Assembly (NCBI GenBank): GCA_038320275.1
Contig: JBBQEB010000014.1
Location: forward strand, 1 to 37,451
DNA length: 37,451 nucleotides
Source: Myxococcales bacterium
GTDB lineage: Bacteria > Myxococcota > Myxococcia > Myxococcales > Anaeromyxobacteraceae
Reading direction: 5' to 3'
Below are positions 1-37,451 of this stretch, one piece after another (the first letter of the stretch is position 1; every line of letters begins with the position of its first letter). The notes under the pieces are model-generated. The model ran no database searches, was not told the origin of the DNA, and was given only the letters and a program-made list of their open reading frames with translations. The translations under genes and the position numbers were made by a program.

Positions 1-687
1 CTGTCCTGCGTCATGGTGCCGGCCTTCGTGGCGCTGTTCGGGGGAGGGCTCCTCCGCGGCACGCTCCCCGCGGGCGGGGCCGCTTCGAGCCCGGTCTCGA
101 GGGCGGTCCCCCTCTTCGTGGCGGTGGTCTATGCCCAGCTCTCGCTGCAGGCGTTCTGGCTCAACCCGTTCGGCTACGACCGCGGCGGGGCGCGCGCGCT
201 CTTCCTCGCGCCCGTCTCTCCCGAACGGATCCTGATGGCCAAGAACGGCGCTCACCTCCTCCTCGGCCTCGTCGTGGGCGCGCTCTCCATCGGAGCCTAC
301 GCGGTGGTCACCGGAACCCCCAGCGTGTGGGCGCTCCTCTCCTCGGCGGCGCTCGCCCTGGGCCTCGCCCCGGCGCTTCTCGTCACCGGCAACGTGGTCG
401 GCACGCTCGCGCCCAGGGCCGTGCCGGCAGGGATCCAGCGCGGCGCCGCGGTGTCGCCGCTGGCTGGCCTCGCGGGCATGGCCGCCCTTTCGGGAGCGGG
501 ACTCGCCTTCGCGCTGCCCGCGCTCGCTGCCGTCGGCTGGGAGCGACCGGCCCTCGTGCCCCTCGCGTGGGCGGGCCTCGCTGCCGCTGGTTGGGCCGGT
601 TGGTTCGCGGCGCTGCCCGCCATGGGGCGCCTCCTCCAGCGGCGCAGGGAGGCGCTCCTGGAGGTGGTGTGCGGGGACGAGGTGTGA
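1..687 (+). CDS. C-terminal part of a polytopic membrane protein, probably an ABC-2-type permease (5'-truncated by the window)
   Basis: Frame +1 is open from base 1; several hydrophobic helices; NPFGYDRGGARALFLAPVSPERILMAKN loop resembles ABC-2 permeases. Confidence 0.65.
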   Translation: MSCVMVPAFVALFGGGLLRGTLPAGGAASSPVSRAVPLFVAVVYAQLSLQAFWLNPFGYDRGGARALFLAPVSPERILMAKNGAHLLLGLVVGALSIGAYAVVTGTPSVWALLSSAALALGLAPALLVTGNVVGTLAPRAVPAGIQRGAAVSPLAGLAGMAALSGAGLAFALPALAAVGWERPALVPLAWAGLAAAGWAGWFAALPAMGRLLQRRREALLEVVCGDEV

Positions 688-717
688 AGGCGCGCCCGCG
701 GGCCTTCCGGACGCTTC

Positions 718-2262
<1,545 letters not shown>

Positions 2263-2299
2263 GTGGACCTCTCGGTTGATCGACCACGCGTGACGGCGC

Positions 2300-2328
2300 A
2301 TCCTAAGCCCCGTGCCCGGCACCGTCCA
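2300..2328 (-). promoter_or_regulatory. sigma70-type promoter for gdhA
   Basis: TGGACG-17 nt-TAGGAT upstream of the RBS. Confidence 0.5.
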
Positions 2329-2384
2329 TTTTGGGGAGACGCGGCGATGATCGCGCCCCTGCGAGGGAAACCGCGCCGGGATTC

Positions 2385-3530
2385 TCAGCGCCGGAGCAGG
2401 GCACCGACGCGCAGGAGCCGGCACACGCGCGCCGCCGACGCCTCGATCAGCTCTGCGCCCCGCGACATGCACTCCTCCAGCGTCATGGCCTGCGGTACCA
2501 CGCTCGCGAGCGCGTCGATGCCGTGTGCGAGAACGTCGTCCGCGCCGTCCCCCAGCCCGCCGGCGAGGCACACCACCGGGACGCCGTGACGCTTCGCCAC
2601 GGCCGCCACGCCCACCGGCGCCTTGCCCATGGCGGTCTGGAAGTCGGTGCGTCCCTCGCCGGTGAGCACCAGATCGGCCCCTTCGACGATGGCCTCGAAG
2701 CCGGTGGTCTCGAGCACGATCTCGACCCCGGGGCGCAGCCGCGCCGGCGTGAAGAAGAGCAGTCCCGCGCCGAGCCCGCCCGCCGCGCCCGCGCCGGGCA
2801 GTTCCGCCACGTCGCGCCCGGTGGCGGCGCGCGCCACCTGGGCGAATCGTCCGAGCGCGGCGTCGAGCTCCTTCACCATCTCCGGCGTGGCGCCCTTCTG
2901 CGGGCCGTAGACGGCCGACGCGCCCCGCGGGCCGGTGAGCGGGTTGTCCACGTCGCAGGCTACCAGGATCTCGGCGGTCGCGACGCGCGGGTCGGCACCG
3001 GCGAGGTCCACCGCCGCCAGCCGCGAGAGCGCCCCGCCGCCCTCGGGGAGGTCCTGTCCACTCGCGTCCAGGAACCGGATTCCCAGCGCGCGGGCGAGCC
3101 CGGTGCCGCCGTCGTTGGTGGCGCTGCCTCCGATGCCCACGATGAGCTTCGTGAGCCCGGCGTCGAGCGCCGCGCGCACCAGCTCGCCCGTGCCGAAGGT
3201 GGAGGTGATGCGCGGGTCGCGCCGCTCCTTCGGCACGAGCGGCAGCCCCGAGGCGGACGCCATCTCCAGCACCGCGGTGCGGCCGTCGCCGAGGATGCCC
3301 CAGTGCGCGTTCACGGGTTCGCCGAGCGGCCCGCGCACCGTGCGCCGCTGGAGCCGCCCGTGCGTGGCCGCGACGAGCGCCTCCACCGTGCCCTCGCCCC
3401 CATCGGCGATGGGCACCTTCCTCACCTCGGCGTCCGGGAACACCGCCCGCACCCCGCGCTCCATGGCCTCGGCGGCGCCCAGCGCGGAAACGCTGCCCTT
3501 GAAGGAGTCGGGGGCGATGACGACGCGCAT
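2385..3530 (-). CDS. glxK: Glycerate kinase (GlxK/GarK family)
   Basis: VIAPDSFKGS, PIADGGEGT, GIGGSATNDGG, VYGPQKGA, GAGAAGGLG, TGEGRTD, GKAP. Confidence 0.95.
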   Translation of the reverse strand: MRVVIAPDSFKGSVSALGAAEAMERGVRAVFPDAEVRKVPIADGGEGTVEALVAATHGRLQRRTVRGPLGEPVNAHWGILGDGRTAVLEMASASGLPLVPKERRDPRITSTFGTGELVRAALDAGLTKLIVGIGGSATNDGGTGLARALGIRFLDASGQDLPEGGGALSRLAAVDLAGADPRVATAEILVACDVDNPLTGPRGASAVYGPQKGATPEMVKELDAALGRFAQVARAATGRDVAELPGAGAAGGLGAGLLFFTPARLRPGVEIVLETTGFEAIVEGADLVLTGEGRTDFQTAMGKAPVGVAAVAKRHGVPVVCLAGGLGDGADDVLAHGIDALASVVPQAMTLEECMSRGAELIEASAARVCRLLRVGALLRR

Positions 3531-3588
3531 GGGAGCCTCCGGGTCAGAGTCTATGAGGGAATCCTCGGAGGAATTTCTTCACAGGCTC

Positions 3589-5208
3589 TCAGGGGACGAG
3601 GTGTGGGAACACGAAGGCGTAGGCCCAGACCATCAGGCCGACCACCACCAGGTAGGCCACCGTGTACTTGATGGTCTGCCGCATGATCTTGCCCTCGCTG
3701 CCGAGGAGGCCGACGGCGGTGGCAGCGATGACGATGCTCTGCGGCGAGATCATCTTTCCCGCCGGGCTGCCGGCGTTGCCTGCCGATGCCATGAGGTAGT
3801 CGGAGAGGTGCAGCCCCTGGGCGGTGAGCTTCTGGAGGTTGCCGAAGAGGGCGTTGGAGGAGGTGTTGCTGCCGGTGAGGAACACGCCGATGGTCCCGAA
3901 GATGGGCGCGAGCACGGGGTAGACGCTCGCGCTCACCAGGCTCACCAGCGTGTTCGCCATGGTCCCCACCATGGAGATCTGCTTCACGCCGACCGTGCCC
4001 CAGACGGCGAGCTTCGTCTTGGGGTCGAGGATGGGCAGGGTGAGGTTCATCACCTCGGAGATCGAGAGGATGGAAGCGACGGCGATGAACGACGGGATCA
4101 TCTGCTTGAAGGTCTTCCCGAACTGCTGCCCGTACGTGCGGAGCGGGATGCCGAGGAAGGGGAAGGCGATCAGCCCGGCGATCAGCATGATGGTGCCGGG
4201 CGTCTGCAGCCAGGCGAACTTGTAGAGCTTGCCGGGGTTGTAGATCTGGAGCTGGAGGAGCAGCCACTCGAAGCCCTTGGCGGTGCCGCCGAAGATGCGC
4301 TTGGTAGCATCGAGGTTCACGGCGATGACGAGCACCGCGAGGAGCAGGTAGGGCAGCCAGGAGAGGAAGAGCTCCTTCCCGTTGAAGGGGCGGGGCTTGG
4401 CCACCCCAACGCTCTCGCCCGGGAAGAGCCAGGGGTCCTTGGTGCGGGCCCTGCTGAGATAGAGCGCGGTGGCGGTGAGGCAGACCAGGGAGGCGATGAC
4501 GTCGGTCAGCTCGGCGCTGATGTAGTTGGAGACGATGAACTGCGTCACGGAGAAGGAGAGCCCGGTGACGAGGACGGTGGGGAGCGCGCCGCGCAGCCCC
4601 TTGCCGCGGGACATGCTGAACACCGTGGCGAACGCCATGAGGAAGGCGAGCGGCGCCATCAGCCGGCCGGTCATCATGGACAGCCGCATGAGGTCCATCT
4701 GCGTGGTGGCGGCGAGCGTGACGGTGGGGATGGCCAGCGAGCCGAACGGCACCGGGCCGGTGTTCGCGACGAGGCACACGAGCGCGGCCATCATCGGGTC
4801 GTAGCCCAGCCCGACGAGGATGCTGGCGGGGATGGCGACCGGCGCCCCGAAGCCGCAGATGCCCTCCAGGAAGGCGCCGAACCCGAAGCCGATGAGGAGC
4901 GCCTGCGCCCGGCGATCGACCGTCAGGTTGGCCATGGCGCCCTGCATCTTGTCCATCCAGCCGGTGGCCTTGAGCGTGTTGTAGACGACCAGCGCGCCAA
5001 ACGGGATCCACATGATGGGAAAGAGGCCGAAGAGCGCCCCCTGCACCGCCGCCAGCAGGGTCACCGAGGGTGAAAAGCCGAAGTAGGCGATGGCGATGAG
5101 GACGGTCACCGCCCAGGCGATGGGGGCGACCCGCACCGCGGGTTTCATGAGGATGGGGAGGCCGACCAGCAGGACGAACAGCGGCAACGACGCGACGAGA
5201 GCGCTCAC
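3589..5208 (-). CDS. lctP: L-lactate/glycolate permease (LctP family)
   Basis: Many TM helices; FLEGICGFGAPVAI, ANTGPVPFGSLAIP, GVFLTGSNTSSNALFG, GKMISPQSI; GGAGG RBS before GTG. Confidence 0.92.
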   Translation of the reverse strand: MSALVASLPLFVLLVGLPILMKPAVRVAPIAWAVTVLIAIAYFGFSPSVTLLAAVQGALFGLFPIMWIPFGALVVYNTLKATGWMDKMQGAMANLTVDRRAQALLIGFGFGAFLEGICGFGAPVAIPASILVGLGYDPMMAALVCLVANTGPVPFGSLAIPTVTLAATTQMDLMRLSMMTGRLMAPLAFLMAFATVFSMSRGKGLRGALPTVLVTGLSFSVTQFIVSNYISAELTDVIASLVCLTATALYLSRARTKDPWLFPGESVGVAKPRPFNGKELFLSWLPYLLLAVLVIAVNLDATKRIFGGTAKGFEWLLLQLQIYNPGKLYKFAWLQTPGTIMLIAGLIAFPFLGIPLRTYGQQFGKTFKQMIPSFIAVASILSISEVMNLTLPILDPKTKLAVWGTVGVKQISMVGTMANTLVSLVSASVYPVLAPIFGTIGVFLTGSNTSSNALFGNLQKLTAQGLHLSDYLMASAGNAGSPAGKMISPQSIVIAATAVGLLGSEGKIMRQTIKYTVAYLVVVGLMVWAYAFVFPHLVP

Positions 5209-5425
5209 GTGTTCCTCCGCGATGTGAAAGCGCGCCTACCCTATTCCTCCGGCGGGGCAAGTCCAGCGGGAAAGGCGGTCCTGGCGCCGCGACTCATGCG
5301 AGTCGACAGAACGAAGTGGGCCGTGCGCTGCGCTCGCGGGGAGAGCTCGGCAGGGCTGGAAAAGCACTGCGGTCCACCACACCCAGGATAGAAGGACGAG
5401 GCACATTTCGAATGGGAGGCGAGGC

Positions 5426-5872
5426 GTGGCGGAGCGCATCGAGGTGGAACTTCCGGAACGCTTCACCTTTTCGACGGAGATCGCGATCCGCATCGGCGAC
5501 GTGAACTATGGCGGGCACGTGGGCTACGACACCGTGCTCTCCATCGTCCACGAAGCCCGGGTGCGGCTCTTTGCTGCGCGTGGCTGGACCGAGCTCGATA
5601 TCGGCAAGAGCGGCATCGGCATCGCCATCGCGGCTGTGGCGGCGGTGTACCGCGCCGAGGGCAAGTACGGCATGACGCTCGCGGTGGAGCTGGCGGTGGG
5701 CGGCCTGCGCTCGCGCGGGTGCGAGCTGTGGTGCCGCCTCTCGGACCGCGCCTCGGGCCGGGAGGTCGCACGCGTGCGGACCAGCCTCGTCTTCTTCGAC
5801 TACGCGACGGGCAAGGTGGCCAGCATGCCGGCCGCGTTCGCGGCCGCGTTCCGCCCGGCCCCCGAGGGATGA
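5426..5872 (+). CDS. Hot-dog-fold thioesterase (4HBT/YbgC-like)
   Basis: RIGDVNYGGHVGYD...HEAR, FFDY C-terminal motif; GAGG upstream of GTG. Confidence 0.88.
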   Translation: MAERIEVELPERFTFSTEIAIRIGDVNYGGHVGYDTVLSIVHEARVRLFAARGWTELDIGKSGIGIAIAAVAAVYRAEGKYGMTLAVELAVGGLRSRGCELWCRLSDRASGREVARVRTSLVFFDYATGKVASMPAAFAAAFRPAPEG

Positions 5873-6188
5873 GCGAGCCTGGGGCGGGGGATCCGCTCGG
5901 GGGCGGCATAGGGCACCTCCCTCCGGCTCCGGTGAAGCCCCTGCGTGCGCCGGAAGCGCCGAGGCGGGCGTGGTGCTGCTCGCCAGCGGCTTTCGAGGGT
6001 TCCGCGCGCGCAAGGCGCCGCCGCGGCTCCGCAATTCGGGGCAGCCTATGCGAGGGGAGCGGCTCTCCCGTAAGCTTACTCCGGCAGGATCCACGGGACC
6101 CTCGTCGCTCGAGGGCGAGAGACGCCGGTGCCGCACGGCGGCGGTCCACGCGGAAGCACCTTTCCCGCGCGAAAGAGAGGCACGGTTC

Positions 6189-7100
6189 ATGAGCTCGCAC
6201 GACGCCTACAGCGGTCTTCCCAGCAGCCCCGAGGAGATCGCGGACAGGCGCGCCTTCCTCTTGAAGACCGACGCCGTGCTCCGGGGGCTCGTGCAGCTCA
6301 AGTACTTCTCCTGGGAGATCGAGGGCGCCGAGCACCTCCCGCTCTCCGGGCCGGTGGTCTTCGCCATGAACCACGCCGGCTGGTTCGCGCTCGACACCAT
6401 CATCGTGGGCTGCTCGGTAGCGCAGGCCATCGGCATCGCCCGCGCCCCGTACTTCGCCGCCTACGACGCCGCGCTCACTGCGCCGGTGATGGGTCCATAC
6501 TTGAAGCGGATCGGCGGCCTCCCGGCGACGCTCTTCAGGCACCCGCAGCGCCTGCCGCGCGAGTTCGAGTCGTACGGCATCTGCCCCGAGGGCGTGGACG
6601 GGAACACGAAGCCGTTCTGGAAGGCCTACCGGATGCGGGAGTGGAACCGCGGGTTCGTGCGGCTGGCGCTGGCGCTCGAGGCCACCATCGTTCCCGTGGC
6701 GGTGTTCGGGGGCGAGGAGTGCTTCCCGGTCGCCTGGAAGCTCCGGCTCCTGGAGCCGCTCATCGGCTCGGCGGTGGGCCTGCCGCTCTCGCCGCTGCCG
6801 CTGCCGGCGAAATGGAAGGTCGTCTTCCACGAGCCGGTGCAGGTGACGACGCCGGGCAAGGCGGTCCGCCGCTCGCCGCAGTGGTGCGATGCCCTCGCGA
6901 CGCGACTGCAGGGGGTCGTGCAGGAGACGCTCGACCGCGAATCCGCCCGCCGGCCCCTGGCGCGGCTCTCCGGCCTCGTCGCCACGGTGGCGAACCGCCT
7001 CCAGCCGGTGGGCGGCGCGGCTGGCCCGAGGGCCCCGGACCCCCTGCTCGGCCCCGACGACCCGCTGGCGCTCGCTCCAGTCGAAGCGAGGCGTCAGTGA
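6189..7100 (+). CDS. Lysophospholipid acyltransferase (PlsC-like)
   Basis: NHAGWFALD (HX5D-type), CPEG, GFVRLAL...IVPVAVFGGEE; ATG 6189 after GAGAGG. Confidence 0.88.
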   Translation: MSSHDAYSGLPSSPEEIADRRAFLLKTDAVLRGLVQLKYFSWEIEGAEHLPLSGPVVFAMNHAGWFALDTIIVGCSVAQAIGIARAPYFAAYDAALTAPVMGPYLKRIGGLPATLFRHPQRLPREFESYGICPEGVDGNTKPFWKAYRMREWNRGFVRLALALEATIVPVAVFGGEECFPVAWKLRLLEPLIGSAVGLPLSPLPLPAKWKVVFHEPVQVTTPGKAVRRSPQWCDALATRLQGVVQETLDRESARRPLARLSGLVATVANRLQPVGGAAGPRAPDPLLGPDDPLALAPVEARRQ

Positions 7101-8191
7101 CGGATCCCTCGCCGATCCGGCCGGGGACCGGGCGCGACGAGACGGACGAGAGCCTCCGGGCGGAGCGCGAGAAGACGGATCGCGAGCTCGAGCACCGCCG
7201 CGCCGCGGCGGAGGCGGGCGCGGACGAGGTGGTGCGGATCGCCCGCACCCGCGCGGCGGACGTGCTCAGCGCGGCCCGGGAGCGGGCCGACGATAAGCTG
7301 CGGGGGGACCCTCCGTCCGCGAAGGCGCAGGAGATCCTCGACGGGAAGCGGGAGCGGGCAGACGAGGCGCTCGGCCGCGAGCGGGCCGTGGCCGAGCGCG
7401 CCCTGCTTGCCGAGCGCGAGGAGCGCCGCTCGGCGCTCGCCGAGATCCTGCGCCTCGACCGCGGTGAGACCGATGGCCGCCTCCTCCTCGAGCGCGCGCG
7501 CTCCGACGAGGTCGTCCGCACCCGCGACGACTTCCTCGCCATGGTCGCGCACGATCTCCGGGCGCTCCTCGGCGGCGTGGCGCTCCACGCCTCCACCCTG
7601 CTCAAGGGCGCCGGCGACGACGAGGTCGGGCAAAAAGTGGCGCGCTCCGCCGCCGGCATCCGGCGCTTCACGGCGCGCATGGCGATCCTGGTGAACGACC
7701 TCGTGGACGTGATCGGCATCGAGGCGGGACAGCTCGCGGTCTCGCCCGGGGAAGGTGATGCCGGGGCGCTGGTCCAGGAGACCCTAAGCACCTTCCAGGC
7801 GACGGCCTCGACGAGGGGCATCGAGCTGCGGGCGGAGGCATCCGCAGCGCCGCTCCCGGCGCGGTTCGATCAGGAGCGCATGCTCCAGGTCCTGGCGAAC
7901 CTGGTCGGCAACGCGATGAAGTTCACGCCCCGCGGTGGGCACATCGAGGTGCGCGCGAAGGCCGCCGACGAAGGCGTGCACCTCTCGGTGGTCGACTCGG
8001 GCGTCGGCATCGCCCCCGACCTGCTCGAGACCGTGTTCCAGCGCTTCTGGCGCGCGTCGACCCACGACCGAAGCGGGCTCGGCCTCGGGCTGTTCATCTC
8101 GAAGAGCATCGTCGAGGCGCACGGCGGCCGCATCTGGGCCGAGAGCGACGGCGCGCATGGCAGCACCCTTCACTTCACCATTCCACGGTGA
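7097..8191 (+). CDS. Soluble sensor histidine kinase with charged coiled-coil N-terminus
   Basis: H-box AHDLR, N-box NLVGNAMKF, G1 DSGVG, F-box FQRF, G2 GLGLGL; GTG start overlaps the upstream TGA (GTGA). Confidence 0.92.
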   Translation: MTDPSPIRPGTGRDETDESLRAEREKTDRELEHRRAAAEAGADEVVRIARTRAADVLSAARERADDKLRGDPPSAKAQEILDGKRERADEALGRERAVAERALLAEREERRSALAEILRLDRGETDGRLLLERARSDEVVRTRDDFLAMVAHDLRALLGGVALHASTLLKGAGDDEVGQKVARSAAGIRRFTARMAILVNDLVDVIGIEAGQLAVSPGEGDAGALVQETLSTFQATASTRGIELRAEASAAPLPARFDQERMLQVLANLVGNAMKFTPRGGHIEVRAKAADEGVHLSVVDSGVGIAPDLLETVFQRFWRASTHDRSGLGLGLFISKSIVEAHGGRIWAESDGAHGSTLHFTIPR

Positions 8192-8289
8192 GCGGGGGGC
8201 TTGGGGGCTGCTTCACGTCGATCCGGCGAGCAGGGTCCGGCGCCAGTGTCGCGGCACGAGGACGGCGGCGGATCGGTGGCCGCCGTCGC

Positions 8290-8460
8290 TCCCCACCGGT
8301 GGCCGCACTCGACGCAAGCCCACGTGGAGTCGCCTCCGTCGCCTCGGATGCAGCAGCCACCTGCCACGTACCTGGACTTCCAACGGTCATCCACGGTTTG
8401 CGGCTTGGCGTAGCACCGTCAGAGCTGCGTCCGAGGATGTTCACGATGCGTCGCGCGCCC
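8290..8460 (-). pseudogene. Fragment of a small Cys-rich zinc-ribbon-like protein
   Basis: YAKP...YVAGGCCIRGDGGDSTWACVECGHRWG in one frame with a stop just upstream; RRIVNIL lies in another frame; no N-terminal CxxC. Confidence 0.45.
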
Positions 8461-8519
8461 ACCAAAGAGTCTGCGCCTGCCGACGTGGCCCGACAGGCCA
8501 GCGTAGCCCGGCAGCCGCC

Positions 8520-8984
8520 GTGGCCCGGCAGGCCAGGGGCGCGGCAGAGCGGCAGCTGCGTGCGCGGCGGGTGATCCCGGTGCCCCTGCCGCTCCGCATC
8601 GCGGCCCTGCTCGCCGCTTCCGTCCAGGCCCTGCGAGAGCGCCTCGGGACGCAGCTCGCGGCCGGACCCTGCCTGGCGCTCCTCGCCCAGCACTTCGTGG
8701 AGACCTGGCGGGGCGTCGTGAAGCCCGCTCGCACCCGTTCCAGGAAGGTGCGCGACCGCGACCGGGGGGAATGCCAGGTGCCCGGCTGCAGCCACCGGGC
8801 GGCGCACGCCCACCACGTCCTCTTCCGCTCCCAGGGCGGCGACGACGAGCCAGACAACCTCGGCGCGATGTGCGCTTTCCACCACCTGCGCTGCGTCCAC
8901 GGCGGCTTCCTCTGAGTCGTCGGCCGGACGCCCGCCCTGCGCTGGTCTCTTCGCGGCGAGCCCTGGGAAGGGCCGCGGCCGTAG
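8520..8984 (+). pseudogene. 5'-truncated HNH endonuclease remnant with an internal stop
   Basis: RDRDRGECQVPGCSHRAAHAHHVLFRSQGGDDEPDNLGAMCAFHHLRCVHGG; TGA at 8913-8915 followed in frame by VVGRTPALRWSLRGEPWEGPRP-TAG; no credible start codon. Confidence 0.78.
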
Positions 8985-9100
8985 CAAGGGACTCGGCACC
9001 TGCGTCCGCGGTCGTGGCTGCAGACGCGGCCACCCTCCCGGGCAAGCGGATCCCCAGCAGTCCTCAAGGGTCCTATCCTCGCTCCTACGCTCTCCGCCAG

Positions 9101-9186
9101 ATGGGGAAAGAGTGGGGAGAAGAAGACGCGAGCCAGCCGACGCCCGGCCGGCCAGCTCCGCGAATAGCTGATTTTATTCAGGAAGT
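9101..9186. mobile_element. Possible att-site scar of a tyrosine-integrase element at the tRNA-Thr 3' end
   Basis: TGGGGA repeated at 11-bp spacing (9102, 9113) and an AT-rich IHF-like box (minus strand AATCAGCTATTCG) directly beyond the CCA. Confidence 0.4.
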
Positions 9187-9262
<76 letters not shown>

Positions 9263-9272
9263 AAGCGGGCGC

Positions 9273-9301
9273 GTTCTAGCACCGGGGCGGCGATGCCGCA
9301 A
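9273..9301 (-). promoter_or_regulatory. sigma70-type promoter for tRNA-Thr
   Basis: TTGCGG-17 nt-TAGAAC with TG extended -10. Confidence 0.6.
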
Positions 9302-9360
9302 GCTGGGGCACGACCCGCGCGGGAGGCGCCGCATGACGCGACGTGTCTTACGTTAGTCGT

Positions 9361-9669
9361 ATGGCGAAGATGAAGACCGTTGACCCCAAGGTGCTGTCCC
9401 GTCAGCAAGCGCAGCTCCAGCGCTCCAGCCGGCACAAGGTGCACATCGGCGACGACACCGGCGCGGTGGCCGGCAGGGCTGCCGAGCTGGCCAAGGTGCG
9501 CGCGATGCAGCAGGCGCACCGGGCGGAGCTGGCGGCGGCCAACCGGCCGCTGGTGGGCATCATGGGCGACCTCCTCGTGAGCGGCACCCAGCTCGCCAAG
9601 GCGGCCGTGACCGCGCCGTTCCGGGTGATGGGGGCGCTGAGGCGCCGGCCGAGCCCGACCCAGGGCTAG
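9361..9669 (+). CDS. Hypothetical helical protein, 102 aa
   Basis: Strong GC3 codon bias, protein-like composition; TACGTT box 6 nt upstream of ATG. Confidence 0.75.
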   Translation: MAKMKTVDPKVLSRQQAQLQRSSRHKVHIGDDTGAVAGRAAELAKVRAMQQAHRAELAAANRPLVGIMGDLLVSGTQLAKAAVTAPFRVMGALRRRPSPTQG

Positions 9670-9717
9670 GCTTCGATCAGGCCGGGCTGGGTGACGCGCA
9701 AGCTCCGAGCGCCGGTT

Positions 9718-9836
9718 CGTCCAACCGGTTGGACGCCTTCCCGCCCGCGCCGCCTCGCAACGAAGGTCGCTCACCGGGCGATGGCTTCTGCACGCCCGCG
9801 CGACGTTTGACCGCCGCGTCGTTCAACCGGTGAACG
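9718..9836. repeat. Two related palindromes (REP-like or operator-like)
   Basis: Perfect 18-bp palindrome CGTCCAACCGGTTGGACG (9718-9735) and variant CGTTCAACCGGTGAACG (9820-9836). Confidence 0.7.
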
Positions 9837-10019
9837 CAGTGCCTCGGGCGTTGGGGGGCGCGCTCGAAATTGGCTCGGGCGCCTGAATTCGCCAGATGTG
9901 GAGGTCACGCCAGCTGGACCGCGCGATCAATGGGCTCCCGATGCCCGCCCCCGCGCGCCGAAAGGCGACCCCTGGGAGCGGAACAGGATCGTTCGCCGTT
10001 CCCTGTCCACTCGCGCTCC

Positions 10020-13000
10020 TCAGAAGCTCGGCCCGAGCGTGAGGTAGAGCTGCGTCTCCGCGAGCGGATCGGAGAACGGTCCGCCGAAGTGCCCAGGGGC
10101 GAGGAGCGGCCCGAGGCCGCGGGCGGCGCCGAGGCGGAGGTCGGTCCGGAAGGCGTAGCCAAGCACGATCTCGAGCCGTAGCTCACCGCCGGCTCCGAAG
10201 CGCACCCGGTCGCGCGCCGCGAAGTCGTGGAGGGGCGCGCCGTTCAAGGCTGGGAACGCCCCGCCGGCGTCGACGAAGAGCGCCCCGTGCACCCGGCGGA
10301 GCTGCACCGGCCACGCGCGAAACCCGCGCTCCACCCGCGCGATGGGGAAGCGCAGCTCGGCGGTGGTCGAGAGCAGCGAAGACCCGGCCAGCGCCCCGCT
10401 GGCATAGCCGCGGAGCACGTCCACCGGGAACGACGCCCCGAGGAGCGGCGCCAGCGCGAGCTCCACCACGTCGGTGGGGGGCGCCCCGCCCAGCGAGAAG
10501 GGCTCTCGCCCACCCAGCGAGCCGCCCGCCACGCCTACCGAGCCGCGCAGCGCGAGCACCGCGTGCGCGGTGAAGGGTAGGCGGAGGTACTGCGCCGCGG
10601 CCGCCCGCGCCGAGGCGTAGGCGAACGATCCGCCCAGCTCCGGGCGCGCCAGCCGCGCGCTCACCACGAACGAGCGCCCCTCCTCGGCCGAGATCGAGCT
10701 CACGAAGCGGAAGGCGTCGCGAGTGCTGGCGGAGAAGGACAGCTCGCTCGCAGTCCCGTCGCGAAACGCCGCCACCCTCCTGTCGGTGGGCTGTCCCGGC
10801 GGTCCGCCGATGGAGCGCAGTCGCAGCGCGCGCCAGCCCACCGCCACCGCCGAGGAACGATCGAGGTGGGTGTCGGTCGCGCGCAGCGAGACCTGTCCCA
10901 GCGTCCAGTCCTCCTCCAGGCGCGACGGGTACCCCGGCGTCGTCCCGATCGAGCGGCTGGAGCCGAGCGTGAGGCGCGGGAAGAGCCAGGTGCCCACGTA
11001 CTGTGCGTCGTACCCAGGCTCGCGACTCGCGACGCCGTACCAGGCCTGCAGCGCATAGGCGTGCTGCAGCAGCACGTCGGCGCCGCCGGTCACCGCCCCC
11101 GCGGTGAGCCCCCCGCCATCCGTGCCCAGCCAGGGCAGCCAGAAGGTGGGGCGGAGGGTGTCGAGCGGCCGGTAGGGATGGTCTGGAAAGGTGGGGTCGG
11201 GCGGCAGAGGCGGCGCGCCGGGTCCGCGGAGCGCGCGCGGCCGCGCAGGTTCGGGCTCGAGCCACTTAGCGCGGTCGAGCGGGATCGACGCCAGGTCGTA
11301 GCCGCGCCGCGAGTAGGAGACGAACGCCAGGGTCCGGCCGTCGGGCGAGACCTGCGGCTCGAAGGCGCCCAGCTCCACGTTCGTCACCTGGCGCAGCCGG
11401 CCGGGAGCCCGCGGCCGGGTGCCGGGTCCCGCGCCTGCGACGGCGCGGGTGCCCGCGCCCAGCTCGAACGCATAGACGTCGTACACGCCGCTTCGCTCCG
11501 AGGAGAAGTAGAGCGTCCCGCCGTCGGGCGACCACGACGGCGAGAGGTCGAGGGCGTCGTCGTCGGTGATCCAGGTGAGAGCGCCCGCCTCCCAGATCAC
11601 CACGTCGCGACGGCCGGCCTCCTGCAGCTCCAGCGCGATGCGGCGGCCGTCGGGCGCGATGCGAGGGTTTGCGAGCTGCACGCCGGGCAGCCGGAGCAGC
11701 ACCTCCGGTGGACCACCGGCGAAGGCTTGTCGGAGGAGCGCCAGCTCACCGCCGCCGAGATGGGCCACGTACACGGCGAAGGTGCCGTCGGGTGACACGT
11801 CCGGCTCGGTGGCCCGGGCTCCCTCCGTGAGCTGCCGCCAGCGGCCGGTGTCGAGCTCGACGAGCCTCAGGTCGTCCCAGACGCGGAACTCGCCGTACAC
11901 GTCGCTTGCGGCGACCACCAGCTCCCGCTCCCCGCGCACCGCCAAGGTTCCATTTCCCTCCACCAGGGCGACCCGCCCCAGGTCCTCCCCGGCGCGCCCG
12001 ACACGCCGCACGGAGGAGCGCTCGTCCGGTCCCGCGTCGTAGTAGACGAGCCCGCTGCCGTCCTTCAGCCAGCGCGGGTGGAGCACCACCGAACCGCGCC
12101 GGGTGAGCGGAGTCGCCTGCGTCACCGGGCGCCGCTGCACCTTCGCGAGCTCTTGCCGGGCGCGGGCGCGGGTGTCCTCGGCGAAGGCTGCCCAGAGCTC
12201 CCCGAACGAGCCGCCCAGATTCCGCCGGGCCAGCGTGTCGAGCCGGTAGGGCCAGAGCTGTCGTCCCTGGTCCTTGGAGAAGGCGGTCAGCGCCCCCGCG
12301 CCCGAGCGCGCCTCGACGAAGGCGAAGAAGCGCCCGCCGAGGAGATAGGGGAGGTTTCCCCGGGGCCAGGTCAGTGGCAGCGCGAGCACCTCGTCGAGCC
12401 GGGGGAAGGGCCCGTCCAAGGCGAGCGCCCGCGCGTACATGTCGAAGAGCGCGCTCGCGTTGCGTCCGCCGTCGCCGCCCTCCGCCTCGTCGCCCTCGTG
12501 CAGCACGGCGAGCCCCTCTGCCACCAGAGACGGCGAGAATCCGGACGGCGCAAGCACGCGGCCGAGCACGTCGTTCACCAGCGCGGGCGGTCCCTCGATG
12601 GTCCCGAGGTGGAGGATGTGCACGTACTCGTGGTCGACGATCCCCTGCACCCAGTCGCGCTCGTCGTTCAGCTCGGAGAGCGATCCGGGCGGCACGGCCA
12701 GGAGCCGGATGGTGTCGTAGGGGAGGGGGGTCGCCGAGCCGTTGAGGTCATCGGCATCATCCGAGAGAACGATCTCGGTGCGCCGCTCCGGACTGTGCGC
12801 GAACGCGGGACTGAGCCGCTCGTGCGCGCGCTCCGCGGCGCCGGCCACCCGCCGCGCCAGGGCGGCCAGGCCGTCGTGATGGTGGACGCGGAAGTGGGGC
12901 GTCTCCACCGTGCGCCAGCGCAGCCGCGGGTCGTAGGGCTGCGCCGAGGCGCTCGGCCCCGGCGCGAGGAGGATCGCCAGCACGGCCGCGGCGAGCGCCC

Positions 13001-13031
13001 GGCGAACGGTGCCGGCGCGCCCTGCCGTCAC
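10020..13031 (-). CDS. Outer-membrane protein: gluzincin-like peptidase domain + PD40/TolB-like propeller + Omp85-type beta-barrel
   Basis: Signal peptide (...ASA/QP); HEYVH...AEGLA; repeated PxWSPDG/PxVSPDG; AELRFP, GALFVDAG and terminal Phe (YLTLGPSF); GTG overlaps upstream TGA. Confidence 0.8.
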   Translation of the reverse strand: MTAGRAGTVRRALAAAVLAILLAPGPSASAQPYDPRLRWRTVETPHFRVHHHDGLAALARRVAGAAERAHERLSPAFAHSPERRTEIVLSDDADDLNGSATPLPYDTIRLLAVPPGSLSELNDERDWVQGIVDHEYVHILHLGTIEGPPALVNDVLGRVLAPSGFSPSLVAEGLAVLHEGDEAEGGDGGRNASALFDMYARALALDGPFPRLDEVLALPLTWPRGNLPYLLGGRFFAFVEARSGAGALTAFSKDQGRQLWPYRLDTLARRNLGGSFGELWAAFAEDTRARARQELAKVQRRPVTQATPLTRRGSVVLHPRWLKDGSGLVYYDAGPDERSSVRRVGRAGEDLGRVALVEGNGTLAVRGERELVVAASDVYGEFRVWDDLRLVELDTGRWRQLTEGARATEPDVSPDGTFAVYVAHLGGGELALLRQAFAGGPPEVLLRLPGVQLANPRIAPDGRRIALELQEAGRRDVVIWEAGALTWITDDDALDLSPSWSPDGGTLYFSSERSGVYDVYAFELGAGTRAVAGAGPGTRPRAPGRLRQVTNVELGAFEPQVSPDGRTLAFVSYSRRGYDLASIPLDRAKWLEPEPARPRALRGPGAPPLPPDPTFPDHPYRPLDTLRPTFWLPWLGTDGGGLTAGAVTGGADVLLQHAYALQAWYGVASREPGYDAQYVGTWLFPRLTLGSSRSIGTTPGYPSRLEEDWTLGQVSLRATDTHLDRSSAVAVGWRALRLRSIGGPPGQPTDRRVAAFRDGTASELSFSASTRDAFRFVSSISAEEGRSFVVSARLARPELGGSFAYASARAAAAQYLRLPFTAHAVLALRGSVGVAGGSLGGREPFSLGGAPPTDVVELALAPLLGASFPVDVLRGYASGALAGSSLLSTTAELRFPIARVERGFRAWPVQLRRVHGALFVDAGGAFPALNGAPLHDFAARDRVRFGAGGELRLEIVLGYAFRTDLRLGAARGLGPLLAPGHFGGPFSDPLAETQLYLTLGPSF

Positions 13032-13906
13032 GCTGCGTCGGCGCCCACCCGCTCGCGCAGGAAGCGCTCCAGCGCATCGGCCACCGCGCGCGGGTGCTCG
13101 AGCGGAGCCATGTGAGAGCCAGCGGGCAGCACCAGGAGCTCGCTCCCCGGGATCGCCTCGTGCATCTTTCGAGAGAGCGCTGCCGGCGTGAAGGTGTCGT
13201 TCTCCCCAGCGATGACGAGCGTCGGGACGTGCACCGAGGAGAGCTGCGCGGTGGCGTCGTGCACGGCCACCGACGACAGCATCCGCACGAACACCTCCGG
13301 ATCGGTGTCCGCCAGCTCGCGCAGGTAGGCCTCCAGGTCCTCGCGGTCGACGAGGTGGCGGTTCACCTCCACCCAGCGTGCGATCTGGAGCGAGACCTCG
13401 GTGGGCGCGGCGTGCTGCAAGAACCAGCGCGCCGCTCCAGGCACGGCCAGCACCGCCGACCGGAGCCAGGGAAAGATCGTCTCCAGGGCAGCCCCGCCGT
13501 GAAAGGTGCGCAGCGGTCGTCCGGGCGAGCCGCAGACGAGGACGAGCGCTCGCACGCGCTCCGGCGCCCGCCGGTACGCCTCCAGGCTGACCTGCACGCC
13601 CACGGAGTGGCCCATGAGCACCGCCGACGGTTCCTCCGCGTCGTCCAGCACCGCGAAGAGATCGGACACCGCCTCGTCGAGCCCCACCCGCTCCTCGTCC
13701 ATGGGGAGGTCGCTCTCGCCGTGGCCGCGGTAGTTCCAGTGGATGACGCGGCGCCGCGCCGCGAGCTGCGGGAAGAGGTGGCGCCAGACGTAACCGGCGC
13801 AGCCGATCCCGTCGGTGAGCGCGACCGGAGGGGCGCCGCGCCCCGCCGAGCGCCACCACAGCCTCGTCCCGTCGGCCGCCCTGGCGAAGCTGGTCCTGAC
13901 GTCCAC
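13028..13906 (-). CDS. Alpha/beta-fold hydrolase
   Basis: DGIGC, WNYRGHGES, nucleophile elbow GHSVG, GEND, GSHMAPLEHP; GGAGG RBS. Confidence 0.92.
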   Translation of the reverse strand: MDVRTSFARAADGTRLWWRSAGRGAPPVALTDGIGCAGYVWRHLFPQLAARRRVIHWNYRGHGESDLPMDEERVGLDEAVSDLFAVLDDAEEPSAVLMGHSVGVQVSLEAYRRAPERVRALVLVCGSPGRPLRTFHGGAALETIFPWLRSAVLAVPGAARWFLQHAAPTEVSLQIARWVEVNRHLVDREDLEAYLRELADTDPEVFVRMLSSVAVHDATAQLSSVHVPTLVIAGENDTFTPAALSRKMHEAIPGSELLVLPAGSHMAPLEHPRAVADALERFLRERVGADAA

Positions 13907-13920
13907 GACACCTCCGCAGC

Positions 13921-13949
13921 GTGACCCCGCGCAGGCGGGATGTTAGGAC
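13921..13949 (+). promoter_or_regulatory. sigma70-type promoter for the CDF-rsmD-coaD unit
   Basis: GTGACC-17 nt-TAGGAC with TG extended -10; AAAGGAGG RBS downstream. Confidence 0.5.
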
Positions 13950-13991
13950 ACCGAGGACCATCGCGGCAACGAAAGGAGGGGCGCACTGCGC

Positions 13992-14963
13992 ATGTCCGGC
14001 GGGACGATCGAGGATGCAGGCCACGCGCAGGGCGAGGGCGCTCACGGCGGCCACGACCACCACGCGCACGGCGGGCACCATCATCACGGCGCGTCCAGCG
14101 TGCGGCGGCTGGCGGTCTCGCTGGGCGTCGCCTCCCTCATCATGGTCGCCGAGGCGCTGGGAGGGTGGATCTCCGGCTCGCTCGCGCTCGTTTCGGATGC
14201 GGGCCACATGCTCACCGACGTGGCCGCGCTGGGACTCGCGCTGCTCGCGGTGGTGTTCGGGTCACGGCCCGCCGATCTGCGGCGCACCTTCGGCTATCGC
14301 CGCCTGGAGGTGCTGGCCGCGCAGATCAACGTGGGAACGCTCCTCGCGCTCACCGCCTGGATCGGCTGGGAAGCGGTGCAGCGGCTGCGCGCGCCCCCCG
14401 CCGACATCCGCCTCGGCGTCATGGCGGGCGTCGCAGCGGTGGGCCTCTTTGGAAACACGGTCATCCTGGTCTGGCTGCGAGGCGACGCGAGCCTCAACAC
14501 CCGCTCGGCATTCCTGCACGTCCTGGGAGACGCAGTGGCGTCCTTGGCCGTCCTCGCTGGCGCGGGGGGGATCTGGCTGCGCCCGGACCTCACCTGGATC
14601 GACCCCGTTCTTTCAATCGCCATCGCGCTCCTCATCCTCTTCGGCGCGGTGCGGCTCATCTTCGAGATCACCGCCATCCTCATGGAGGCGGTGCCGCCGC
14701 ACCTCGCGGTGGGGGAGATCGCCAGCATCATGGGGTCCGCGGAGGGGGTGGTGGCGGTGCACGACCTGCACGTCTGGACCATCTCCAGCGGCCTCTACGC
14801 GCTCTCGGCGCACCTCGTGGTGCACGCAGGATCGATGGGCAGGAACGACGACATCCTCACCGCGGTGAAGTCCGCGCTGCGCAGGCGCTACGGCATCGAC
14901 CACACCACGCTCCAGATCGAGTCGGTCGACTACGACCATGTCGACGACGTGCATCACCACTGA
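13992..14963 (+). CDS. czcD: Cation diffusion facilitator (Zn/Co/Cd efflux, CzcD/ZitB-like)
   Basis: His-rich N-terminus; SLALVSDAGHMLTD, TFGYRRLE, FLHVLGD, VHDLHVW, HTTLQIE. Confidence 0.93.
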   Translation: MSGGTIEDAGHAQGEGAHGGHDHHAHGGHHHHGASSVRRLAVSLGVASLIMVAEALGGWISGSLALVSDAGHMLTDVAALGLALLAVVFGSRPADLRRTFGYRRLEVLAAQINVGTLLALTAWIGWEAVQRLRAPPADIRLGVMAGVAAVGLFGNTVILVWLRGDASLNTRSAFLHVLGDAVASLAVLAGAGGIWLRPDLTWIDPVLSIAIALLILFGAVRLIFEITAILMEAVPPHLAVGEIASIMGSAEGVVAVHDLHVWTISSGLYALSAHLVVHAGSMGRNDDILTAVKSALRRRYGIDHTTLQIESVDYDHVDDVHHH

Positions 14964-14965
14964 CC

Positions 14966-15583
14966 GTGCGCATCGTGGGGGGCGTCGCGAGGGGGCGGGT
15001 GCTGCAGGTCCCCCAGGCTCGCGCTTCGGGCCGCCGCCAGACCGCGGCGCTCCGCGCTGGCGCTCCGGGCGAAGGGGGCAAGGGGGCACGCGAACCGCTC
15101 CAGACGACCCGCCCCACGAGCGACAGGGTGCGGGAGGCGGTGTTCAACCTGCTCGGCCAGCGGTTCGAAGGCGGGGTGGTGCTCGACCTCTACGCAGGGA
15201 GCGGCGCGCTGGCGCTGGAGGCGCTCTCGCGCGGCATGGAGCGGGCGGTCTGCGTGGAGCGCGACCGGCAGGCGGCCGAGGTCATCCTCGAGAATGCCGC
15301 CCGCTGCGGCTTCGCGGACCGGGTGGAGGTTCGCCGGGAGGAGGTCGCCGCCGCGCTGGCGCGCCTTCCGCGCGGGGGCTTCGCCCTTGCCTTCGCCGAC
15401 CCGCCTTACGCGCTGGGGCCGGATGAGGCCCTCTCCGGACTCGCGCCCTTGCTCGCGCCAAGAGCGACGGCGGTGGCCGAGCACGACCACCGCCGCCCTC
15501 CGGCCGACCGCCACGGCGCGCTCGCGCTCGTCGATCGGCGCGCGTATGGCGACACGGGAATCTCGATCTACCGGCTCGATTAG
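14966..15583 (+). CDS. rsmD: 16S rRNA m2G966 methyltransferase RsmD
   Basis: MRIVGGVARGRVL, TRPTSDRVREAVFN, LDLYAGSGALALEALSRG, DPPY; directly upstream of coaD. Confidence 0.93.
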   Translation: MRIVGGVARGRVLQVPQARASGRRQTAALRAGAPGEGGKGAREPLQTTRPTSDRVREAVFNLLGQRFEGGVVLDLYAGSGALALEALSRGMERAVCVERDRQAAEVILENAARCGFADRVEVRREEVAAALARLPRGGFALAFADPPYALGPDEALSGLAPLLAPRATAVAEHDHRRPPADRHGALALVDRRAYGDTGISIYRLD

Positions 15584-15598
15584 GGGAGAATCCGCCGC

Positions 15599-16096
15599 AT
15601 GCCACGCCTCGCCATCTACCCCGGATCGTTCGACCCGCCCACGAAGGGCCACCTGTCCCTCGTGAAGCGGGGGCTCGAGATCTTCGACGGGCTCATCGTG
15701 GCGGTGGCGCACAACGTGGAGAAGAACGCGCTCTTCACCTTCGAGGAGCGGCTGGCCCTGTTGCGCGAGGCCATCGGCGACGACCCGCGCGTGGAGGTGG
15801 ACAGCTTCCAGGGCCTGCTCGTCGCCTACGCCGCGCGGCGGGGCGTGCACACGGTGCTCCGCGGGCTGCGGGCCGTCTCCGACTTCGAGTACGAGTTCCA
15901 GCTCGCCAACATGAACCGCAAGCTCGACCCGAAGTTCGACAGCGTGTTCGTCATGACCGGCGAGGACTATTTCTACGTGACCTCGCGCCTGGTGCGGGAG
16001 GTGGCCCGCTTCGGCGGCGACGTCTCGAGCCTCGTCCCGGCCAACGTGGCGAGCGCGCTCGAGCGAAAGCGAAGCCAGGGCGCCTTCGGTCCGTGA
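15599..16096 (+). CDS. coaD: Phosphopantetheine adenylyltransferase
   Basis: [33 protein letters not shown]. Confidence 0.97.
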
Positions 16097-16223
16097 CGGG
16101 CGGGGCCCGGCGGGGCGTGTCCCTTTTCTGCTGTCGTGCGAAGCGCGGCGATGCGGTAACCTAGCCGTTTCCCTCATGCATGCGGGGCCGTGCCTATCGG
16201 TCCCGGAGAAGGAGCACCGCGAC

Positions 16224-17426
16224 ATGAAGCTCGCCCAGCGCCTCGACGGAGTGAAGCCCTCGCCCACCCTGGCCATCAGCGCCAAGGCCAAGGAGCTCAA
16301 GTCGAAGGGCGTCGACGTGGTGGGCTTCGGGGCCGGCGAGCCGGACTTCGACACGCCCGAGGTGGTGAAGGCCGCGGCGAAGAAGGCCATCGACGAGGGC
16401 TTCACCAAGTACACGCCCACGAACGGCATCCCCGAGCTGCGGGAGGCGATCGCCCGGCGCATCGAGAAGGACCACCGCCTCGCCTACAAGCCCACCGAGG
16501 TGCTCGTCTCCTGCGGCGGCAAGCACGCCCTCTACAACCTGTTCCAGGCGGTCCTGAACGAGGGCGACGAGGTCGTCATCTTCACCCCGTACGGGGTCTC
16601 CGACGCCGACATGGTGCGGGTGGCGGGCGGGAAGCCGGTGCTGGTCGAGACCACCATGGAGACGGGCTTCGACCCGGCGCCGGAGGCCATCGAGAAGGCC
16701 ATCGGGCCCCGCACCCGCGCGGTCATCCTCAACAGCCCGTCGAATCCCACCGGCGCCATGCTCTCCCGCCGCACGCTGGAGACGGTGATCCGGCAGACCA
16801 AGGGCAAGGAGATCCTGCTCGTCACGGACGACATCTACGACAAGCTCGTCTACCGCGGCACGTTCGAGAACGTGCTCGACCTCGACCCGTCGCTGCGCGG
16901 TCAGGTGGCGCTCGTGAACGGCGCGTCCAAGACCTACGCGATGACCGGCTGGCGCATCGGCTGGACGGCCGGCCCGCAGGATCTGATCGCCGCGATGCAG
17001 AAGCTGCAGGACAACTCCACCTCCAACGCCGCCTCCATCTCGCAGCGCGCGGCTCTGGGGGCGCTCACCACGCCCGGGGTGGAGGAGGAGGTGGAGAAGA
17101 TGCGCTCCGCCTTCGACGCGCGGCGGAAGCACATCGTCTCGCGCCTGAACGCCATCGAGGGCATTCGTTGTTTCGATCCGGCGGGGGCGTTCTACGTCTT
17201 CCCGCACGTGGCAGCGCTCCTGGGCCGCAAGGCGCCCGGCGCTGCCGAGCCGCTGGGCACGGACGACCGCTTCATCGACCAGCTCCTCGACGTCCACAAG
17301 GTGGCGGCGGTGCCCGGCTCGGCTTTCGGTGGCCCCGGCTACATCCGGCTGTCGTTCGCCACCTCCATGGAGCAGATCGACAAGGGCTGCGACCGCATCG
17401 CGGAGATGGTGAAGACGCTCCGCTAG
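16224..17426 (+). CDS. aspC: Aspartate aminotransferase, subgroup Ib (PLP-dependent)
   Basis: [49 protein letters not shown] 16224 after AAGGAG. Confidence 0.88.
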
Positions 17427-17460
17427 CCGCCTCCTCGCCTGTGGTAGCTTCCGCGCCCTC

Positions 17461-20690
<3,230 letters not shown>

Positions 20691-20694
<4 letters not shown>

Positions 20695-20720
20695 CATCGT
20701 ACCCTTCCCTCCAGCACCAT
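20691..20720 (+). promoter_or_regulatory. sigma70-type promoter for greA overlapping the carB stop
   Basis: Perfect TTGACA-18 nt-CACCAT. Confidence 0.55.
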
Positions 20721-20727
20721 CCGTTCG

Positions 20728-20769
20728 AGCGCGGCCGTCCCGCAACCCGGGGTCGGCCGCCGCTTTTTT
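20728..20769 (+). terminator. Intrinsic terminator between carB and greA
   Basis: GCGGCCG...CGGCCGC stem extended by AGCG/CGCT, followed by T6. Confidence 0.8.
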
Positions 20770-20798
20770 CGCCCCTCCTGCGAGGGACGCGAGGCCCC

Positions 20799-21299
20799 AT
20801 GCCCGATGTCCGCATGCCGATGACGCAGGCCGGCCTCACGCACCTGAGGGAGGAACTGAAGCGGCTCAAGGGCCACGAGCGCCCCAAGATCGTGAAGGAG
20901 ATCGCGGAGGCGCGCTCCCACGGTGACCTCTCGGAGAACGCCGAGTACCACGCCGCAAAGGACAAGCAGTCCCACCTCGAGGGGCGCATCCTGCAGGTGG
21001 AGGACTGGATCGGCCGGGCCGAGGTCATCGACATCTCCAAGCTCAAGGGCGACCGGGTCGTGTTCGGCGCCACGGTGACGGTGGCGGACGGTGACGGCGA
21101 GGAGATGCGGTACCAGGTGGTGGGCGAGCTCGAGGCCGACCTCAAGAAGGGCAAGATCAGCGTGACCTCGCCCATCGCCCGCGCCCTCATCGGCAAGACC
21201 GAGGGCGACGTCGTGAAGGTGCACACGCCGGGAGGCGAGCGCGAGTACGAGGTCACCGCGGTCGAGTTCGTCGAGGAGCCGCTCGCGGCCGGGGAGTAG
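20799..21299 (+). CDS. greA: Transcription elongation factor GreA
   Basis: [38 protein letters not shown]. Confidence 0.97.
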
Positions 21300-21302
21300 T
21301 GC

Positions 21303-24053
21303 GTGGGCGAGGAGGGGGGAAGACCACCTCCGGTCGGCCGGGGGGCCGACCGGCACGAGGAAGCTGCGCGGCAGCTCGCCGGGCTCCTGGCGCCGCTCCG
21401 CTTCGCTGCCCGGGACGGCTTCGCGGCGCTCCCTCGCGTCGCCGGGCTGGAGGAGGCGCTGCGCGGCGCCGTCGCGCGCGCGAAGGCGGCGGGAGCGCCG
21501 GAGAGCCGCGCTCTCACCGGGCTGGAACGCCTCGCCACCGGCTTCGACGCGTTGTCCCTGGGTGAGAAGAAGCGCGCGCTGGCCGCCATTGCGGGCCATC
21601 TCGCCTCGCTCATCCCCGTGCCCCCCGAGCTGCGCGACCTCGCGGCGAGGGGACGGCTGGAGGCGGGTGGGGATGCGAGCGAGACCCCGAACCCGAACCC
21701 GACCTCGACCGGGAACCCGACCTCGACCGCGAACCCGACCGAGACCTCGACCGAGACCTTGATCGCGACCCGGACCCCGACCGCGAAGCCGACCTCGACC
21801 GCGAAGCCGACCGCGACCCCGACCCCGACCGCCACCTCGACCCCAACCTCGACCCCGACCCCGACCCCGATCTCGACCTCGACCCCAGTCGACCGCGCGG
21901 GGGAAACCGCGCTCCCGACCCTCCCCGAGCCGCGCGATGCCTCGGAGCGCGCGGCCCGCCGGAAGCGGCTGCGCTCGCTCCTCTCCGACCTCCCGCGCGC
22001 CCACCCCGCGCCGCGCGCGCTCCTGGAGGAGCGCGGCCACGCCACCGTCGAGGCTGCGCTCTCCTTCTGGCCCAAGGCCTACCAGGACCGCACCGCCGTT
22101 CGCCGGGTCGCCGACCTGCGCACGGGCGAGCCGGGGCTCGCCATGGGTGAGGTGCGGACCGTTCAGCCGGCGCGCATGCGCAACGGCAAGCCGCTTCTCA
22201 AGGTGGGGCTCGTCGACGCGAGCGGCCGGCTCGACCTCGTCTTCTTCAACCCGCCCCCCTGGAGGCTGAAGAACCTTGCCGTGGGCGACGCGCTCCTCGC
22301 CTCCGGCAAGGTCACCGAAGGCTTCGGCGGGCGCCGTCAGATGAGCCAGCCCGAGGTGGAGAAGGTCGGGCCGGCCGACTCTGCAAGCTTCGGTCGTATC
22401 GTGCCCATCTACGCTGGCCCCGCCGACTACCAGCATCCGGCCCTGCGCCGCCTCATGAAGCGGCTGTGCGACGAGCTCGTCCCGTACGCGGTGGACGAGC
22501 TCCCGGCGGCGGTGCGCGAGCGGCGGCAGCTCCTGCCTGCCGCGCAAGCGCTTCGGGAAGCCCATTTCCCTCCTCCCGGCACCGATCCCGCCCATGCCGC
22601 CGAGCGCGCCACGCCCGCCTTCCGGCGGCTCGTCTTCGAGGAGCTCTTCTTCCTGCAGCTCGCGATGGCGCTCCGGCGCCGGGGGGTGCGGCGAGAGCCC
22701 GGGATCGCCTTCCGCGCCGGGCCGGAGGAGGTGGCCGAGGCGGTGCGCCCGCTCCCGTTCACGCTGACCTCCGCGCAAACCCGCGCGCTGGGCGAGATTG
22801 CCCGCGACATGTCGCGGGCCGAGCCCATGAACCGGCTCCTGCAAGGCGACGTGGGGAGCGGGAAGACCGCGGTTGCCTTCGCCGCGATGATGCTGGCGGT
22901 GCGCTCCGGATGGCAGGCGGTGCTCATGGCGCCGACGGAGATCCTGGCGGAGCAGCACGCTCGCACGCTGGGCGGCTGGCTCACGGGCAGCGGCACCGAG
23001 ATCGCCCTCGTGACCGCCGGTACGCGTGGCAAGGAGGGGCGCGGCGCGCGGGAGGCCCTCGCCTCGGGCCGGGCGCGCATCGGCGTGGGCACCCACGCCC
23101 TGCTGGAGGGCGCGGTGGGCCTCGACAAGCTGGGCCTGGTGGTGGTGGACGAGCAGCATAGGTTCGGCGTCCTGCAGCGCGCCAGGCTCATCGCCAAGGG
23201 GCGCCGTCCGGACGTCCTCGTGATGACGGCGACGCCGATTCCGCGCACGCTCGCGCTCGCCTTCTACGGCGACCTCGACGAGTCCAAGATCGACGAGCTG
23301 CCGCCGGGCCGCACGCCGGTGGTGACGCGCGTCTTCGGGGACGCGCAGCGCACGAAGGCTTACGACCTGGCCCGCCGCGAGCTCGACGCCGGGCGCCAGG
23401 CCTACGTCGTCTACCCCCTGGTGAGCGAGTCGGAGAAGACCGACCTCGCAGACGCGACCAGCGGCCGCGACAGCCTGGCGGGCATCTTCGCGCCGCACGC
23501 GGTGGGGCTCCTCCACGGGCAGATGAAGCCGGGCGAGAAGGAGGAGGTGATGGGGCGCTTCCGCCGCGGCGAGCTCGCGATGCTGGTCGCGACCACCGTC
23601 ATCGAGGTGGGCGTGGACGTGGCGAACGCGAGCGTCATGATCGTCGAGCACGCCGAGCGCTTCGGCCTCTCGCAGCTCCACCAGCTTCGCGGGCGCGTTG
23701 GACGGGGTGCCGCCAGGAGCTTCTGCCTGCTGGTGGCCCACTTCGAGCGCGCCGGCGACGGGGGTCGCGATCGTCTCAGGGCCATGGTGAGGACGCAGGA
23801 CGGGTTCGAGATCGCGCGCGCCGACCTGAAGCTGCGCGGCCCGGGCGAGCTCCTGGGTACGCGCCAGTCGGGGCAGAAGCTCTTCGACATCGCCGACCTC
23901 TACCGCGACGAGGCCATCCTGGAGGAGGCGCGGGAGGAGGCGTTCGCCATCGTGGAGGCCGATCCGGAGCTCGCGCTGCCCGAGCACCGCGCTGCCGCCG
24001 AGGCGCTGGCCGAGCGCTGGGCCGCGCGCATCTCGCTCGCGCGCGTGGGGTGA
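21303..24053 (+). CDS. recG: ATP-dependent DNA helicase RecG
   Basis: RLVFEELF, LLQGDVGSGKT, DEQHRFG, MTATPIPRTL, HQLRGRVGRG, DGFEIA..DLKLRGPGE. Confidence 0.97.
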   Translation: MGEEGGRPPPVGRGADRHEEAARQLAGLLAPLRFAARDGFAALPRVAGLEEALRGAVARAKAAGAPESRALTGLERLATGFDALSLGEKKRALAAIAGHLASLIPVPPELRDLAARGRLEAGGDASETPNPNPTSTGNPTSTANPTETSTETLIATRTPTAKPTSTAKPTATPTPTATSTPTSTPTPTPISTSTPVDRAGETALPTLPEPRDASERAARRKRLRSLLSDLPRAHPAPRALLEERGHATVEAALSFWPKAYQDRTAVRRVADLRTGEPGLAMGEVRTVQPARMRNGKPLLKVGLVDASGRLDLVFFNPPPWRLKNLAVGDALLASGKVTEGFGGRRQMSQPEVEKVGPADSASFGRIVPIYAGPADYQHPALRRLMKRLCDELVPYAVDELPAAVRERRQLLPAAQALREAHFPPPGTDPAHAAERATPAFRRLVFEELFFLQLAMALRRRGVRREPGIAFRAGPEEVAEAVRPLPFTLTSAQTRALGEIARDMSRAEPMNRLLQGDVGSGKTAVAFAAMMLAVRSGWQAVLMAPTEILAEQHARTLGGWLTGSGTEIALVTAGTRGKEGRGAREALASGRARIGVGTHALLEGAVGLDKLGLVVVDEQHRFGVLQRARLIAKGRRPDVLVMTATPIPRTLALAFYGDLDESKIDELPPGRTPVVTRVFGDAQRTKAYDLARRELDAGRQAYVVYPLVSESEKTDLADATSGRDSLAGIFAPHAVGLLHGQMKPGEKEEVMGRFRRGELAMLVATTVIEVGVDVANASVMIVEHAERFGLSQLHQLRGRVGRGAARSFCLLVAHFERAGDGGRDRLRAMVRTQDGFEIARADLKLRGPGELLGTRQSGQKLFDIADLYRDEAILEEAREEAFAIVEADPELALPEHRAAAEALAERWAARISLARVG
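21683..21893 (+). repeat. In-frame hexamer microsatellite (ACC[C/T/G]CG)n encoding a Thr-Pro/Ser/Ala tract in RecG
   Basis: About 35 degenerate 6-bp units; protein TPNPNPTSTGNPTST...TPTPTPISTSTP. Confidence 0.9.
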
Positions 24054-24099
24054 GCGAGATGCCGCAGGGCTCACCTCGCGCGGACGCGTTCGGCGGCGC

Positions 24100-24128
24100 T
24101 TGCCAACCCGCCGCCCTTTCGGCAAGTT
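24100..24128 (+). promoter_or_regulatory. sigma70-type promoter for alaC-thrC
   Basis: TTGCCA-17 nt-CAAGTT, 12 nt before ATG. Confidence 0.45.
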
Positions 24129-24140
24129 GAGCCCCGCTCC

Positions 24141-25382
24141 ATGAAGACCTTCAGCGATCCAGAGGCGTTCGCCCGCGTCAAGCGCCTGCCGCCCTACGTG
24201 TTCACCATCACCGACCGCCTGCGCGATGCCGCCGTGGCGCGAGGGGTGGACGTCATCGACCTCTCCATGGGGAACCCCGACGGCAGCCCGCCGCCCGAGG
24301 CCGTCGAGGCCCTGCGCGCCGCAGCGGGCGTGCCGGGAAGCCATCGCTACCTCAACCCACGCGGGCTCCCGGAGCTGCGCGCGGCGGCGGCCGGTCGATA
24401 CCGGCGCGTGTTCGGGGTCGAGCTCGACCCCGAGCGCGAGGTGATCATCACCATCGGGTCGAAGGAGGGCATCGGTCACGCCATGGTGGCGCTGGTGGGA
24501 GAGGGCGATGCGGTGCTGGCGCCCTCGCCCACCTACCCCATCCACGCGTTCGGAGCGGTCCTGTCGGGCGGCAGCACCATCCCCGTGCCGGTGGGGCCCG
24601 GGGTCGACTTCATGGAGGGGTTGCTCCAGGCGATGGAGAAGGCGGAGCAGCGGCCGCGAGGACTCGTGGTCAACTTTCCCGCGAACCCCAGCACCGCGGT
24701 CGCCACCCCCGAGCTCTTCGCACGCATCGTGAAGCTCGCCGAGGCCCGCGACCTCTTCATCATCTCCGACCTCGCCTACTGCGACATCGTCTTCGACGGC
24801 GGCCGCGCGCCGTCCATCCTCCAGATCCCCGGCGCGCGCGAGAGGGCGCTCGAGTTCATGTCGGTGTCGAAGAGCTACAACATGGCCGGCTGGCGGGTGG
24901 GCATCGCCGCGGGCAATCACGCGCTCGTGGCCGCGCTGGCGCGCGTGAAGAGCTACCTCGACTACGGCCTCTTCGGGCCGGTGCAGACCGCCGCCGCGGC
25001 GGTGCTGACCGGGTGTGACGCCTTCGCGCAGGGCGTATGCGCCCGTTACCAGGCCCGGCGCGATGCCCTGGTGCGCCTCTTCGGGGCGGCCGGGTGGGAG
25101 GTGCCGGTCCCGCCCGCCACCATGTTCGCCTGGGCGCTCGTGCCCGAGCCTTTCCGGGCGCTGGGCTCGCTCGAGTTCGCGCGCAGGCTCATCGAGGAGA
25201 CGGGCGTCGCGGTGGCCCCCGGGATCGGCTTCGGGCCGGCAGGCGAGGGGTACGTGCGGCTCGCCCTGGTGCACGACGAGGCGAGGCTCGCCCTGGCGGC
25301 GGACCGTATCGCGGCCTTCCTCTCGCGCCCCGCCGCCGCGCGCCCGACGCCGGACGCGCCGATCCTCCTGGAGCACACGTGA
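24141..25382 (+). CDS. alaC: PLP-dependent class I/II aminotransferase, AlaC-like
   Basis: FARVKRLPPYVF, MGNPD, TIGSKEG, YPIH, NFPANP, DLAY, SKSYNMAGWRVG, KSYLDYG. Confidence 0.85.
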   Translation: MKTFSDPEAFARVKRLPPYVFTITDRLRDAAVARGVDVIDLSMGNPDGSPPPEAVEALRAAAGVPGSHRYLNPRGLPELRAAAAGRYRRVFGVELDPEREVIITIGSKEGIGHAMVALVGEGDAVLAPSPTYPIHAFGAVLSGGSTIPVPVGPGVDFMEGLLQAMEKAEQRPRGLVVNFPANPSTAVATPELFARIVKLAEARDLFIISDLAYCDIVFDGGRAPSILQIPGARERALEFMSVSKSYNMAGWRVGIAAGNHALVAALARVKSYLDYGLFGPVQTAAAAVLTGCDAFAQGVCARYQARRDALVRLFGAAGWEVPVPPATMFAWALVPEPFRALGSLEFARRLIEETGVAVAPGIGFGPAGEGYVRLALVHDEARLALAADRIAAFLSRPAAARPTPDAPILLEHT

Positions 25383-26755
25383 GCGGCGCGCCTCCCCTCC
25401 ACGCGCAGTTTCGCTGCAGCGACGGCTGCGACTTCCGGGCTCCGCTCACCGAGGTGGTCTACCGCTGCGCCCGCTGCGGGGGGCTCCTCGAGGTCGAGCA
25501 CGACATGGCGGCGCTCGCCGCGCGCTCGCCCGAGTCGTGGAAGGCGCTCTTCGACGCCCGCTTCCGGGTGGGCCCGTGGCCCCTCGGCTCGGGGGTGTGG
25601 GGCAAGAAGGAATGGGTCTACCCGGAGCTGCCCGACGAGCGGATCGTCTCCATGTACGAGGGGGGCAGCCCGCTCCTCAAGCTCGACCGCTACGCGCGCG
25701 AACTGGGCCTGGAGGACGTCTGGCTGAAGGAGTGCGGGGTCACGCACACGGGGTCCTTCAAGGACCTCGGGATGACGGTGCTCGTCTCGGCGGTGAACGA
25801 GATGCGGGCCCGCGGAACGCGCATCGACGCGGTGGTCTGCGCCTCCACCGGGGACACCTCGGCGGCGCTGGCTGCCTACTGTGCCGCCGCCTCCATCCCG
25901 GCGGTGGTGCTCCTGCCGCGGGGAAAGATCTCGCTCGCGCAGCTCGCGCAGCCGGTGGCGAACGGCGCCCTCGTGCTCGAGCTGGAGACCGACTTCGACG
26001 GCTGCATGCGGCTCGTGGAGGAGGTCTCCCGCGCGCCCGGCATCTATCTCGCCAACTCGATGAACTCCCTGCGCATCGAGGGGCAGAAGACGCTTTCCAT
26101 CGAGCTCGCGCAGGCCTTCGGCTGGACCGTGCCGGACTGGGTGATCATCCCGGGTGGCAACCTCGGGAACGCGAGCGCGGTGGGTCGCGGTTTCCTCATG
26201 ATGCGCGACCTCGGCCTGGTGGACCGGCTGCCGAGGCTGGTGGTGGCGCAGGCCGAGCGCGCCAATCCACTTTACCGCGCGGTCTCGGCCGCCGAGGCGA
26301 GCGGGCAGGGCGCGCGCCTCTCGGAGGTGGTGGTGCAGCCCGTGGAGGCGCGGACGACGCTCGCCTCGGCCATCCAGATCGGTGCACCGGTGTCCGCCCG
26401 GCGCGCGCTGCGGGCGCTGGAGGCGCTGGAGGGCCTCGTGGAGCAGGCCACCGAGGCGGAGCTTTCGGAGGCCGCCGCGCGGGCGGACCGCGCCGGCGCC
26501 TACGCCTGCCCGCACACCGGCGTCGCGCTGGCAGCGCTCGAAAAGCTCGCCTCGCGAGGCACCATCCGCAAAGGTCAGCGGGTGGTCGTGATCTCCACCG
26601 CGCACGGCCTCAAGTTCTCCGACTTCAAGGTCGGCTATCACGCTGGCGCCATCAGCGGGGTGGAAGGCCGATTCGTGAACCCCGCGGTGCGGGTGGGCCC
26701 GAGCGTGGGCGCCGTGCGCGACGCCATCGCGAAGCGCTTCGGGCGGGCGGCGTGA
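25379..26755 (+). CDS. thrC: Threonine synthase
   Basis: N-terminal Cys ribbon, THTGSFKDLG, CASTGDTSAALAAY, NSMNSLRIEGQKT, PGGNLGN, STAHGLKF; GTG overlaps alaC stop. Confidence 0.96.
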   Translation: MSGAPPLHAQFRCSDGCDFRAPLTEVVYRCARCGGLLEVEHDMAALAARSPESWKALFDARFRVGPWPLGSGVWGKKEWVYPELPDERIVSMYEGGSPLLKLDRYARELGLEDVWLKECGVTHTGSFKDLGMTVLVSAVNEMRARGTRIDAVVCASTGDTSAALAAYCAAASIPAVVLLPRGKISLAQLAQPVANGALVLELETDFDGCMRLVEEVSRAPGIYLANSMNSLRIEGQKTLSIELAQAFGWTVPDWVIIPGGNLGNASAVGRGFLMMRDLGLVDRLPRLVVAQAERANPLYRAVSAAEASGQGARLSEVVVQPVEARTTLASAIQIGAPVSARRALRALEALEGLVEQATEAELSEAAARADRAGAYACPHTGVALAALEKLASRGTIRKGQRVVVISTAHGLKFSDFKVGYHAGAISGVEGRFVNPAVRVGPSVGAVRDAIAKRFGRAA

Positions 26756-27123
26756 AGTCGCAGGGCCGCCCCGAACGGCCGGCGCCGGGCGCCCGCGCGC
26801 TCCGCGCCGAGCACGACCGTCTGGCGGAGCGGCTCGCGTCCCGGCGCTCCATCGACCTCGTCCGAGGCGGCGCCTACAGCGGCTTCATCGGGCTCATCGG
26901 AGCCGGGCTCGCCGCCAAGCTCGCCTTCGACCGCTGGTGGTCGCAGAGCGCGCGCCGCTTCACCGGCCCGCCGGTGTGGTTCTTGCTCGCGCTGGCGGCC
27001 GCTGCGGTGCTGCTGACGCTGGCAGTCGTGCTCCTCGTGCGCGCGCGGCGGCTCATGCGCGGGGAGGACGCCGACTTCGCGCGCCTGCGCGCGCTGCGCC
27101 GGGAACTGGGTCTCGACGCGTGA
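26752..27123 (+). CDS. Hypothetical two-TM membrane protein, 123 aa
   Basis: GTG overlapping thrC stop; two hydrophobic segments flanked by amphipathic helices; fills the thrC-tmk gap. Confidence 0.75.
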   Translation: MKSQGRPERPAPGARALRAEHDRLAERLASRRSIDLVRGGAYSGFIGLIGAGLAAKLAFDRWWSQSARRFTGPPVWFLLALAAAAVLLTLAVVLLVRARRLMRGEDADFARLRALRRELGLDA

Positions 27124-27136
27124 GAGGGCCCCTCCC

Positions 27137-27790
27137 GTGAGCCCGCGAACGGGCCGTGCGCGCGGCCGGTTCATCGTGCTGGAGGGGCTCGACGGGGCGG
27201 GCACCACCACCCAGTCGCATCGGCTGGCGGGACTGCTCCGGCAGGCGGGCCGTGAGGTCCACGTGACGGCCGAACCCTCCAGCGGCCCGGTGGGCGCGCT
27301 CGTCCGGCAGGTCCTGACCCGGCGGGTGGGCGGGCCTCCCGGTGCGGAGGGCTTCGACGCGGGCGCGCTGGCGCTGCTCTTCGCGGCCGACCGGCTCGAC
27401 CACGTCGCGGCCGAGGTGGAGCCGAAGCTCGCGACGGGCTCGGACGTCGTCTCCGACCGCTACGTGCTCTCCTCCCTCGCGTACCAGGCGGTCACCTGTG
27501 GAGACGTGGGGTGGGTGGAGGCGCTGAACGGCCGCGCGCTGGCGCCCGACGTGACGCTCTTCCTCGAGGTGGACGCGCGGACGGCGCTGGGCCGGCGCTT
27601 CGCGGCAACTTCCGAGCGCGAGATCTTCGAGGTGCCGGAGCTGCAGCGCAAGGTGGCGCGCGCCTACCTCGCGGGGATCGAGCGGCTTCGGGCCGCGGGC
27701 CAGCGCGTGCAGATCGTGGACGGGGCGGCAAGCATCGAGGCGGTCGGCGAGGCGCTCCTCCAGGCGCTCGAGGTGATCGGTCCGGCCTGA
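27137..27790 (+). CDS. tmk: Thymidylate kinase
   Basis: FIVLEGLDGAGTTTQ, TAEPS, LLFAADR, SDRYVLSSLAYQ, PDVTLFL. Confidence 0.93.
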   Translation: MSPRTGRARGRFIVLEGLDGAGTTTQSHRLAGLLRQAGREVHVTAEPSSGPVGALVRQVLTRRVGGPPGAEGFDAGALALLFAADRLDHVAAEVEPKLATGSDVVSDRYVLSSLAYQAVTCGDVGWVEALNGRALAPDVTLFLEVDARTALGRRFAATSEREIFEVPELQRKVARAYLAGIERLRAAGQRVQIVDGAASIEAVGEALLQALEVIGPA

Positions 27791-27833
27791 TCGCCCCGGT
27801 GCGGGCGCTCCCCCGCCGCGCTATGCGACGGCC

Positions 27834-28574
27834 ATGCGGACGCCCACCGCCGCCATCGTCATCATCGGGAGCGAGGTGCTCTCGGCCAAGGTCGAGGATG
27901 AGAACGGTCCCTACGCCGCGCGCCGGCTGCGCGCGGAGGGCGTCGAGCTGACCGCCATCGCCACCATCCCCGACAGCCTCGCCATGGTGGAGGAAACGGT
28001 GGCGCGGGAGCGGGCGCGGGTGGACTGGGTGTTCACCTCCGGTGGGATCGGCCCCACCCACGACGACCTCACGCTGGCAGGGGTGGCGCGCGCCCTGGGC
28101 CGGCCCTTGGTGCGCCACCCGCGGCTGGTGGAGAACATCGAGCGCTGGCACGCGCGGCGCGGCGTCGCTCCCCTCGAGGCGGCCCTGCGCATGGCGGATG
28201 TGCCGGAGGGCACCGTCCTCTCGGGGGATCTCGCGCACCCGGTGCTGGTGGTGGAGAACGTCGTCGTCCTTCCGGGCGTCCCCAGCTTCTTCCGGGCTCA
28301 GCTCGACCGCTTCGTGACGACCCTGACCGCTCCGCCGTTCCGGCTGGCGTGCCTCTTCCTTTCGCTGCCGGAGGATGTCTTCGCCGAGGCGCTCGACCGC
28401 ATCGCGCGCGAGCACGCCGACGTAGGGGTCGGGAGCTATCCGCGCTTCGATGACACCGACCACCTGGTGAAGATCACCTTCGAGGCCAAGGACGCTCGCC
28501 GGGTGGAGGCGGCGCTGGCCTCATTTCTGGAGGCGCTCCCCGCGGGCTCGGTGGTGCGCCGGGAGGGGCCCTGA
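27834..28574 (+). CDS. CinA N-terminal / MoCF-biosynthesis-domain protein (putative pyrophosphatase)
   Basis: IIGSEVLSAKVEDEN, VFTSGGIGPTHDDLT, LPGVP, GSYP. Confidence 0.88.
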   Translation: MRTPTAAIVIIGSEVLSAKVEDENGPYAARRLRAEGVELTAIATIPDSLAMVEETVARERARVDWVFTSGGIGPTHDDLTLAGVARALGRPLVRHPRLVENIERWHARRGVAPLEAALRMADVPEGTVLSGDLAHPVLVVENVVVLPGVPSFFRAQLDRFVTTLTAPPFRLACLFLSLPEDVFAEALDRIAREHADVGVGSYPRFDDTDHLVKITFEAKDARRVEAALASFLEALPAGSVVRREGP

Positions 28575-28592
28575 TCCAGCGCCCGAGACGAG

Positions 28593-28817
28593 CTACAGCT
28601 CGAAGCGATCGATGTCGCCGCGCTTCTGGAGGATCTCCAGCGCGCCCTGCGTGATCTTCTCCTTGTCCTCGCCCTGCAGCTTCACGACGAACGGCGCAAT
28701 GGAGCGCTCGCCCTTGCGGGACGGCGGAGGCGGCAGCACGGCCACCGCCCAGCTGTCTCCCAGGTCCTTGTCCACGGTGACCTGGCACTCGATGTCACCG
28801 ATGTACGCCTTCGTCAT
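28593..28817 (-). CDS. Hypothetical protein, 74 aa
   Basis: MTKAYIGDIECQV...; high GC3; AAGGA RBS and TTCGCA-17-TACATT promoter upstream. Confidence 0.75.
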   Translation of the reverse strand: MTKAYIGDIECQVTVDKDLGDSWAVAVLPPPPSRKGERSIAPFVVKLQGEDKEKITQGALEILQKRGDIDRFEL

Positions 28818-28879
28818 GGGGGCGGCCGTCCTTCCGTCTTGGATGTGAAGGTCGCGCAATGTAGCGTAAGAACCGCAAG

Positions 28880-29746
28880 ATGCGAAAGCGTGCCCTGCTG
28901 CTGCTCCTCCTCGCCGCGGCCTGCTCGTCGCCGCGGCCCCGCCCGCCGCGGGGCGAGCCGGTGCTCACCGTGGAGGGCAAGGTGGAGCATGGGCCTTTCC
29001 GGTTCGGCGCCGGCGACCTCGCCGCCCTGCCTCGGCTCGCGTTCCCCGCCGCGGCGCCCGGAGTCCCCGGGGAGGCGCGCTTCGAGGGCGTCGCGCTCGC
29101 GAAGCTCCTGACCGAGTCCATGGAGCCGAAGAAGGACGCGGACCTCGCAGTGGTGCACGGTATCAGGGGCCTCGCCGTTCCGGTGCCCCTCTCGGCGGTA
29201 CGCCAGCTGCGGCCAGTGCTGGCCGACACGGCGAACGGCGGCGCGCTGGCGAGCTGGAAAGCCTCGGCGGCGCCCCTCGTCCTCGCGTGGCCCAACGTGC
29301 AGCAGCCTGGCATCGACACCGATCCCCGGATGCGCTCCTGGTGGGTGGAAGGCATCACCCGTATCGAGCTGGCGAACTGGAACGGCACGTACGGGAAGGC
29401 CCTTCGCGTGCCGCCAGGCTCCAGCGACGAAGCGCGTCTGGGCGCCGACCCCCTCGCCGCGCTCTGCATCTCGTGCCACCGGGTGCGCGGGGCGGGGGGC
29501 ACGCGCGGGCCGGCGCTCGAGGCGCGGCGCCTCCCGGTAGGTGACGAGGCGTTCGCGGCCGCCATGCGCGACCACCTGCGCCAGCAGACCGGCAACGCGG
29601 CAGCGCCGGAGACGAGCGCTGCCACGGCCCGCCAGATCGCGGCGTTCCTGCGCGCCGCCAGCGTGGCCGGGACGCCGAGGGTCGAGGACGAGCCGCCGCC
29701 CCCGGATACGCGCATGGAGCTGCCCCCGGATCGAAGGAGGCGTTAG
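28880..29746 (+). CDS. Lipoprotein with an oxidoreductase-Moco-like N-domain and a C-terminal monoheme cytochrome c
   Basis: Lipobox LAAAC; VLTVEGKV...FEGVALAKLL...PLVLAWP...WVEGITRIEL; CISCH followed by GGTRGP. Confidence 0.72.
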   Translation: MRKRALLLLLLAAACSSPRPRPPRGEPVLTVEGKVEHGPFRFGAGDLAALPRLAFPAAAPGVPGEARFEGVALAKLLTESMEPKKDADLAVVHGIRGLAVPVPLSAVRQLRPVLADTANGGALASWKASAAPLVLAWPNVQQPGIDTDPRMRSWWVEGITRIELANWNGTYGKALRVPPGSSDEARLGADPLAALCISCHRVRGAGGTRGPALEARRLPVGDEAFAAAMRDHLRQQTGNAAAPETSAATARQIAAFLRAASVAGTPRVEDEPPPPDTRMELPPDRRRR

Positions 29747-29774
29747 GAGGGAAGCAGGAGGGGCCCGCGCCCGG

Positions 29775-30200
29775 TCAGATCGCCCAGATGTAACCGATGC
29801 GGACCCCCACCACCCCGGCGATCCGCTTCGCCACCTCGCGCCCGTCCCTTCCGCCCACCCAGCGCGGCACCACCACGTGGAACTCTCCCCTCGCGAGCTC
29901 CGCCGCGCTCGCGAAGAGTTGCCACCGGCTCGCGAGACCCTGGAGGGTCCAGGTGCCCTGCGCCGCGACGACGTCGAGGTAGATGGTCCGCGGCGAGGTG
30001 CACGACAGGCACGGGCGATGGTCAGTCACCTTCCCGCGAATGAGGTCCGGCGCCTCCCAGCCAGCGAGGTCCGCGCGGACGCCGCCATAGCCCGCCAGCG
30101 GGAGCGCTTCCGCCATGAGTCGAATGGCACCCTCCCGGTCACAGCGGGCGCCGGTGCCTGTCCCCGAGGTGGCCTCCGCCGAGCTCTGGCCTTCGTTCAC
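29775..30200 (-). CDS. Hypothetical protein (start uncertain, 30116-30200)
   Basis: Protein-like segment GYGGVRADLAGWEAPDLI...HRPCL...IYLDV...RWQLFASAA...FHVVVP. Confidence 0.65.
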   Translation of the reverse strand: MNEGQSSAEATSGTGTGARCDREGAIRLMAEALPLAGYGGVRADLAGWEAPDLIRGKVTDHRPCLSCTSPRTIYLDVVAAQGTWTLQGLASRWQLFASAAELARGEFHVVVPRWVGGRDGREVAKRIAGVVGVRIGYIWAI

Positions 30201-30312
30201 TCTCCCAAGGTGTCCTCGGACAGCCCGATCTGCACCCCCCGCCATGACGCGGCGGTGACACGGGCGCACCATCCTCCTCGCGACGCCGCCGGCCCACGGA
30301 GAGCCCAGCACA

Positions 30313-31191
30313 ATGTCCTCGACTTCGGACCGCGCCGACCTCGATCGGCCTCAGCTTCTCAAGTCCATCCCGTTCTTCGCCGTGCACGCGGTGGGGCTCT
30401 GGACCGTCCTCTTCACCCGATTTTCGTGGGGGCTCCTGGCGCTTGCCCTGGCCGGGTATTTCGTCCGCATGTTTGGCATCACCGCCGGCTACCACCGCTA
30501 CTTCTCGCACCGGACCTACAAGACGAGCCGCGCCTTCCAGTTCGTCCTGGCGGTGCTCGGCGCGAGCACGACGCAGAAGGGGCCGCTCTGGTGGGCGGCC
30601 CACCACCGCGATCACCACAAGTACTCGGACGAGCCCGAGGATGTGCACTCTCCCGTCCAGCGCGGCTTCTGGTGGAGCCACATCGGCTGGATCCTCTCGA
30701 AGCGCCACGACGCCACCAATTTCGACCGCGTGAAGGACCTGGCCCGCTATCCAGAGCTCCGCTGGCTCGACCGGTATCACGTGGTGCCATCGCTGGCGTA
30801 CATCGCGCTCCTCGGCGCGTTCGGCGGCCTCTCCGCTGTACTGTGGGGCTACTTCGTCTCCACGACCCTGCTCTGGCACGGCACCTTCCTCGTGAACTCG
30901 CTGGCGCACGTGTTCGGGAAGCGCCGCTACGACACCTCGGACGATTCGCGCAACAATCCCATCATCGCGTTTCTCACCATGGGTGAGGGCTGGCACAACA
31001 ACCATCACCACTACCAGTCCGCCACGAACCAGGGCTGGTTCTGGTGGGAGATCGACGTCACCTGGTACGCCTTGCGAGCGCTCGCGGCGCTGGGCGTGGT
31101 GTGGGACCTGCGCACGCCACCCGCAGCCGTCCGCGACGCGGTGGCTCCGCCTCGCGTCATGGACGCCCCTGGAGCCAGCGCCTCGTCGTAG
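30313..31191 (+). CDS. Membrane acyl-CoA/acyl-lipid delta-9 desaturase
   Basis: His boxes GYHRYFSH, HHRDHH, GEGWHNNHHH; VNSLAH. Confidence 0.95.
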   Translation: MSSTSDRADLDRPQLLKSIPFFAVHAVGLWTVLFTRFSWGLLALALAGYFVRMFGITAGYHRYFSHRTYKTSRAFQFVLAVLGASTTQKGPLWWAAHHRDHHKYSDEPEDVHSPVQRGFWWSHIGWILSKRHDATNFDRVKDLARYPELRWLDRYHVVPSLAYIALLGAFGGLSAVLWGYFVSTTLLWHGTFLVNSLAHVFGKRRYDTSDDSRNNPIIAFLTMGEGWHNNHHHYQSATNQGWFWWEIDVTWYALRALAALGVVWDLRTPPAAVRDAVAPPRVMDAPGASASS

Positions 31192-31244
31192 ACCCTGCTA
31201 CTCGCGGCCTCGCGGCCGGAGTCGGTTCCAGGCCAGCACCACCT

Positions 31245-33557
31245 CTACAGATATACGCTCCGCCTCGCGGCGACGTCCTCGTCGAGCATGCGCTGGAGCG
31301 TTGCGCGGGTGGTCTCGGTGATGGCGAGGGCGCGCGCCGGGTCGTCCACCGTCCCTGGCTGCTCCGACCCGAGGTCGATGGGCGGCCCGAAGCGCAGCGA
31401 CCAGCGGGAGGGGAGGGGCACCAGACCGAGCCCTCCGAGGGGCAGCGACGGGGCTGCGGCCGGGAGCGGCACGCCGAGCTGAGCAGAGAGCCAACCTGGC
31501 CGGGACGGGGGCGCGGCGGCCTCCTCACTTCCCACGATGGCGCAGGGCACGATGGGCGCGCCCGCGCGGAGCGCAATCTTGGCGAAGCCACCACGTCCGA
31601 ACTGCAGGATGCGATAGCGGTCGGTCCAGGCCTTGGTGGTGGCCTGGGAGCCCTCCGGGAAGATGCCCAGCGCGACTCCCGCCCCGAGGAGCTCGAGGGC
31701 ATGGGTGGGCGTGGACGCGACCGCTCCCAGGCGCGAGGCGAGCGCCCCGACGATGGGCATGGCCAGGGCCTTCTCGTCGAGCAGGGGCCGGAGGACCCGG
31801 CGGCGAGGGTGAGCTCGGGCCAGCGCCTGAGCGAGGAGGAGCGCGTCCCAGGGTCCGACTCCGCCGTGGTTGGCGATCACGAGCACCGGCCCATCGTCCG
31901 GGACGTTCTCGATCCCGCGCACCTCGACGCGCCAGAACGTCTCGTACAGGAAGTCGAGGAGCGGGCGGAGCCGCTCTGCAAGCTCGGGGTCCTGGCCATG
32001 AGCGTCGGCCGAGTTGGACCGCGCGAAGAGCTGTCCCAGGGAGAGGAGCGACGAGAGCCGCTCGCGCAGGGCCGGCGCGAGGCGAACCATCACCTCGGCG
32101 AGCTCGGCGGCCGGATCCGACGGAAGCTCGCGGCGGGCCGCGGAGGCCAGCTCTCCGACGCGCGCGGCCGCATCGGCCGCCATCCGCCCGGCCTGCTGCA
32201 GCCCAGCCTCTACCCGCGCCTCGGCGTGCCCGAGCCGCTCCAGCAGCGAGCTGACCACGTCTTCCCGAGCCTCAGGCCGGTCCGGCTCCACGGCGCCCGA
32301 GGCCGGTCCCTCCGCCACGGCAGGCTTCGGCTCCCGATCGAGCGTCGCGGGTGGTTCGGCAACAGACGCCTCTGCCGTGGTCACCGGCTCGACGCGGCCC
32401 TGCAGTTCCTCGTCCAGCATGCGCGCCGGGAGCTCCGACTCAGCCCTGGGCGCGGCCTTGCGGCGCTTCCGAGACGCCTGCGGCGCGAGCTCCGCCGCGT
32501 CCGAGCCGGCGGCCACGGTGGCGGTGCGCTCCGCGTCGCCGGAGCTTCCGAGCGCCTGGAGCGGCGGCTCCGCCCGGTCCGGCTCGGCTGCGGCGGCGGG
32601 CGGCGGGCGGACCTCATCCGCGCTGGCCTCCAGAACGGGACCCGCCTCCGCCTCGTCCGGATTGGCGGCGACGGCGGGGGCCGGCTCCGGCACTTTCGGG
32701 GCGGTCACGAGGGTGAGGGCCGGCTCGGTCGGGACCCTCTCCGCGATGTCCTCCTCCGAGGCGCGCGGAACTTCCAGGCGAGGCTCTTGTGCGCTCACGA
32801 GCTCCAGCTCGGCTCCGCCACCCGCAAGCTCCGCATCGACCACAGCCTCCAGCCTGTCATCGGCGGTCGAGCGCTCAGCTTCGGCGCCCGGGAGCTCCGT
32901 CTCGGCGGCCATCCCCACGACCGGCAGCTCCGCCTCGAGCTCGTCCACGACATCTGGAACGACCTCGCCGTCATCGTCCTCCTCGCGGTCGTCCAGCTCG
33001 GACTCGGCGCCCGAAACCTCCTCCTCCTCGTCGTCATCCAGCTCGGACTCGGCGCCCGAGAGCTCCTCGTCGTCCCCGGCCGTGGAGGCCCCGGCGGACT
33101 TCCTGCGCGAGCTCTCCTCGGGCTCCCCCGCCAAGAGGGGAAGCTCGCGCTCGTCGCTCCGCGGCTGGGACACCGGGGTGACCGCCGCGGCCGGCCGGCG
33201 CTGGCGCGTGGAGGGCCGTTCGGCAGGCGCCTTGCGACCCTCGTCGCGGCCGGCTCGGCTGCTCGCGCTCGACGGCTTTCGATCCGCTGGAAGAGGGCTC
33301 CCCTTCCGCGCGCGTTGGCTCTCCACCTCGTGGGCGCTCGGCTTCGCGGCGCGAGGAGTCTCCTTCGCCGCGCGAGGGCTCTTCTCCGGAGCGCGCGAGC
33401 TGGCCTTGGCGGCGCGCGGTCTCGCCTCCGGGACGCGCGGGCTGAGCTGGGCAGCGCGAGCGCCCGCCTTCGGTTCGTGGGCGCTTGGGCGCGGCTTCTT
33501 CGCGTGCGCTGCGGGGCGTGCGCGGGACGTCTTCTTGGCCGGGGGGCGAGGGGGCAT
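31245..33557 (-). CDS. PlsC-like acyltransferase with a ~500-aa low-complexity N-terminal extension, 770 aa
   Basis: C-terminal NHGGVGPWD, GIFPEG, FGRGGF, APIVPCAIVGSEE; start ATG 33557 (the longer ORF overlaps mutL). Confidence 0.85.
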   Translation of the reverse strand: MPPRPPAKKTSRARPAAHAKKPRPSAHEPKAGARAAQLSPRVPEARPRAAKASSRAPEKSPRAAKETPRAAKPSAHEVESQRARKGSPLPADRKPSSASSRAGRDEGRKAPAERPSTRQRRPAAAVTPVSQPRSDERELPLLAGEPEESSRRKSAGASTAGDDEELSGAESELDDDEEEEVSGAESELDDREEDDDGEVVPDVVDELEAELPVVGMAAETELPGAEAERSTADDRLEAVVDAELAGGGAELELVSAQEPRLEVPRASEEDIAERVPTEPALTLVTAPKVPEPAPAVAANPDEAEAGPVLEASADEVRPPPAAAAEPDRAEPPLQALGSSGDAERTATVAAGSDAAELAPQASRKRRKAAPRAESELPARMLDEELQGRVEPVTTAEASVAEPPATLDREPKPAVAEGPASGAVEPDRPEAREDVVSSLLERLGHAEARVEAGLQQAGRMAADAAARVGELASAARRELPSDPAAELAEVMVRLAPALRERLSSLLSLGQLFARSNSADAHGQDPELAERLRPLLDFLYETFWRVEVRGIENVPDDGPVLVIANHGGVGPWDALLLAQALARAHPRRRVLRPLLDEKALAMPIVGALASRLGAVASTPTHALELLGAGVALGIFPEGSQATTKAWTDRYRILQFGRGGFAKIALRAGAPIVPCAIVGSEEAAAPPSRPGWLSAQLGVPLPAAAPSLPLGGLGLVPLPSRWSLRFGPPIDLGSEQPGTVDDPARALAITETTRATLQRMLDEDVAARRSVYL
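32992..33059. repeat. 23-bp direct repeat with 45-bp period (SGAESELDD twice)
   Basis: TCCAGCTCGGACTCGGCGCCCGA at 32992 and 33037. Confidence 0.85.
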
Positions 33558-33563
33558 GGCGGG

Positions 33564-33605
33564 CCTATAGCGATGCCGGAGCAATGCGTCAAACCATGGT
33601 AGACG
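33564..33605. promoter_or_regulatory. Divergent sigma70-type promoters for the acyltransferase and mutL
   Basis: Minus: TTGACG-17-TATAGG-6-ATG; plus: TG-G-TAGACG-6-GTG. Confidence 0.6.
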
Positions 33606-33611
33606 TGGCGC

Positions 33612-35402
33612 GTGGGGCGTATCCAGGTCCTCCCTCCCGGGCTCGTGAACCAGATCGCCGCGGGCGAGGTGGTCGAGCGGCCTGCGTCGGTGGTGAAGGA
33701 GCTCGTCGAGAACGCGCTGGACGCCGGCGCGACCCACGTCCTCGTCGAGGTCGAGGAGGGCGGCCTCACGCTCGTCCGCGTGACCGACGACGGCTCCGGC
33801 ATGAGCCCTGATGACGCGGTGGCCGCGCTCGAGCGCCACGCCACCTCCAAGCTGACGGACGTGGAGGGACTCCACGCCATCCGGACGCTCGGCTTCCGCG
33901 GCGAGGCCATCCCTGCCATCGCGTCGGTGGCGCGGCTGCGCCTCGACAGCTGGGACGGCGCGGAGGGAACCCCTGGCGTGCGGCTGCTGATCGAGGGCGG
34001 CAGGCTCGCCGAGCGAGGCGCCATCGCCCGCCCTCGCGGCACCACGGTGGAGGTTCGCGACCTCTTCTTCAACACGCCTGCCCGCCGCAAGTTCATGCGG
34101 GCTGCCTCCTCCGAAGCGGGCCACGTCAGCGAGGCGGTGATCCGGCTGGCCCTGCCACAGCCTGCGGTGGGCTTCACGCTTCGCTCCGCCGGGCGCCTCG
34201 CGTTCGTCTCCCCGCCGGACGCGCCGGCGCGCGACCGGATGGCGCTCGCCATCGGCAGCGAGGCAGCTGGCCACCTGATCGCCATCTCCGGGGGGCGCGG
34301 CGAGGTCACCGTGCGGGGGCTCCTCACCGCCCCTGCGCACTCGGCGGCCACCGGCCGGGGGCTCTACCTGCATGTCAACGGTCGATACGTGCGCGACCGG
34401 GCTGCCGCGCACGCCGTGCTGCGCGCCTACGCCGGGACGCTGCCCCCCGGCCGCTTTCCGGCAGGCGCCCTCTTCGTGGAGCTGCCACTGTCCAGGGTGG
34501 ACGTGAACGTCCATCCCCAGAAGCTGGAGGTTCGCTTCGCGGATCCGCGGGGGGTGCAGGACGCCATCTTCCACGCCGTCTCGGACGCGCTGCGGGCGAC
34601 TCCGTGGCTGCATCACGACGCGCGTGCGGAGCGCCCGGACGACGGCTGCGCGCCGCGCTCACCGCTCGCCGGCGAGGAAGGGGCGATGGCGCTGGCGGAA
34701 GCACGCGCGCTTCACCCGCAGGAGGCGCGGCACCCCGGGGACGGCCCCGCGCTTCCGCTCGAGCTCGCGGCCCGGAACCTCGCCCCTCCCCAGGCGCCTG
34801 CCAGCCCCGCGCGCGGGTATTTCGGCGCCCTTCGGTACATCGGCCAGCACGCCCGCACGTACCTCCTGTGCGAGGCGCCCGGGGGGACGCTGGTCGTCAT
34901 CGACCAGCACGCCAGCCACGAGCGCGTCCTCTTCGAGGGGCTCCGGCAGGCGTGGCGGGAGCACGCTCTTCCCGTCCAGCCGCTCCTCGTCCCCCTCGTG
35001 GTGACCCTTCCGCCGGCGCCGGCCCGCGCGCTGGAGAGCGCGCTCGGGGAGCTGCGCGCGGCGGGGCTCGACCTCGAGCCCTTCGGCGGCGATGCCTTCG
35101 CGGTCAAGGGGGCGCCCGCGGCGCTGGGGGGCATCGATCTCGCCGCCCTCCTGAAGGACCTGGCGCAGGAGGTGGAGCTGCTCGAACGCGGCGGCGCGAT
35201 GGAGGCCGCGGTCGAGCACCTTCTCGCGACCATGGCCTGTCACGCGGCGGTGCGCGCTCACCAGGACCTGGGCCCGGAGGAGGCGAGGGCGCTCCTCGAC
35301 AGGCTCGACGGCGTCCCTTCCCGGGGCCGATGTCCCCACGGCAGGCCGGTCGTGTTCGAGCTGCCGCTGATCGACATCGAGCGGAGCGTCGGGCGGCGCT
35401 GA
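33612..35402 (+). CDS. mutL: DNA mismatch repair endonuclease MutL
   Basis: [41 protein letters not shown], endonuclease motifs [21 protein letters not shown], clamp motif QPLL. Confidence 0.98.
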
Positions 35403-35420
35403 TCGGATGTCCACGATGTC

Positions 35421-35464
35421 CCGGACCGGGCCGGGCCGGGCGAGACGCGACGCGACGCGATGCA
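35421..35464. repeat. Adjacent pentamer microsatellites (CCGGG)n and (GACGC)n
   Basis: ccgga ccggg ccggg ccggg cga gacgc gacgc gacgc gatgc. Confidence 0.75.
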
Positions 35465-35645
35465 GTTCGCCCGCGCCAGCCTCGGCGGGACTTCCTGAAC
35501 CCTGCGGGGGGCAACGGTCGACTGGTGGGCCCCGGCCGTGAACCGGCGGCTCGCGCGAGATGCCGACCGAGGGGAGGGCCAACCAGTACAGGAGCGCGGG
35601 GCTCGAGCGGTGCGGGGAGTCCGCCCGAAACCACCGCGCTCCGAG
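35460..35645 (-). ncRNA. Candidate sigma54-dependent structured small RNA (3' end uncertain)
   Basis: Starts about 12 nt below a -24/-12 promoter; two long nested stems; G-U pairs form only on the minus strand; C-rich loops; no protein-like ORF. Confidence 0.6.
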
Positions 35646-35655
35646 TCAAATCACG

Positions 35656-35671
35656 AGCAGTCTGCGTGCCA
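35656..35671 (-). promoter_or_regulatory. sigma54 -24/-12 promoter
   Basis: TGGCACGCAGACTGCT; GG and GC at canonical spacing. Confidence 0.8.
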
Positions 35672-35907
35672 TACTGAACAGAAAGGCGAAAACACCCTGT
35701 TTGCGTGGCCTTGCCGAGCGCGATGCCCCTTGCACGTTTCGCTGCGGCATTTCACGACTGAACGAAGCCATTTCAAAAATGGAAGGAGAGGAGCTGAAAA
35801 AAGAATCACCCGTGGGACGATAAATTCTTCCATCTGGGTGGTGCGGCGCTGTGTCGCGCGAGTCTCCGTGCAAGAGAGAGTAGGTGCTCTTCCGGCTTCT
35901 TCAGTCT

Positions 35908-35923
35908 TGGCATTGATGGTGCA
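35908..35923 (+). promoter_or_regulatory. sigma54 -24/-12 promoter
   Basis: TGGCATTGATGGTGCA; GG and GC at canonical spacing. Confidence 0.7.
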
Positions 35924-35935
35924 ACTAGTATCCTC

Positions 35936-36085
35936 GTGCAGGGAACGATCACAGGCCGCGACGTCCTTCGCCACTCGCTGACGATCCTCAGACTGTGGGG
36001 CCCGTCGTGCTACGTGCGCTGCCTTCACGCCGTGGTGACCCGGCGGCCCTGTACCTTCCTGGAAGTGATCTCGGCCCGGCCGTAG
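35936..36085 (+). CDS. Small protein, 49 aa, not in the ORF track: MQGTITGRDVLRHSLTILRLWGPSCYVRCLHAVVTRRPCTFLEVISARP
   Basis: GTG at the expected TSS of the sigma54 promoter; mostly G/C third positions; amphipathic pattern; hairpin TGGAACG/CGTTCCA (36090-36110) right after TAG. Confidence 0.7.
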   Translation: MQGTITGRDVLRHSLTILRLWGPSCYVRCLHAVVTRRPCTFLEVISARP

Positions 36086-36128
36086 CGCCTGGAACGGCGC
36101 GCTCGTTCCACGCGCGGCCTCTTCAGCG

Positions 36129-36692
36129 ATGGACGCCGGAGAAGCCCGCGTGCCAGAGTCGCCAGCCGTGAAAGCGCGCGATCCACGTCTGCGCCCCTAC
36201 CGCGCGGCGCTGTGGGCGGTCTACTTCGTCATCGTGGTGGGCGGGGTGGGTCTCGTCACAATCAGCGTCGCCCGTAACCTCCGGGTCACCAACAGGCCAG
36301 TCCGCGCTGACCCGTGTTTTCTTCCCACCAAGGCAGCCCTGCGCCTGTGCCTCGGCGACCTCGAGGGTTTGTACCGGGAGGGGAACGAGCGCGCCTGGGC
36401 GCTGGGCACGGGGATGGAAACGGCCGATCCCCTGGGAAGCTGGCAGACCTGGGCGCGCGCATGGGAGGCCCGGGTGGAGGATCTCGGCGAGCGCTGCCGG
36501 CTCGATGGCCCGGCCACGGGACCGGAGGCGGTCGCCCGGTCGGAGCTCGCTGCCGGCCGCGACGCGCTCCTCGCGCTCCACCGGGCCTACGCGACCCAGG
36601 TGGCCCGGTTCGCCCAGGAGCACGGCGACCTTGCGCGAGGGGCAGCCGAGGCGCTCGCGCACGCCCGCGAGGCGGTGGGCCGGGCGCAGTAG
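36129..36692 (+). CDS. Hypothetical single-TM membrane-anchored helical protein
   Basis: One hydrophobic segment (ALWAVYFVIVVGGVGLVTISV) followed by a helical domain with Cys residues. Confidence 0.75.
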   Translation: MDAGEARVPESPAVKARDPRLRPYRAALWAVYFVIVVGGVGLVTISVARNLRVTNRPVRADPCFLPTKAALRLCLGDLEGLYREGNERAWALGTGMETADPLGSWQTWARAWEARVEDLGERCRLDGPATGPEAVARSELAAGRDALLALHRAYATQVARFAQEHGDLARGAAEALAHAREAVGRAQ

Positions 36693-36732
36693 CACCGGAG
36701 TTTTCGGCGCCTCTCGAGGGGCCAAGTTCCCG

Positions 36733-37323
36733 TCAGTCGGCGCAGCGCTGGCTCGCCGGATCGTACTGGAACACCCAGCGGTAGACCTGCACCTCGAATC
36801 CTAGCTCCGCGCTCCGATTCGGGAGGGCAGCGTTGGGGCTTCCCAGCGGCATGAAGCCGTTGGAGACCACCAGCTCCACCACGTGGACGGGGGCGGCGGG
36901 GTCGTAGGCCGGCGGGGCGAAGACGAAGGGCTGCACCGGCCGGCGCGTGGCCGGCGCCGTCACCGGAGGAGGGCTGTCGAGGGCCTGCGCCCCCGTGGAG
37001 GATGGTGCGAGGGGGTCGTAGTCGACGAACCAGCGCGCATCGACGGCCTCGGTGGTGTTCGGGTCGTCCACCTCGGCGCGCAGCTCGAAGCGTGGGCCCG
37101 GAAGAGGGCACGCGACCGAGACGCGGACCACACTGTCGATCGGCGTGAGCGAGGAGGGGTCCACCACGATGCGCGGCGGCGTCACGGTGCCCCCGTCCAC
37201 CCGCCCCAGCTCGGGCAAGGGCTGCGGGAGAGGGCAGCCCCCGAGCCCGGCCGCCGCGAGGGAGCCCGCCAGCGCCGCCAGGGTGAGCCGCGCCAGGCAG
37301 GAGGTACGCGCCCGGCCGCTCAT
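36733..37323 (-). CDS. Hypothetical lipoprotein
   Basis: Lipobox LGGC; PPRIV, RWFVDY, VVELVVSNGF, YRWVF; ATG overlaps upstream TGA (ATGA). Confidence 0.8.
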   Translation of the reverse strand: MSGRARTSCLARLTLAALAGSLAAAGLGGCPLPQPLPELGRVDGGTVTPPRIVVDPSSLTPIDSVVRVSVACPLPGPRFELRAEVDDPNTTEAVDARWFVDYDPLAPSSTGAQALDSPPPVTAPATRRPVQPFVFAPPAYDPAAPVHVVELVVSNGFMPLGSPNAALPNRSAELGFEVQVYRWVFQYDPASQRCAD

Positions 37324-37451
37324 GCCCGCTCCTCGCCGCTGCCGGCCTCGGGCGGAGGAAGTCCGCGCCGTTCCGCCTCCAGCTTCTCCAGGTGCCGGAA
37401 CACGGTGCGGGGGTCCACGCCGAGGTCCTTCGCGGTCTTGGTGCGGTTGCC
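37320..37451 (-). CDS. C-terminal Fis-type HTH of a probable sigma54 enhancer-binding protein (5'-truncated by the window)
   Basis: GNRTKTAKDLGVDPRTVFRHLEK...ERA-stop; matches the GNxxxAAxxLGxxRxTLYR pattern of HTH_8. Confidence 0.8.
   Translation of the reverse strand, partial: GNRTKTAKDLGVDPRTVFRHLEKLEAERRGLPPPEAGSGEERA

Follow-up and report, generated by a model that had tools for sequence, protein, structure and literature searches.

Several bacterial small RNAs are transcribed from sigma54 promoters under an enhancer-binding protein (EBP), including Qrr in Vibrio, CrcZ and NrsZ in Pseudomonas, and GlmY/GlmZ, where a two-component signal passes through the EBP to the RNA; Qrr occurs as several paralogues under one activator. 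Pxr, the best-known myxobacterial small RNA, gates multicellular development in Myxococcus, with its targets and mode of action still open (PMC11928866). In M. xanthus it belongs with PxrK and PxrR (Nla19, SpdS/SpdR; Rfam RF01812); the canonical RNA has three stem-loops, the stem of SL3 being conserved, occurs in processed L and S forms and blocks development. The gene is reported, in the passages cited here, from the interval between pxrR (nla19) and a NADH dehydrogenase gene, nuoN, and paralogous copies are reported for Cystobacter (PMC5568312). PxrR is described as essential for Pxr synthesis (PMC10217877), and an enhancer-binding region upstream of pxr has been assumed (PMC5684412). Literature on Pxr together with Anaeromyxobacter, covered through passages of a review (PMC8538405), mentioned no Anaeromyxobacter Pxr.

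The locus analysed here probably holds a relocated, one-hairpin paralogue of Pxr in the gap behind mutL, with PxrR as its likely driver, beside a conserved gene for a 49-residue protein, for which a leaderless mRNA is predicted. The original prediction had not recognised the locus as a described system, which needs dividing, as Pxr and PxrR are described, but the mutL-gap copy, its one-hairpin form and the unnamed microprotein were not found described. To our knowledge, no fruiting bodies are known in the Anaeromyxobacteraceae. Pxr copies in this family may make the ancestral function of the RNA approachable apart from development, and the locus also brings to light a conserved and nameless microprotein family.

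The gap behind mutL and its divergent sigma54 boxes

The window, the whole stretch of 37,451 nucleotides, is contig C14 of a 4.1-Mb genome with 72% GC (0.717), and its protein and DNA relatives carry the label Anaeromyxobacteraceae. Behind mutL (33612–35402, plus strand; Pfam MutL_C and DNA_mis_repair), the anchor gene outside the module, a gap of 726 bp separates the stop codon at 35402 from the next long open reading frame at 36129, and GC is 0.56–0.58 at 35600–36000, in agreement with the low-GC gap of about 0.7 kb noticed originally. The genes beyond are a syntenic 187-residue hypothetical protein (36129–36692, plus strand), possibly co-transcribed with the 49-residue protein gene in the gap, and a syntenic 196-residue lipoprotein-like ORF (36733–37323, minus strand) with no Pfam match and a lipobox judged by eye. 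At the edge of the window lies the 3′ end of a gene for an FHA-like/GAF/AAA+/Fis EBP (37320–37451, minus strand; HTH_8). The coupling of this Fis-type gene to the lipoprotein gene was read correctly, its end at 37320 overlapping the start of the 196-residue ORF.

Two −24/−12 boxes stand back to back in the gap, as the original prediction had them, one for the hairpin RNA (35656–35671, minus strand; predicted start near 35645) and one for the 49-residue protein gene (35908–35923, plus strand; predicted start at or 1–2 nt before its GTG). Both read GG-N10-GC, with 237 bp between their first bases, and they form the sole back-to-back pair closer than 500 bp among the 38 TGGCA-N7-TGC(A/T) sites of the 4.1-Mb genome. 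Comparison with relatives bears the pair out. In a census anchored on mutL alone, covering 36 family genomes of which 30 gave a mutL match, the RNA box was found at the equivalent place in 23 of the 30 loci (non-canonical at −12 in two of those 23). The protein box was present in all 13 mutL-linked copies of the protein gene. Judged by sequence, both boxes are real and conserved.

The hairpin RNA and its kinship with Pxr

The minus strand from 35645 to 35403 is more stable than shuffled sequence (z = −3.04, 0/200 shuffles), and the plus strand of the same segment showed no excess folding over shuffles (z = −0.99). A structured non-coding segment had been proposed here; the minus strand does fold, but the conserved RNA occupies only 35642–35591 and not the whole segment. 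This 52-nt hairpin (35591–35642, minus strand) folds far better than shuffles (z = −5.0, 0/300), with an unpaired C-rich loop at 35620–35610 and no U-tail, and is a diverged allele. Nine syntenic relatives keep the minus-strand box, and behind it stands a hairpin of about 63–65 nt that hardly varies among them, with a C-rich loop and, in most cases, a U-run. A second, optional hairpin is predicted beyond the RNA (35521–35587, minus strand), where it may lengthen the transcript or terminate mutL; similar hairpins follow many, though not all, orthologues of the RNA.

A model built from ten mutL-linked relatives with the source genome left out (R1) gave a single match in the source genome, at 35584–35642 (E = 0.016 genome-wide, a weak score; 1.5e-4 in the window). 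R1 matched 38 of 61 genomes at 43 places, and each of the 32 places inspected (18 of them behind mutL) had a GG-N9-TGC box 13–17 nt upstream. Across the RNA family only the C-run and the closing stem are invariant. In the 11-pair closing stem, compared over 35 sequences, 32 cells had both sides changed, in five pairs, against 0/500 shuffles and at most five in slid controls, with relatedness inflating the shuffle test; in the source genome this stem carries three swaps from A-U to G-C. In the mutL census, palindrome, box and C-loop hairpin were jointly present at 23 of 30 loci and jointly absent at seven. The hairpin lies a short way behind mutL, and a hairpin with a U-run is terminator-shaped, as would be expected of a mere mutL terminator or DNA element. 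However, the U-run and mutL lie on opposite strands, the distance to the hairpin's own sigma54 box is fixed in 32/32 matches, the same element occurs behind pxrR and the loop is conserved, which makes that explanation extremely improbable.

Several other matches and identities were set aside. An Rfam search of the mutL gap returned no match at the gathering score or at E-value level, and 6S, RNase P and SRP were discarded as identities, since none gave a match. Weak R1 matches at L102, L103 and L110 lacked a box and were false, as were the R2 matches (R2 being a wider model) at L139, L144 and L146, which were dropped for the same reason. Loci L136, L138, L140 and L141 show C-loop hairpins but no box at the distance typical of the family, and were given no assignment; an alphaproteobacterial pattern match (L035) was put down to chance.

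Kinship with Pxr came from the R1 matches outside the mutL gap. Of 14 other matches with long flanks, eight lay directly behind a PxrR orthologue, three in other contexts and three were false. All eight pxrR-linked copies have pxrK upstream and six have nuoN downstream, giving the order pxrK-pxrR-RNA-nuoN, and their core is close to Pxr stem-loop 1. Indeed, R2 scored canonical Pxr stem-loop 1 at 24.1 bits (E = 0.001) and 20.8 bits, and at 13.6 bits in a third locus, and locus L137 bridges both models (50.9 bits with Rfam Pxr, 35.6 bits with R2). R2 finds the RNA in 32 of 41 family genomes. The Rfam Pxr model (RF01812) found nothing in 36 genomes of the family, and gave no match in the window or in 11 orthologous loci even at E 5–10, all falling short of its gathering score of 80 bits. 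Since sister copies occupy the canonical pxr position and resemble Pxr stem-loop 1, the mutL-gap RNA can be placed as a Pxr paralogue, and the originally drawn parallel with Pxr becomes one of descent, with promoter, palindrome and SL1-like hairpin in common.

Compared with Pxr, the mutL-gap family shares a sigma54 box directly upstream, a tandem upstream palindrome at equal distances and a C-rich unpaired apical loop on a long SL1-like stem (C-run of 6–9 in the family). It differs in consisting of one hairpin of about 63–65 nt, 13–17 nt beyond the box, with no SL2 or SL3 and with an optional second hairpin which, by eye, is unlike SL3. Its sister copies lie in the pxrR–nuoN interval, whereas the mutL-gap copy itself lies far from pxrKR, faces away from the neighbouring small-protein gene, has a shortened C-run in the source-genome allele, and belongs to a family below Rfam detection. 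Natural one-hairpin variants of this kind suggest that stem-loop 1 is the working core of Pxr. From Qrr, CrcZ, NrsZ and GlmY/GlmZ the mutL-gap RNA differs in activator site and structure, and it has no Rfam match.

The distribution of copies points to duplication. Among nine genomes with a mutL-linked copy and a fetched pxrR, six have no RNA behind pxrR (nuoN following within about 200 bp in five of these) and three do. Both mutL-linked and pxrR-linked copies are also present in G016, G024 and G196, and in several relatives the mutL-linked copy is the only Pxr-type RNA found. One genome (G057) has three tandem RNA copies with their own promoters. Duplication with differential loss would be the simplest reading of this pattern, and we consider it very probable that the family ancestor gained a second pxr, enhancer included, in the mutL gap by duplication and that one or other copy was lost afterwards.

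The RNA, of about 55–70 nt, would display its C-rich loop for pairing, and action through this unpaired loop, most likely on G-rich mRNA, is our favoured expectation, held with moderate confidence. Searches for such targets were crude and partial. A crude scan of 6027 start candidates in the source genome gave no standout target, 30 of the 67 G-run-before-ATG sites of three relatives were inspected without any two proving homologous, and in 21/21 loci the cold-shock mRNA lacked a G5 run between −60 and +20. That no conserved G-rich target emerged, and that nothing beyond the C-run and closing stem is invariant, would also fit a loop that binds and sequesters a protein rather than mRNA. In the passages cited, Pxr targets remain unknown and M. 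xanthus is without Hfq (PMC11928866; PMC5684412), which fits the same alternative. No binding protein has been identified, however, and given the nature of the target searches we regard protein binding as fairly unlikely.

The allele of the source genome departs from its relatives, with four consecutive C in the loop against 6–9 in the other 22 copies, no U-run, and one mismatch in each palindrome. In M. xanthus, exchanging one C of the Pxr loop for A is enough to destroy function (PMC5684412), so with its interrupted C-run the copy described here may have lost strength, acquired other targets or begun to decay. Decay of the RNA, with the enhancer retained for the protein gene or decaying too, is a possibility that we hold to be unlikely, though of some weight. 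Arguing against decay are the three compensatory pair swaps, the stability of the fold, a promoter near consensus, and the fact that the T4 run, present in 12 of 23 copies, is missing in 11, several with a second hairpin behind. We lean slightly towards an altered allele that still works.

The tandem palindrome and its predicted activator

Between the two boxes lies a tandem palindrome, TT(T/G)CA-N4-TG(A/C)AA twice (35750–35784; units 35750–35763 and 35771–35784). Its centres are 107 and 86 bp upstream of the RNA box in the source genome, 103–108 and 82–88 bp in each of the 18 mutL copies compared, and 104/86 and 104/85 bp in two canonical pxr loci; the motif is absent from a diverged canonical pxr (L041). 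As PxrR is needed for Pxr and an enhancer region upstream of pxr is assumed, the palindrome is likely the PxrR site. No mapped PxrR site was found in the literature surveyed.

The motif is rare and specific. It occurs once in the source genome with two mismatches allowed, and the exact form once per genome in five of five genomes, each time at a Pxr-type promoter. Across the order it was found in 62 of 121 genomes and a control pattern in none. Eight loci picked by the palindrome alone yielded seven with a box and five with an R2 match, two being cut by contig ends; one palindrome site (L230) is without RNA. Three copies of the RNA, from other families, come with the palindrome but have no pxrR within about 6 kb. 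The predicted PxrR site would be a specific mark by which to recognise a regulon that comprises one or two promoters in each genome.

PxrR orthologues (72–76%) were present in nine of nine relatives tested, and none was found in the source assembly, where the best match reached 46–51%. Relatives have selB ahead of pxrK, and contig C146 breaks off within the beginning of selB, so pxrR likely falls in an assembly gap; its loss is the alternative. We think there is a good probability that PxrR, activated by PxrK, drives the mutL-gap RNA, in which case phosphorylated PxrR would bind the palindrome and activate sigma54 polymerase to transcribe the hairpin RNA.

The original prediction had instead implied the adjacent EBP as the driver, and the enhancer argues against it, its motif being that of canonical pxr and pointing to PxrR encoded elsewhere. 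A full-length orthologue of the neighbour in G004 is an FHA-like/GAF/AAA+/Fis protein with a Ser/Thr kinase gene upstream, in a kinase operon. Its synteny with the gap is conserved, as might be expected if it activated both promoters. However, the same motif is present at pxr loci far from this gene. The FHA-GAF gene is kept in G025, which has neither RNA nor palindrome, and in family f6, whose gap gave no R2 match, and its C-terminal helix-turn-helix differs from that of PxrR. Activation of both promoters by the neighbour is therefore very improbable, and since the palindrome is the predicted PxrR enhancer, the FHA-GAF protein is probably not the driver of the RNA.

The 49-residue protein and the reach of the enhancer

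The 49-codon ORF noticed on the plus strand (35936–36085, GTG start) encodes a protein under purifying selection. Searched at the DNA level, 16 of 61 genomes gave a match; the strong matches all span 35930–36086 and keep one reading frame. Pairwise comparison of 11 syntenic copies (55 pairs) gave 425, 261 and 1065 differences at codon positions 1, 2 and 3, with a pN/pS of 0.27. The plus-strand conserved block was also considered as an RNA and rejected on this codon-position pattern and its folding (z = 0.59 against shuffles). The protein belongs to no named family, with no match in Pfam, NCBIfam or PDB folds and no usable Atlas match, and nothing on it was found in the literature. Homologues numbered 125 with a single query and 1165 with a profile, and are called "hypothetical protein" where annotated at all. 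Of the 201 genomes from the phylum, 96 carry the family, among them 61 of 63 in family f6; one of these genomes, G262, is unpublished. An AlphaFold model has four short helices at low confidence (pLDDT 60).

Transcription from sigma54 promoters starts about 12 nt beyond the GC of the box. The GTG stands 13–14 nt beyond a sigma54 box in 14 of 37 distinct copies (one paralogue and 13/13 of those linked to mutL), and for these a leaderless mRNA is accordingly predicted. A Shine–Dalgarno-like word was found in two of the 14 box-proximal copies against 19 of the 23 others. In two f6 genomes the gene lies directly behind mutL with an ATG start, a purine-rich leader (ribosome-binding site) and no sigma54 box, so its presence behind mutL predates its sigma54 promoter.

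A palindromic sigma54 enhancer acts in both directions, and the 49-residue protein may be a second output of the palindrome, whose centres lie 152 and 131 bp from the protein box in the source genome. We give even chances that one enhancer serves both genes, the shared enhancer of the original prediction. A wider scenario, which we advance tentatively and hold somewhat doubtful, starts from an ancient one-hairpin, C-loop Pxr across Myxococcales; in this family it would have been copied, PxrR enhancer included, into the mutL gap, the new copy often taking over from the original. A near-universal myxobacterial microprotein would there have been captured as a leaderless second output, and paired RNA-plus-peptide signalling by PxrK/PxrR would predate fruiting-body control.

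The two promoters may instead form separate modules, PxrR driving the RNA and the protein promoter having its own site and another activator, possibly the FHA-GAF protein; we put this a little short of even. A TGTAA/CGTAA motif lies 108–112 bp before the protein box in 10 of 13 mutL-linked copies, most copies have a further motif, TTCGACA-like, near 79 bp, and the distance from palindrome to protein box varies from 131 to 221 bp. G025 lacks RNA and palindrome, yet keeps protein, box and TGTAA; L025, a paralogue with a predicted leaderless mRNA, shows no palindrome across 306 bp of flank; and the f6 protein behind mutL does without a box. The protein gene is missing at 11 of 23 RNA loci, and was found at 13 of the 30 loci of the mutL census, 12 of these with the RNA. 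G017 and G033 hold diverged RNA copies, so they give no proof of a shared enhancer. On the other side, G000, G017, G179 and G197 have no TGTAA at that distance, and there the palindrome is the only recognisable site before a protein box that has been kept.

Pxr-type RNAs at the canonical position and C-loop hairpins in distant families

One-hairpin Pxr orthologues were found behind pxrR in the canonical locus (L105, L106, L111, L113–L116, L129 and L161), with a range spanning Anaeromyxobacteraceae and other families, and none of these was matched by the Rfam Pxr model RF01812. One-hairpin Pxr RNAs also occurred in several copies, with three tandem copies in genome G057 (locus L061), each with its own promoter, and two in G038. 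At L159, L158, L162, L105 and L114, the RNA in the canonical position is followed, in the same orientation, by a small receiver-like ORF; where RNA copies are without a U-run, transcription may continue into this downstream ORF.

C-loop hairpins with U-tails were also detected in the more distant families f12 and f20 (L136, L138, L140 and L141). None of the four has a sigma54 box at the spacing typical of the family, and three adjoin a different NtrC-type gene, matching PxrR at 42–45%.

Variation around the mutL-linked RNA

In two genomes (L079 in G033 and L215 in G173) the -12 element is non-canonical, TTGA replacing TTGC, yet the mutL-linked RNA is still kept and, despite this departure, the palindrome predicted as the PxrR enhancer is intact. 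An optional second hairpin with a conserved stem follows the RNA in the window (35521–35587) and at L043, L046, L047, L049, L050, L053, L059 and L164, and could serve either as a 3′ module of the RNA or to terminate mutL. At locus L119, a lon protease gene (11189–13723), possibly orthologous to bsgA, lies ~7 kb from the mutL-linked RNA; in M. xanthus, the lon (bsgA) requirement is reported to be bypassed by pxrK/pxrR mutations (PMC10217877).

Small-protein paralogues, sigma54-like boxes and features elsewhere in the window

Paralogues of the small protein at L011, L019 and L024 are also under sigma54 boxes, but the upstream motif differs, with TGTAA ~88–90 bp before the box followed by TTGA-N5-ATCA. 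Two of the three have a second small ORF ahead of the paralogue. Across genome G000 (contigs C9, C43, C93, C180 and others), an ATG or GTG was present 12–15 nt behind the box in 11 of 51 sigma54-like boxes (raw count); leaderless transcripts from sigma54 promoters may be frequent in G000.

Elsewhere in the window, an acyltransferase gene (31245–33566, minus strand) encodes a long, low-complexity acidic/Pro-Ala N-terminal extension, far exceeding the length in the relatives seen, and a tRNA gene, the window's sole Rfam match, is located at 9190–9262 on the minus strand.
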